DNA of 53,190 nt from Armatimonadota bacterium (GTDB lineage Bacteria; Armatimonadota; UBA10988): the NCBI GenBank assembly GCA_016235455.1, contig JACRKZ010000126.1, positions 1 to 53,190 on the forward strand. Direction: 5' to 3'. The notes beneath the pieces are model-generated. The model had not been told where the DNA came from. It did no database searches and saw only the letters and a list, made by a program, of their open reading frames with translations. Below, one piece after another: positions 1-53,190 of the stretch (the stretch's first letter is position 1; each line of letters begins with the position of its first letter). The translations under genes and the position numbers were made by a program.

Positions 1-795
1 TTCTACGCCAAGGCCGGATCGGCCGAGTGGACGAAGATCGACGCCGAAGCCAGCGCAGGCGACTCCTCGGAAGACAAGGACAGCAAGGACGGCAAGGCCA
101 AGCCGGACAAGTCGACCAAGAGCGACAGTTCGACCAAGGACAAGCCGAGCACCTCACCCAAGCACTCGACGGACAAGCCCAGTTCGAGCAATGCCGTTGG
201 TGCCGTGGCCCCATCGGCGCGGCCCGCGTCCAGTCAGCCGCGCCCGCTGCAGATGGAGGCACCTCCTCCGTCGGCACGCAGTGCGCGCAGTGGTCGGCCC
301 AGCTTCCTGGACAAGGCGCGCAAGCACGAGGCCAATGCCGAGAAGCCGACCGTCGACGAGGACCTGTCCGAAGAGGAGCTCGAATGGGACACCAGTAAGC
401 TGCCGGACGGCTTGTACGTGCTGAAGGTCGTGGCGTCGGACGCCAAGCGCAACCCCGACGATCCCAAGACGGTGGAGGTCCTGTCCACTCCGTTCACAGT
501 GGACAACTCCGCTCCGGTGGCCGCCTGGCAGGCGCCGACCGAGGCCAAGCCCTTGCCGGCCACGTTCGCGTTCCGTGACACGCTCTGCTGGATCAGCAGC
601 GCCGAGTACCGGTTCGACGACGGCGATTGGCTTGGCTGGGTACCCAGCGACGGTCTCTGTGACCGCCCGGAGGAGACCTTTGCCGCGCCGAAGCTGCCCA
701 AGGAGCCCGGCGACTACACGCTGCAGATGCGCGTTCGCGATGCGGCGGGCAACGTGCTGCGCGCAGAGTGGCCGGTGAAGGTGGCTGCGCCCTGA
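1..795 (+). CDS. C-terminal part of a large, probably secreted protein with Ig/FnIII-like beta domains (5' truncated)
   Basis: Frame 1 is open from base 1 (FYAKAGSAEWTKID...). A Ser/Lys/Asp-rich linker is followed by WDTSKLPDGLYVLKVVASD...FTVDNSAP and G-x-Y-T-L-x-x-R-V-R-D-A-A-G-N, typical Ig-like motifs. Confidence 0.6.
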   Translation, partial: FYAKAGSAEWTKIDAEASAGDSSEDKDSKDGKAKPDKSTKSDSSTKDKPSTSPKHSTDKPSSSNAVGAVAPSARPASSQPRPLQMEAPPPSARSARSGRPSFLDKARKHEANAEKPTVDEDLSEEELEWDTSKLPDGLYVLKVVASDAKRNPDDPKTVEVLSTPFTVDNSAPVAAWQAPTEAKPLPATFAFRDTLCWISSAEYRFDDGDWLGWVPSDGLCDRPEETFAAPKLPKEPGDYTLQMRVRDAAGNVLRAEWPVKVAAP

Positions 796-844
796 CCAAC
801 GCGCACCGTGCGCGCTGATGCTCTCGTCGCGGGCCTGCCGGGCG

Positions 845-873
845 TTGACACCCGGCAGGCCCGCTGCTACTAT
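845..873 (+). promoter_or_regulatory. sigma70-type promoter
   Basis: TTGACA (845-850), 17-bp spacer, TG-extended TACTAT (868-873), then an SD-like AGGGGAG before GTG 893. Confidence 0.75.
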
Positions 874-892
874 CCACAGGGGAGATTCGTCG

Positions 893-1573
893 GTGAAGGT
901 TCGCCTCGTTGCTATCACGGCTGTCTGTCTGGCGCTTGCGGGCTGCCAGAAGAGTGGTCCTACCCAAGCGCTTCTGACGAGCACCGATCCGGCGCAGCGC
1001 GCCGCGGCGGCGACCGCGTTGTCGGGCACCAACCCGGCGGCGAAGAACGCCAAGGAGATTGTGACGGCACTGGCCATGGCCACGGCCGACACCGACAAGA
1101 CCGTCCGCAAGGCGGCCATCCAGGCGTTGGCGAAAGTCGGCGGGCCTGACGCTCGCCAAGCGCTGCTTGATGTGGTGCGTGGCCGTCAGTACACTCGCGC
1201 CGCCCTGGAGCAGTACAAGGCCATCGCCGACAAGCACCCCGACGTGCCCGAGGTCCTGGCTGGCCTGGCCAAGGCGCAGACCGACCTTGCTCAGTACGCC
1301 GAGGCCGAGAAGAGCCTTGACTCGCTGAACCGGATCGCCGACGCCCTCGACCCGCAGCAGGCGGGCCGCTTCATGAACGACCTGCGCATGGGCTACGAGA
1401 ACCTGCGCATGGTCTATCAGCGCACCAACGACAAGGTCGGCGCGGAGCGGGTCGGCAAGGCGGCGGATGCCGTGAGCGCCAAGCTCCAGGCCATGCCGCA
1501 AGGTGGCGGCATGGGTGGCATGTTCGGAGGGCCCGGTGGCGGCATGCCCGGCGGCATCCAGCTCCAGCCGTAG
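893..1573 (+). CDS. HEAT-repeat/TPR lipoprotein
   Basis: Start GTG 893 after the SD. Signal MKVRLVAITAVCLALAGC has a lipobox. HEAT motif D-x-D-x-x-VRKAAIQALAKVG, a TPR-like helix pair and a Gly/Met/Pro-rich tail. Confidence 0.7.
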   Translation: MKVRLVAITAVCLALAGCQKSGPTQALLTSTDPAQRAAAATALSGTNPAAKNAKEIVTALAMATADTDKTVRKAAIQALAKVGGPDARQALLDVVRGRQYTRAALEQYKAIADKHPDVPEVLAGLAKAQTDLAQYAEAEKSLDSLNRIADALDPQQAGRFMNDLRMGYENLRMVYQRTNDKVGAERVGKAADAVSAKLQAMPQGGGMGGMFGGPGGGMPGGIQLQP

Positions 1574-3560
1574 TCGCCGCGAGCGCCTGGCTCTGGCGGG
1601 CCTGCTGGTCTATCTCGTCGGACTGGGCGGCACGCTGCCGGTCTTCATCGTCGAGCCCGATCTGGCTTGGCTCAGCCTGTTTCTACTCGTCGTTCCGGCG
1701 GCCCTGGCGCTTTGCTGTGTCCGCCTGCCCGCGCGTCTGAGCGCTGTCCTGGTCAGCCTGGCCGCCTTGGCCATTGCCTCCTGTGCGAGCGGCGTCTACC
1801 CTCGGGCCGGTTGGGAAGCCACGCTGTGGCTGACCGTCTGGCTGGGCCTGCTGGTTGTCGGGTACCGCACGGTACGCTCGGCCGCACAGGTCGATGAGGC
1901 GCTGGCCGTGGTCGTTCCCGCGGTGGCGCTGGTCAGCTTGGTCGGCGCGCTGCAGGCGCTCGGCAAGCTGCCCATCATGCCTGCGTACATGACCGAGCAC
2001 GGCCGCACCCGGGTCCTGTCCACGCTGAACCACCCCAACAATCTCGCCAGCTACCTGGCCTTGACCTTGCCCCTGGTGCTATCGGCCGCGGGCGTGGCCG
2101 CCGTGCGCCGCCGTTGGTCGCTGCTGGTCGGCCACCTGGTCATCGTCCTGGCCATGCTGCTGTGCGGCGCTGCCACGTACTCGCGCGGTGGCCAACTCGG
2201 CATCGCCGCCGGCCTGCTGACCTTGGTGCTGTGTTGCGCGGCCGCCATGCGCATGCGCCGTCGCACCGCCGTGCTCGCAGTGATCGTGCTGGCCGTTGTG
2301 GCGGGCGGGTGTCTGGCCAGTCCGTTGGGCCATCGCTTTCGTCTGGCGTTGGCCGGGATCGGCCATCTCGGTGACGATCAGCGCGCGGGCACCTGGCGCG
2401 CGGCCACGGCCATGGTGGCGGAGCGGCCGTGGCTCGGCGTGGGGCCAGGCGCTTTCTTCGTGTCGTTCGCCCGCGCCAAGGCCGCCGGCAACCATGCCGA
2501 GCTGTTCACGCACGCGCACAACTGGTACTTGCACACCGCCGCGGAGGGAGGTCTGCCTGCGCTGGCGCTGCTGCTCTACCTGCTCGCGGGTGCCGCGCAG
2601 GCCGCGTGGCGCGCCTGCCGGAATGGCACCGGTGTGACGCAGCGCCTCACGGCCGCGGGCCTCTGCGCCGGCACCATTGGCTATGCGGTAGCGGGCTTGC
2701 TGGATGTCAGCACGGGCGTGCCAGCAGTGGCCGTGACGGCTTGGCTGGTGCTCGGCATGGCCTGGGGGCTGACTGAGAGTGCACAGCCGCGGACAGTGTG
2801 GGGCAGAGCGCCCGGTTGGGCCGTGGCCGCGCTGCTACTGGTGCTGTTCGCCACTTGGACTGTGTGGAACCGTGGCCACCAACACTACCAGCGGGCTTTG
2901 GCCGCGTGGTGTACTGGCGCCTGGTCCCACGGAGCGGCCGAGTTGGAGCGCGCGCGCGCGCTGGACCCCGGGCAGCGCGCCTATCTGCTGGTGCGCATCG
3001 ATCTGGCTCAGCTCGCAGGGCGCGCGGACCTTGCGCAGGAGATGCTCGCCCGCTTGGAGCGGCGTGGTCAGTTGACCGATTCCCCGTACCGGGTGTTGCT
3101 GGCCGAGCTGCGCGCGCGCCAGGGCGACCAGGAGGGCGCTCTGGCCGTGCTGCGCCACACCGCCGAGGTCACGGACCGTGCCCAACCCGCGGTCTGGAGC
3201 GAACTGGGCTGGTCGAGCCTGGAGTCGGACGCGACGGCCGCGCGCGTGGCGTTCGAGCACGCGCTCGCCCGGCATCCTGAGCAACTGAGTGCGACCATGG
3301 GCCTGGCGGCGCTGGCGGCCCGCCAGCAGGAGCCGGCGCACGCGGTGACGCTGCTGGCCGGCGCGGAACAGATCGGCCTGGCACGCGACCGGCTGCCACG
3401 TCTGCTGGTGGGCTATGGCCGGCTGGACCCGCTGCTCGTGGTGCCAATCGAACAGCGCGGCCACTTTCGCCGTTCGCGGTACTCCTGGCATGGCGCCGTG
3501 CTACCGGCGCTGACAGCGTCGCTCTACGCAGAGTGGGCCGAGTCCTCGCCCTGGCGCTAG
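1503..3560 (+). CDS. O-antigen ligase (Wzy_C) family membrane protein with C-terminal TPRs
   Basis: Many TM helices; motifs TLNHPNNLASYL, TYSRGG, RPWLGVGPGAF and HAHNWYLHTAAEGG. Start uncertain (1503 or 1536). Confidence 0.8.
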   Translation: MAAWVACSEGPVAACPAASSSSRSRRERLALAGLLVYLVGLGGTLPVFIVEPDLAWLSLFLLVVPAALALCCVRLPARLSAVLVSLAALAIASCASGVYPRAGWEATLWLTVWLGLLVVGYRTVRSAAQVDEALAVVVPAVALVSLVGALQALGKLPIMPAYMTEHGRTRVLSTLNHPNNLASYLALTLPLVLSAAGVAAVRRRWSLLVGHLVIVLAMLLCGAATYSRGGQLGIAAGLLTLVLCCAAAMRMRRRTAVLAVIVLAVVAGGCLASPLGHRFRLALAGIGHLGDDQRAGTWRAATAMVAERPWLGVGPGAFFVSFARAKAAGNHAELFTHAHNWYLHTAAEGGLPALALLLYLLAGAAQAAWRACRNGTGVTQRLTAAGLCAGTIGYAVAGLLDVSTGVPAVAVTAWLVLGMAWGLTESAQPRTVWGRAPGWAVAALLLVLFATWTVWNRGHQHYQRALAAWCTGAWSHGAAELERARALDPGQRAYLLVRIDLAQLAGRADLAQEMLARLERRGQLTDSPYRVLLAELRARQGDQEGALAVLRHTAEVTDRAQPAVWSELGWSSLESDATAARVAFEHALARHPEQLSATMGLAALAARQQEPAHAVTLLAGAEQIGLARDRLPRLLVGYGRLDPLLVVPIEQRGHFRRSRYSWHGAVLPALTASLYAEWAESSPWR

Positions 3561-4450
3561 GATGAGGGCGTAGGCAGCTGCACGAGCCACTGAGCGCGTC
3601 GCGGCACGGGCGCATTGAAGGTCAGTTCACCGCCGCCCGACCGCGCCAACATGCGCGCCACGCTCATGCTGCTGCCGCCGTGGGAACGGCCCGATGCGCT
3701 CTGGAAGAAGGGTTCTTCGACTCGCCTGCGCAGGTCGTCGATGTCGCCGTCGGTCAGCGCGTCGACGCGCAACTGCACCATGCCATCGGCCGCCTTGGCG
3801 GTGACCATGACGGTCGTCTCAGGCGCGGCAGCAGTCATGGCTTCGTTGATGACGTTGCTCAGGATGCGCTGCAAGACAATGGGCTCGGACATGATCAACT
3901 GGTCGGCCAGCCCCTCGGCCTCCACCACCAGGCTCGGATCGGGGGTACCCGCGGCTTGCAGAGCAGCCTCATCCAGCGCCTCGCTCAAGCTGATCAGTGA
4001 CGGCGGCTCGCTCATGGCCCGACCGATAGCGCGCAACTGCTCAGCCAAGCCCACGGCTCGGCGGCAGGCGTTCTGCAGGTCCTCGATGAGGACGTAGTCT
4101 TCGACGGCCACTTCGGCGATGTCGCCAAGCACCTCGGCCACACTCGATCCGACGTGGAGATGGTTGTTCAGTTCGTGCACCAGACCGCGCAGCGCGATGC
4201 CCATGTCGTCGAGCGCGACTCGTGCCGGGCACGAACTGACCAGACGGCCGGCAGGGGTCAGTTCGACGCTGACGGAGCCAGTGCCGGCCAACTCGATCTC
4301 GGCCACACCGGCGCCAAGGTCGGCGGAAGCCACCTCGGCCGCCAGTTGCGCGGCGTCGAGCGTAGCGTACCGCGCGTGCCATGCGGCGTTGGCCCAGGCC
4401 ATCACGCCGTCACGGCCGAACAATGCTATGGGGGCCGTCCTGTGCTGCAC
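3557..4450 (-). CDS. Cytoplasmic sensor histidine kinase-like protein (PAS-like, HisKA, degenerate HATPase)
   Basis: H-box LVHELNNHL, N-box LQRILSNVINEA, F-box EEPFF, N-terminal PAS-like WANAAW. Confidence 0.7.
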   Translation of the reverse strand: MQHRTAPIALFGRDGVMAWANAAWHARYATLDAAQLAAEVASADLGAGVAEIELAGTGSVSVELTPAGRLVSSCPARVALDDMGIALRGLVHELNNHLHVGSSVAEVLGDIAEVAVEDYVLIEDLQNACRRAVGLAEQLRAIGRAMSEPPSLISLSEALDEAALQAAGTPDPSLVVEAEGLADQLIMSEPIVLQRILSNVINEAMTAAAPETTVMVTAKAADGMVQLRVDALTDGDIDDLRRRVEEPFFQSASGRSHGGSSMSVARMLARSGGGELTFNAPVPRRAQWLVQLPTPSS

Positions 4451-4542
4451 GTCCTGCTGCTCCCGTCTCGCGACTCACGTATGATGGTATACCGTCTGCG
4501 CAGCCCCAAGTAACATCCATGTTGGCGACGTGTGTGACATGC

Positions 4543-6600
4543 CTATGACGCCGGATCGCCGGCCGCTGATCGGCAGACAACGACCAGCGTCGTATCGTCG
4601 AACGGTGCCGTGGCGCCGACGTGGCGCTTCACGCTCGCCATGAGCGCCGCGGTCAAGGCAGAGGCGCCGCCGTGCGGGCCGCTGGCCACAGCGGCCAGAA
4701 GGCGGTCGGTGCCGAACGCCCGCTCATCTGCGTCTAGGGCGTCGGTGATGCCGTCGGTGTACAGCACCAGCGCATCGCCCGGCTCGATGGTCAGCGTGCC
4801 GGTGCCGATGGGCGCGGCGTCGACCACGCCAAGCGCCATACCGCGTTCAGAGACAAAGGTGGCCGATGCAGCACCGGCGCGCCACAGGATGGGCGGCAGG
4901 TGGCCAGCACAGGCGTAGTCCAGCCGGCCGGTGAGCGGGTCGAGCAGGCCGTGGAAGACAGTGACGAACAGGTTGGAGTTGTTCACCGCCACCAGGCGGC
5001 TGTTCAGGTCGGCCAGCGTCTCCGCCGTCGGACGGCGCCCCGCACCGCAGGCGTAGTAGAGGCTACGGCAGACGACCATGAACATCGCCGCGCCGAGCCC
5101 CTTGTCGGCGACGTCGGCGATGATGAAGGACACGCGGCCGTCGTCCAATGCGTTGAAGTCGTAGAAGTCGCCACCGACCTCATGGGCCGGCTCGCTGGCG
5201 CCGTCCAGGTCGAAGCCGTGGCAGACGAGCGGCTGGGCGGGAAGCAGGCTCTGCTGCACGGTGCGCGCGACGTCCAGTTCGTTGGCTACCCGGGCCTGCT
5301 CCCGCTCGCGCTCGACCGCGGCGGCGCGGGCCGTGGCCACCGCGGCAGTGGTGGCCAGGCTGCGCAGCAGCAACAGATCGGCCTCGCCGAAGGGATGCCC
5401 ACTGGCGGAGACCAGGCATACCGCGCCGAAGCAGCGCTTCTGGTCGTCCAGGAGTGGTGCGGCCATGGCCGAGTCGCGGTCACCGCCGAGCGCCTCATCG
5501 AGGCTGGGCACCGGCGCGCCGGTGCTCGAGTCACCGTTGCGCAGCACTGCCTCCTGGTTGGCGACGGTCCAGCCCGTGAGGCCCGCGGCGGTCGCCATCC
5601 TGCGGCCGGCGAGCCGTTGCGCGGCTGCCTCGGCGGCGGCGGAGGCCACTTCGAAGACGAGATCGCCCGTGCTCGGGTCGACCAGTGCCAGACAGGCGCC
5701 AGCGGCGCCGAACATGCCGCGCGCCCGGTCGACGATGCACTGCAGCACCTCGCGCAGCGTCGGCGCGGAGAGCAGCGCCTCGCTGATCTGGTGCAGCGCC
5801 TGGCGTTCGGCCGCGCGCCGATGCTCGGCCAGGCTGGCGACCACGGCGCGGCCGGCAATGACGCCCAGCAGGCAGATGCAGGCCAGGAGCGGCAGGGCCA
5901 TGGCCAGACAGAAGCGCGTGAAGCGATGCAGCGCTGGGCGCACGGCCTTGGCGCGCTCCGTGGAGACCGTGACCCGCCCTTGTACACGGCCAAGCTCCAC
6001 GCTGCTCTGACCCACCAGGCGCGCCGCGGTGTGCCTGGGCGCGGTCTCGGCGGAGTCGCTTGGCCCGGTGTCCAGCGTGGTGGTGGCGCCCAGGCCGGTG
6101 TCAGTGCTGCTCGGCTCCACCACGCGGCGCAACGGCTGGGCGACGATGTAGGGCGTGCGAATGGTGTGTTCGACCACCACAATCAGCCAGGGCGCATCCG
6201 CTGGTCCGCGGACGGCCACCTTGGCAGGCGGCAGCGGGCTCAGCAGCCCATCCGGCGGCCGTTCGGCCGAGGTGTTGGTGGCCAGCTCGAACCGGTCGGC
6301 CCCCACCTGGCGATAGACCGCCGCGCCAAATGGCAGACGGGCCAGGCGGATGCCCTGGCTCAATGGCATCCCGCAAGACTCAAGATCGAGCACCAGCACC
6401 GCGCCAGCATGACAGCGGGCCAGCGCGTCGCCCTTGGCGCGGCTGAGCATCGCCAACTGGTCGGCCACAACGTGGTCGTACTCGTCGATGATGTCCTGCC
6501 AGCCGAGAGCGGTGACCACCGCGGCGACCAGCAGTGTGCTGAGGGTGATGGCCAACGCCGGCGCCATAGACTTGGCGAGCGCGGCGCGCTCGGCACGCAT
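4543..6600 (-). CDS. Membrane-bound GAF + SpoIIE/PP2C phosphatase (RsbU-like)
   Basis: Two TM segments, a GAF domain, and VGGDFYD, IADVADKG, CAGH, LYTDGITD and DDTT motifs. Confidence 0.9.
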   Translation of the reverse strand: MRAERAALAKSMAPALAITLSTLLVAAVVTALGWQDIIDEYDHVVADQLAMLSRAKGDALARCHAGAVLVLDLESCGMPLSQGIRLARLPFGAAVYRQVGADRFELATNTSAERPPDGLLSPLPPAKVAVRGPADAPWLIVVVEHTIRTPYIVAQPLRRVVEPSSTDTGLGATTTLDTGPSDSAETAPRHTAARLVGQSSVELGRVQGRVTVSTERAKAVRPALHRFTRFCLAMALPLLACICLLGVIAGRAVVASLAEHRRAAERQALHQISEALLSAPTLREVLQCIVDRARGMFGAAGACLALVDPSTGDLVFEVASAAAEAAAQRLAGRRMATAAGLTGWTVANQEAVLRNGDSSTGAPVPSLDEALGGDRDSAMAAPLLDDQKRCFGAVCLVSASGHPFGEADLLLLRSLATTAAVATARAAAVEREREQARVANELDVARTVQQSLLPAQPLVCHGFDLDGASEPAHEVGGDFYDFNALDDGRVSFIIADVADKGLGAAMFMVVCRSLYYACGAGRRPTAETLADLNSRLVAVNNSNLFVTVFHGLLDPLTGRLDYACAGHLPPILWRAGAASATFVSERGMALGVVDAAPIGTGTLTIEPGDALVLYTDGITDALDADERAFGTDRLLAAVASGPHGGASALTAALMASVKRHVGATAPFDDTTLVVVCRSAAGDPAS

Positions 6601-7296
6601 CTAGCGGCCCGATCCGAGCAGGTGCGCCGGGTAGTCGTTGCACAACAGGTGGCGCGGCGCCACATCTTCTTCGATGGACGGGAAGCGACCAACGCCGTCG
6701 AGGAAGCGGTTGTCCGTGTGGTCGTCGTTGACCGCCGACACTTCGCCCATGATGCAGGGCGGCCCGCCGGGCTCGCCCCAGAAGGTGTGGTAGACGCGTG
6801 GTTCGAGAGTGATGCTCTCACCGACGCCGAGGACGACGGTCTCGCCGGCGGCAAACTGGCGGCGTATGCCGTCCATGGCGACCACCACGGGGGCATCGGC
6901 CAGGCCGTCTTGGTCGTCGGCGTTCCACAGCCGGATGACCATGCGGCCGCCGGCGCGAACGATGATGTCTTCGGTCTTGTGCCAGTGGAAGTGCGTCGGC
7001 AGGACCTGCTCGGGGCCGCTGACCAGCAGCTTCTCCGCGTAGGTCTTGCGGCTCACTGGCTCGGTCAGCCGGCCGTTGCGCAGCGTGAAGAGCAGTAGGC
7101 CGATCCGCTCGTAGTCGCCGCTGCCGAAGTCGGTCAGGTCCCAGCCCAAGCCGTGCCAGGCGATCTCGGCCGCTTCGCTGCCCACGTCGTTCCAGCGTTC
7201 CGGCGGCCAGGCAGCCCACGGCGGCAGAGCGATGTGGTATTCGGCGAACAGCGCCTCGGCGGCGGCCATGTACCGGTTGATCTCGGAGCGCTTCAT
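6601..7296 (-). CDS. D-lyxose/D-mannose family sugar isomerase
   Basis: MKRSEIN start; LGWDLTDFG, LFTLRNG, YAEK, HFHWHKTEDI and GEVSAVNDDHTDNRF motifs. Confidence 0.92.
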   Translation of the reverse strand: MKRSEINRYMAAAEALFAEYHIALPPWAAWPPERWNDVGSEAAEIAWHGLGWDLTDFGSGDYERIGLLLFTLRNGRLTEPVSRKTYAEKLLVSGPEQVLPTHFHWHKTEDIIVRAGGRMVIRLWNADDQDGLADAPVVVAMDGIRRQFAAGETVVLGVGESITLEPRVYHTFWGEPGGPPCIMGEVSAVNDDHTDNRFLDGVGRFPSIEEDVAPRHLLCNDYPAHLLGSGR

Positions 7297-7312
7297 AGGA
7301 CCACCTCGTCGG

Positions 7313-8197
7313 CTAGAGCACGCGCTTGGCGTAGAGGAACAGGATGGGCGCGTTGATGATCAAGGAGTCGATCCGGTCGAGTACGCCACCATGGCCAGGG
7401 AACAGACCGCCGTAGTCCTTCACCTCGGCCTCGCGCTTGAAGATGCTGGCGCCCATGTCGCCGAGTTGGCCGGCCAGCCCCAGGATGGCGCCCAGCACGA
7501 AGCGGTGCAGGATGGCCCGGGTTGAGTAGCTGTCGGCCGCGCCGACGCGCAGCGCCGGGCCGATGTGCAGGAGCGCGCCGAACAGCAGCGAGGCCAGGGC
7601 CGCGCTCAGGACCACGCCGACCAGGCCTTCGTAGGTCTTGTTCGGGCTGACCGTGCCTTCCATCTTGTGGCGGCCCAGGAGCTTGCCAAAGACGAACCCG
7701 CCGACATCGGAGATCATGGTCACCGCGAGGAGGTAGGCCAGCAGCCTGAAGCCGAGCGGCGCGTCCCAGCGGCCGACCGCGGCGGTGAGGTCAGGTTCGA
7801 GGTTGCGCAACAACACCAGCACGCTGGGCAGCAGGCCGCAGTACATGCACCCAAAGACCGTCATGCTGATGGCCGCCGTGGGCGTGCGCGAGGTGGTGTT
7901 GAGGTGCAGCCCGAAACTGCCCAGCAGGGCGAGCAGGATGAGCGACATGATGGCCAGCCCGTGACTCTCGGGATCGTTGGCGAAGTAGAACGCCGACAAC
8001 ACGAAAGCCAGGCAGACGGGATAGCCCACCTCCACGGCCAGCCGCACGCGTCGCCGCGAGGCCACCCAGCGGAACTCGTAGAAGGCCACCCACGACAGCG
8101 CCGTGACGGCGATAGTCAGCGGCCAGCCGCCGAGGATGCACAGCACGAGCCAGGCAACCAGGTAGAGCGCACCGGTCACGACGCGGGGCGGTAGCAT
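7313..8197 (-). CDS. cdsA: Phosphatidate cytidylyltransferase
   Basis: SPNKTYEG and GDMGASIFKREAEVKDYGGLFPGHGGVLDRIDS signature; multi-TM. Confidence 0.92.
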   Translation of the reverse strand: MLPPRVVTGALYLVAWLVLCILGGWPLTIAVTALSWVAFYEFRWVASRRRVRLAVEVGYPVCLAFVLSAFYFANDPESHGLAIMSLILLALLGSFGLHLNTTSRTPTAAISMTVFGCMYCGLLPSVLVLLRNLEPDLTAAVGRWDAPLGFRLLAYLLAVTMISDVGGFVFGKLLGRHKMEGTVSPNKTYEGLVGVVLSAALASLLFGALLHIGPALRVGAADSYSTRAILHRFVLGAILGLAGQLGDMGASIFKREAEVKDYGGLFPGHGGVLDRIDSLIINAPILFLYAKRVL

Positions 8198-8955
8198 CAG
8201 GCGGACTCCAATCGCTCACGCACCCAGTGGTACTCCGCTCGCGTCCGGACGCGCACGGCCAGTTCGGCGTGCGGCGCCACCTGCAGCACACACGGCGACC
8301 CTATGACCTCGGACACCCGGCGCGCCACCTCGTCGAGCCGCGCGCGCCCTGCCTTGAGCTTGATCGAGAAGCCCACACCCAGAGTCTTGACCAACTCCGC
8401 TTGGGCCATACTGTCCGCCACCAACCGCGACAACAGCGCGTGGTGGTTGGCCAGCGCCGCCGGTCGGATAACCATCAGCGGCGTGAATGTCACGTTGTCC
8501 GGCCCCAGGGCGGTGGTCGGTACGGGTGGCAGGTCGGGCATCTCGGCTTCGACCCGCTCAGCGCGCACCAGCGCCACGGTAACGGCCGCCTCGGCCGGCG
8601 CGTGGGCCAGGAAGTGCTCGACCATCTCAGTGGTCAGCAGCGGGGCGTTGGGGCGCCAGAGCAGGAGCTCCTCGCAGTCGCCGTAGCGCTCCAGCAGGCT
8701 TTCGACCAACGTGCGGACGGGATCGTCCAGCAAAAGGGTTTCGTCGCAGTGCGTCGTGGCCACCGCGTGCTGGCCGTAGGCGGTGGGCCCAGCCAGGACG
8801 ACGCGCTCGACATCGCCGCAGGCCGCCAGCGCGCGGGCCGCATAGTCGACCAGGGGCCGACCCGCGGCAGGCAGCAAGCCTGGCGCGCCCGCTCGACCGC
8901 TCAAGGCGTCGTCGAGTTTGTCCGTCTCCAACAAGATGGCCGTGGCCATCGGCAC
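8197..8955 (-). CDS. NTP-transferase (MobA-like) domain protein, possibly degenerate
   Basis: LLPAAGRPLVDY and PLLTTEMVEHFL resemble the nucleotidyltransferase fold. The canonical LAGG...K motif is replaced by ILLE. Confidence 0.6.
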   Translation of the reverse strand: MPMATAILLETDKLDDALSGRAGAPGLLPAAGRPLVDYAARALAACGDVERVVLAGPTAYGQHAVATTHCDETLLLDDPVRTLVESLLERYGDCEELLLWRPNAPLLTTEMVEHFLAHAPAEAAVTVALVRAERVEAEMPDLPPVPTTALGPDNVTFTPLMVIRPAALANHHALLSRLVADSMAQAELVKTLGVGFSIKLKAGRARLDEVARRVSEVIGSPCVLQVAPHAELAVRVRTRAEYHWVRERLESA

Positions 8956-9000
8956 CCTCCCTCGCGCGCCCTTCTTGGCGAGCAGCGATGCGATTCCTTC

Positions 9001-9609
9001 TCAGTCGGCCAGCAACTCCGGCTGGTCACGCAGCAGCGCCACCATCAGCGCCAGCGCCTGGCCGCGATGGCTGAGCCGGTTCTTCGTCGGCGAATCAAGT
9101 TGGGCCGCGGTGCCGTCCGCGTCCGCCGGCTCGAACACCGGGTCGTAGCCGAAGCCGTTCTCGCCCCGGCGCGGTCCGCGCACGGTGCCTTCCCAGGCGG
9201 CTTCACGCAACACCACCGCGCCATCGGGCCGCGCCAGCGCCATGGCGCAGCGAAATCGGGCCGCGCTGCTCGTCTGGCCGTGGTCGGCGAGCTCGGCCAG
9301 CAGGCGCTCGCAGCGCTCGGGGTCGGTCAGCCCAGGGCCGCCATAGCGTGCCGAGTAGACCCCCGGCCGCCCATCGAGCGCGTCGACCACCAGGCCACTG
9401 TCATCGGCCAGCGCCGGCAGACCGAGCGCCGTGGCGGTGGCCACGGCCTTCTTGGTGGCGTTGCCCGCGAACGTGTCGGCGTCCTCGACCACGTCGGCCA
9501 GGTCCGGCCACTCGGCCAGGCTGCGCACGTCGATGCCGCTACCGGCAAGCATCTCGGCCAGTTCGCGGACCTTGCCGGCATTGCGCGTGGCCAGCACTAG
9601 CGTGGGCAT
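9001..9609 (-). CDS. rdgB: Non-canonical purine NTP pyrophosphatase (XTP/dITPase)
   Basis: LATRNAGKVRE, ADDSGL, PGVYSARY, GFGYDPVF and KNRLSHRG motifs. Confidence 0.95.
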   Translation of the reverse strand: MPTLVLATRNAGKVRELAEMLAGSGIDVRSLAEWPDLADVVEDADTFAGNATKKAVATATALGLPALADDSGLVVDALDGRPGVYSARYGGPGLTDPERCERLLAELADHGQTSSAARFRCAMALARPDGAVVLREAAWEGTVRGPRRGENGFGYDPVFEPADADGTAAQLDSPTKNRLSHRGQALALMVALLRDQPELLAD

Positions 9610-9626
9610 GGGTGGTACCTCCGGGG

Positions 9627-10640
9627 CTACAGGATGAGCATGGCATCGCCGAAGCTGAGCAGCCGATAGCGCTCGGCGACGGCTGCGGCGTAAGCAGCGC
9701 GGATGAGTTCGGCGCCGGCCAGCGCGGTCACCAAAGCGAACAGCGTCGTGCGCGGCAGGTGGAAGTTGGTCAACATGGCATCCACCACGCGGAACTGGTA
9801 GCCGGGCGTGATGAACAGGTCGGTCTCACCCCGACCCGGGCCGAAGGTCTCGCGTCCTGCGGTCTCCAGCGTGCGCACGGCCGTCGTGCCCACGGCCACC
9901 ACGCGCCGGCCGGCGGCCTTGGCGACAGTCACCGCCTGCGCAGCCTCGGGGCTGACTTCCCAGGTCTCGCGGTGCATGGGATGGTCTTCGACCACGGCCT
10001 CCTGCACCGGCCGGAACGTATCGAGCCCGACGTGCAGCGTGACCTGCGCTCGGCCGATGCCGCGTTCGGCCAGCGCGGCGAACACCTCGGGCGTGAAATG
10101 CAGGCCGGCGGTCGGCGCGGCAGCGGATCCGGGCAGCCGCGAGTAGACTGTCTGGTAGCGCTCGGGGTCGTCGAGCCGGTGGTGGATGTACGGCGGCAGT
10201 GGCATCTGACCGATCTGGTCGATGTGGCTGGCCAACGCGCCTGGCGGCGAGAAGGCGACCCGCCACAGGCCATCGCCTTGGCGCTCAATCAGCTCGGCTT
10301 CGACCCCGTCGAGGGTGACGCGTGAACCGGTGCGCAGACGCCGGCCGGGCCGCACGAGCGCCTGCCACAGGTCGGGCGCGGTGGGCCTGAGCAGGAGGAT
10401 CTCGACCTGGCCCCCGGTCTCAGCCTTGTGGCCCAACAGTCGCGCGGGAAGTACCCGCGAATCGTTGAGCACAACCAAATCACCGGGATCGAGCAGTGCG
10501 GGCAGGTCGCGGAACTGGGCGTGAGCGATCGATCTGTCGGCTCGATTGACCACCAGCAAGCGCGACGCATCGCGCTGGGCCAGGGGTTCTTGGGCAATCA
10601 GCTCGGGCGGTAGATCGTAGTCCAGCTCCTCCAGACGCAT
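9627..10640 (-). CDS. queA: S-adenosylmethionine:tRNA ribosyltransferase-isomerase
   Basis: DYDLPPELIAQ, PLPPYI, YQTVY, AAPTAGLHF, VGTT, TNFHLP and SFGDAM motifs. Confidence 0.96.
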   Translation of the reverse strand: MRLEELDYDLPPELIAQEPLAQRDASRLLVVNRADRSIAHAQFRDLPALLDPGDLVVLNDSRVLPARLLGHKAETGGQVEILLLRPTAPDLWQALVRPGRRLRTGSRVTLDGVEAELIERQGDGLWRVAFSPPGALASHIDQIGQMPLPPYIHHRLDDPERYQTVYSRLPGSAAAPTAGLHFTPEVFAALAERGIGRAQVTLHVGLDTFRPVQEAVVEDHPMHRETWEVSPEAAQAVTVAKAAGRRVVAVGTTAVRTLETAGRETFGPGRGETDLFITPGYQFRVVDAMLTNFHLPRTTLFALVTALAGAELIRAAYAAAVAERYRLLSFGDAMLIL

Positions 10641-10663
10641 ACGCGACGAACCTGACCTTCCGT

Positions 10664-11896
10664 CTAGCGACCGCCGCGCTCGCGCATCTGGCGCATCTTG
10701 AGCTGGCGCTCGGCCTCGGCTTGCACGGCCGGGTCGACGGCGGTACCAGCGCGCGGCGCGGTCTCCGTGTCGGTTCGCGGGGCCACCTCGGCGCCGGTGG
10801 TACCAGGCGACGTCGGGGAGCCGGAACGGTTGACCTCAACGCGGATGTTGCCGCCGCCGCCCAGGTTCTCCTGGCCGGGCGTGCGCGCGGTCTGCGGCGG
10901 GTCGGGCCGGGTCCTGACGTCTGGGTTGGTGCGGTCGGACTTGGCGCCAAACGGACCAACGGGCGGCCGGGGCGGATACATCGAGGCGTGGTTCATCTGG
11001 CCCGACAGCGTTGCCGCGCGACCTGTGGCACCGAGTTGCGGCCACTGGTTGGCCGCGCTCGGCGGCTGGCCAGCGTAGCCGCCCACGGGTGCCGGTGGCA
11101 CCGTGCCCACGGCCGGCGACGGGATGCCGCCGCCAAAGGCGACCTGGTAGGCCGGGTTGGGCTGTGGCTGCGGCGCGCCCTGCGGCGCGCCGGTGACCGG
11201 GGCGGCCGGCGGAGTGACCGCCGGGGGTAGGGCAGGCGCCACGGTGGGCGGCGGTGCCGCGCCGTAGTCGGCACCACCGCGGGGCGCCGTGGCCACGCGG
11301 CCGCCGGTCAGGTGAGCCTTGGCCCGGTCGTAGATCTGCTTGGCCAGGGCGTTGTCCGGTTGGACGGCCAGTACGCGCTGGGCGGACTCCATGGCGTCTT
11401 CGTAGCGTCCCCGCTCGAAGGCCTGCTGGGCGAGTTCCAGGTCCTTGAGCACCGATGCGGTGGCGGTGCGCGCTCCGTTGTGCATCTTGCCCCAGACCAC
11501 GAAGCCGAACAGCACGGTCATCGCCACCACCAACGCACCGATGCCGGCGTGGGTGTAGATGCGGCGGCGTGCCTCATCCTCGTCTTCCTCATCGAGGAAG
11601 ACCGGCTCCGTGTCGGGCCGCTCCTCACCGCGCAGTCGGCGCAGGGTCTGGCGCTCGGCCTCGCTCTCGGGGTTCACCTCAACGACGTGCTCGAACTCGC
11701 CGGCGGCCTCGACGGCGCGACCTTCGCGCTCGTAGAGCAGGCCCATGAGCGAGTGAGCGGTGGTGTTGTCCGGGTCGATGGCCAGTGCCTGGCGGCACAG
11801 ACGGCGCGCACGCTCGTCCTGGCCCGCCTCGAAGGCACGAAAGGCCTCGTCCAAGTGGCGCTTGAGCTCAACTCCGCGATCAGCTGAGGCTGCCAT
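10664..11896 (-). CDS. Bitopic membrane TPR protein with Pro-rich C-terminus
   Basis: N-terminal TPRs (ALAIDPDNTTAHSLMG), one TM helix, a second TPR, then a Pro/Ala/Gly low-complexity region. Confidence 0.7.
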   Translation of the reverse strand: MAASADRGVELKRHLDEAFRAFEAGQDERARRLCRQALAIDPDNTTAHSLMGLLYEREGRAVEAAGEFEHVVEVNPESEAERQTLRRLRGEERPDTEPVFLDEEDEDEARRRIYTHAGIGALVVAMTVLFGFVVWGKMHNGARTATASVLKDLELAQQAFERGRYEDAMESAQRVLAVQPDNALAKQIYDRAKAHLTGGRVATAPRGGADYGAAPPPTVAPALPPAVTPPAAPVTGAPQGAPQPQPNPAYQVAFGGGIPSPAVGTVPPAPVGGYAGQPPSAANQWPQLGATGRAATLSGQMNHASMYPPRPPVGPFGAKSDRTNPDVRTRPDPPQTARTPGQENLGGGGNIRVEVNRSGSPTSPGTTGAEVAPRTDTETAPRAGTAVDPAVQAEAERQLKMRQMRERGGR

Positions 11897-11977
11897 AATC
11901 GGTTTCCATGCGGCCCGCGAGGGGCGGTCACACCCCTAGGATACCCGTCTTGGACACCATTCTAACCCAGATCGGTG

Positions 11978-13090
11978 CTATGTGCCCGGCTTGTAGAACG
12001 GCAGGGCGCTCACCATGCAGGGCAAGGCGCGTCCGCGCACGTCCACAGCCAGCGCCGTGCCGACCTCGGTCAGGTCTGCGCGGACGTACGCCAGCGCGAT
12101 GGATCGCTCCAGCAGCGGCGAGTAGGTGCCACTGGTGACCAGGCCCACCGGTTGGCCGTCGTGTACGACGGCACAGCCGTCGCGCACCACGCCGCGCTCG
12201 GTGACGCTGAGCCCTACGAGCCGCTCGGCGCAGCCGGCGTCCGACACCGCGGCGAGCGCGTCGCGACCCACGAAGGCCGGCTTGTCGAACTTCACGAAGC
12301 GGCCCAGGTTGGCTTCAATGGGATTGCGTGCGGGCGAAATGTCGTGGCCGTGCAAGCAGAAGCCGGCCTCCAGGCGCAGTGTGTCACGCGCCCCGAGGCC
12401 CACGGGCACCAGGCCCTGTGCCGCGCCGCCGGCCAGCAGGCCGTCCCATACGGTCACCGCCGAGTCGGCGGGCACGAACACCTCGAAGCCGAGATCACCG
12501 GTGTAGCCGGTGCGGCTGATGACCACCGGTACGCCAAGCAGCGGACACCGGTGTATCGCGTAATAGCGTAGCGCCCGCACGGCCGTCGCGTCGCCGTCGC
12601 TGAGCAACCCAGCCAGGATGTCGGCCGAGCGCGGGCCTTGCACGGCGAGCAACGCCCATTCGTCGCTGACGTTGGTCAGCGTCACATCGTCGCCGGCCAG
12701 GCTGCTGAGCCACGCGAAGTCGCCGTCGATGTTCCCCGCGTTCACGACGATCAGGTAGCGATCCTCGCCTTCGCGTGAGACGATGAGGTCGTCGATGATG
12801 CCACCGTCTTCGGCGCACATCAGGCTGTAGCGTGCACGACCGACGGCCAGCGATGCGTAATCGTTGGTCAGTGCGTGTTGCAGGAGGCCCAATGCCCCGG
12901 GGCCTTCGACGATGAACTCGCCCATGTGACTGACATCGAACAGGCCGGCCGCGGCGCGCGCGCCACGGTGCTCGGCGACGATGCCGGCATACTGCACGGG
13001 CATCGACCATCCGCCAAAGCCGACCATGCGGGCGCCCAGCGCCACATGCCGGTCGTGCAGCGGGGTCTGCTTGAGTTCGCTCTCCATCAA
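11978..13090 (-). CDS. gcvT: Glycine cleavage system aminomethyltransferase T
   Basis: FGGWSMPVQY, LFDVSHMGE, GGIIDD, SRTGYTG, GLGARDTLRLEAG and VTSG motifs. Confidence 0.96.
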   Translation of the reverse strand: MMESELKQTPLHDRHVALGARMVGFGGWSMPVQYAGIVAEHRGARAAAGLFDVSHMGEFIVEGPGALGLLQHALTNDYASLAVGRARYSLMCAEDGGIIDDLIVSREGEDRYLIVVNAGNIDGDFAWLSSLAGDDVTLTNVSDEWALLAVQGPRSADILAGLLSDGDATAVRALRYYAIHRCPLLGVPVVISRTGYTGDLGFEVFVPADSAVTVWDGLLAGGAAQGLVPVGLGARDTLRLEAGFCLHGHDISPARNPIEANLGRFVKFDKPAFVGRDALAAVSDAGCAERLVGLSVTERGVVRDGCAVVHDGQPVGLVTSGTYSPLLERSIALAYVRADLTEVGTALAVDVRGRALPCMVSALPFYKPGT

Positions 13091-13097
13091 CGCGGGA

Positions 13098-15278
13098 CTA
13101 CCTTTCCGCCCCCAATCGCGACAGCCGCTCCGCCAACGGCGTAATCAGCCGGCGCCTGACCAGCGCGGCCAGCCAGCGGCGCTGGGCGATGAACCGAGCC
13201 AGCGGCGGCGAGCAGCGATCATAACACCGGATCAGCCAGCGGCCACCAGCCGAGCGGCAGAGCACGGTGTCGCGCCAGGCGCGCAGCGTGACCACTTCGG
13301 GGGCGAAAGCATCGCCACAGGCCGCGGTGGCCACGAAGCACGGCCGGGCGGGAGCCCGCGGCGTCGGCGGCACGGGCGGCGCCATGCTGTGACTGCAGCG
13401 CTCGCAGCGCTCGGCGCCCTTGGGGTTGGGGTAACGGCAGATATGGCAGCGCACGTGCCGGTCGGGATCGAAGTCGGGCGCGTCGTCGGCGCGCTTGAGC
13501 ACGCGGTCGCGCACCGGGCGGTCGTCATCGTCGGGACGCGTCGCCTCGGGCGGCGCGGTGTCCGGGTCGTACTCCTCCTCTTCGGGCTTGCTCGGCCGCG
13601 GCGGTGCTTTCACCGGCCGGGCCTCGGCCTCTCGAGCCAACTCGAGCGACCGCTCGGCCGTGTCGGCCATGGCGGCATCAGGGTTCATGCCCAGGGCCGC
13701 CTCCAGGCAGGCGATGGCCATCGGGTACTGCGCGGTGGCGACGAAGCAGCGGCCCAGTGCCACCACGATGGCGGGATCCTCTGGGAGCGACTCGTGCGCG
13801 CGCGTCAGCGGTGCCACGGCATCGTCGTAGTCGCCGCGCTCGCACAGCGCGATGCCCAGACCGCGTTGCACCCGTCCGTCGCCAGGCAGCACCGCCTCGG
13901 CGAACTGGTAGGCCTGTAGGGCGCGCAGCCAGTCGTGCTTGCCCTCGGCCAGCAAGCCGCGCACCAGATGAGCCTGGCCACAGCCGGTGTCCAGCGCCAG
14001 CGCCTCCTCCGTGCGCTGCATCGCGGCGTCTCCGGCGCCCAGCGCCAGTTCGACGCGGCCCAGCCCGGCCAGCGCGCGAGCTTGGATGCGGCGCTCGCCG
14101 ACCCGGTCCAGCACCGTAGTGAAGGCCACGCGAGCTTCGTCAGCGTTGCCGCGCTCGGCTTCCGCCCAAGCCTCATCCAGCAACGCCAGCCACTCGCTTT
14201 CGGCCAACACCACCCGCGGCGCGTCCGCCGGCGCCATGGCCGCCTCGTCGGCCGCCTCCGGCGCCGCTGCTGGCTCGGGTGCGGAGTCCAGCGCGAGTTC
14301 GGCTGGGGCTGGGTCGCCTGACGTCTCCTCGACATCACCGGCCGGCTCGTCGGCCGCGACTTCGCTGTCGGCGTCGTCGGCCGAGCCGGCCACGAGGTCA
14401 TCCCGCACGGCGGCCAGTTCGGTCTCGAGGTCGGCGCGGTACGGCTGGTCAATCTGTGGGTCGCGGGCCAGGGCCTCGCCAGCGGCCTCCAGCGCCAACG
14501 CCAGGTGTGCCGCGCGCTCTGGGCCAGCGGCGGGCGCACCGGCCAGAATGGCCAGGGCCAGCCCGTTGTACGCCGTGGCCGCCGCGTGGGCGAGCGGAGG
14601 CTGGTGGTCGTCGCCCTGCGCGGCAATCTCGCTGGCCAGCGTCTGGAAGGCCTCGAGCGCCTCGGCCGGGTCCGTAGTCAGCAGCGCCTCGGCTGCCGCC
14701 AGACGGCCACTAAGGTCGGGCGTGGCGTCGGGCGCGGCGACGGCCCGATCGCGGGCGGCGACCAGTTGCTCGGCCAGCGGTGCCAGTTGCTCCGCGGGGA
14801 TCACCGGTTCCAGGTAGGGCATGGACTCCAGCACGTCGCCCGCGCGCCAGGGCTCGAACTCGGCCACGGTGGCCAGCGTATCGAGGATGAGCTGCACGTA
14901 GGTGGCATGGTCCTCGGAGTCGGGTGCCAGCTGCAAGTAGCGGGCAGCGCCGACCAGGCGGTCCGCCACATGGTCCGGCGAAGTGGCCGAGTCGCACACC
15001 AAGCGGTACAACTCAGGATGGCTGGGATCGACATCGAACGCCTGCGCCACGGCCATGTCCACCATGTCGCCGCGCTGCAACTCCAGCGCCGCTCGGCCCA
15101 TGCCAAGCCACAGGCCGACATCGCCTGGCTGCCGGCTGGCGGCCTCGCGGAAGGCCTCGAGCGCGGGCTCGAAGCGGCCCTCGCTGTGGTAGGCCGCGGC
15201 CAGGTTGGCCCATGCGGTCGAGTCGTCTGGGTTTGCGGCAACTGCTGATTCGAGCGTGGTGAGATCCATACCGGCCAT
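13098..15278 (-). CDS. TPR protein with zinc ribbon and C-terminal CFI-box-CTERM-like domain
   Basis: Multiple TPRs, CHIC-x10-CERC, and terminal CFVATAACG...PEVVTLRAWRD...GRWLIRCY...SPPLA. Confidence 0.75.
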   Translation of the reverse strand: MAGMDLTTLESAVAANPDDSTAWANLAAAYHSEGRFEPALEAFREAASRQPGDVGLWLGMGRAALELQRGDMVDMAVAQAFDVDPSHPELYRLVCDSATSPDHVADRLVGAARYLQLAPDSEDHATYVQLILDTLATVAEFEPWRAGDVLESMPYLEPVIPAEQLAPLAEQLVAARDRAVAAPDATPDLSGRLAAAEALLTTDPAEALEAFQTLASEIAAQGDDHQPPLAHAAATAYNGLALAILAGAPAAGPERAAHLALALEAAGEALARDPQIDQPYRADLETELAAVRDDLVAGSADDADSEVAADEPAGDVEETSGDPAPAELALDSAPEPAAAPEAADEAAMAPADAPRVVLAESEWLALLDEAWAEAERGNADEARVAFTTVLDRVGERRIQARALAGLGRVELALGAGDAAMQRTEEALALDTGCGQAHLVRGLLAEGKHDWLRALQAYQFAEAVLPGDGRVQRGLGIALCERGDYDDAVAPLTRAHESLPEDPAIVVALGRCFVATAQYPMAIACLEAALGMNPDAAMADTAERSLELAREAEARPVKAPPRPSKPEEEEYDPDTAPPEATRPDDDDRPVRDRVLKRADDAPDFDPDRHVRCHICRYPNPKGAERCERCSHSMAPPVPPTPRAPARPCFVATAACGDAFAPEVVTLRAWRDTVLCRSAGGRWLIRCYDRCSPPLARFIAQRRWLAALVRRRLITPLAERLSRLGAER

Positions 15279-15353
15279 CGGGTCACCTCGGGCGCTTGCG
15301 TGCTATATCCAGGCTACTTTCGCCGCGGCCGGCGGGGCACCTGCTCTCGACGA

Positions 15354-15382
15354 TTGACGAGTCGGTGAGCCGTCGCTAGACT
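15354..15382 (+). promoter_or_regulatory. sigma70-type promoter of sbcC
   Basis: TTGACG, 17-bp spacer, TAGACT, about 20 nt upstream of GTG 15402. Confidence 0.6.
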
Positions 15383-15401
15383 TCCGGTCGAAGGTGGCCT
15401 C

Positions 15402-18400
15402 GTGATCCCCGTTCGACTGTGGCTTCGCAACTTCCTGTCTTACGGCGACGAGGTGCCGCCCCTGGATCTGGACGGGCTGCACATGGCCTGCCTGTCCGGC
15501 GCCAACGGCCACGGCAAATCGGCGCTGCTCGACGCTATCACCTGGGCACTATGGGGCGAATCACGCCGCGACGCACGGGCTGGCGGGTTGATGCGGCTGG
15601 GCGCGGGCGAGATGTTCGTGGAGCTGGTCTTCGACCAGGATGGCCAGCGCTACCGTGTACGCCGGTCGCAACGCCGCACGCGCGACAGTGCCAGCACCAC
15701 GCTCGACTTCTTCGCGCTGGACGGTGAGAGCGACCAATGGCGGCCGCTAAGCATGGCCACGGCGCGCGAGACCCAGGCGCGCATCGATGCCCGGCTGCGC
15801 ATGGGCTACGGCACCTTCATCAACAGCGCCTTCCTCCTGCAAGGACGTGCCGACGAGTTCACCCGGCGCTCGCCCGCGGAGCGCAAGCAGGTGCTCGGCG
15901 ACATCCTTGACCTCGGTCGCTATGAGCGACTGGCCGCGCTGGCCAAGGACGAGCGCCGCGACCTGGACCGGCGGCTCGACCGCGACCGCGCGCTGGTCGA
16001 GACACTCACGGCGGGACTCGCCGACGCCGAGCGGGTGCGCGCCGACCTGGCGGAGACCGTGGCGGCCTGCGAGAGCGCCGCCGCGGCCATCGCCGCCGAG
16101 GATGCCGCGTTGGAGTCGCTACGGAACGTCATTGAGGCTGACCGGCGGCGGCGCGAGGAACTCCGCCACGCGGGCCTGGAGGCGACCCACGCCGAGCACC
16201 AGCTGGCCGACCTGCGAGAGCGTCGGCTCGACGCCGAGCGCGAGGTGCAACGGCTGACCGAGCGGCTTGGCGAGGAGCCCTTGCTGCAGGCGCAGGCCGC
16301 TCGCTTGGAGGGGCTGCGCGCCTCGCTGGCCGGGCTGGAGGCGCTGCGTGAGAAGCGCCGCGGCTGGCAGGAGGCGCTCAACGCCCATGAGGCCGAGTTG
16401 CGCGTGCGCGGCGCCGCCTTGGAGGCCGAAGCCAGCAAGCTGACGCAGCGCGTGGCCGAGGCCGAGGCCCGCATCGATGCCGTGCAAGGCGAGTTGGCCC
16501 AGCGGGAACGGCTGCGCCGGCGGGTGGAGGTCTTCCGGACGGCGTCGAGCCGGCTGGCCGAGCTTGACGAGCTGGCGGCTCGCCGGCAGACGCTGCTCGA
16601 CTCGCGGGCCGAAGCAGACAAGGCCATCGCCGAAGCTCGCGCGGCCCTGGTCACCGAGCACCGTGGCCTGAGCGCGCGCCAGGACGAGGTGCGGCGCGAT
16701 GCGGACCGGCTCGGGCCTGCCACGGATACGCTCAGCCACGCCCGGACGGCCTTGGCGGCCGCGCAGGCCGCGCTGGCCGAGACCTCCGTTCTGCGCGACG
16801 AGATGCAAGTCACGCAGTCGGCTGTCGAGCAGATCAACTTCGAACTGACGCAGCTGAGGGTCGACCTCGAAGAGGTCGAAGACCACCGGCGGATCCTCGA
16901 CAGCGGCGGCGGCCTGTGTCCGCTCTGCGGCCAGGATCTGGCACCCGAGCGCCGGCTGGAGCTGTTGGCCGAGGCGGAGAGCCGGACGCAGACCGTGCTG
17001 GACCGTGGACGCACGCAGCGACGCGAGCGCGAGCGCCTCGAAGCGGCGCTGGCACTGACCACCCAGCGGCTGGCCGCCCGCCAGGCCGAAGCCGACGAAC
17101 TGCCGCGCTGCCAGGCCGCATTGACCACCGCAGAACTCGCCGTGGCCGGCGCGCGCGACGCTGCCGCGGCCCTGGCCCAGCTCCAGGAGGCCTGCGCCGA
17201 GCTGAAGCAGCGCGTGCAAGCACGGGCCTTCGCTGTCGAGCACCATGCGGCACTGGCTGCCGCCGACGCCGCGCTGGGGGCTCTGGACTACGACTCTGCC
17301 CAGCACGAGTTGGTGCGGCAGCAGGTGAACGAGGGCCGAGACCTGGAGCGCCAGCTGGGTCAGTTAGAGCAGAGCGAGCAGCGCCTGGCCGAACTGGTTG
17401 CCGATCACGCGCAGCTCGCCGCGGAGCTGGCGCACCTGCGCGACACGCTGGCCCAGGGCGCCTTCGGACAGGACCATCGCGAGGCTGTGGCGGCGCTACG
17501 CGGCCATCTGGACGCGGAGCCCTGGCCGGCCGAGCAGTGGGCCACCGACAGCGCGGAGTGTGATCGCCTGGCCGACGTGCCGACGCGGCTGGCGACGCTG
17601 GCTGGCGCGGCCGAGCAACGGCGTGACGCCGAGCAGCGCATGGGCCGGCTCGACGAGATGCTGGCCGAGGCGCAGGCGCGCCTGGCCAGCGCTCAGGAGC
17701 GCGTTGCGCAACTGGGCGGCGAGTTGGTGGATGTGGACCAATTGACCGACGAACGGCGGCGGCGCGTGGCGGGCTTGGAGGGGCTGCGGGCCGAGATGGG
17801 CCGGCTGCAGGCGCGGCGCGGCGAACTGCAGGCGCTGGCCGATGGCCACCTGCGGCAGCAGGCGGAAATCGCTGAGACGCGCGTGCGCATGGCCGGCGGC
17901 GAGCACCGCCACGCCGTCGTCAGCGCGCTCGAAGCCGCCTTCAGTCGCGACGGCATCCCAGCGCTGGTTATCGAGAACGCCGTGCCCGAGATCGAGGCCA
18001 GCGCCAACGAGATCCTGGCGCGGCTCACCGACTACCGTATGTCGCTGGCCGTGCGGCTGCAGCGCGCCACCGTGGCCGGCACGCTGCGCGAGACGCTGGA
18101 CGTCGAGATTCGCGACGAACTGGGCAGTCGCAGCTATGAGAACTACAGCGGCGGCGAGGCGTTCCGCGTCGACTTCGCCCTGCGCCTGGCGCTCAGCCGC
18201 CTGCTGGCTCGGCGCGCGGGCGCGCGGCTGCGCACGCTATTCATCGACGAAGGCTTCGGCACCCAGGACGAGGAGGGCCTCGAGCAGCTGGTCGAGGCGA
18301 TCCACGCCATGGGCGACGAGTTCGACCTGGTGCTCGTGGTAACGCACCTGTCGGCGCTCAAGGATCGCTTCGGCACACGCATCGAGGTCGTCAAGGAGCC

Positions 18401-18443
18401 GGACACCGGCTCCGCCTTCCGCGTCGAACGGCTCGCCGGCTGA
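15402..18443 (+). CDS. sbcC: SMC-family ATPase SbcC/Rad50
   Basis: Walker A GANGHGKS, Q-loop LLQG, long coiled coil with zinc hook CPLCG, signature YSGGE, Walker B LFIDEG, and VTH. Confidence 0.92.
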   Translation: MIPVRLWLRNFLSYGDEVPPLDLDGLHMACLSGANGHGKSALLDAITWALWGESRRDARAGGLMRLGAGEMFVELVFDQDGQRYRVRRSQRRTRDSASTTLDFFALDGESDQWRPLSMATARETQARIDARLRMGYGTFINSAFLLQGRADEFTRRSPAERKQVLGDILDLGRYERLAALAKDERRDLDRRLDRDRALVETLTAGLADAERVRADLAETVAACESAAAAIAAEDAALESLRNVIEADRRRREELRHAGLEATHAEHQLADLRERRLDAEREVQRLTERLGEEPLLQAQAARLEGLRASLAGLEALREKRRGWQEALNAHEAELRVRGAALEAEASKLTQRVAEAEARIDAVQGELAQRERLRRRVEVFRTASSRLAELDELAARRQTLLDSRAEADKAIAEARAALVTEHRGLSARQDEVRRDADRLGPATDTLSHARTALAAAQAALAETSVLRDEMQVTQSAVEQINFELTQLRVDLEEVEDHRRILDSGGGLCPLCGQDLAPERRLELLAEAESRTQTVLDRGRTQRRERERLEAALALTTQRLAARQAEADELPRCQAALTTAELAVAGARDAAAALAQLQEACAELKQRVQARAFAVEHHAALAAADAALGALDYDSAQHELVRQQVNEGRDLERQLGQLEQSEQRLAELVADHAQLAAELAHLRDTLAQGAFGQDHREAVAALRGHLDAEPWPAEQWATDSAECDRLADVPTRLATLAGAAEQRRDAEQRMGRLDEMLAEAQARLASAQERVAQLGGELVDVDQLTDERRRRVAGLEGLRAEMGRLQARRGELQALADGHLRQQAEIAETRVRMAGGEHRHAVVSALEAAFSRDGIPALVIENAVPEIEASANEILARLTDYRMSLAVRLQRATVAGTLRETLDVEIRDELGSRSYENYSGGEAFRVDFALRLALSRLLARRAGARLRTLFIDEGFGTQDEEGLEQLVEAIHAMGDEFDLVLVVTHLSALKDRFGTRIEVVKEPDTGSAFRVERLAG

Positions 18444-18518
18444 GCGGATCCGCGCCGACGCCGTCGCGGCTCGGCCACACAATGGCTGCACGCGGACCGC
18501 CGCGCATGGAGCCCTTGC

Positions 18519-20579
18519 GTGATCGCCGAGCCCAGCAACCGCCTCGCCACGGAGACATCGCCCTACCTGCTGCTGCACGCCACCAACCCCGTGGACTGGT
18601 ACCCATGGGGTGGGGAAGCGTTCGACGCCGCCCGCCGGCTGGACAAGCCCATTCTGCTCTCCGTCGGCTACTCCACCTGCTACTGGTGCCACGTCATGGA
18701 GCGCGAGAGCTTCGCGGATGTGGCCACCGCGACTGTGCTCAACGACGCCTTCGTCTGCATCAAGGTCGACCGTGAAGAACGGCCCGACCTGGACGAGCAG
18801 TACATGCAGGCCGTGCAACTGCTGACCGGTAGTGGCGGCTGGCCCATGACCGTCATGCTGACCCACGACCTCAAACCGTTCTACGGCGGCACCTACTATC
18901 CGCCCGACCAGCTGCGCCGGGTGGTCGCGGCGCTCAGTGATGTCTGGCGGAACGACCGCGAGCGCCTGCTGGCCAGCGCCGAGGAGTTGACTACGGCTAT
19001 GGCCCGCGGCGGTCGCCCCGCCGCGGTCGATGGTGATATGCTGACCCAGGACGACATCGCCTCGGCACTCGACCGCATGTTGGCCGACCAGGACAGCGTG
19101 CACGGCGGCCAGCGGGGCGCGCCCAAGTTCCCGCAGGACATGGCCGACGCGCTGTTCATCGCTGCCTGGCAGCATGGCGGGCGAGACGAGCTTCTGGCCG
19201 CGGCGTTGCGCAGCTTGGATGCCATGGCGCTTGGCGGCATCCACGACCATGTCGGCGGCGGCTTCCATCGCTACAGCACCGATGGCATGTGGGCCGTGCC
19301 GCACTTCGAGAAGATGCTCTACAACCAGGCTGGCCTGCTGCGCGCCTACGCCGATGCCGCCGCCGCCACGGGCTCGTGGTGGTACCGCCAGATCGCGCGA
19401 GACATCGTCGGCTTCGTTCGACGGGAGCTCACCGACGGCGAAACAGGCGCATTCCTCACCGCGCTCGATGCCGAGACCGACGGTCGTGAGGGCCTGTACT
19501 ACCTGTGGTCACCCGCGGAGATGGCCCAAATCCTGGGCGGTCAGGCCGACCGCTTCGCGGCGGCGTTCCGCACCACCGACGTACCGGACCACCACGCACC
19601 CCGCGGTCGGGACCCGCGGCCGGGCGTGCTGAGCCTGGTCTGTTCGCCGGCGACGCCGGCGGTCGCGTCGGATCTCGGCGGCCTGTGCGCACAACTGCTC
19701 GCGGCGCGCGACCGTCGGCCGCGGCCGCTCACCGACGACAAGGTGCTTTGCGCCTGGAACGGCCTCATGGCCGGCGCGTTGGCCCACGCCGGTTGGTTGC
19801 TCGACGAGCCGGATTGGGTGGCCGTGGCGGAGCGCTCCGTCGCCTTCGTTCTGGCGCGGTTGCGTGACGGCGAAGGGCGACTGCTGCACCAGTGGCGCCT
19901 GGGCCAGGCCAAACAGGCCGCGTTCCTGGATGACTACGCCGCGCTCGCCAACGCCTGCCTGGACCTGTGGCTGGCCACCGGCGACGCGCGCTGGCGCGTC
20001 GAGGCCGCTGGCCTCGCTTCTGAGATGACGCAGCGGTTCGCGGCGGAGGACGGTGCGTTCCATGGGGCCGACGCCGAAGCCACCGACTTGCTGCTGCGAA
20101 GCAAACCGATGTTCGACAACGCCATGCCGTGTGGCAACTCGCTGGCGGCGGATCTGCTCTACCGCCTGGCGCGCTACGACGAGGCACGTCGAACCGTGGC
20201 CACGCTGGCACCGTTGGCGCGTCGCTACCCGCACGGGCTGGCGAACCTGGTGCGCGTGGCGTTGACCGGAGACCCAGCGAATAGCACGGCCAGCGGGAGC
20301 GCGCGACATGTGCACGCGAGTGTCCGATCGATTGACGACGGCGTCCTCGAGCTGCGGGTGCGGCTCACGCCTGGCTACCATGTGGAGCGCCTGAGCCTGA
20401 GGACGGCCGATGGCGAGCTGGTACCCGTCGTAAGCGACGAAGGATCAGGGCTGCGCCTGCGCGCCACGCTGCCGCGACGACCGGAGTCTCAGGACCTATG
20501 GCTGAGCGCGCAGGTCTGCGGTGACGGCGCGTGCCTGCCCGAGAGCACACTCCGGTTCCGTGTGATCAGTGGATCCTAA
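18519..20579 (+). CDS. Thioredoxin-domain protein of YyaL/DUF255 (SPATA20) family with DsbD-N-like C-terminus
   Basis: [59 protein letters not shown] and [10 protein letters not shown] motifs. Confidence 0.92.
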
Positions 20580-20599
20580 GGGGACCAACGAGCGCGGAA

Positions 20600-20634
20600 C
20601 CGAACCGTACCACACCCCTGCGGGTGGGGTTCGG
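20600..20634. terminator. GC-rich bulged hairpin downstream of the YyaL-like gene
   Basis: Outer stem CCGAACC/GGTTCGG and inner stem CACCC/GGGTG; no U-tract. Confidence 0.35.
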
Positions 20635-20636
20635 CA

Positions 20637-20664
20637 ATGCTACATAACGCGGATTATGGGTTGA
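20637..20664 (-). other. dif: Candidate XerCD dif recombination site
   Basis: Minus strand reads TCAACCCATAA-TCCGCG-TTATGTAGCAT: 11-6-11 layout with the inner palindrome CATAA/TTATG, in a convergent intergenic gap. Confidence 0.6.
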
Positions 20665-20702
20665 GGCGACTGTTTGAGGTGGGGGCCGGCCGTTCGAAAC
20701 AC

Positions 20703-20732
20703 ACGGGCCGGACACTCGTCGCGCCGGCCCGT
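20703..20732 (-). terminator. Putative terminator of the HEAT-repeat gene
   Basis: 9-bp stem ACGGGCCGG/CCGGCCCGT followed on the minus strand by GTTT. Confidence 0.45.
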
Positions 20733-20764
20733 ATGCTGACTATGCCGATTGAGGTCCGCTGCCG

Positions 20765-23700
20765 CTAGCTGCGCGCGCCCAGAATGAGCAACGCCTGCTG
20801 GGCGCTGGCCTGCACCGTTTCGCTGGGGTCAGGCGTGTCGCCGACCATGGCGCTCAGTTTGGCCACCGTCGCGGCGTCCTTCATGCCCAGCTTGGCCGTG
20901 GCCTGCGCTGCGTAACTGCGCACCAACTCGTTGCTGTCGTCCAAGCCCTTGAGCACGTAGCTCACTGCGTCCTTGTCGCCAACGTCCGTCAACACTGTCA
21001 AGGCCGCGGCGCGCAACACCGGATCGGCGTCAGCCATGGACTTGCGCAAGCGCTCCACGCCCGGACCGTTGTCGCCCAGCGATGCCAGCGCTCGGCACAG
21101 GAACCGGAAGTTCACCTTCAAGGAGCCGTCGCTGTAGAGGTCCTTGAACAGCAAGCCCACCGGATCGCGCTCTTCCTTCTTCAGGCCGCGCAACTTGGCG
21201 ATGCGTTCCGCGGGCAGCGTGGCCAGGAGGCGCGCCGCCTCACGGCGAACTTCCAGGTTCTTGCTGCGCAACTGATCGCGAAGGACTTTGTTACCACGGT
21301 CGTCGCCGAGGCCGATGAGGCTGACGGCCGCCGCGGTCTTGACCGATTCGTTGGCGTCGTTGAGCAGGCCGACCATGGCGTCAAGGGTCTTGTCGACCAG
21401 GTCTTGCTCGGTGACTTCCTTGACGTCTTTCTTGGGCTCGGCCTTGGCGGCGTCGGCCTTCTTGGCCTCGGTCCGGGCCAGCGCCTTGGCGGCGGCGGCC
21501 AGCGGGTCGGCTGGCGGCATGGTGCCAGCAGCCGGATGGATGTTCATGCCCGTGTGCCAGACCGAGAGCGCGGCTGCCTGGCGGACCCGAGCGGGCATCT
21601 TGGCGTCGGCCATGATGGCATTGAGCCGCGTGCGCTGGTCGCCCAACTGGCTGACCCGGAGCGCCGGCAGCGCGGCGGCCAGGACGTCCGCGTTGGTGTC
21701 CTGCAGGGCATCGCGCACGGCCAGCAGCGCCTCTGGCTCCTTCAGGCCGACCAGGGCCTCGACCGCCCTGGCGCGGGTGTTCTTGTCCGTGATCACCGCC
21801 GTGGCCGGGTCGGCTGGCTTGCCGCCGGCCTTGACGCCGACGTAGTCGCCGGCTTCATTCTTGACCACGCCGACCAGTGCCGCGACGATCTTGGCGTCCG
21901 GCGTCTTGGCGCCCTTGATCAGCAGCCCGAGGCCTTCAGCGGCGGCGGCGCGGACGTCGCCGTCCACGTCACGGAGCGCGGCCATGAGTACGGCTCGACT
22001 GGACATGGAACGGCGTTCGCCGAGCAACTGCGCGGCCAACGCGCGAGTGCGTGCATCGGCGGAGGCCATCGCCCCCTCGAGCGCCGCGTTGGACAGGATC
22101 TGGCTAGCGCTGCGCAGCACTTCACGGCTGAGCTGGGCATCATTTTGCGCCAGCAGAGACGCGGCCATGGCGCTGTCGGCTTTGCCCTGCAGCAAGCGCG
22201 GCACCACCATGCGCACCGTCGGGTCGCCCGCCACCAACTGCGGCAGCAGCGCGCGGCGGACGCCTTCGGGCAGACCAACCATGGAACGCGTGGCGACCAG
22301 GCGCACGGTCGGATCCTTCTCGGCGACCAGCAGGTCCAGGAGCGCCTTGCCGGACTGAGCGTCGTTAGCGAAGCGCAGTCCCTCGGCCGCGGCGCACCGC
22401 ACGACAGCGTCCTTACTGGACAAGCCGGTGGCGCGGAGCACCTTGGCGATCTGCTGGCGCGCGGCCTGATCGGTGTGGCGCGCTTCCAGAATGCGCTGCA
22501 GGCCCTTGACCGCCTGCCGACGCACGGTGTACGAGCGGTCGGCCATGGCCCGGCCGAGGGCCGGCACGGCGCTGGCATCACCGATGTTGACCAGCCGCTT
22601 GAGCGCCTCGATGCGGTCGGTCTCGACGGCGTCGAAGTGCAGCGTCAGGTCGGTGGTGTCTACCGTGTCGTCGTAGGGCGTGTCAGCGAGATTGGCGTGG
22701 TACATGGCGCGGTTGTGCCGCTTCTCGAACGGCACGATGAGTGCGCGCAGGTCACGGGCGCGCTCGCCCTTGTAAGGCCCTTCGGCGGGGCGGTCGACAT
22801 TGTTCCGCGGCAGCGGGCTGCCGGCGCAGACCGCCACAAAGAAGTCCGACACCAGGTCCCCGGGTCCCTTGTTGATCAGGTCGATGCGCACACCCAGCAT
22901 CTCGCCCTCGACGACATCGATGGCGGGCTGATTGGCGGGGTCCTTGACGACGAGGTCCTGCCGTTGGAGGGTGACGCCGCCCGGCACGATGCCCAGACCG
23001 GTCTGGCCCTTCTTGGGTCGGACGACATGGCCCTGCCGGCCCGCGGCCAGATTGGCTTCGCTTTCCTTGGTGCGGGCGCGTTCCTGCTCCTGGATGAAGG
23101 AGGCGGAGTCGCGCTGGCGGGCCAGGTCGGCGGGCGTGGCTTCGGACTGCGTCTTGACGCGGACCAGGAACGGGCCGTAGATGAAGGAGTCGCGGCTGGC
23201 GTTGTTGCGCACGCGGCCTTCGGAGTCCAGGCGAACGTAGCACTGGTACTCACCGCCGAGCACGTGCAGCAGCGGACTGAGGTAGTCGTCGAGCGCCTTC
23301 TTGCCCTCGCTGCCGGCGGCGGGCTTGAGCCGCGCCAGGGCACAAGCGCCCTGCTGCCGGACCAACTCATACTCATCGCGCAGCGCCTTGACCAGATCGG
23401 CTTCGGCGGACGTGGCGCCGACCAGGCCCAGCAAGCGGGCGGCGACGGCACGGCGGTGAGCGAACTTCTCCTTCTCGAGGGTGGCCTGCGTGGTTTCGGC
23501 CACTCGCTTGCGCAGCGCCTGCACGCACGCCGCGGCGTACTTGGTCTGCGCCGCAAGGCGCTCGAAGGTCAGGCGACCGGTGTCGCGGTCAGCCTCGCCG
23601 ACCGGCAGTTCGCCGCTGAGATCGCAGGCGATCTGAGCCAGAGCTTCGATATTGCCCGAGCCGCCGCTCTTCTCCAGTTCGCCTTCCAACGCCCAAATGA

Positions 23701-23917
23701 CGTTGTCGCGCACCGTCTGCGGCTGCGTGGCCAGGAAGTCGATCGGCTTGTGCCGACGCATCACCCGGTGCGCCGCGGCCTGGCGCACAGCCAAGTCCTC
23801 GTCGCCCGTGGCCTTCACCAGCCGGTCGGTCAAAATGAAGCTGATCGTGATGTAGGCAATGCTGCCGACAGCGATGCCTACCACCGCGTAGAACAGGTAA
23901 CGCCAGCCCTTGATCAC
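20765..23917 (-). CDS. Large membrane-anchored HEAT-repeat protein
   Basis: Start GTG 23917 after SD AAGGGA. N-terminal TM and many D-x-x-x-x-VR-x-AA-x-ALG repeats, interrupted by a beta-rich insert. Confidence 0.8.
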   Translation of the reverse strand: MIKGWRYLFYAVVGIAVGSIAYITISFILTDRLVKATGDEDLAVRQAAAHRVMRRHKPIDFLATQPQTVRDNVIWALEGELEKSGGSGNIEALAQIACDLSGELPVGEADRDTGRLTFERLAAQTKYAAACVQALRKRVAETTQATLEKEKFAHRRAVAARLLGLVGATSAEADLVKALRDEYELVRQQGACALARLKPAAGSEGKKALDDYLSPLLHVLGGEYQCYVRLDSEGRVRNNASRDSFIYGPFLVRVKTQSEATPADLARQRDSASFIQEQERARTKESEANLAAGRQGHVVRPKKGQTGLGIVPGGVTLQRQDLVVKDPANQPAIDVVEGEMLGVRIDLINKGPGDLVSDFFVAVCAGSPLPRNNVDRPAEGPYKGERARDLRALIVPFEKRHNRAMYHANLADTPYDDTVDTTDLTLHFDAVETDRIEALKRLVNIGDASAVPALGRAMADRSYTVRRQAVKGLQRILEARHTDQAARQQIAKVLRATGLSSKDAVVRCAAAEGLRFANDAQSGKALLDLLVAEKDPTVRLVATRSMVGLPEGVRRALLPQLVAGDPTVRMVVPRLLQGKADSAMAASLLAQNDAQLSREVLRSASQILSNAALEGAMASADARTRALAAQLLGERRSMSSRAVLMAALRDVDGDVRAAAAEGLGLLIKGAKTPDAKIVAALVGVVKNEAGDYVGVKAGGKPADPATAVITDKNTRARAVEALVGLKEPEALLAVRDALQDTNADVLAAALPALRVSQLGDQRTRLNAIMADAKMPARVRQAAALSVWHTGMNIHPAAGTMPPADPLAAAAKALARTEAKKADAAKAEPKKDVKEVTEQDLVDKTLDAMVGLLNDANESVKTAAAVSLIGLGDDRGNKVLRDQLRSKNLEVRREAARLLATLPAERIAKLRGLKKEERDPVGLLFKDLYSDGSLKVNFRFLCRALASLGDNGPGVERLRKSMADADPVLRAAALTVLTDVGDKDAVSYVLKGLDDSNELVRSYAAQATAKLGMKDAATVAKLSAMVGDTPDPSETVQASAQQALLILGARS

Positions 23918-24034
23918 CGGTCCATCCCTTCGCGCCGGTGGGCGCCGCAGTCCCGTTCGCCGCGCCGCCCCACCCTCCTTCTTGTGAGCAAAAGAAGATG
24001 GTGACAGCCAGCGCACCGACCCAGATAAAGGAAC

Positions 24035-24058
24035 GGGCCCGGCCGACAGGCCGGGCCC
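24035..24058 (-). terminator. Intrinsic terminator
   Basis: 10-bp perfect stem GGGCCCGGCC with a 4-nt loop, followed by GTTCCTTT on the minus strand, just after the stop at 24065. Confidence 0.6.
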
Positions 24059-24064
24059 ACGCGG

Positions 24065-25927
24065 TCACTCGATGATGAACGCCTTCTTTTCGGCCGCGCG
24101 CGGCCGGTTGGACTTGCGTTCGTCGTACAGCCAGAGCGTCTGGTCGTCGTTGAGCGCGAACATCGGGTAGCTGCTCAGGTTGCTGGCGATGACGCGCTTG
24201 GCGACCCGGCGCACGATGTTGCACTCGGTGTAGAGTCGGCGGAAGCTCACGCCGCCCGGATGATGCGCCATGAGTTGCCGCATGATCTCGAGCACGGAGA
24301 CGTCCTGCACGTGTTCCACCTTGACGCGCAGCACGAGGAGTTCGTCCAGGTGCGGCTGCGGGATGAGGTGCATGGGATCCGGCTCGGGCTCGACGCTGGC
24401 GCGCCACACCTCTTTGGCCTCGTCGCGCTCGATGTGGAAGACATGGCCCGTCGGCTGGAGCCGACCCTTGTACCACTCATCGAGACCGCACAGCAGCCCG
24501 GTCTCGTTGTTGAGCCACAGCTCGAAGACCTCGCCGGTGTTGTCGTCGACCATCTTGATCGGCCGGATGGGCGGGTCCTTGGGGAACACGCCGCGGTCGA
24601 TCTTGCGGACCTTGATGGTACCCGACACGAAGTGGCGGTAGCTGGTGACGAAGCGCTGCTTCTTGGCCAACTGGATGCCCTCGGGCAGGTCCATGACCTC
24701 GTTGTCTTCGCCGATGTCCTCGAGGTCGGGCGCGTGGACCTCCCACTCGATGCCGCCTTCGAGGCCGGCGTCGGTGAGCTGTGCGTCGACCAGTTCGCCG
24801 GTCAACGTCGCCACCTGGATCGGCGAGAGCTGCAGCGTCACCGGCACGCGATAGAGCGTCGGCGGCAGCAGCACGCGCAGGTGCCAGCGGTTCTCGGTCA
24901 ACTCAACGAAGCGGTCATCGCCGCGCAGCGCCAACTGCATGGCGCGCAGAGCGGCGGCATACTGCACGTCGCCGGGGAACAGCTCGAACACATCGCTGAC
25001 CAGGCTGGCCAGGGTCAGGGCCTCTCCGGCCTCCTGAATGATGCGCTGGATCTCACTGAGGTCGTCGGAGGCCAGCGAGAACTCGGCCGCCTCATCGGTG
25101 GCCAACAGCTCGCCCACGTCCATCTGGTCGGCGCCGGTGATCTGGTCGTCCTGCTGCTCGGAGAGGTCGCGGATGACCTCGGCCAACTGGTCGGCGTAAG
25201 TCTGCGTGGCGAACGCCGGACCCGGCAGGACGACCACGCGCGGGTCGCTCAACGAGGCCAGGAAGGCGGCGTTGACGTCCACCTTGCCAGCCTTGGCGAC
25301 CCACAAGGAGTAGAGCAGCAGCCGCGCGGCCACCGGCTCCTGGGCGCTGTGGACCAGCGTGTAGAGCGCCTGAACGGCGTCCTCCTCGGCGCGGGCCGAG
25401 TCCAGGTCCAGGTGATCCAGGGCGGCATCGAGATCGACGTCGGCCTGGAAGAAGTTCTGCTGGCGGACAGTCTCGTCGGTCTCGCCGGGGGCCACGTCGA
25501 GCAGCCATTCGCGCAATCCGACCAGCCCGTCGCCAGTGACGAAGAAGCTGTCGCGGGAGCCGCACAGCGTGGTCACCACGCGCTGCAGATCCTCGCGGCT
25601 GCGGCGCCGCACCACGGCCAGCTCACCCGCCAGGTGAGCGATGCGCATGGGCTTGCCACACTCGCGCAAGATAGCCTGCAGAGCACCATCAGTGCTACGC
25701 CGGCGGCCGTCCTGGCGGCTCTTGAGATCCCATCGGCGCTCCACCATGGTGAGCCGATGCGAACGCGTCAACTCATTGCGCACGAGCCGTGCCGACGCGC
25801 CTACCCGGTCGCCAACCTCGCGCGCCACGTCGGCCGTCTTGACCGGTCCGCCCGACGACAGCACGTACTCGGCCATCAGAGTGTCCAAGTAATCGCGCGC
25901 TAGTTCTTTCTGTCCCGTCGCGTCCAC
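24065..25927 (-). CDS. Hypothetical protein with repeated winged-helix-like modules
   Basis: Start GTG 25927 after GGAGAG; strong high-GC codon bias. Modules end in RWDL, GLREW, RWHL and LWLY. Confidence 0.7.
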   Translation of the reverse strand: MDATGQKELARDYLDTLMAEYVLSSGGPVKTADVAREVGDRVGASARLVRNELTRSHRLTMVERRWDLKSRQDGRRRSTDGALQAILRECGKPMRIAHLAGELAVVRRRSREDLQRVVTTLCGSRDSFFVTGDGLVGLREWLLDVAPGETDETVRQQNFFQADVDLDAALDHLDLDSARAEEDAVQALYTLVHSAQEPVAARLLLYSLWVAKAGKVDVNAAFLASLSDPRVVVLPGPAFATQTYADQLAEVIRDLSEQQDDQITGADQMDVGELLATDEAAEFSLASDDLSEIQRIIQEAGEALTLASLVSDVFELFPGDVQYAAALRAMQLALRGDDRFVELTENRWHLRVLLPPTLYRVPVTLQLSPIQVATLTGELVDAQLTDAGLEGGIEWEVHAPDLEDIGEDNEVMDLPEGIQLAKKQRFVTSYRHFVSGTIKVRKIDRGVFPKDPPIRPIKMVDDNTGEVFELWLNNETGLLCGLDEWYKGRLQPTGHVFHIERDEAKEVWRASVEPEPDPMHLIPQPHLDELLVLRVKVEHVQDVSVLEIMRQLMAHHPGGVSFRRLYTECNIVRRVAKRVIASNLSSYPMFALNDDQTLWLYDERKSNRPRAAEKKAFIIE

Positions 25928-26057
25928 GCTAGCTCTCTCCCTCCGGTTCACACCAGACCCAGGATCGCCCGATAGTACCACCTTAGGCGGCTCCCGGCAA
26001 GCTGGCCACCGCGCAGGGCGATGCGCCATGCGCTGGTCGCCCGGGTACAATGGGGCC

Positions 26058-26873
26058 ATGGGATCAGATTGGCGCAATCAGGTCGACTACGGGCTGCGCC
26101 AGCGCCTGCGGCTCAGTCCAGCGCGCTGGCTGCTGCGGCGGGGCGTGCGCCTGCGCGCCGAGGACAAGCAGGGGCAGTTTGACGATCGGCCGGGTCTGGC
26201 CGACCGCGTCGACGCGCTATGCCGCGACTTCCACCTCGACGACCTGCGGCGGCGGACCAGCCGCGCCAACTTCGCGGAGAACCTCTACTACCTGGAACTG
26301 CTGGCCCGGGCCACCGAGCTCGGCCGCGGGCTGGGCTGGCAGCCGCCTGGGCAACTGGCCGCCGCGGATATCGGCGTGTCGCACTGGTTCTATGCCCAGT
26401 CGCTCCTGGCCTGCCTGCGCTGGTGGGGCTGCGCGCGCGGTCGCGTGGTGACCATCGACGGCTACGAGGCCGACCCGTGGCGGCTCCACGCCGACCTGTT
26501 CACGCGCGCCGACCATGCCGCCGCGCACATGGCCGAGGCGGCCGCACTGCATTACCGACCCGAGTCGTTCGCCGCTGCGCCCGGACGCTACCACTGGGTG
26601 TCTATGCTGTTCCCGTTCGTGTTCGTCGCCGACCACCGGCGGTGGGGCCTGCCCGCGCCGCTGCACCAGCCGCGCGAGTTGCTGGCCGCGGCCTGGGAGT
26701 CGCTGGCGCCCGGCGGGCTGCTGGTCATCGCCAACCAGGGCGACGCCGAGCAAACCGCGCAACTCGCGCTGATGGCCGAACTGGGGCTGCCCGCGCCGCT
26801 CTCAGAGCCGTTCGACAGCGCGTTCTATCAGTACAAGGTACCCCGACGGTTGACCGTGGCGTGCCGGTCGTAG
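26058..26873 (+). CDS. Class I SAM-dependent methyltransferase-like protein
   Basis: AADIG motif I-like, IDGYE, and LAPGGLLVI motif near the C-terminus. Confidence 0.6.
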   Translation: MGSDWRNQVDYGLRQRLRLSPARWLLRRGVRLRAEDKQGQFDDRPGLADRVDALCRDFHLDDLRRRTSRANFAENLYYLELLARATELGRGLGWQPPGQLAAADIGVSHWFYAQSLLACLRWWGCARGRVVTIDGYEADPWRLHADLFTRADHAAAHMAEAAALHYRPESFAAAPGRYHWVSMLFPFVFVADHRRWGLPAPLHQPRELLAAAWESLAPGGLLVIANQGDAEQTAQLALMAELGLPAPLSEPFDSAFYQYKVPRRLTVACRS

Positions 26874-27853
26874 GGCCACCCTAGCGGGCCCATCTCGCGG
26901 TCCAGCCAGCTGCGCAGCTCGTCCCGTTCCAGGTTCGCAGGCACGTGGGTCAGCCGCCACTCAATGGTCCACGACAAGCTCTGACCCACCGCCAGCGTGG
27001 CCTGGGGGCTAAGCAACTCGAGTTCGGTCATCTTGGCGATGGAGTCCATTTCCGTGTAGACCTCGGCCACGCAGCCATGGTCGGGGTACTCGCCAGCCGA
27101 CCGGGCGTAGTGCTGGCTGAAGACCACGCCGCGCTTCATGGCGGCCACCCAGCCGCGCTCGGAGTCGGTACCGTACTTGGACGGTGAGTCGGCCAGTCGG
27201 TGCATCTCGAGGAGGCGGTTGCCGACCACTTCCTTGTTGGCGTGGTCGGGCCGCTCGAAGTCGTGGTAGCCCAGGGGCAGCGCCGTGCTTGGCCCCAAGG
27301 GCAGCCAGGACAGCTCCGGGTCGTCCGTCTGGCTGACGTTCCAGATGGTCACCTTCACGGGGGCGCCACTGACTTTCACGAAGCGCTGCTCGATGAGCAG
27401 GCTGGCGCGATGGTCGGCCAGGGTCAGGATACGCTCGGCCCGCACGCCGTAGTCGGCGCTGACCGGGCTGACCAGTTTGAGCCGCTGGTCTGGCAGCAGT
27501 TCGACCTGCCAGCGACCTCCGTCGAGGGCGCGATCGGGCGGCCAACCGCGGCCCATGGTGCGGGGCCAGGCCGACTGCTCGGCGGGCCACACCTTGTCGC
27601 CGCCGGCGTTGAACCAGTCGGTGAAGCCTTCGGGCCGCGTCTTGCCGGCCAAGGCGGGGTTCTCCCACAGGAAGTTGTCGCCTCCGGCCGGGGCGAATCG
27701 CATGATTCGGCCCAGCGAGGGCACTACGACGACCTCGGCCACGCCGTTGCGCAGATGCACGGCATCGGACCACCCGTGGTAATCCGCGGTCGTCACGGTC
27801 AGCGGCCCGGAGGCGGCCAGGGCCGCACCGCACAGCAGAGTCACACCTAACAT
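26828..27853 (-). CDS. Secreted DUF4380-like / galactose-mutarotase-fold protein
   Basis: Signal peptide MLGVTLLCGAALAAS; YHGW, VVVVPSLGRIM, NFLWEN, GGDKVWPA, YPDHG...EVY and ELELLSP motifs. Confidence 0.65.
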   Translation of the reverse strand: MLGVTLLCGAALAASGPLTVTTADYHGWSDAVHLRNGVAEVVVVPSLGRIMRFAPAGGDNFLWENPALAGKTRPEGFTDWFNAGGDKVWPAEQSAWPRTMGRGWPPDRALDGGRWQVELLPDQRLKLVSPVSADYGVRAERILTLADHRASLLIEQRFVKVSGAPVKVTIWNVSQTDDPELSWLPLGPSTALPLGYHDFERPDHANKEVVGNRLLEMHRLADSPSKYGTDSERGWVAAMKRGVVFSQHYARSAGEYPDHGCVAEVYTEMDSIAKMTELELLSPQATLAVGQSLSWTIEWRLTHVPANLERDELRSWLDREMGPLGWPYDRHATVNRRGTLY

Positions 27854-27927
27854 GGATTTCGCCTCTCGCCTGGCCGGTTCGCCGAGGATTGCCGGCCTCC
27901 TTGCCGAAACGGTGGCCGGAGATGACG

Positions 27928-30348
27928 ATGACAACGCGACTCGGCCAACTGACCGCCGTGCTGGCCGCCACGATGGCCATCGGGATGGCCGCTGCGCTGC
28001 CGATGGACCAACGCACCGCTGGCCGGCGCGACGACGCGACGGGCATCAGCGCCGCCAACTGGCTGATCGCCCCCGCCGGGCAACTCCTCGATGTCGGCGA
28101 GATGCCGCAGCATGTCCTGCTCAGCCCTGATGGCAAGCGGCTGGCCGTGGCCAACGTAGGGTTCGGCGTGCAGTCGGTGATGCTGATCGACACGGCGACG
28201 CGCAAGATCGTCCAGCGAGCCGAATTCCAGACGCCCAAGGCCATCTTCCGTGGCATGGCCTTCAGCGCCGACGGCACCGCCTTGTATGTGAGTGGCGGGC
28301 CGAGCGACGTGATCCGCGTCGTCAAGGTGCTGCCCGACGGCGGGATCAACGTCACGGTGCCCGAGATTCCCTTGCGCCGCATGGCCTCAGCGCCGCCGGT
28401 GGAGAACCCCGAGACCTTTGCGGGCAAGGTCACCCTACCCGACCCGGCCGGCAAAGGTGTGGTGCTCTATCCGGGCGGCCTGGCCGTGTCGCCCGATGGG
28501 ACACGGCTGTGGGTGACCGAGATCATGGGCGGTGCCCTGGCCATCGTGGATCCCGCGGCTGGGTCTGTGGAGCGACGCATCCCCGTCGGCGGCAACCCCT
28601 ACGAGATCGTCTTCGACGGCGCACGCCAGCAGGCATTTGTGACGCTGTGGGGCGCCGGGAAGGTGGCCGTCATCGACCTGGCCGCCGGTCGCGGCAACAA
28701 ACAGATCGCGGTCGATCTGCATCCGACCGGCATGGCGCTCGACGCCGCCGCGCACCGGCTGTACGTGGCCTGCACCAACAGCGATACCGTGGTGATCCTC
28801 GACACGATGACGCTCGACGTGGTCGGGCGCGTCCGGCTGCAGCCCTACCCGGGCGCGCCGTTGGGCGGCGCGCCAACCGCGTTGGCGCTGGGTGAGCGCG
28901 GCGAGACCCTGTATGTGGCGTGCAGCGGTGAGAACGCCGTGGCCTCGCTGGCGCTCAATGCCGAGCGCACCGGCGGCGAGGTCACCGGCCGCCTGCCAGC
29001 GGGCTGGTACCCGATGGGTCTGGCTCGCGGTGCCGATGGCACGCTGTGGGTGGCCAGCGGGCGCGGGCTCGGCTCCACCCAGAACGGTCTGCCCCGTCGC
29101 CGCTACATCCCTGGCACCATGGCCGGGCTGTTGCAGGCCATTCCGCCGACGTCGGCGCAGCAGTGGCGGGCCGGACTGCGGACGGTGCTGGCCAACAACA
29201 ACCAACTGCTGGGCACCGAGCCCAGGACGCGGCAGGCCACGACCGGCTCGCCCATTCCCAGCCGCGTCGGTGGCGCGTCGCCCATCCGCTACTGTGTCTA
29301 CATCATCAAGGAGAACCGCACCTACGACCAGGTCTTCGGCGACCTGCCCCAAGGTAACGGCGAACCGAAGCTGGTCATGTTCGGGCGCGAGGTGACGCCC
29401 AACCAGCACCGCCTCGCCGAGCAGTACGCGCTGCTCGACAACTTCTACTGCGACGGGACGGTCAGCGTCGACGGCCATCAGTGGGCCAAGGCGGCCAGCG
29501 CCGCGGACGGCACGGAGCGTGGCTGGGGCAGTTCCTACAGTCAGCGCGGCCCCGGCCTGCCGGGTCCGCTGACGCAGCCGGCCACGCCCTGGCTGTGGGA
29601 CCAGGCCACCGCCGCCGGCGTGACCAGCAAGGTCTACCAGGGCGGCATCGACCCCGGCAAGGACCTGACCCGTGTGGCCACGGTGTTGGGCGACCTGGCC
29701 ACCTGGGAGCAGACGGGCGAGATGCCGCGCCTGGTGGTCATGCACCTGCCCAACAATCACACGCTGGGCACGCGCAAAGGCGCCCCGACGCCCAAGGCCA
29801 TGGTCGCCGAGAACGATCTTGCCGTCGGCCGGCTCGTGGAAGGGCTCAGCCACAGCCGATTCTGGCCGCAGATGGCGGTGTTCATCGTGGAAGACGACGC
29901 GCAGGACGGACCGGACCATGTCGACGCGCACCGCAGCCCTTGCCTCGTGATCGGACCCCATGTGCAGCGCGGCAAGGTCGAAAGCACCTTCTACGACCAA
30001 CTCTCGGTGCTGCGCACCATGGAACTGATCCTCGGCATGCAGCCCCTTGGCCAGTTCGACGCCGCGGCGCTGCCGATGTGGACGTTGTTCTCGCCGCAGG
30101 CCAAGCCGGAGCCGTACCAGTGCGTCGTGCCCGCGCAGCCGGTCGACGAGAAGAACGCCGATGGCGCATTTGGTCAGGCGTGGTGCGACGCGCAAGACTT
30201 CGCCGAGGTGGACGAACAGCCCTGGCCCGAGTTCAACCGCATCCTATGGGCCTCGGTCAAGGGCGCCGACGCGCCACTGCCCGAGATTCGCAACACCCGC
30301 ATGGCCATGGCGGTCAAGGTAGCCGGCGAGGATGAGGACGACGACTAA
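27928..30348 (+). CDS. Secreted YncE-like beta-propeller / phosphoesterase (alkaline phosphatase superfamily) fusion
   Basis: Signal peptide and SPDG propeller repeats; YIIKENRTYDQVFGD, DNFY, DGHQW, NDLAVG and EDDAQDGPDHVDAHRS motifs. Confidence 0.88.
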   Translation: MTTRLGQLTAVLAATMAIGMAAALPMDQRTAGRRDDATGISAANWLIAPAGQLLDVGEMPQHVLLSPDGKRLAVANVGFGVQSVMLIDTATRKIVQRAEFQTPKAIFRGMAFSADGTALYVSGGPSDVIRVVKVLPDGGINVTVPEIPLRRMASAPPVENPETFAGKVTLPDPAGKGVVLYPGGLAVSPDGTRLWVTEIMGGALAIVDPAAGSVERRIPVGGNPYEIVFDGARQQAFVTLWGAGKVAVIDLAAGRGNKQIAVDLHPTGMALDAAAHRLYVACTNSDTVVILDTMTLDVVGRVRLQPYPGAPLGGAPTALALGERGETLYVACSGENAVASLALNAERTGGEVTGRLPAGWYPMGLARGADGTLWVASGRGLGSTQNGLPRRRYIPGTMAGLLQAIPPTSAQQWRAGLRTVLANNNQLLGTEPRTRQATTGSPIPSRVGGASPIRYCVYIIKENRTYDQVFGDLPQGNGEPKLVMFGREVTPNQHRLAEQYALLDNFYCDGTVSVDGHQWAKAASAADGTERGWGSSYSQRGPGLPGPLTQPATPWLWDQATAAGVTSKVYQGGIDPGKDLTRVATVLGDLATWEQTGEMPRLVVMHLPNNHTLGTRKGAPTPKAMVAENDLAVGRLVEGLSHSRFWPQMAVFIVEDDAQDGPDHVDAHRSPCLVIGPHVQRGKVESTFYDQLSVLRTMELILGMQPLGQFDAAALPMWTLFSPQAKPEPYQCVVPAQPVDEKNADGAFGQAWCDAQDFAEVDEQPWPEFNRILWASVKGADAPLPEIRNTRMAMAVKVAGEDEDDD

Positions 30349-30389
30349 GCCAGAGCGGCCTACACTGTAAGCACGAAGAGGAACGGCCG

Positions 30390-31229
30390 TTGTTAGTATG
30401 GCTTGGGGCGTTGGCGGGCATCGCCGCAGTGGGACTGCTCGCCTACGGCGCGCTGGTTGAGGCGTGGCGCTTTGACCTCAACCGCGTTGAGGTGCGGCCC
30501 GTCGGCTGGCCGGCGGCACTCGACGGCCTGACCATCCTCCATCTGTCCGACCTGCACTGCCGCCGTGGTCAGCGCGTCGAACGCCATCTGGCGGGCCTGA
30601 CGGGTCAGGTCGGCCAGCCGGATCTCGTGGCCTACACGGGCGACTTCTGCGAGGGCGCTCGGGCCATCACCTCCTGTGCGGCGGCCCTCGCGCCCTTGCG
30701 CGGCCGGCTCGGCTCGTTTGCCGTCCTGGGCAACAACGACTGCCACGCGGCGGCCCATACGGCGGCGTTGTGCGCCGCGCTGGGCGCTGCTGGCGTCGAG
30801 GTCTTGTGCGATGAGGCGCGCGTGTTCACCCGCGACGGCGCGAGCTTCGCGCTGGGCGGCCTGGCTTGGGTTGCACTGCGCCGGCGCGACACGGCCTATC
30901 GCCTGCCGGTCGAGGAGACTTTCGCCGGCCTGGCCGACATGCCGCGCATTCTGCTGGCGCACTCGCCCGACGCCATGCCCGAGGCGGTGGAGGCGGGGGT
31001 CGACCTGCTGCTGGCCGGGCACACCCACGGCGGGCAGATCTGTCTACCCGGCGGCCGCGCGCTGCACAATAACCTCTACCGGTTCGGCCCGCCGACCTAC
31101 ACGCGCGGCTTGTATCGCGAGGGCCGCACCACGCTGCTGGTCAGCGCTGGCTTGGGCATGACTCGGCCATGCGTGCGGCTCTGGTGCCGGCCCGAGGCCT
31201 TGCTGATCACTCTGCGAAGCGGTAGTTGA
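30390..31229 (+). CDS. Calcineurin-like metallophosphoesterase (YkuE-like)
   Basis: LSDLH, TGD, VLGNND, LAHSPD and AGHTHGGQ motifs. Confidence 0.9.
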   Translation: MLVWLGALAGIAAVGLLAYGALVEAWRFDLNRVEVRPVGWPAALDGLTILHLSDLHCRRGQRVERHLAGLTGQVGQPDLVAYTGDFCEGARAITSCAAALAPLRGRLGSFAVLGNNDCHAAAHTAALCAALGAAGVEVLCDEARVFTRDGASFALGGLAWVALRRRDTAYRLPVEETFAGLADMPRILLAHSPDAMPEAVEAGVDLLLAGHTHGGQICLPGGRALHNNLYRFGPPTYTRGLYREGRTTLLVSAGLGMTRPCVRLWCRPEALLITLRSGS

Positions 31230-33357
31230 ACCGGCCGTTGGGCGCGGCGTCGCCGTCGGTGGTGAAGCTGTCGATGTCGCCGTCGCGCAGCGGATGGTCG
31301 ACCCACTTGAAGTCGAGCCGCACGGGCTTGCCGGCCAGGCCGAGCAGCCGCCGCGGGATGGACACCACCAACTGCCGGCCCGCGGCGCGATAGCCGACCT
31401 GACCCACGGGCGTCCATGACCAGGCCGTGCCGTCGCAGCGCTCCAGCGTCGTCGTCGCGGCGTCCGTCACCTGCCGATTCACGATGAAGTCGTAGCCTTC
31501 CCAACCCGTGGCCCGCTGGCCATCGATGTCGATCAGCAGCCACATCCAGCGCTCGCCGTTGTGCGGAGTGATTGGCTCGCGCGTCTCCACGCGGAAAGTC
31601 ACGTTGTCGGCATCGCGGGCCAGCTTGGCCTCGACGATATCGTTGCGCCCTGACTCGTTCACATAGGCCGGCAGGCGTCCGTAGCCCAGATGATTGCGGT
31701 GCGCCTCGTCGTGGGCGTCGTCGCGGTAGGTGGGCGCCACGGACGCCCAGGCGGCCGGGTCGGCCTGCAGGCTGAGGCTCTTGGGCGCGCTGGGCGCTTC
31801 GGGTGTGGCCACGCCCTTGAAGCGCCGGATCTCGCCCACCAGCTGGTAGTAGAACGCGTCGCGATGGCCGCCGACCATGGGCTCGATATCGCGGCTGTGC
31901 TCGCGGTCGAACTCGTCGACGAACATCACCGGCTCTTTGACGCCGGCGAACTCGGGGAAGCGCCCGGCGATCCACTCGTTCCAGCCGGTGACGAAGACAA
32001 TGCGTGGGTCCTGCTCACGCGCGCGGCGCCATTGCTCGATGCCGTTGAGCCCACGGTCGGAGGCGTCCGGCGCCGGGTCGTTGGCGCCATCGTGCCAGGC
32101 GCGGCCCTTCGAGTTCTTCTCGCTCATCGCACCGAGCCGCCGGTCGACCGCGTTCTGCGCGATACCGACGCCCATCATCTCCTTCTCGCCACGCGAGTTG
32201 CGGTAGACATGCTGCGGGTAGACCTCGAGCCAGCACCACTGGTCGGCGCCCGTCGGGCCCTGAAAGTAGTCGGCCTGGGGCTTGCGCCAGGTGAAGAACG
32301 AGCGCAGCGAATCCTGCCCGTCGCCGCCCTGGACCAGCCGTAGCGTACGGTCGCCGGCGGCCGGCCGGCCATCGGCATAGGCTTCGCCGGCGGGGAACAC
32401 GTCGGTGCCGTGGCTCCACCAGCCGACCTTGCCCGTCGGCTGCGACAGCTCCAGGTAGTAGTCGCCGGCGGGCTCGGCGCGTGGTAGCCGCAGGACCCAC
32501 CAGGCATTGTCGGCCAGCTTCTCGCGGCGCTCGGTGACCAGCACCTCGCCCGTCGGCCCGCCGCGGCGCAGGCTCAGCGTGGCCGCGGAGTTGAGCTCGG
32601 TCCACGTGGGGAACGAGCCGCCGGCTTCGAGCAGCGGCTTGTCGGTGTGGAACGACTGGCCCAGCGTATGGCCCGCCGTCAGCTCGGTGGCGCGGTCCTG
32701 CTGGGTGTTGCCGCTCGTGCCCGCGATGAGGTCCGGGTCGGCGAGGATCAGCGGCTTGCCGTCGAGCCGGTACCACAGGTCTGGGCTGATGCCGGGCTGA
32801 TAGAGGTCGCGCCACAGTTCGGCAACGGCCCGCGCCGGCTGCCAGAACGGCGTCAGGAAGGCGACTTGCGGGGTCTTGCCGCCTTCGGCCCGCACCTGGC
32901 TCCAGGTCTTGAGCAGCGCCAGGTACCACGGCTTGTAGGTGAAGTTGTTGGTGACATCGAACACCACGAAGTCGACGCCGGCGTCGCTGAGCATCTGGGC
33001 GTGCTTGCGCAGGACATACGGGTCGTCGGCGCGATAGTAGCCAAAGAGCGGTTCACCCCAATGGTGCGCGACGTACATCGGTCCCCACAGCGGGCTGTCG
33101 GGCTTGCTCATGGCCTGAGGGTCTTGGGCCAGGATCTTGGCGATGTCCCACGGCCCCTGCTCGGCGTGCTCACCGAGCCACAGGAAGTAGAAGATGCCGA
33201 CCTGTTTGCCCGCCTTGGGCGGCCCGCACTCGGCGGCGGTGGGCAGGGCCCGACCGAGATGGTCGGTGGCCACCACCGTGTCGGCGGGCACGACAGGCTG
33301 TTGGGCGCCGCAGGCCGCTGTCAGCAGGATCACCAACGCAGCCGCGACACAGCGCAT
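31207..33357 (-). CDS. Secreted/lipoprotein putative glycoside hydrolase (GH99/GH71-like TIM barrel)
   Basis: Lipobox-like LTAAC; VGIFYFLW, HHWGEPLFGYY, HAQMLSDAGVDF, DGKPLI, FVTGWNEW and SRDIEP motifs. Confidence 0.6.
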   Translation of the reverse strand: MRCVAAALVILLTAACGAQQPVVPADTVVATDHLGRALPTAAECGPPKAGKQVGIFYFLWLGEHAEQGPWDIAKILAQDPQAMSKPDSPLWGPMYVAHHWGEPLFGYYRADDPYVLRKHAQMLSDAGVDFVVFDVTNNFTYKPWYLALLKTWSQVRAEGGKTPQVAFLTPFWQPARAVAELWRDLYQPGISPDLWYRLDGKPLILADPDLIAGTSGNTQQDRATELTAGHTLGQSFHTDKPLLEAGGSFPTWTELNSAATLSLRRGGPTGEVLVTERREKLADNAWWVLRLPRAEPAGDYYLELSQPTGKVGWWSHGTDVFPAGEAYADGRPAAGDRTLRLVQGGDGQDSLRSFFTWRKPQADYFQGPTGADQWCWLEVYPQHVYRNSRGEKEMMGVGIAQNAVDRRLGAMSEKNSKGRAWHDGANDPAPDASDRGLNGIEQWRRAREQDPRIVFVTGWNEWIAGRFPEFAGVKEPVMFVDEFDREHSRDIEPMVGGHRDAFYYQLVGEIRRFKGVATPEAPSAPKSLSLQADPAAWASVAPTYRDDAHDEAHRNHLGYGRLPAYVNESGRNDIVEAKLARDADNVTFRVETREPITPHNGERWMWLLIDIDGQRATGWEGYDFIVNRQVTDAATTTLERCDGTAWSWTPVGQVGYRAAGRQLVVSIPRRLLGLAGKPVRLDFKWVDHPLRDGDIDSFTTDGDAAPNGRFNYRFAE

Positions 33358-33358
33358 G

Positions 33359-34102
33359 TCAGTCTCCCAGGCAGATCGACACATCGGCGGCGACGACACG
33401 GCGCGCCTCGCCGTCTTCGAGCTGGACCCACAGCGCGCCCTGGTCGTCCAGGTCGGTGGCCTGGCCGTCGAACACCTCGTGGGCCGACTCCACATGGACC
33501 TGGCGGCCCAGCGTGTCGTCGAGTTGGCGCCAGGCGCGCTGCACCACATCGTGGCCACCGCGCACGAGGCCCGTGTAGATCTCCTCGAGCTCGCGGTTCA
33601 GCGCCGCCAGCACGTCGTCCAAGGCAACGGCGTGGCCGGCACCGAGTGAGAGCGATGTCGCCAACGGGAGCAACTCGGGCGGGAAGTCGTCGGCCTGCTG
33701 CGCGACGTTGATGCCCACGCCCACGATGGCGGCATTGCCACCGTTGCCGGCGTGGACCTCGGTCAGGATGCCGCCGACCTTCTTGCCGTCCAGCAACACG
33801 TCGTTGGGCCACTTGAGCCGCACCGGACGGCCGGAGACGGAGCCGGCGGCGCGGGCCGCGGCCACGCCGCTGGCCAGTGTGATCCAGGCACTGTGGGCCA
33901 GATAGGCCGGCGGTCGCAGCACGTAACTGGCCAGCAGCGAGGTGCCCGACGGCGCTTCCCAGCAGCGGCCGCGCCGGCCGCGGCCCGCGGTCTGGTAGCG
34001 TGCGACAACGACGCTGCCTTCGCTCTCGCCACGGCGCGCGTGATCGCGGGCCAGATCGTTGGTGCTGGTCACCTCCGCGTAGCGGATCACCTTACCCCAC
34101 AT
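33359..34102 (-). CDS. birA: Biotin--acetyl-CoA-carboxylase ligase (no HTH)
   Basis: STND, QTAGRGRRGRCW, LKWPND, KKVGGIL and GVGIN motifs. Confidence 0.94.
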   Translation of the reverse strand: MWGKVIRYAEVTSTNDLARDHARRGESEGSVVVARYQTAGRGRRGRCWEAPSGTSLLASYVLRPPAYLAHSAWITLASGVAAARAAGSVSGRPVRLKWPNDVLLDGKKVGGILTEVHAGNGGNAAIVGVGINVAQQADDFPPELLPLATSLSLGAGHAVALDDVLAALNRELEEIYTGLVRGGHDVVQRAWRQLDDTLGRQVHVESAHEVFDGQATDLDDQGALWVQLEDGEARRVVAADVSICLGD

Positions 34103-34664
34103 CGTCGCCTGCCACCTTTCGGCTGAACACCTTCATCAACAGGTGCCCGAGCACCGCGTGGGCGTCCTCGGCATGTTGCATGTCGTCGGTCGGCGCGATG
34201 ACCGCGACATCGCACAGCGGCGCACACCGGCCGCCGCCCATGGCCAGGATGCCGGCCGTGCGCCCGCCTTGCTCGCGCGCCCAGGCCAGCGTCCGCACCA
34301 CGTTCTCGCTGTTGCCGCTGCCCGAGATGCCGATGACCAGATCGCCCGCCTCGAACAGGTTCTCCAACTGCTCGCGGAATACCTCCGCGTAGCTGACATC
34401 ATTGGCATACGCGGTGATGGTCGGCACGTTGTCGGTCAGCGCGATCAGCTTCATGCGCGGCCGGCCGGGATGGGCGCAGTTCTTGTTCAGGTCGCAGGCC
34501 AGGTGCGTGGCCAGCGAAGCGCTGCCGCCGTTGCCACACAGGAAGATGCGTCGGCCCGCGCGCCAGGCGTCCTCGATGAGCGTCACCAGCCCCGCGATAG
34601 CCGCCTCGTCGAACGACGTGATGACCCGCGCCGTCTCCGCCAGATAGTCACTCGCAAAGCTCAT
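34092..34664 (-). CDS. gmhA: SIS-domain phosphoheptose isomerase-like protein
   Basis: CGNGGSAS, TAYAND, ISGSGNSENV and EDAH motifs. Confidence 0.82.
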   Translation of the reverse strand: MSFASDYLAETARVITSFDEAAIAGLVTLIEDAWRAGRRIFLCGNGGSASLATHLACDLNKNCAHPGRPRMKLIALTDNVPTITAYANDVSYAEVFREQLENLFEAGDLVIGISGSGNSENVVRTLAWAREQGGRTAGILAMGGGRCAPLCDVAVIAPTDDMQHAEDAHAVLGHLLMKVFSRKVAGDDVG

Positions 34665-34691
34665 GTGATCCCTCGTGTCGCCTGGTGCGGG

Positions 34692-35531
34692 CTAGTCCAG
34701 CACGTACCGCCAGATGGCTTCGGCCACGCCGTCGTGGTCGTTGTCCGCAACCACGGCATCGGCCACCGCCAGCAGTTCGGGGCAGCTCTGGCCCATGGCC
34801 ACGCCGAGCCCGGCGGCGCTGACCATGGGGATGTCGTTGAGACCATCGCCAATCGCGAGGATAGCCGATGGCTCGATGCCGCGCAACGCCGCATAACGGC
34901 ACAGCGCCCACCACTTGCTCACATCCGGCGCGATGAAGTCGAGGATCCAGCTGCCGTACAGCGGATGCCACAACGGCGACACCGTGGCCCGGCCCGCCAG
35001 CCGCTCGCCCAGAATGCGCGTCTGCGCCTTGACCAGCGCCTCGGCCTCGGGCGAATCGCCGGCCAAGGTGGTCACCATGAGCGGATCATCGTTGATCCAG
35101 GCGGCCACATCGCCCACGCTCTGGAGCATGGCCCCGAAGCGCTGGCGGAAGACCGGCGGCAACTCGTCGACGTCGGGCACGCCGATGACCCGGTCCTCGG
35201 CGTCGAAGACGTAGGCCGGCAGGCCCAGCTCGGCCAGGCAGGCAACGACCTCGCGCGCCACGTCGGCGGGCACCAGGCTGTTCCACAGGGGCGGCTCATC
35301 GAGCCGCGCGAAGGCGGCCGCGCCGTTGTTGAGGATGGCGCCGAGCCGTGGGTCGATCGCCTCGACCACGGGGCGGGTCGTGCGCAGCACGCGGCCGGTG
35401 GCCAGCAGCACCTCGAGCCCGCGGTCGAGCGCGGCCACGATGGCCTCGCGCACGGCGGGCCGCACGGCGTGTTGGCTGTCGGTGACGGTGCCGTCGATGT
35501 CCATGGCCACCATGGCGATGGGTCTGCTCAT
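34692..35531 (-). CDS. Cof-type HAD-IIB hydrolase
   Basis: MDIDGT, LATGR, NGA, VSK and IGDGLNDIPM motifs. Confidence 0.9.
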   Translation of the reverse strand: MSRPIAMVAMDIDGTVTDSQHAVRPAVREAIVAALDRGLEVLLATGRVLRTTRPVVEAIDPRLGAILNNGAAAFARLDEPPLWNSLVPADVAREVVACLAELGLPAYVFDAEDRVIGVPDVDELPPVFRQRFGAMLQSVGDVAAWINDDPLMVTTLAGDSPEAEALVKAQTRILGERLAGRATVSPLWHPLYGSWILDFIAPDVSKWWALCRYAALRGIEPSAILAIGDGLNDIPMVSAAGLGVAMGQSCPELLAVADAVVADNDHDGVAEAIWRYVLD

Positions 35532-35998
35532 GGGCGTTCGATGCTCCAGCGGCGTACGGACAGGCCGCCGTACAGCTCCGCCCACTCGGCGCGCAGCACG
35601 ACCACGCTGTAGTCGGCGCTGGCCAGGCCGTCTTCGCCGTAGTACATCGTCCAGTTGGGCTGCCAGACGGCGGCCTTCACGGCCTCGTCGTCGACCACGC
35701 TGGCGGTGCCGCCCAGTAGCAGGCCGGTCCATTCGCCCGGCAGACAGAAGTAGGCTGAGGCTGCGCCGTGAGCGCGTATCTGGGCGACCTTGGCCGAGGA
35801 GGTGTTGGTGGAGAACCAGACCGTCCAGGGCTCCTGGCCAGCCAGCCAGTGTTGCAGGTTAGCGAACGAGCGAGGGCTGTGCAGGTTGAGCATGGCTCGC
35901 GTGCGCGGCACGCCGTCGGGTCCGACGGTGCTGAGCATGACCGCCTCCGCGCGCGCCATGAGCACTCGGGCCTGGGCCTCCGCATCGTCGTTGTGCAT
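35528..35998 (-). CDS. Pyridoxamine 5'-phosphate oxidase-like (general stress protein 26-like) protein
   Basis: LSTV...GVPRTRAM, WFSTNTSSAKVAQI, W-x-x-x-W-x-x-YY and DYSVV motifs. Confidence 0.8.
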   Translation of the reverse strand: MHNDDAEAQARVLMARAEAVMLSTVGPDGVPRTRAMLNLHSPRSFANLQHWLAGQEPWTVWFSTNTSSAKVAQIRAHGAASAYFCLPGEWTGLLLGGTASVVDDEAVKAAVWQPNWTMYYGEDGLASADYSVVVLRAEWAELYGGLSVRRWSIERP

Positions 35999-36020
35999 GG
36001 TACGTCTCCGACCGGACATC

Positions 36021-36845
36021 CTAGGCCGAGAGGATGAACCGCTCAATGGCCTCGGCCACGCCGTCGTGGTCGTTGTCGGCCACCACCACGTCGGCCGCGT
36101 CGAGCACCGCGGCGCAGGCGTTGCCCATAGCCACGCCCAGTCCGGCCTCGGCCACCATCTCCACGTCGTTGTCGCCATCACCGATGGCCATGGTCTGGTC
36201 CAGGCCGATGCCGCGCCGCGCAGCCCACTCGGCCAGGGCGGCGGCCTTGTTGCAGCGCGCGTTGACCACGGTGAGCACCCACATGTCGCCCGACTGGTAG
36301 TAGGCGGGTACAACCGCTGCCTGACCGTCGAGATGTCCGCGCAGGGCCGCCGCGGTGGCCTTGATGCCGGTCTCGTCACCGGCGGCAACCACGACCAGCG
36401 TGGGATGATCGAGCCAGGCCAGCAGGTCGCAGCGGTGGTGCGCTTCGGGCCGCTCCGAGATGAAGCGCGGCATGAGTGTCTCGCCCGGCCCCATGGCGAT
36501 GCGGTCCGCCAACAGCGGGTCCTCGTAGACGAACGGCTGGTAGCCGGCGGCGAGCAGGTGCTCGGCGGCGAATCGGCCAGCCTCGACGCTGAGCATGTGC
36601 CGCGAGAACGGCGGCTCGTCAAGCCCTTCGGCCAGCACCGCGCCGTTGACCAGGATCAAGCCCAGGTCGTGGCCCAGATCGTCACACAGCAGCTTGGCCC
36701 CGTCGTAGCTGCGGCCCGTGGCCAGCAGCACGTCGACACCCCGGGCCTTGGCCGCGGCCACCGCCTCGCGGACGCGCGGGTTCACGTGGTCACGGCCATT
36801 GACGAACGTGCCATCGGCATCGATGGCCACCATGCGGTACGACAT
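36021..36845 (-). CDS. Cof-type HAD-IIB hydrolase
   Basis: IDADGT, LATGR, NGA, NKA, IGDGDNDVEM and AMGNA motifs. Confidence 0.9.
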   Translation of the reverse strand: MSYRMVAIDADGTFVNGRDHVNPRVREAVAAAKARGVDVLLATGRSYDGAKLLCDDLGHDLGLILVNGAVLAEGLDEPPFSRHMLSVEAGRFAAEHLLAAGYQPFVYEDPLLADRIAMGPGETLMPRFISERPEAHHRCDLLAWLDHPTLVVVAAGDETGIKATAAALRGHLDGQAAVVPAYYQSGDMWVLTVVNARCNKAAALAEWAARRGIGLDQTMAIGDGDNDVEMVAEAGLGVAMGNACAAVLDAADVVVADNDHDGVAEAIERFILSA

Positions 36846-36848
36846 GAG

Positions 36849-38333
36849 CTACTCCGCCAGCGCCGGCAGGTTGCGCAGCCGGTGCAGCGTGCGCTCACGA
36901 CCCACAGCGACACAGACTTCGAAGGCGCTAGGCCCCACGCTCTGGCCGGTCAGCGCCGTGCGCATGCCGTTGATCAGCAGGCCGGCGCCAACGCCCTGCT
37001 CTTCCGCGAAGCCGCGTAGCGCGGCTTCGAGCGCGTCGTGCTCGAACTCTGCGGCCTCGAACCGGTCGGCCAGGCCGGCCAGCAGCACGGGCAGGCGTGG
37101 GTCCTTGGCCAGGTTCTTCTTCACCGCCGCGGCGTCGAAGACGACGCGGTCGCCCAGGTAGGCGGCGCCCTGCGTGACGAAGTCCTCCAGCGTCCAGAAC
37201 CGCTGGCGGATCAGATCGATGGTGGCGCGGAACCACTCGGCGCGCTCGCCCTCGAAGGCGTCGTCCCACAGGCCGGCGCGCTCGAGCCACGGCCGCAGGT
37301 GCGGCATCAGTTCCTCGAGCGTCATGGTGCGCAGCCACTCGGCGTTGAGGCTCTGGGCCTTGGCGTCGGTCCACTGCTTGGGGTTGTTCGCGTCGAAGGT
37401 GAACTTGGCGTTGGCCCGGCCGACGCGGGCGATGTCGAAGCGCTCGATGAGTTCGGCGCGGTTGAACATCTCGCGCGTGTCACCATCGCCCGCCGAATAG
37501 CCGACCAGCGCCATGAAGTTGACCATGGCCTCGGGCAGGAAGCCCTTGTCGCGGTAGGTGGTGATGCTGACCACTTCGCCATGCTTGCGCTTGGAAAGCT
37601 TGGAGCCGTCGGGCGCCATGATCAGCGCCGTGTGGGCAAACTGTGGCACGGGCGCGCCCATGGCCTGGTACAGCAGCACCTGCTTGGGCGTGTTCGACAG
37701 ATGATCCTGACCACGCAGAATGTGCGTGATAGCCTCATCCACGTCGTCGCACACGACGCTCAGCATGTACAGCGGTGAGCCGTCCTGCCGCAGCAGCACG
37801 AAATCCTCGATCTCATTGGGATCGATCACCTGGTCGCCGTAGACCAGGTCGGTGAAGGTCACCGAATCGCCCTCGCGTGGCACGCGGAAGCGCACCACCG
37901 ACGGCAGGCCCTGCTCGGCGCGACGCGCCTGCTCGGCTTCGTCGATGACACAGCCGTAGCCGGTGTACTTCCAGGAGCGCACGCCGCGCGCGTTGGCTTC
38001 CTCGCGGACCCGACCGATCTCCTCGGTGGTGGCGTAGCAGCGGTAGGCGTGGCCCGAGGCCAGCAGATCCGCCGCGGCCTGGGTGTGGCGCGGCAGGTTG
38101 TGGCTCTGGTAGATGGGACCGATGTCGTAGTCCAGCCCGAGCCAGGCCATGGAGTCCAGGATGACGTCGACGCTCGCCTGGGTGGAGCGTTCGTGGTCTG
38201 TGTCTTCGATGCGCAGCACGAACTCGCCGCCATGCTGGCGTGCGAACAGCCAACTGAACAGCGCCGTGCGCGCGCTGCCGACATGGAAATAGCCCGTCGG
38301 CGACGGGGCCATGCGGGTTCTGACGTTTGCCAC
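36849..38333 (-). CDS. gltX: Glutamate--tRNA ligase
   Basis: RMAPSPTGYFHVGSAR (HIGH-like), LRIEDTD, ITHILRGQDH and KLSKR motifs. Confidence 0.96.
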   Translation of the reverse strand: MANVRTRMAPSPTGYFHVGSARTALFSWLFARQHGGEFVLRIEDTDHERSTQASVDVILDSMAWLGLDYDIGPIYQSHNLPRHTQAAADLLASGHAYRCYATTEEIGRVREEANARGVRSWKYTGYGCVIDEAEQARRAEQGLPSVVRFRVPREGDSVTFTDLVYGDQVIDPNEIEDFVLLRQDGSPLYMLSVVCDDVDEAITHILRGQDHLSNTPKQVLLYQAMGAPVPQFAHTALIMAPDGSKLSKRKHGEVVSITTYRDKGFLPEAMVNFMALVGYSAGDGDTREMFNRAELIERFDIARVGRANAKFTFDANNPKQWTDAKAQSLNAEWLRTMTLEELMPHLRPWLERAGLWDDAFEGERAEWFRATIDLIRQRFWTLEDFVTQGAAYLGDRVVFDAAAVKKNLAKDPRLPVLLAGLADRFEAAEFEHDALEAALRGFAEEQGVGAGLLINGMRTALTGQSVGPSAFEVCVAVGRERTLHRLRNLPALAE

Positions 38334-38357
38334 CGCTCGTCTCCTGGTCTCTCTGGA

Positions 38358-38390
38358 AAAGACAAACGGGGCGCGGATCTCCGCGCCCCG
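38358..38390 (-). terminator. Intrinsic terminator after argG
   Basis: Stem CGGGGCGCGG/CCGCGCCCCG followed on the minus strand by TTTGTCTTT. Confidence 0.7.
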
Positions 38391-38420
38391 CTGGCCTTGC
38401 TTCGCGGTCCGGGGCCGCGA

Positions 38421-39623
<1,203 letters not shown>

Positions 39624-39812
39624 GGTGTTGGAACCTCCACGACGACATAACGAATAGCGACGCGTACGCTTCGCCGTACTCATACTACCACGCCTGACCA
39701 GAAGGGCAATGGCGCGGTGGACGTAGGCCGGGGGACGCGAGAGGCGCGAAAGACGCCCCGACGCCCAGGCCGAAGCGAGCTACGCAGGAGCAGCTCGCCG
39801 GCCCACATCGCG

Positions 39813-41057
39813 CTACTTGCCCGCCATCTGGTCCTTGGTATGGCATTGGGTGCAGAACTTGGTGTTGTGGCACTTGGTGCAGAGCGACTTCTCGCCGAAC
39901 TTGACCTCGCCGTTGTGGCCATAGACGAACCCGCTCGGGTGCGGCATGGCGGTGCCGTGGCAGGCCTGGCAGTCGCGGCTCTGATGACAGCGCCCGCAGT
40001 CCTCGCGGCCGGCCAGCGCTTCCTTGCCATGGGTCTTGACGAAGCTGTCCGGATGGGGCATCTCGCGGCCGTGGCAGTTGTTGCAGGTGGCCTTGTCGTG
40101 GCACTTGGCGCAGGTCTTGGGCGAGCGCTTGGCGTCCTTGCCGTGCTGCGCGCCGAAGGTCGGCGGGTGCGGCATCTTGAGCCCGTGGCAGCTATCGCAG
40201 AAGTTCTGCTGGTGACACACGCCGCACGCCGGCTGGTTCTGCTTGGCCGCGGCCGGATGACGCGTGACGAAGTCCTGGCCGTGCGGATTGCGGCTGCTGT
40301 GGCACCTGGTGCAGTCGTCCTTCTCATGGCACTTGGCGCACAGGCGCTGGTCGGTGCGGCCGTGAACCGCTTTGAAGGTGGCCGGGTGCGGCATGGTCAG
40401 GCCGTTGTGACAGTTGGCGCACCACTGCGGCTCATGGCACTGGCCGCAGACCTTGGGCTTGGCCTTGGCGTCGGCCATGTGGCTGCCGGCGAAGCCGCTG
40501 GGATGCGGCAACTCGAGCCCGTGGCAGTTGCTGCACTCACGGCGCTGGTGGCAGTAGGTGCAGGAGAGCGTCGCCTCATCACGGCCGTGGCCGCGCGGGA
40601 AGCCGGCGCGCTGGTGCGAGGCCGGCTTGGTGACTGCGGTGTCGGCGTGGCAGGTGCGGCACTTGTCGCTGGCCTGCTGGCCGTCATGGCAGGCCACGCA
40701 GGCCTTGCTCACGCCCCAGGTATGGCGTGCCACGGCCTTGTCGGCGGGCTGCTTGGCGTGGTCCTCGGCGGTGTGACAGGCGTTGCAGTGCAGGCCGCGG
40801 TCGGCGTGCTTGGCGTGCGAGAAGCGCACGCGCGCCGGCGCGTCGGCCAGCGGCGTATGGCACTCGAAGCAGGTCAGCCCGGTGATCGTCTTGCCGTCGG
40901 CGGTGGGCACGGCAGTCACGCCCGGCTTGAGGTGAGCCGAGGTGACAGCGGCCTGCTGCTTGCCGCGCACCGCGGGCCCACACTGGGTGAGCAGCGGCAC
41001 GAGCGCGGCGCAACAAAGCGCGATCAGGCTAGCGCGTCGAGATCGGCCCATCGCCAT
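39813..41057 (-). CDS. 18-heme c-type cytochrome with tandem diheme repeats (possible lipoprotein)
   Basis: I counted 18 CxxCH motifs. N-terminal signal ends in LLTQC. Seven tandem CxxCH-x4-CxxCH pairs. Confidence 0.9.
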   Translation of the reverse strand: MAMGRSRRASLIALCCAALVPLLTQCGPAVRGKQQAAVTSAHLKPGVTAVPTADGKTITGLTCFECHTPLADAPARVRFSHAKHADRGLHCNACHTAEDHAKQPADKAVARHTWGVSKACVACHDGQQASDKCRTCHADTAVTKPASHQRAGFPRGHGRDEATLSCTYCHQRRECSNCHGLELPHPSGFAGSHMADAKAKPKVCGQCHEPQWCANCHNGLTMPHPATFKAVHGRTDQRLCAKCHEKDDCTRCHSSRNPHGQDFVTRHPAAAKQNQPACGVCHQQNFCDSCHGLKMPHPPTFGAQHGKDAKRSPKTCAKCHDKATCNNCHGREMPHPDSFVKTHGKEALAGREDCGRCHQSRDCQACHGTAMPHPSGFVYGHNGEVKFGEKSLCTKCHNTKFCTQCHTKDQMAGK

Positions 41058-41741
41058 TCGTGTCCCCGCCGCGGCCCGCGGCATCCAGTCGTTCGAGTTC
41101 AGCCGGGTGATGTTCGTGCATCTCGTCGCGCGACATCTGCCCGGTCAGCCAGACCATGTTGAACGGCTTGATTCCGCCGGCCAGGTGCACGTGATAGACG
41201 TGACCGACCAGCAGGAAGATCAGCGCCAGCACGCTCTCCAGGCTGTGCAAGTGGAAAGCCACATCGTAGGCCTGTGCGCCGAACAGGCGGTGCGCGATGT
41301 CCTTGAACCACAGCACGAAGCCGGTGCTGATCATCAGGCAACTGCCGCCCGTGGCCGCCCAGTAGTCGAACTTCTCCAGGAAGGAGTAGCGCTCGTAGTG
41401 GGGCTCGGTCGCAGGCCGACCAGATAGAGCGCCAGGTGCCAGGCGTCGGTCAGATCGCGCAGCCGCGGCAGCGTGCTGGGCCGGAACGTGCCCTGGCGGT
41501 AGCGCCCGATCAGGTAGCTCGCGTGCCACAACATGCAGACCAGCAGCATGATGCCGCCCACGCGGTGGATGGCGACCATGGTCTGCGCGCCGCCGAACAG
41601 CGAGGCCACGATTTGCGCGGGCTTGGTGTCGGCATAGCGCTGGGGCACACCGGTCAAGCCAAGCAGCAGCACCGACGTCACCAGCAACTGGTGCTGGCGG
41701 ATCTGGCTGCGGTCCCAGCGTTGATAGCGCCGTCCGCTCAT
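41029..41741 (-). pseudogene. Cytochrome b subunit (FdnI/CbcL-type), split by a 1-nt frameshift near 41410
   Basis: ORF 41334-41741 gives the N-half (QHQLL...LTGVP, IHRVGG). ORF 41029-41529 gives the C-half (PHYERYSFLEKFDYWA, HSLESVLA, GHVYHVH, WLTGQMS, EHHPAE). Confidence 0.8.
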
Positions 41742-42685
41742 GCCTTACCTCCGCTTTGAGCCGCGGCGCGGCTCGCGTTGATCTTGCGCCGGATGATGTC
41801 GAGCAGAATGTGCAAGAACATGGTGCCCAGCACGAGAGTCATCATCAGGATGTGGATCTTGCTGATCAGGAAGACCAGGGGTCGCACCGCCAGACTTGGC
41901 ACTTCGTGCCCGAAGCCCTTGGCGAAGGCCTCGCTGGTGCCCGGATGGCAGCCCTCGCGGCCGCAGCCCTCGGTGTGGTTGGCGGGATTGACCGTCGACT
42001 TGGGGTCCTTCGGACCGCGAATCTCGTGGACCGACGCGGCCGGCGCATGGCAGCTGGTACAAACCGCCACGCGAGCGTCGCCGATCAGGCGCTTGCGGCC
42101 GTGGAAGTGGTGCTCAAACGTCTTGACCACGTTGGTACTGACGTTGTACTGCGCCATGACCTGGCCGTCGGCGTGGCACTTGGCGCAGGTATGGAGTTGC
42201 TGCGCGGGATTGACCGGGCTCTCGATATCATCGGTCATGCTGATGGCATGGTTGCCGTGGCAGTCGTCACACAGTGGCACGCCCCGCTTGCCGGCGCGCG
42301 TCGCCTCGCCGTGCACGCTCTGCTGGTAGCTGGCGAATTCCTTCTCGTGGCAGCCCATGCAGTTGGCCACGGCCACGGCGCGCGCCTTGGGCAGCTTGGC
42401 CACATACGGCGCGAACGCGGGCTTGACGGCCGGCTGCCGGCCCAGCGCCAGGTCGTGCGGACCCAGGCCAAGGTCGCCATGACAGCCGAGACAGCCTTTC
42501 TTGGCGTGCGCGGTGGCGAAGAAGTGCTGCGCATCGACGTACAGCGAGCGGACCTTGCCGTCGGCGTCGCGTTCGGCCAGGCGCTCGTTGCTGTGGCAGA
42601 CCAGGCAATCGTTGCTGACGTCGGCACGCGCGGTCGCGGCCAGCATCAGGCAGCTTGCCAGGCCAAGGAGACGCATCCTCATCAC
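41738..42685 (-). CDS. Membrane-anchored multiheme cytochrome c (6 CxxCH + 1 CxxxxCH), CbcL-periplasmic-domain-like
   Basis: Signal peptide; Y-x-x-SVHG...P-x-C-x-DCHG-x-H-x-I pattern; CGREGCH; C-terminal TM helix containing His (FLHILLD). Confidence 0.88.
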   Translation of the reverse strand: MMRMRLLGLASCLMLAATARADVSNDCLVCHSNERLAERDADGKVRSLYVDAQHFFATAHAKKGCLGCHGDLGLGPHDLALGRQPAVKPAFAPYVAKLPKARAVAVANCMGCHEKEFASYQQSVHGEATRAGKRGVPLCDDCHGNHAISMTDDIESPVNPAQQLHTCAKCHADGQVMAQYNVSTNVVKTFEHHFHGRKRLIGDARVAVCTSCHAPAASVHEIRGPKDPKSTVNPANHTEGCGREGCHPGTSEAFAKGFGHEVPSLAVRPLVFLISKIHILMMTLVLGTMFLHILLDIIRRKINASRAAAQSGGKA

Positions 42686-43611
42686 TTGGCGCCACCTTCC
42701 TTGGTCATCTTGTCAAAGGGCTTGGGCAGGGGATCATGGCACTGCCCGCAGAACCTGGTGTCGTGGCAGTTCAGGCAGGCGGTCGGCTTGGCCTTGGCCT
42801 CGCGTTCGTGCTTCTCCGCGAAGTTCTCGGCGTGCGGGATCTTGACCGAGTGGCAGCGATTGCAGAACGACTCCTGCTCGTGACACATCAGGCATTCGTC
42901 CTGCTTGCCCTTGGCATCGGCTTTGTGCTTGAGCCGGAAGCTCTTGCTCTTGTGGCTGTCGGGCCGGGGCACGTCCGCACCGTGGCATTCGGCGCAGAGC
43001 TCGCCTTGCGGCTTGTTCAGCAGCTTCTTCTCGGTCGTGCCGTGGAAGCTGTGGCACTGGCTGCAGGCCAGCGCGCCTTCGGCCAGCGTGTGGTGCTTCT
43101 TGGCCTTGATCTGGTCGGCCAGATCGTCGTGGCAGGGCGAACACTCTTGGCCCTCGGCGGGCTTGAGCATCTTGGTCCGGCCCGTGGAGCGATGCACCTC
43201 ATGACATTCGGTGCAGGTGGTCACCGCCGCATGGCCGCGCGCGAACCACAGGTCGCTGCTGAGCCCCTGCTTGGCGTGGCACTGCAGGCAGACCTTGGCC
43301 TGCGCTTCACCGTCGAGCTTGGCCCAGGAGGTGATCTGCGCGCGATCCTTGGAGACATGCACGCTGCCCGCGCCGTGACACGCCTCGCACCCGCGCTTGT
43401 CCGCGGGCAGCGTGTCGGCCAGCATGGCCTCGCTGTGTCGGAGCGAGGCCCACAGCTTGGCGAAGCTGCTGTGGCAGGTCATGCAGATGGGGGTGCCAAC
43501 CACCGCCGGCCTGGCCGGCTCGGCCTGCGCCACCGCCAACAGCAGCCCTACGGCTACGGCCAGCGGAAAGGCGACTCCCATGGGGTTGATACGTCGGTCC
43601 AGCGTCTTCAT
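42682..43611 (-). CDS. 11-heme cytochrome c, DmsE/MtrA-like N-terminus plus two diheme modules
   Basis: Signal peptide and 11 CxxCH. GCEACHGAGS-x-H, CTECH-x-x-H and CSQCH-x-x-HG are typical of DmsE/MtrA. Start uncertain (43581, 43611 or 43620). Confidence 0.88.
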   Translation of the reverse strand: MKTLDRRINPMGVAFPLAVAVGLLLAVAQAEPARPAVVGTPICMTCHSSFAKLWASLRHSEAMLADTLPADKRGCEACHGAGSVHVSKDRAQITSWAKLDGEAQAKVCLQCHAKQGLSSDLWFARGHAAVTTCTECHEVHRSTGRTKMLKPAEGQECSPCHDDLADQIKAKKHHTLAEGALACSQCHSFHGTTEKKLLNKPQGELCAECHGADVPRPDSHKSKSFRLKHKADAKGKQDECLMCHEQESFCNRCHSVKIPHAENFAEKHEREAKAKPTACLNCHDTRFCGQCHDPLPKPFDKMTKEGGAK

Positions 43612-43618
43612 CTCGACC

Positions 43619-43685
43619 ATCGTAGGTACAAGGCTCCTGCCAGACGGCGCCCGCGTAGTATAATGGACAGTAGTATCCAGGTCCA
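43619..43685. promoter_or_regulatory. Divergent promoter region between cytochrome operon and radical SAM genes
   Basis: Perfect TATAAT (43659-43664, +), TACGAT (43619-43624, -), and a short TGGAC-N12-GTCCA inverted repeat. Confidence 0.5.
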
Positions 43686-43744
43686 GTTCTATGGTGCCGA
43701 ATCGGCGACGTTGGCCGACCGGCAACGAGGTGGAGGCGCACTAC

Positions 43745-45016
43745 ATGCTCAGCGTGACTCGTTTGCTCTGCGGCACGGCCACAACCAGTGACGCACTACG
43801 TTATGGTCGGCGTGCCGGCAAGATGCCTGCCCACCTGCTGCACTTCTCAGAAGACAAGAAGCCGGTCGTTGTCTGGAACTGCACGCGCACCTGCAATCTC
43901 AAGTGCATTCATTGCTATGCCAGCTCGCGGGACGAGGTTTACCCCGGTGAGTTGAACGGCGACGAGGGCCGGGCCCTGCTCGATGATCTCGCCGCCTTCG
44001 GCGTGCCCGTCGTGCTCTTCAGCGGCGGTGAGCCGTTGATGCGGCACGACATTTTCGAGATGGCGGCGTACGCCAAGTCGTTGGGCATGCGCGCGGTGCT
44101 GTCGACCAACGGCATCCTGATCGATGAAGCCAACGCCGACCGGATCAAAGAAGTCGGCTTCTCTTATGTGGGCATCAGCCTCGATGGCCTGGAAGAAGTC
44201 CACGACAAAGTGCGCGGCGTGCGCGGGGCCTTCAACAGCTCCATCGATGCCATTCGTCGCTGCCGCGCGCGTGACATCCGAGTCGGCCTGCGCTACACCG
44301 TGCACAAGCTCAACATCGACGAGTTGCCCGGCATCTTCGACCTGCTGGAAGCAGAGGACATCCCGCGCTGCTGCTTCTACCACCTGGCCTATGCCGGTCG
44401 TGGCGACAAGCTCCAGCGCTTCGACCTGACACCGCCCGAGACGCGCAAGGCGATCGACTACCTGTTCGAGCGCACGCTGGACTTCCACCAGCGGGGGCTG
44501 GATAAAGAGATCCTCACCGTCGACAACCACACCGACAACGCCTACCTCTACCTCAAGGTGCTGGAGATGGACCCGGCTCGTGCTCGCGAGGTCTACCAGA
44601 TGCTGGCTTGGAACGGTGGCAACCAGTCGGGTATCGCCATCGTCTGTGTCGACAACCTCGGCAATGTCCATCCGGACCAGTTCTCCTGGCATGTCGACCT
44701 GGGCAACGTCAAGGACCGGCCGTTCTCCGAGATCTGGGAAGATACCAGCAACCCGCTGATGGCACTGATGAAGGAGAAGCCGCGGCAGATCACCGGCAAG
44801 TGCAGCCGCTGCCGCTTCTTTGGCTTGTGCAACGGCAACCTGCGCGTGCGAGCACACAGCTTCCACGGCGACTGGCGTGCGGAGGATCCTGCCTGCTACC
44901 TGACCGAGGAAGAGATCGACATCAACCTGCCCGTGCCCGACCTGTCGCAACCGGTCATTGTGGATCCGGCCGACCCCGCGGACGAGGCCGAGGCTGTGAG
45001 CGAGTGTGGCCGATGA
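43745..45016 (+). CDS. ahbC: Radical SAM/SPASM protein, AhbC/NirJ1-like (Fe-coproporphyrin synthase-like)
   Basis: MLSVTRLL...DALRYGR, KKPVVVWNCTRTCNLKCIHCY, FSGGEP, EILTVDNH, G-x-VHPDQF and SPASM CSRC...C...DPACY. Confidence 0.82.
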   Translation: MLSVTRLLCGTATTSDALRYGRRAGKMPAHLLHFSEDKKPVVVWNCTRTCNLKCIHCYASSRDEVYPGELNGDEGRALLDDLAAFGVPVVLFSGGEPLMRHDIFEMAAYAKSLGMRAVLSTNGILIDEANADRIKEVGFSYVGISLDGLEEVHDKVRGVRGAFNSSIDAIRRCRARDIRVGLRYTVHKLNIDELPGIFDLLEAEDIPRCCFYHLAYAGRGDKLQRFDLTPPETRKAIDYLFERTLDFHQRGLDKEILTVDNHTDNAYLYLKVLEMDPARAREVYQMLAWNGGNQSGIAIVCVDNLGNVHPDQFSWHVDLGNVKDRPFSEIWEDTSNPLMALMKEKPRQITGKCSRCRFFGLCNGNLRVRAHSFHGDWRAEDPACYLTEEEIDINLPVPDLSQPVIVDPADPADEAEAVSECGR

Positions 45017-46164
45017 GCAACGAACACCCCCCACTCCACGCGCAAGCCGCCGCTGAGCGACACCGCCACGACGCGCGCATGCCGACGGTCGACTTCAACC
45101 TGGCGCCGTTCACCGTCGTCTGGGAGATGACCCGCGCCTGCGTGCTGCGCTGTGTGCACTGCCGCGCCGTGGCCCAGCGATCGCGCCATCCCAAGGAGCT
45201 GACGACCGACGAAGGCAAGGGGCTGCTGCGCACCATCAAGGAGTTCGGCAACCCGATCCTCGTGCTGACCGGCGGCGACCCGCTGATGCGGCCTGACCTG
45301 ACGGAGTTGATCAGCTACGCCGTGCAGGACCTGGGCCTGCGCGCCTCGCTGACGCCGAGTTCGACGCCGCTGGTCACCAAGGCGCGGCTCGAGGAGATCA
45401 AGGCCGCGGGCATCAAGCGCCTGGCCATGAGCCTCGATGGCGCCACGGCCGAGGTGCACGATGCCTTCCGCGGGTTCAGCGGCTCGTTTGAGCGCACCAT
45501 GGGCATCCTGGCCAGCTTGCGCGAGATCGACCTGCCGTTCCAGATCAACACCACGGTCACCAACACCAACGTCGACACGCTGCCCGAGATCATGGAGCAT
45601 GTGCGGGCCAGCGGCGCAGTGCAGTGGAGCGTCTTCTTCCTGGTGCCCACGGGCCGGGCGAACGTCGAGCAGATGGTCTCGCCCGAACGCCACGAGGAGC
45701 TGATGCACTGGCTGGCCGAACTCAGCGAGTCCGCGGTGTTCGACATCAAGTCCACAGCAGCGCCATTCTACCGGCGCGTGGCCATCGAGCGCCGTCGCGC
45801 CGCGGCTGGCGGTGGGCCGGTGACCTTCGCTGGTGCCGGCTTCCGCTACGAGGACGGCCTGGATCGACCGGTGCAGGGCGTCAACGACGCCAAGGGCTTC
45901 GTGTTCATCTCGCACATCGGCGAGGTCTACCCCAACGGATTCCTGCCGGTAAGCGCAGGCAACATCCGTGACGAGAGCCTGGTCGACATCTACCGCGACA
46001 GCCAGCTCTTCCGCGACTTGCGCAACCCCGACAAGCTGACCGGCAAGTGCGGTCGCTGCGGGTATCGCGAGGTCTGTGGAGGCAGTCGGGCCCGAGCCTA
46101 CGGGGTCACGGGCGACATGTTCGCCGACGACCCGGCCTGCTCATACCAGCCCCCGAGCGCGTAA
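45013..46164 (+). CDS. Radical SAM/SPASM protein, TIGR04053/AhbD-like
   Basis: DF-x-x-APF-x-V-x-WEMTRACVLRCVHCRA, LTGGDP, FFLVPTGR, VND-x-KGFVFISH-x-G and CGRC...CGGSRARAY...DPAC. ATGA overlap with the upstream gene. Confidence 0.82.
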   Translation: MSNEHPPLHAQAAAERHRHDARMPTVDFNLAPFTVVWEMTRACVLRCVHCRAVAQRSRHPKELTTDEGKGLLRTIKEFGNPILVLTGGDPLMRPDLTELISYAVQDLGLRASLTPSSTPLVTKARLEEIKAAGIKRLAMSLDGATAEVHDAFRGFSGSFERTMGILASLREIDLPFQINTTVTNTNVDTLPEIMEHVRASGAVQWSVFFLVPTGRANVEQMVSPERHEELMHWLAELSESAVFDIKSTAAPFYRRVAIERRRAAAGGGPVTFAGAGFRYEDGLDRPVQGVNDAKGFVFISHIGEVYPNGFLPVSAGNIRDESLVDIYRDSQLFRDLRNPDKLTGKCGRCGYREVCGGSRARAYGVTGDMFADDPACSYQPPSA

Positions 46165-46168
46165 CGGA

Positions 46169-46220
46169 AAACGGTGTCAGGACCCGTTTCTCGACAGAGA
46201 AACGGGTCCTGACACCGTTT
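46169..46220. repeat. Perfect 24-bp inverted repeat (REP-like / bidirectional terminator)
   Basis: AAACGGTGTCAGGACCCGTTTCTC-GACA-GAGAAACGGGTCCTGACACCGTTT between convergent genes. Confidence 0.85.
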
Positions 46221-46233
46221 ATGGTTTTGGGGC

Positions 46234-48174
46234 CTACCCGAGGAAGTGGTAGACGGGCAGATCCCAGAAGATGCCCACCAGGTTGAACAGCCCGCCGACC
46301 ACGAAGTCACCGAGGATCAGGCCCAGGAAGAAGGGCACGGCCTTGCGGTAGAGCTTCAGGCCGCCGTAGCGCACGATAGCTACCTTGCAGCACCAAGCGA
46401 TGAGCAGCGAGAGCCAGACCTGGTCCATGCTCCACGACGAACTGACCGCGAAGCCCACGGGATGCAGCGGGAAGCCCACCCAGCGCACGCGCACGAGGAA
46501 CAGCGACACGCAGCAGAAGAAGCCGACGATGATGGCGTAGAGGCTACCGGGCTCGGGTCGCACCGGGTTGTTCATGTAGCTGGCCAGCCGGCCCCAGGCC
46601 TCGTTGCCGAAATACTTGAGCAGCCCCCACGTCTTGGCGCTGTCGGCGCCGTAGCGGTAGTGCGGGTCGAGCACCGCGATGTAAGCCGAGATCAGCCCGA
46701 CGACAGCCGCAGCGGCCATGGCGCCGGTCATCTTGCGCTGGTCGATACCCAGGCGACCGCTGGCCACCAGGCTCTCCAGGTGGATGGGCATGGGGTGCGA
46801 GCGGTGCGCGCGGTTGAACCAGTGATAGAACGAGAAGCCAGTGAGCGTCCACGGCGTGAACACGCGCGGCCCCCACATGCGCGGCAGCATGGTCCCGGGG
46901 TAGGCGTCGTGCAGGTCGTGCGTGGGTGAGCCGAACTCGGCGCGCAGCCGGTCTACGGCGATGGAGATGGCGAAATAGCCGATGAACACGGCGAAGATGG
47001 CGCCCCACTCCATGCGCATCTGGCGGCTGAACCAGACCAGGAACGAGAAGCCGGCAATGAAGCCCCAGAAGGCCAACGCATAGGGCATGCCCTCGCGCCG
47101 CGACCTGGCGTATTCGGGGTCCTGGCCGAAGGCGCAGCGCACGACACGCCAGATATGCTTGCGCCCCGCATAGAGCGACAGCACCGCCAGCGCCACGTAG
47201 CCGCCGTAGGCTTGCTCGGGAATGAACGGCGCGCTCGGGCTGCCCGTGGTCAGCCCGAAATACGAGCCCAGCACTCTTTGCAGCTTCCAGTACCAACAGA
47301 AAATCCAACTCGAGCCGAGCACATCCAGCGGCAGCAGATAGCCGATGCCGATGGCAAACGGGAAGACAAACAGCGGCGTGCCGCCCACCGGGCGCCAGTG
47401 AGTGCTGTTGACATACGTGCTGAGGTACTTGGTGCGTGTGCCGACCTCGGGGATGCCTGGGTACCACTGGTGCAGGTTGTTGACCACATTGATGGTCAGC
47501 GGGATGCAGAAGGCGATCCACATGTAGCGGCTGCGGAAGAAGCTCAGGTCGGGCTGCACCATCTCCAGTGGCAGCGCCACCAGCGGGAAGGTCAGTCGTT
47601 CGTTCTCCACCCACTGCCGCCGCAAGACGGTGTTGATGCAGTAGAACATGAACAGGATGACCATGGTGAAGGCGAACCAGCAGCCGAGCGGTGCCACCCA
47701 GGCGCGCCAGTGCTCAAAGAACGAGCTGTGCCCAACGAAGAAGGCCTTGAGGGCAGCGGGGTCACGTGGCACGAAGTACCGTGGCAGGTACTCGCCGAAG
47801 GTCTCGGCCCAACGGTTCTCCGGTGTCGCCTTGTAGATGGGCCAACAGAGCACGCCCATCAGCACCTGGGCTTGGTCATGCCCGGCTAACGCGCTGGCGA
47901 ACGACACCATGAAGTAGATCACGATGAAGTCGGCGCGTGTGAGCAGTGGTTTCCAGACCTTGGCCAGCACGTAGTTGCCCGCCACCAGCAGGCTCAGCAC
48001 GATGACCACGTTGAAGAACAACGAGTAGGTGGTCGGGTGGCCGGTGTACTTGATGGCCTCCATCATCACCACCCAGTACGCGTTCACCGGGATGAACGCC
48101 AGGGCGATGATCACCGCGCGCGCTCTCACACGCGATTCGATGCTGGTCTGCTGGGTGTCCGACGCCTCCACCAT
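46234..48174 (-). CDS. DUF6785/DUF6784-like polytopic membrane protein (putative transporter)
   Basis: About 15 TM helices; LRRQWVENERLTFPLVALP, RLRAEFG, FPLHPVG and YGGLKLYRKAVPFFLGLILGD motifs. Confidence 0.75.
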   Translation of the reverse strand: MVEASDTQQTSIESRVRARAVIIALAFIPVNAYWVVMMEAIKYTGHPTTYSLFFNVVIVLSLLVAGNYVLAKVWKPLLTRADFIVIYFMVSFASALAGHDQAQVLMGVLCWPIYKATPENRWAETFGEYLPRYFVPRDPAALKAFFVGHSSFFEHWRAWVAPLGCWFAFTMVILFMFYCINTVLRRQWVENERLTFPLVALPLEMVQPDLSFFRSRYMWIAFCIPLTINVVNNLHQWYPGIPEVGTRTKYLSTYVNSTHWRPVGGTPLFVFPFAIGIGYLLPLDVLGSSWIFCWYWKLQRVLGSYFGLTTGSPSAPFIPEQAYGGYVALAVLSLYAGRKHIWRVVRCAFGQDPEYARSRREGMPYALAFWGFIAGFSFLVWFSRQMRMEWGAIFAVFIGYFAISIAVDRLRAEFGSPTHDLHDAYPGTMLPRMWGPRVFTPWTLTGFSFYHWFNRAHRSHPMPIHLESLVASGRLGIDQRKMTGAMAAAAVVGLISAYIAVLDPHYRYGADSAKTWGLLKYFGNEAWGRLASYMNNPVRPEPGSLYAIIVGFFCCVSLFLVRVRWVGFPLHPVGFAVSSSWSMDQVWLSLLIAWCCKVAIVRYGGLKLYRKAVPFFLGLILGDFVVGGLFNLVGIFWDLPVYHFLG

Positions 48175-48251
48175 GCTCTCCCACCGCGCCTCGCCAACGA
48201 CGGTTGGCGGGCGCTAGGATAGCACAGGCGAGCGCCGATGGCACGCGCCGA

Positions 48252-48806
48252 TCAGACTTCGAACAGCAGGTCGTCCAGCGCGGCCTCGTCGAGCAGACTG
48301 CCGCGCAGCAGCGCCACCATCGCCTCGTTCTGGTCGACGCTGTTGAGCGTAGCCACGACTTCCACCAATTGCGCGATGGCGCCGGAGACTTCGTCGACAC
48401 ATGCCGACTGCTGGACACCGGTGCTGGCGATCTCACTGGCCAGTTCAGACAGCTCCATGGAGCGCTTGAGCATCGCCGCCACGCGCTGGCTGCGTGATCC
48501 CACGGCCTTCTTGACCCGGCCGGTGGCCGTGCCTTTGGCGGTGGCGGGCGCCTCCACGGCGCGCATGGCGTCAACCGCGGTAGCGATGGCGCGGTCGTGG
48601 ATCTGCCGGCTGAGCGTTTCGATGCGGGCCAAAAGCCGCTCGACCTCGCGCGCGCTCACCCGCAGCTGCGCCACGGATTCGTTGAGGCGCTCCATGGCGT
48701 TGCCACCGACCTTAGCGGCCTCCTCGGCCTCCACGGCGATCCGGCTGGCGGTGAACAGATCGTCGGCCACGTCCTGCGGTCGTGCCTTGGTACCCTTCTG
48801 CGACAT
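48252..48806 (-). CDS. Small soluble methyl-accepting-chemotaxis-like coiled-coil protein (degenerate)
   Basis: SD GGGAGG. Heptad pattern with IETLSRQ...AVDAMRA and EIASTGVQQSACVDEVSGAIAQL resembles an MCP signalling domain. Confidence 0.55.
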   Translation of the reverse strand: MSQKGTKARPQDVADDLFTASRIAVEAEEAAKVGGNAMERLNESVAQLRVSAREVERLLARIETLSRQIHDRAIATAVDAMRAVEAPATAKGTATGRVKKAVGSRSQRVAAMLKRSMELSELASEIASTGVQQSACVDEVSGAIAQLVEVVATLNSVDQNEAMVALLRGSLLDEAALDDLLFEV

Positions 48807-48908
48807 TGGTCTCACCTCCCGCGATCCACGCGCGGCATCCTACATTGTATCGGCTGCCGAGACCGACCGGCATAGGCCAGCGGCAGTATTGGGTCATCAG
48901 CCGGCCCA

Positions 48909-50885
48909 CTAGCCGGGCGAGAAGTCGTAGATCGGCCGACCCAGGTAGAGACTCAACACGCTCCAGAACGCGCCGACCACATACTCGCCCAGCAGCAGAC
49001 CATAGCACACCGGCAAGCACTTGCGGTAGAGCTTGTAGCCGCCGTACTTGAGCACCAGCGACTTCACCGCCCAAGCGATGACCATGCACATCCAGAAGTA
49101 ATCGACGCCGAACGTCATGCTCAACGCATAGCCGGCGGGATGGAAGGGGAACCGTAGCGACACCACACGCATGAGCATGAGGAACACTGTGAAGCCCATC
49201 GCCGCCACAAAGGCGACCACGCGCGGCACGTTCATCGCGTGGTCGCGCGGGGCCAGCCCTTCGATCCAGGCCGCGGTCTGGCCCACCTGCCCCCAGTTGT
49301 GCATCGTCATGCCATTGAAGCTCGAGGTGTTGGTATAGGAGAGCTGGATGCCGATGACATAGACCACGATGCCGCCGACATACACGCCGAGCAGCATGAT
49401 CCAGCCCAGGCCGCGGCTGGAGATGCCCGCTCGCTCGGCCATCTTGAAGCCTTCCATCATGGGCGGCATGATCTGCGTGCGGTAGCCCCGGCCGGTGAAC
49501 CAGTAGAAGAGCGGATGCATGATCAAGTTGCGCGCGCCGATGGCATCGACCCCGCGCAGGCTGACCAGCAGGTACATCGAGTTCACGCCCAGCAACTCAT
49601 GCGCCGGCGGCCCAAGTTCGGCGCGCATGCGGGTGATGGCCAGGGCAATGACCAGATAGACGCCGAAGAACGCCGGAATGAAGCCCGGTGTCATGCCTGC
49701 CTTGCGGCAGAAGTAGTAGATGAAGGCTGACCCGGCCACCATGCCCAGCGCCGCAAGGCGATAGGAGAACGGTTCGTTGCTGTCGTCCAAGCCACCTGGC
49801 CGACCCAGAATCGTGGCCAGCACGGCCTTGAGATGATGCCGCGCCAGCCATAGGGTGTAGAGGCACAGCACGAACAACGCGCCACCCGTCTGCTCGGTGA
49901 CGTAGGGCAGTTCCGGCATGTTGGGCAGGTTGGCCGCGGCGGATGCGACGCGCTCGGCCTTCTGGAACAGGTAGAAGAACCAGATGGAGAAGGACAGATC
50001 GAGCGGCAGGAAGAAGCCGAGCGCGATGATGAACGGGTACAGCGGCACCGGCATCCAGCCGACACGGTTCCAAGGGAAGGTTGTGAACAGCTTGCCCCAG
50101 TCGTAGTGGTCATGCCGCAGTCGGAGCAGCGGTACCGCGGGCACGAAGCCGTGCAGGCCGTTGAGCAGGTCGATGGACGCCGCGATGGCGAACCCTATCC
50201 AGAACAACCGGTTGCCGAAGAAGGCCTTGTCGCCGCCATTCGCGGTCATGGCCAGGGGCAGCTGGATCAGCGGGAAGCTGAGCTTCTCGTGCTCCGTCCA
50301 CTGCCGCCGCAGGAAGACGTTGACGCTGATGAGCAGCAGGCCGAACGCGGCGATGAACTGAGTCCACCAGAAGACAGGCGTCACCCAGGCCTTCCAGTGG
50401 TCCTTCAGCAGCAGGCTGGAGTGCCCCTCGAAGAACGGCTTGTAGACGCTCTCGCGGCTGACCACCAGGTGCTGAGGCAGGAAGGGCTGCAGCAGCGAGG
50501 CCCACTTGTTGCTGTCATTGGCACCGTAGTATGGCAGCGCCAGCGAGGGCAACTGGAGCTGCATCGAGTCATGCCCGGCCAGGGCCGTCGGCATGTACAG
50601 CAGGATGTAGATGACGATCAGCTCGCCCTGGGTCAAGGCCAGCCGCGGCGCGACGCGCTTGACGCCCATGTTGAGAACGATCACCACCAGCACGGTGAAG
50701 ATGACGTTCCAGAACAGGCTGAGCGCCGAGGGGTGGCCACTGTGCCAGATGCCCTCGACTTGCATGGTCCAGTAAATGTTCGGCGGGATGAGCAGGAGCC
50801 CTAGGATCACCGACCGCCAGGTGATAGCGCCGCGACGTGGCGACACGCCACTGTCGACGTTTCCGTTGTCTGCCTCAGTTGCCAT
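48909..50885 (-). CDS. DUF6785/DUF6784-like polytopic membrane protein (putative transporter)
   Basis: Paralog of 46234-48174: LAGHD, LRRQWTEHEKLSFPLIQLP, RMRAELG, FPFHPAGY and YGGYKLYRK motifs. Confidence 0.75.
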   Translation of the reverse strand: MATEADNGNVDSGVSPRRGAITWRSVILGLLLIPPNIYWTMQVEGIWHSGHPSALSLFWNVIFTVLVVIVLNMGVKRVAPRLALTQGELIVIYILLYMPTALAGHDSMQLQLPSLALPYYGANDSNKWASLLQPFLPQHLVVSRESVYKPFFEGHSSLLLKDHWKAWVTPVFWWTQFIAAFGLLLISVNVFLRRQWTEHEKLSFPLIQLPLAMTANGGDKAFFGNRLFWIGFAIAASIDLLNGLHGFVPAVPLLRLRHDHYDWGKLFTTFPWNRVGWMPVPLYPFIIALGFFLPLDLSFSIWFFYLFQKAERVASAAANLPNMPELPYVTEQTGGALFVLCLYTLWLARHHLKAVLATILGRPGGLDDSNEPFSYRLAALGMVAGSAFIYYFCRKAGMTPGFIPAFFGVYLVIALAITRMRAELGPPAHELLGVNSMYLLVSLRGVDAIGARNLIMHPLFYWFTGRGYRTQIMPPMMEGFKMAERAGISSRGLGWIMLLGVYVGGIVVYVIGIQLSYTNTSSFNGMTMHNWGQVGQTAAWIEGLAPRDHAMNVPRVVAFVAAMGFTVFLMLMRVVSLRFPFHPAGYALSMTFGVDYFWMCMVIAWAVKSLVLKYGGYKLYRKCLPVCYGLLLGEYVVGAFWSVLSLYLGRPIYDFSPG

Positions 50886-52200
50886 CCATGTTACCCGTGG
50901 CCAAACGGAAGGCGGCCACGGCTCGATGCGCGGCCACCAGGGCCAGCACACGGTCCAGGGCAGCCTTGCGCTGCTCCACCAGAGCCTGCTGAACGTCAAT
51001 CAGGGTGGCGCGTTGACGGTCATACTGCAACGCTTTGACCCGGTAGGCCTCCTGGGCGGCTGCCAGCCGCTCGGTGGACAGGGCATAGCGGGCCCGCGCG
51101 GCGCGGTCGTCCAGCCAGGCGCGCCGTACTTCCAGTTCGATGCCCGCGCGCAGTTCGTCCAGCCCGACCTGCGCGAGTAGCGCGCCGCCACGCGCCTCCT
51201 GCTCGGCGCGCTGGGCGGCGTTGTCGGTCGACGAAAGTGGCCAGCGCGCCACGACCCCAACGCGAGCGTCCCAGGCCGGGTCGAACGCCGCGGCGGTACC
51301 GCCGCCCAGCGTCGCCGTGGCCGACAACGTGGGCCCGCGCTGCGCGCGCGCCAACTCAGCGCCGGCCCGGGCCTCGACGATGCGGGCCGCCAGAGCCACG
51401 ACCTCCGGCCGATGGTCGCGCGCCCAGCTCACCGCTGCGGCGATGTCGCCCAGCTCGGCCGGCAGTTGGTCGGTGCCGCTGACGACGATCGGCGCGGCCA
51501 GTGATGGGCGGCCGAGCAGGCGGTTCAAGTTGCCCTGCGCCAGGGCGACGCCGTTCTCGGCCTCGACCACGGCGCCCCGTGCCTCGAGCACACCGGCGCG
51601 CGCCTGCAGTCGGTCCACCTCGGCCACGCGTTCCACGGTCAGCAGGTCCTCGACCCGCTTGGCCTGCGCCTCGGCCAGCCGCAGCGCTTCGCCGGCCAGC
51701 ACCGAGCCGGCCTGGGCCGCGGCCAGGTCGAGCCAGGCCAGCCGCACGTCGTAGTCCAGTCGCGCCAGGGCTGCGCCGTACTCGGCCCGAGCGGCGGTGG
51801 CACTCGCCTCACAGCGACGTTGCAGCGCATCGCCGCCCGAGGCCAGGAGGATCTGCTCCACGCTGATCTGAGCGCGCGCGCTGACATCGCGTCGCACCAC
51901 GGCGCGCGGAGCGGCTGGATCGCGCACCACTGGGCCGAGCTCGGCGTTGGCGGTGGCCTTGACGTCGGGTCGGACCCGCGGCCGCAGCAGGTCGGCCTGC
52001 CCCAGGGCGTTGTCGCGGACGAGCCGCGCGTGGCGCGCCGTCAGGCTGCTCACCAGCGCCTCGGCGACTGCCTGGTCGAGCGTCAGGGGTGCCGGCGCGG
52101 TCGTAGACGTAGGGTTGACCACCGTCTCACGCGGCGCGGCGGGCGGGGTCGGCCCCAGGGGCTCCGCGGCCAACATCACCGCCAGCATCCAGACCGTCAT
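50875..52200 (-). CDS. TolC family outer-membrane efflux protein
   Basis: Signal peptide; LTLDQAVAEAL, LNRLLG, RPEV, A-x-A-x-R-G-P-T-L and EVRRAW...Y motifs with a two-repeat OEP layout. Confidence 0.85.
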   Translation of the reverse strand: MTVWMLAVMLAAEPLGPTPPAAPRETVVNPTSTTAPAPLTLDQAVAEALVSSLTARHARLVRDNALGQADLLRPRVRPDVKATANAELGPVVRDPAAPRAVVRRDVSARAQISVEQILLASGGDALQRRCEASATAARAEYGAALARLDYDVRLAWLDLAAAQAGSVLAGEALRLAEAQAKRVEDLLTVERVAEVDRLQARAGVLEARGAVVEAENGVALAQGNLNRLLGRPSLAAPIVVSGTDQLPAELGDIAAAVSWARDHRPEVVALAARIVEARAGAELARAQRGPTLSATATLGGGTAAAFDPAWDARVGVVARWPLSSTDNAAQRAEQEARGGALLAQVGLDELRAGIELEVRRAWLDDRAARARYALSTERLAAAQEAYRVKALQYDRQRATLIDVQQALVEQRKAALDRVLALVAAHRAVAAFRLATGNMDGN

Positions 52201-52901
52201 GCCAGATCCTCCAGTAGCAGCGCCACTGCCTCGGCCAGCGCGTTGCCCGCGCGCACCGAGCGCACGCCAAGTCCGATGAGCGGGGACCAACTGCGCGGTG
52301 AGACCAACGCCGCGAGCACGATACGCAGGGTCTGCACCCGGCCCAGATCAGGCCGAACATGGCGCCGCACCAGGTCGGGCAGCGTGTCGCGCGCGCTGTC
52401 GCTCACCGCGCGCAGCCCGAGCCAAGGCACGCCCAACTCCGCGGCGACGGCAGCCACGGCCCAGGTTTCCATGTCCACCAGGTCAGCGCCGGTCCGGTCA
52501 CGCAGCTCGGCCTTTTCGGCCACGGTGCCAGCCGCCTGCGCCACGCTGATCAGTACGGCGCTGGGCAGACGGCACGGTTGCGACGGCAGCCTGGCGTCGC
52601 CATCGGGTCCCAGCACACGAGCCACCGCCCGTGCCTCACCGGCGGCCAGCGCCGGGTCGAGCCCGCCGGCGAAGCCGAGACTGATCAACAGGTCGCAGCC
52701 CTCAGCCACCAGCGCCCGCGCCGCGCTGGCCGCGGCCTGGGCGCCGACGCCGGCGAGAATCGCGGTCACGCTGCTGCCGTGCACCTGGCCGCGCGCCTGG
52801 GCGGCATGGCCGACGACCAGGCGCAGTCGCAGCCGGCGCTTGACCGGTCTCAGCTCCTCGGGCAGACTGGCGATGAGACCGACCCGCTGTGGCACGCGCA
52901 A
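52197..52901 (-). CDS. Nucleoside phosphorylase family protein (MTA/SAH nucleosidase- or HpnG-like)
   Basis: IASLPEE, GVG, SLGFAGGL, LVDMETWAVA and LRAVSD motifs. Confidence 0.8.
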   Translation of the reverse strand: MRVPQRVGLIASLPEELRPVKRRLRLRLVVGHAAQARGQVHGSSVTAILAGVGAQAAASAARALVAEGCDLLISLGFAGGLDPALAAGEARAVARVLGPDGDARLPSQPCRLPSAVLISVAQAAGTVAEKAELRDRTGADLVDMETWAVAAVAAELGVPWLGLRAVSDSARDTLPDLVRRHVRPDLGRVQTLRIVLAALVSPRSWSPLIGLGVRSVRAGNALAEAVALLLEDLA

Positions 52902-52916
52902 CTCCGTGAGCCAGCC

Positions 52917-52929
52917 ATTGTACTATACT
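52917..52929. promoter_or_regulatory. Back-to-back -10 elements (bidirectional promoter)
   Basis: TACAAT on the minus strand (52917-52922) and TATACT on the plus strand (52924-52929) in a 52-bp divergent gap. Confidence 0.45.
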
Positions 52930-52953
52930 GGCCGTCTGGGAGCCGCGCTCGCC

Positions 52954-53190
52954 ATGACTCGCGAGGAGACACTCGACCTGCTGACCCGCCTCTGCCAGGC
53001 ACACTCGCCCGGCGGCTACGACGCGGAGATCGACCCGCTGGTGACCGACTTGTTCGGCCAGTATGGCGGCGCATGCCAGCGCGACCCGGCTGGCAACCTG
53101 TTCGTTCTGCGGCCCGGCCGGCAACCCGACCGGCGGGTCATCGTCACGGCTCACAAGGATGAGCTGGGGGTCATCGTCAAGCGCGTCGAC
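52954..53190 (+). CDS. M42 family metallopeptidase (3' truncated)
   Basis: My translation: MTREETLDLLTRLCQAHSPGGYDAEI...RDPAGNL...VIVTAHKDELGVIVKRVD. Not in the ORF track because it lacks a stop in the window. Confidence 0.85.
   Translation, partial: MTREETLDLLTRLCQAHSPGGYDAEIDPLVTDLFGQYGGACQRDPAGNLFVLRPGRQPDRRVIVTAHKDELGVIVKRVD

Follow-up and report, generated by a model that had tools for sequence, protein, structure and literature searches.

A multiheme cytochrome cluster in an Armatimonadota bacterium, a possible half of a trans-envelope electron conduit

A groundwater bacterium of the little-studied phylum Armatimonadota encodes, within a 53,190-nt stretch of its genome (the window), four minus-strand genes for three multiheme c-type cytochromes and a diheme cytochrome b (table 1). 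We lean toward the view that they are the inner-membrane and periplasmic half of an electron conduit that crosses the cell envelope, leading to a decaheme cytochrome, a barrel and a surface lipoprotein encoded on contig C4 of the same genome, and thence to acceptors outside the cell.

Gene Cluster and Initial Annotation

Table 1. Features of the cytochrome cluster and its surroundings (positions in the window)
Feature	Position	Strand	Details
D18, lipid-anchored 18-heme wire	39813..41057	-	18 CxxCH
FdnI-type diheme cytochrome b, quinone-reactive subunit	41029..41741	-	two PF01292 halves
B7, 7-heme periplasmic cytochrome with C-terminal membrane helix	41738..42685	-	6 CxxCH + 1 CxxxxCH; TM 277-295
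A11, exported 11-heme cytochrome	42682..43620	-	11 CxxCH; start may be 43581
Shared divergent intergenic region	43621..43744	.	back-to-back sigma-70-like sites
AhbC/NirJ1-like radical SAM/SPASM enzyme, siroheme-dependent heme synthesis	43745..45016	+	TIGR04546 567 bits (cut-off 650), TIGR04054 518 (650)
AhbD-like radical SAM/SPASM enzyme, TIGR04053 family	45013..46164	+	TIGR04053 474 bits, passes 395; ATGA-coupled to AhbC-like gene
20-bp hairpin	46171..46218	.	probable bidirectional terminator

The three c-type cytochromes carry 11, 7, and 18 heme-binding motifs, 36 altogether, against at most 2, 2, and 4 in 2000 composition-preserving shuffles. This bears out the initial annotation, which had reported about 36 hemes on an 11-heme, a 7-heme membrane-anchored and an 18-heme reading frame; its two divergent radical SAM genes are likewise real (both radical SAM/SPASM), the gene order is conserved in 5/5 family relatives in a synteny survey, and the host does belong to a poorly studied phylum. 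Of the two ATGA junctions that it listed, the one at 41738-41741 stands and the other, at 42682-42685, reads GTGA (or TGATG). The cytochrome b gene is present as claimed but is not a single open reading frame in the window, where 713 nt from ATG to stop hold two Ni_hydr_CYTB halves separated by a frameshift near 41404. Contigs of 4/4 public runs from two studies (counting runs with a share of at least 0.2, and so neither of the two RNA runs) have four extra bases at this point, giving a protein of 238 aa, and the gene is therefore normally intact; the pseudogene reading was dropped on this ground, and the four-base deletion may yet be genuine, as an allele of a minority or of one strain. The RNA runs held only 5-6% of the words and provide no evidence. 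In the shared intergenic region, two overlapping sigma-70-like consensus matches at 43637-43685 are predicted sites and no proof of function.

Predicted Quinol Oxidoreductase

The cytochrome b profile has FdnI (1KQF_C, E 6e-15) as its sole PDB match, over the full length, and the four histidines aligned with those of FdnI (His17, 59, 167, and 182 in the numbering of the relative G001) are present in 120/120 homologs. B7, in which a signal peptide was detected, is fused to cytochrome b in many members of the phylum, although the two are separate genes in the window and in 5/5 family relatives. Judged by sequence, B7 corresponds to the c-type portion of a CbcL-type protein divided between two genes, and with the FdnI-type cytochrome b it would make up a split CbcL/MtrH/MtoC-type quinol oxidoreductase of predicted activity. 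The earlier proposal of a CbcL-like quinol oxidoreductase with multiheme wires is supported. One transmembrane helix in B7 and four inferred from the FdnI alignment (a hydropathy scan saw 2/4) add up to five; a sixth occurs only in fusions of cytochrome b with D-type wires, whereas six is the norm for CbcL/MtrH/MtoC, a few members having four or five. No named Geobacter CbcL appears among the 120 listed of 2232 matches.

Repeat Wire and 11-Heme Cytochrome

D18 begins with four c7-like hemes, followed by seven tandem diheme repeats of ∼38 aa, and a cysteine follows the hydrophobic leader in 7/7 relatives examined. Natural fusions tie it to cytochrome b: in 4/150 matches the two are joined via an extra transmembrane helix. 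There are three b-D fusions, and one protein, P0138, unites B7, b, and D18. Cytochrome b6 is a further fusion partner of D repeats. A11 consists of an MtrA/DmsE-like N-terminal region with seven hemes and two D-type diheme repeats; its family profile has MtrA (6R2Q_A, residues 62-240) as best PDB match, and the protein scores 101 bits against TIGR03508 (cut-off 192). With 11 spare histidines in A11 and 20 in D18, there are enough for all hemes of both to be bis-His ligated.

Structure prediction does not fix the overall shape of D18 (pTM 0.37). No PDB fold match for D18 was found with the heme-free, elongated 414-residue model; because such a model is a weak query, this blank does not show a new fold. 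An Atlas search with D18 returned generic c7-type clusters only. Predicting a complex of B7 and D18 with A11 as partner gave 0.02 (mark 0.32), which is evidence neither way. For the triple fusion, the joint alignment intended for folding seemed mis-registered (15% column identity) and was left out.

Decaheme, Barrel, and OcwA-Related Lipoprotein

The initial annotation described a chain with neither porin nor terminus. It is true that no porin, molybdoenzyme, or NrfD gene lies beside the cluster (13 proteins scanned, 38.4-52.9 kb), but synteny, genome search, and folding overturn the premise for the genome, in which contig C4 encodes an MtrA/DmsE-type decaheme cytochrome, a 26-strand barrel, and an OcwA-related lipoprotein. 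The decaheme (9 CxxCH and 1 CxxxxCH) scores 190.6 against TIGR03508, just under the cut-off of 192.2, which its orthologs in G001, G002, G004, and G005 pass. The predicted barrel model (pLDDT 84) has MtrB as best match (TM 0.73), and on the strength of this model and the adjoining MtrA-type gene we interpret the protein as an MtrB-type porin. In this genome it has no Pfam or NCBIfam match, PF11854 included; some orthologs give weak, sub-threshold PF11854 matches. OcwA is the best PDB match of the lipoprotein, but the similarity is weak and confined to patches (E 4.5e-12).

The barrel was found in 6/6 family genomes, as was the OcwA-related lipoprotein gene divergent beside the decaheme. Decaheme and barrel share a cluster with the module in 3/5 family relatives: G002 and G004 have decaheme-barrel-7-heme genes immediately upstream of it; in G005 these genes are upstream too, along with an insert of Rieske/b6 and 26-heme genes. 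Two further candidates were rejected, a 2-motif ORF on C4 being a zinc ribbon and a 3-motif ORF on C18 a shadow frame. The molybdopterin-family matches on contigs C101 and C88 are NuoG-like; a third, on C37, lies outside the scan.

Heme Supply and Maturation

The description of the neighboring genes as heme-synthesis-type is supported: the radical SAM pair is of Ahb type, the genome encodes a fused AhbAB that passes both cut-offs, and ferrochelatase (PF00762) was not found in this 93% complete genome. The AhbC-like protein has the CxxxCxxC motif, and the AhbD-like protein scores 372 against TIGR04545 (AhbD), both enzymes thus remaining below their equivalog cut-offs (567/650 and 372/500). Ccm genes are present in the genome; a lack of cytochrome c maturation had been named beforehand as a possible refutation.

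Distribution in the Phylum

Cytochrome b, wire, and decaheme occur together in 41 of 301 phylum genomes. The D wire is within 5 kb of cytochrome b in 66/79 genomes that have it, and both are present in 41/54 decaheme genomes. Of 71 genomes that have both cytochrome b and the D wire, 30 gave no DmsE-type match at E<=1e-35; the module is thus able to occur independently of this porin route. In three single-contig genomes, a fused decaheme::barrel gene, cytochrome b, D wire, hemA, ResB/CcsA, and ahb genes stand in one cluster.

Proposed Function and Alternatives

The genes, motifs, homologies, synteny, fusions, and barrel model would fit together as follows. The cytochrome b would exchange electrons with menaquinol through its two b hemes, and on its periplasmic face it would form one complex with D18, which is lipid-anchored, and B7, which is fixed in the membrane through its C-terminal helix. 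D18, ∼15 nm long if linear, and soluble A11 would move electrons over the periplasm as far as the MtrB-like barrel, where the MtrA-type decaheme would sit inside and take them up. From there they would pass to the surface lipoprotein related to OcwA, with Fe(III), humics, or partner cells as the final acceptors. Heme b would come from the divergent AhbC/D-like genes, and its attachment would fall to the Ccm genes. The sole COX1-family match in the genome is a NorB-type NO reductase (cytochrome bd falls outside this search), which fits an anaerobe.

The module might instead serve the periplasm only, oxidizing quinol to feed enzymes such as NrfA and octaheme HAO/OTR-like proteins or to store electrons, with the C4 porin-cytochrome as a separate pathway. 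The presence of NrfHA and several octahemes, the genomes lacking a DmsE-type match, the joining of D repeats to cytochrome b6, and the unlinked barrel genes in this genome and G001 all speak for such a hub. We nevertheless judge it rather unlikely, as the module is linked with decaheme/barrel in the same cluster in 13 genomes of several families, no catalytic gene adjoins the cluster, NrfD was not found in this genome, and NrfA already has its own NrfH. Electron flow could also run inward, as in MtoABC: Fe(II), an electrode, or reduced humics would serve as donor for the reduction of menaquinone at the cytoplasmic heme, and the resulting Fdn-type electrogenic loop would use nitrite or NO as its acceptor. 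CbcL/MtrH/MtoC homologs occur in iron reducers and oxidizers alike with no distinguishing feature (PMC6295460), MtoAB-like genes of an Armatimonadota MAG have been read as Fe(II) oxidation (PMC9671151), and NrfHA and NorB are in the genome. We regard this direction as improbable, given the similarity of the surface partner to the terminal reductase OcwA and the origin of the named D18 relatives in Carboxydothermus, among whose species is the Fe(III) reducer C. ferrireducens, itself one of the sources. That the cluster is decaying, the four bases missing in the window marking a function lost in this lineage, seems very improbable: the runs carrying these bases are otherwise near-identical to the window, the cytochrome b of a same-genus relative is intact, and every heme ligand is retained.

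The outward conduit, our preferred reading, lays out a complete scheme, open to test, of how extracellular electron transfer could be wired in a phylum with a scant print record. More speculatively, and with considerable doubt, much of the Armatimonadota may possess a hard-wired conduit in which an uncharacterized tandem diheme-repeat wire spans the periplasm without diffusing shuttles and connects a CbcL-type complex with a hidden porin of MtrB fold and a surface reductase of OcwA type; its sugar degraders might then be overlooked metal or humic respirers. As part of this wider reading, D-type wires would range from 10 to 32 hemes and be fused to FdnI-type b, b6, or NapC-like quinol oxidases. 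Standard profiles miss the porin, and screens therefore count too few organisms of this kind. As a predicted modular wire that lacks a solved structure, the 38-residue diheme repeat is a clear target for structural work, and it lets one ask how electrons get from one membrane to the other when no small shuttles carry them.

Comparison with Known Systems

CbcL-type complexes next to mtrAB have been described before (PMC6295460); the literature searched contains no description of the repeat wire or its phylum-wide spread, and reports on Armatimonadota go no further than isolated MtoAB-like genes and multihemes with no assigned function (PMC9671151, PMC11788075). Among the closest systems is CbcL/MtrH/MtoC (Geobacter CbcL GSU0274, Rhodoferax MtrH, Gallionella/Dechloromonas MtoC; PMC6295460, PMC9129911), likened here by domain and histidine pattern rather than by direct comparison with the GSU0274 sequence. 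Shared features are an N-terminal periplasmic multiheme c domain (3-23 CxxCH in the family, 7 in B7), a HydC/FdnI-like diheme cytochrome b, and histidines in helices 1, 2, and 3 with two in helix 5. The known proteins are single fused polypeptides with 9 c-hemes, whereas two genes with 7 c-hemes and an 18-heme tethered wire are found here. Geobacter CbcBA/Cbc5 (bioRxiv 2021.04.15.440034; PMC13591261) similarly combines a separate 7-heme cytochrome bearing a C-terminal transmembrane helix with a diheme cytochrome b and a larger periplasmic multiheme neighbor (CbcC, 12 hemes). This label was rejected on the histidine pattern: CbcB has three histidines and receives the fourth from CbcA, whereas all four are in cytochrome b here and the transmembrane histidine of B7 is variable (74/120). 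PDB 28PB, with seven motifs visible, is probably CbcA; the match of its chain 28PB_A to the B7 profile is confined to the N-terminal half (positions 29-189 of 348).

D18 aligns over 362 residues (33%) with a C. ferrireducens protein among the NapC/NirT-anchored 20-21-heme cytochromes of Carboxydothermus (PMC7829351, PMC6703420), but differs in having a lipid anchor and no NapC-like part, and in its diderm host; P0399 may be the published 20-heme "putative Q-oxidase". PCC3 of Gallionellaceae (PMC10734462), likened by description and not homology, has a predicted long periplasmic cytochrome of 21-27 hemes proposed to span the periplasm, along with a porin and an inner-membrane partner, which here is instead a CbcL-type cytochrome b. 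A11 shares the N-terminal MtrA region with MtrAB/MtoAB, yet stands apart from MtrA/DmsE in its 11 rather than ten hemes, replaced C-terminus, and lack of an adjacent porin. On C4, as in the MtrAB/MtoAB porin-cytochromes (PDB 6R2Q; PMC7198977), a decaheme adjoins a 26-strand barrel of MtrB fold, although the barrel is only ∼10% identical and missed by PF11854. MtrC is replaced by the lipoprotein related to Thermincola OcwA (PDB 6I5B; PMC7829351, PMC6703420), and in other Armatimonadota decaheme and barrel are fused into one protein.

Module and reading frame

The host, a member of Armatimonadota (genome 6.5 Mb, 93% complete, 0.84% contamination; the window is its contig C85), encodes four minus-strand genes bearing 36 c-type hemes, as the initial annotation had described, and the motif counts were confirmed (table); shuffled sequences of the three cytochromes yielded at most two, two and four heme motifs in 2000 tries. 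Of the two ATGA overlaps reported, that at 41738-41741 stands and that at 42682-42685 is GTGA/TGATG. Overlooked at that stage was a frameshift in cytochrome b, which measures 713 nt from start to stop: at 41404, contigs from all four runs compared (two studies; groundwater and freshwater metagenomes), one or more of which may be the source sample itself, carry four more bases, giving a protein of 238 aa. The four missing bases are peculiar either to this assembly or to the strain.

Features of the cytochrome module, its surroundings and further surface-cytochrome candidates
Feature	Position	Strand	Remarks
A11	42682-43620	-	11 CxxCH
B7	41738-42685	-	6 CxxCH + 1 CxxxxCH, C-terminal TM
Cytochrome b	41029-41741	-	two frames in window
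D18	39813-41057	-	18 CxxCH
Two DUF6785/DUF6784 polytopic membrane proteins	46234-48174, 48909-50999	-	near each other; TolC-type gene adjoining
7-heme probable lipoprotein paralogs	L045:6120-7400 (contig C40), L049:7247-8452 (contig C130)		

Predicted quinol oxidoreductase

The sole PDB match of the cytochrome b profile is FdnI (1KQF_C, E 6e-15). Among the 120 fused homologs listed of 2232 matches, His17/59/167/182 (numbering of relative G001) and Glu170 are present in all 120, His73 in 119 and the membrane-helix His of B7 in 74. B7 and cytochrome b together match the His pattern of CbcL, and in many phylum members the two are fused into one protein. PDB 28PB (278 aa, seven motifs visible), which is probably CbcA (entered as '2BPB' in PMC13591261), matches the B7 profile only at positions 29-189 of 348. 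Because of the His pattern, this partial match and the fusions, the pair appears, by comparison with published descriptions of CbcL, to be a split protein of the CbcL/MtrH/MtoC type. By analogy to FdnI, we take the quinone site to lie at the cytoplasmic heme. Such a site in CbcL has been inferred not to build proton motive force (Levar et al., bioRxiv 2022.08.31.506072). At four loci (L072, L079, L082 and L083) the B/cytochrome b pair is tandemly duplicated inside one cluster, and the copies may be two quinol oxidoreductases differing in potential.

Putative heme wires

D18 consists of four c7-like hemes followed by seven tandem diheme repeats of ∼38 aa. With 20 spare His for 18 hemes in D18 and 11 for 11 in A11, there are enough for both proteins to be all bis-His, like wires. 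A Cys follows the hydrophobic leader of D18 in seven of seven relatives examined and is read as a putative lipoprotein anchor. Among the best 150 of 1698 representative matches, four are fusions: P0138 (975 aa) runs from B7 through cytochrome b and a TM into an 18-heme part, and the other three join cytochrome b to D by a TM. Fusion through a TM to cytochrome b would put D18 at the outward side of the inner membrane. Relatives with more hemes (26-32) are either anchored by a NapC/NirT-like part or joined to cytochrome b6. At three loci (L076:13463-15844, L077:3864-5987, L080:8859-11126) cytochrome b6 is fused to a 13-17-heme D-type repeat domain, with a Rieske gene adjoining.

The D18 model is reliable within the repeats (pLDDT mostly 80-88) and of low confidence in its overall shape (pTM 0.37), and a fold search of this model against the PDB, a weak test, returned no match. 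D18 shares 33% identity over 362 residues with a NapC/NirT-type protein of Carboxydothermus ferrireducens, and the constitutively made 20-heme 'putative Q-oxidase' of that organism (PMC7829351) may belong to the same family. Scaled from MtrA, whose ten hemes span 80 Å (PMC7198977), the 18 hemes would reach ∼15 nm if linear. The first seven hemes of A11 match MtrA residues 62-240, the periplasm-facing half, and D repeats stand in place of the barrel-inserted end of MtrA.

Predicted outer-membrane partners

An Omp85 gene indicates that the host has an outer membrane. The initial annotation had found it surprising that neither porin nor terminus accompanied the module; that surprise falls away, as a decaheme, an MtrB-like predicted barrel and an OcwA-related lipoprotein are all present in this genome. 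On contig C4 a decaheme that scores 190.6 bits (cut-off 192.2) adjoins a 537-aa partner with no Pfam or NCBIfam match, modelled (pLDDT 84) with 26 strands and best matched by MtrB (6R2Q_B, E 4e-14, TM 0.73; next matches TM ∼0.5). The barrel gene occurs in all six family genomes, as does a lipoprotein, encoded divergently from the decaheme, that has 8+1 hemes and finds its best PDB match in OcwA (6I5B, E 4.5e-12), a surface terminal reductase (PMC6703420). G002 and G004 encode orthologs of the C4 pair (a DmsE-type decaheme and a heme-free protein of ∼560 aa), together with a 7-heme cytochrome, immediately upstream of the module, and in G005 the three are also upstream but separated from it by Rieske/b6 and a 26-heme gene; the G003 locus is fragmented, and G001 is split like the host, its decaheme and barrel genes unlinked from the module.

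The host 7-heme cytochrome on C147 (L041:6954-7928), beside CcmF, is related to OcwA and PDB 6QVM; its orthologs in relatives lie beside ResB/CcsA or the porin. Further surface-cytochrome candidates are a pair of paralogs, both probable lipoproteins, that have seven hemes and, N-terminally, a long domain free of heme (table). In several Armatimonadota (L036, L070-L072, L077) the decaheme is fused in frame to the outer-membrane barrel (950-1035 aa, 10-11 hemes).

Heme supply

The flanking radical SAM genes are of heme-synthesis type, as first proposed: one AhbC-like (567 of 650 bits), the other AhbD-like/TIGR04053. The genome also encodes fused AhbAB, HemA, the CysG N-terminal domain and CcmB, C, E and F; at 93% completeness it gave no ferrochelatase match. 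The ahb genes flank the cluster at 5/19 and 5/15 loci examined, and within the family only in the host and G001; the link is recurrent, not fixed. Genome-wide, the URO-D family (PF01208) has 43 matches, a very large expansion, probably of methyltransferase-like paralogs rather than HemE.

Distribution and proposed electron path

Among 301 phylum genomes, kin being non-independent and many assemblies fragmented, cytochrome b was found in 105, D-type cytochromes (tandem diheme-repeat relatives of D18) in 79 and DmsE-type decahemes in 54. Cytochrome b accompanies the D-type gene in 71 of 79 genomes, within 5 kb in 66, and in 13 genomes the decaheme lies within 12 kb. Three single-contig genomes unite hemA, a decaheme::barrel fusion, ResB, a 7-heme cytochrome, CcsA, B/cytochrome b, a 28-heme D and ahb in one cluster.

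The reading we consider likeliest, and hold with modest confidence, is an outward path in which menaquinol would hand electrons to cytochrome b, which would pass them to B7/D18 and then A11; A11 would supply the C4 decaheme inside its barrel, feeding the OcwA-like lipoprotein and then an external acceptor. Both cytochrome b and a D-type gene occur in 41 of the 54 decaheme genomes, and no decaheme match at E<=1e-35 was found in 30 of the 71 genomes with that pair; the host also encodes NrfHA, Rieske/b6, octahemes and NuoG-like Mo-family proteins. That the module serves as a hub confined to the periplasm seems to us unlikely, and inward electron flow through the same conduit somewhat more so; decay of the cluster is very improbable. 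NrfD is absent from the genome, and its sole COX1-family match is a NorB-type NO reductase. The order A11-B7-b-D18 is kept in five of five family relatives. Downstream of Rieske/b6 genes on C185 (L043:8304-10076) is encoded a protein that has part of the cytochrome bd subunit I domain and one CxxCH.

Comparison with known systems

In the literature on Armatimonadota retrieved with CbcL and related terms, subscription papers and bioRxiv supplements being outside reach, no description of the module was found, and the passages and three supplements covered of Garber et al. (PMC11475568) gave no Armatimonadota match. MtoAB-like genes have been reported in one Armatimonadota MAG (Kato et al., PMC9671151), and iron-reduction genes in one MAG (PMC13055281); membrane multihemes of unknown function have also been noted (PMC11788075). 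CbcL/MtrH/MtoC beside mtrAB/mtoAB is described, with no Armatimonadota among those listed (Zhong and Shi, PMC6295460), and a periplasm-spanning cytochrome has already been proposed for PCC3 (PMC10734462). What is left of the finding is the prediction of a complete conduit, in a phylum where none was expected, with a so far uncharacterised repeat wire at its centre.
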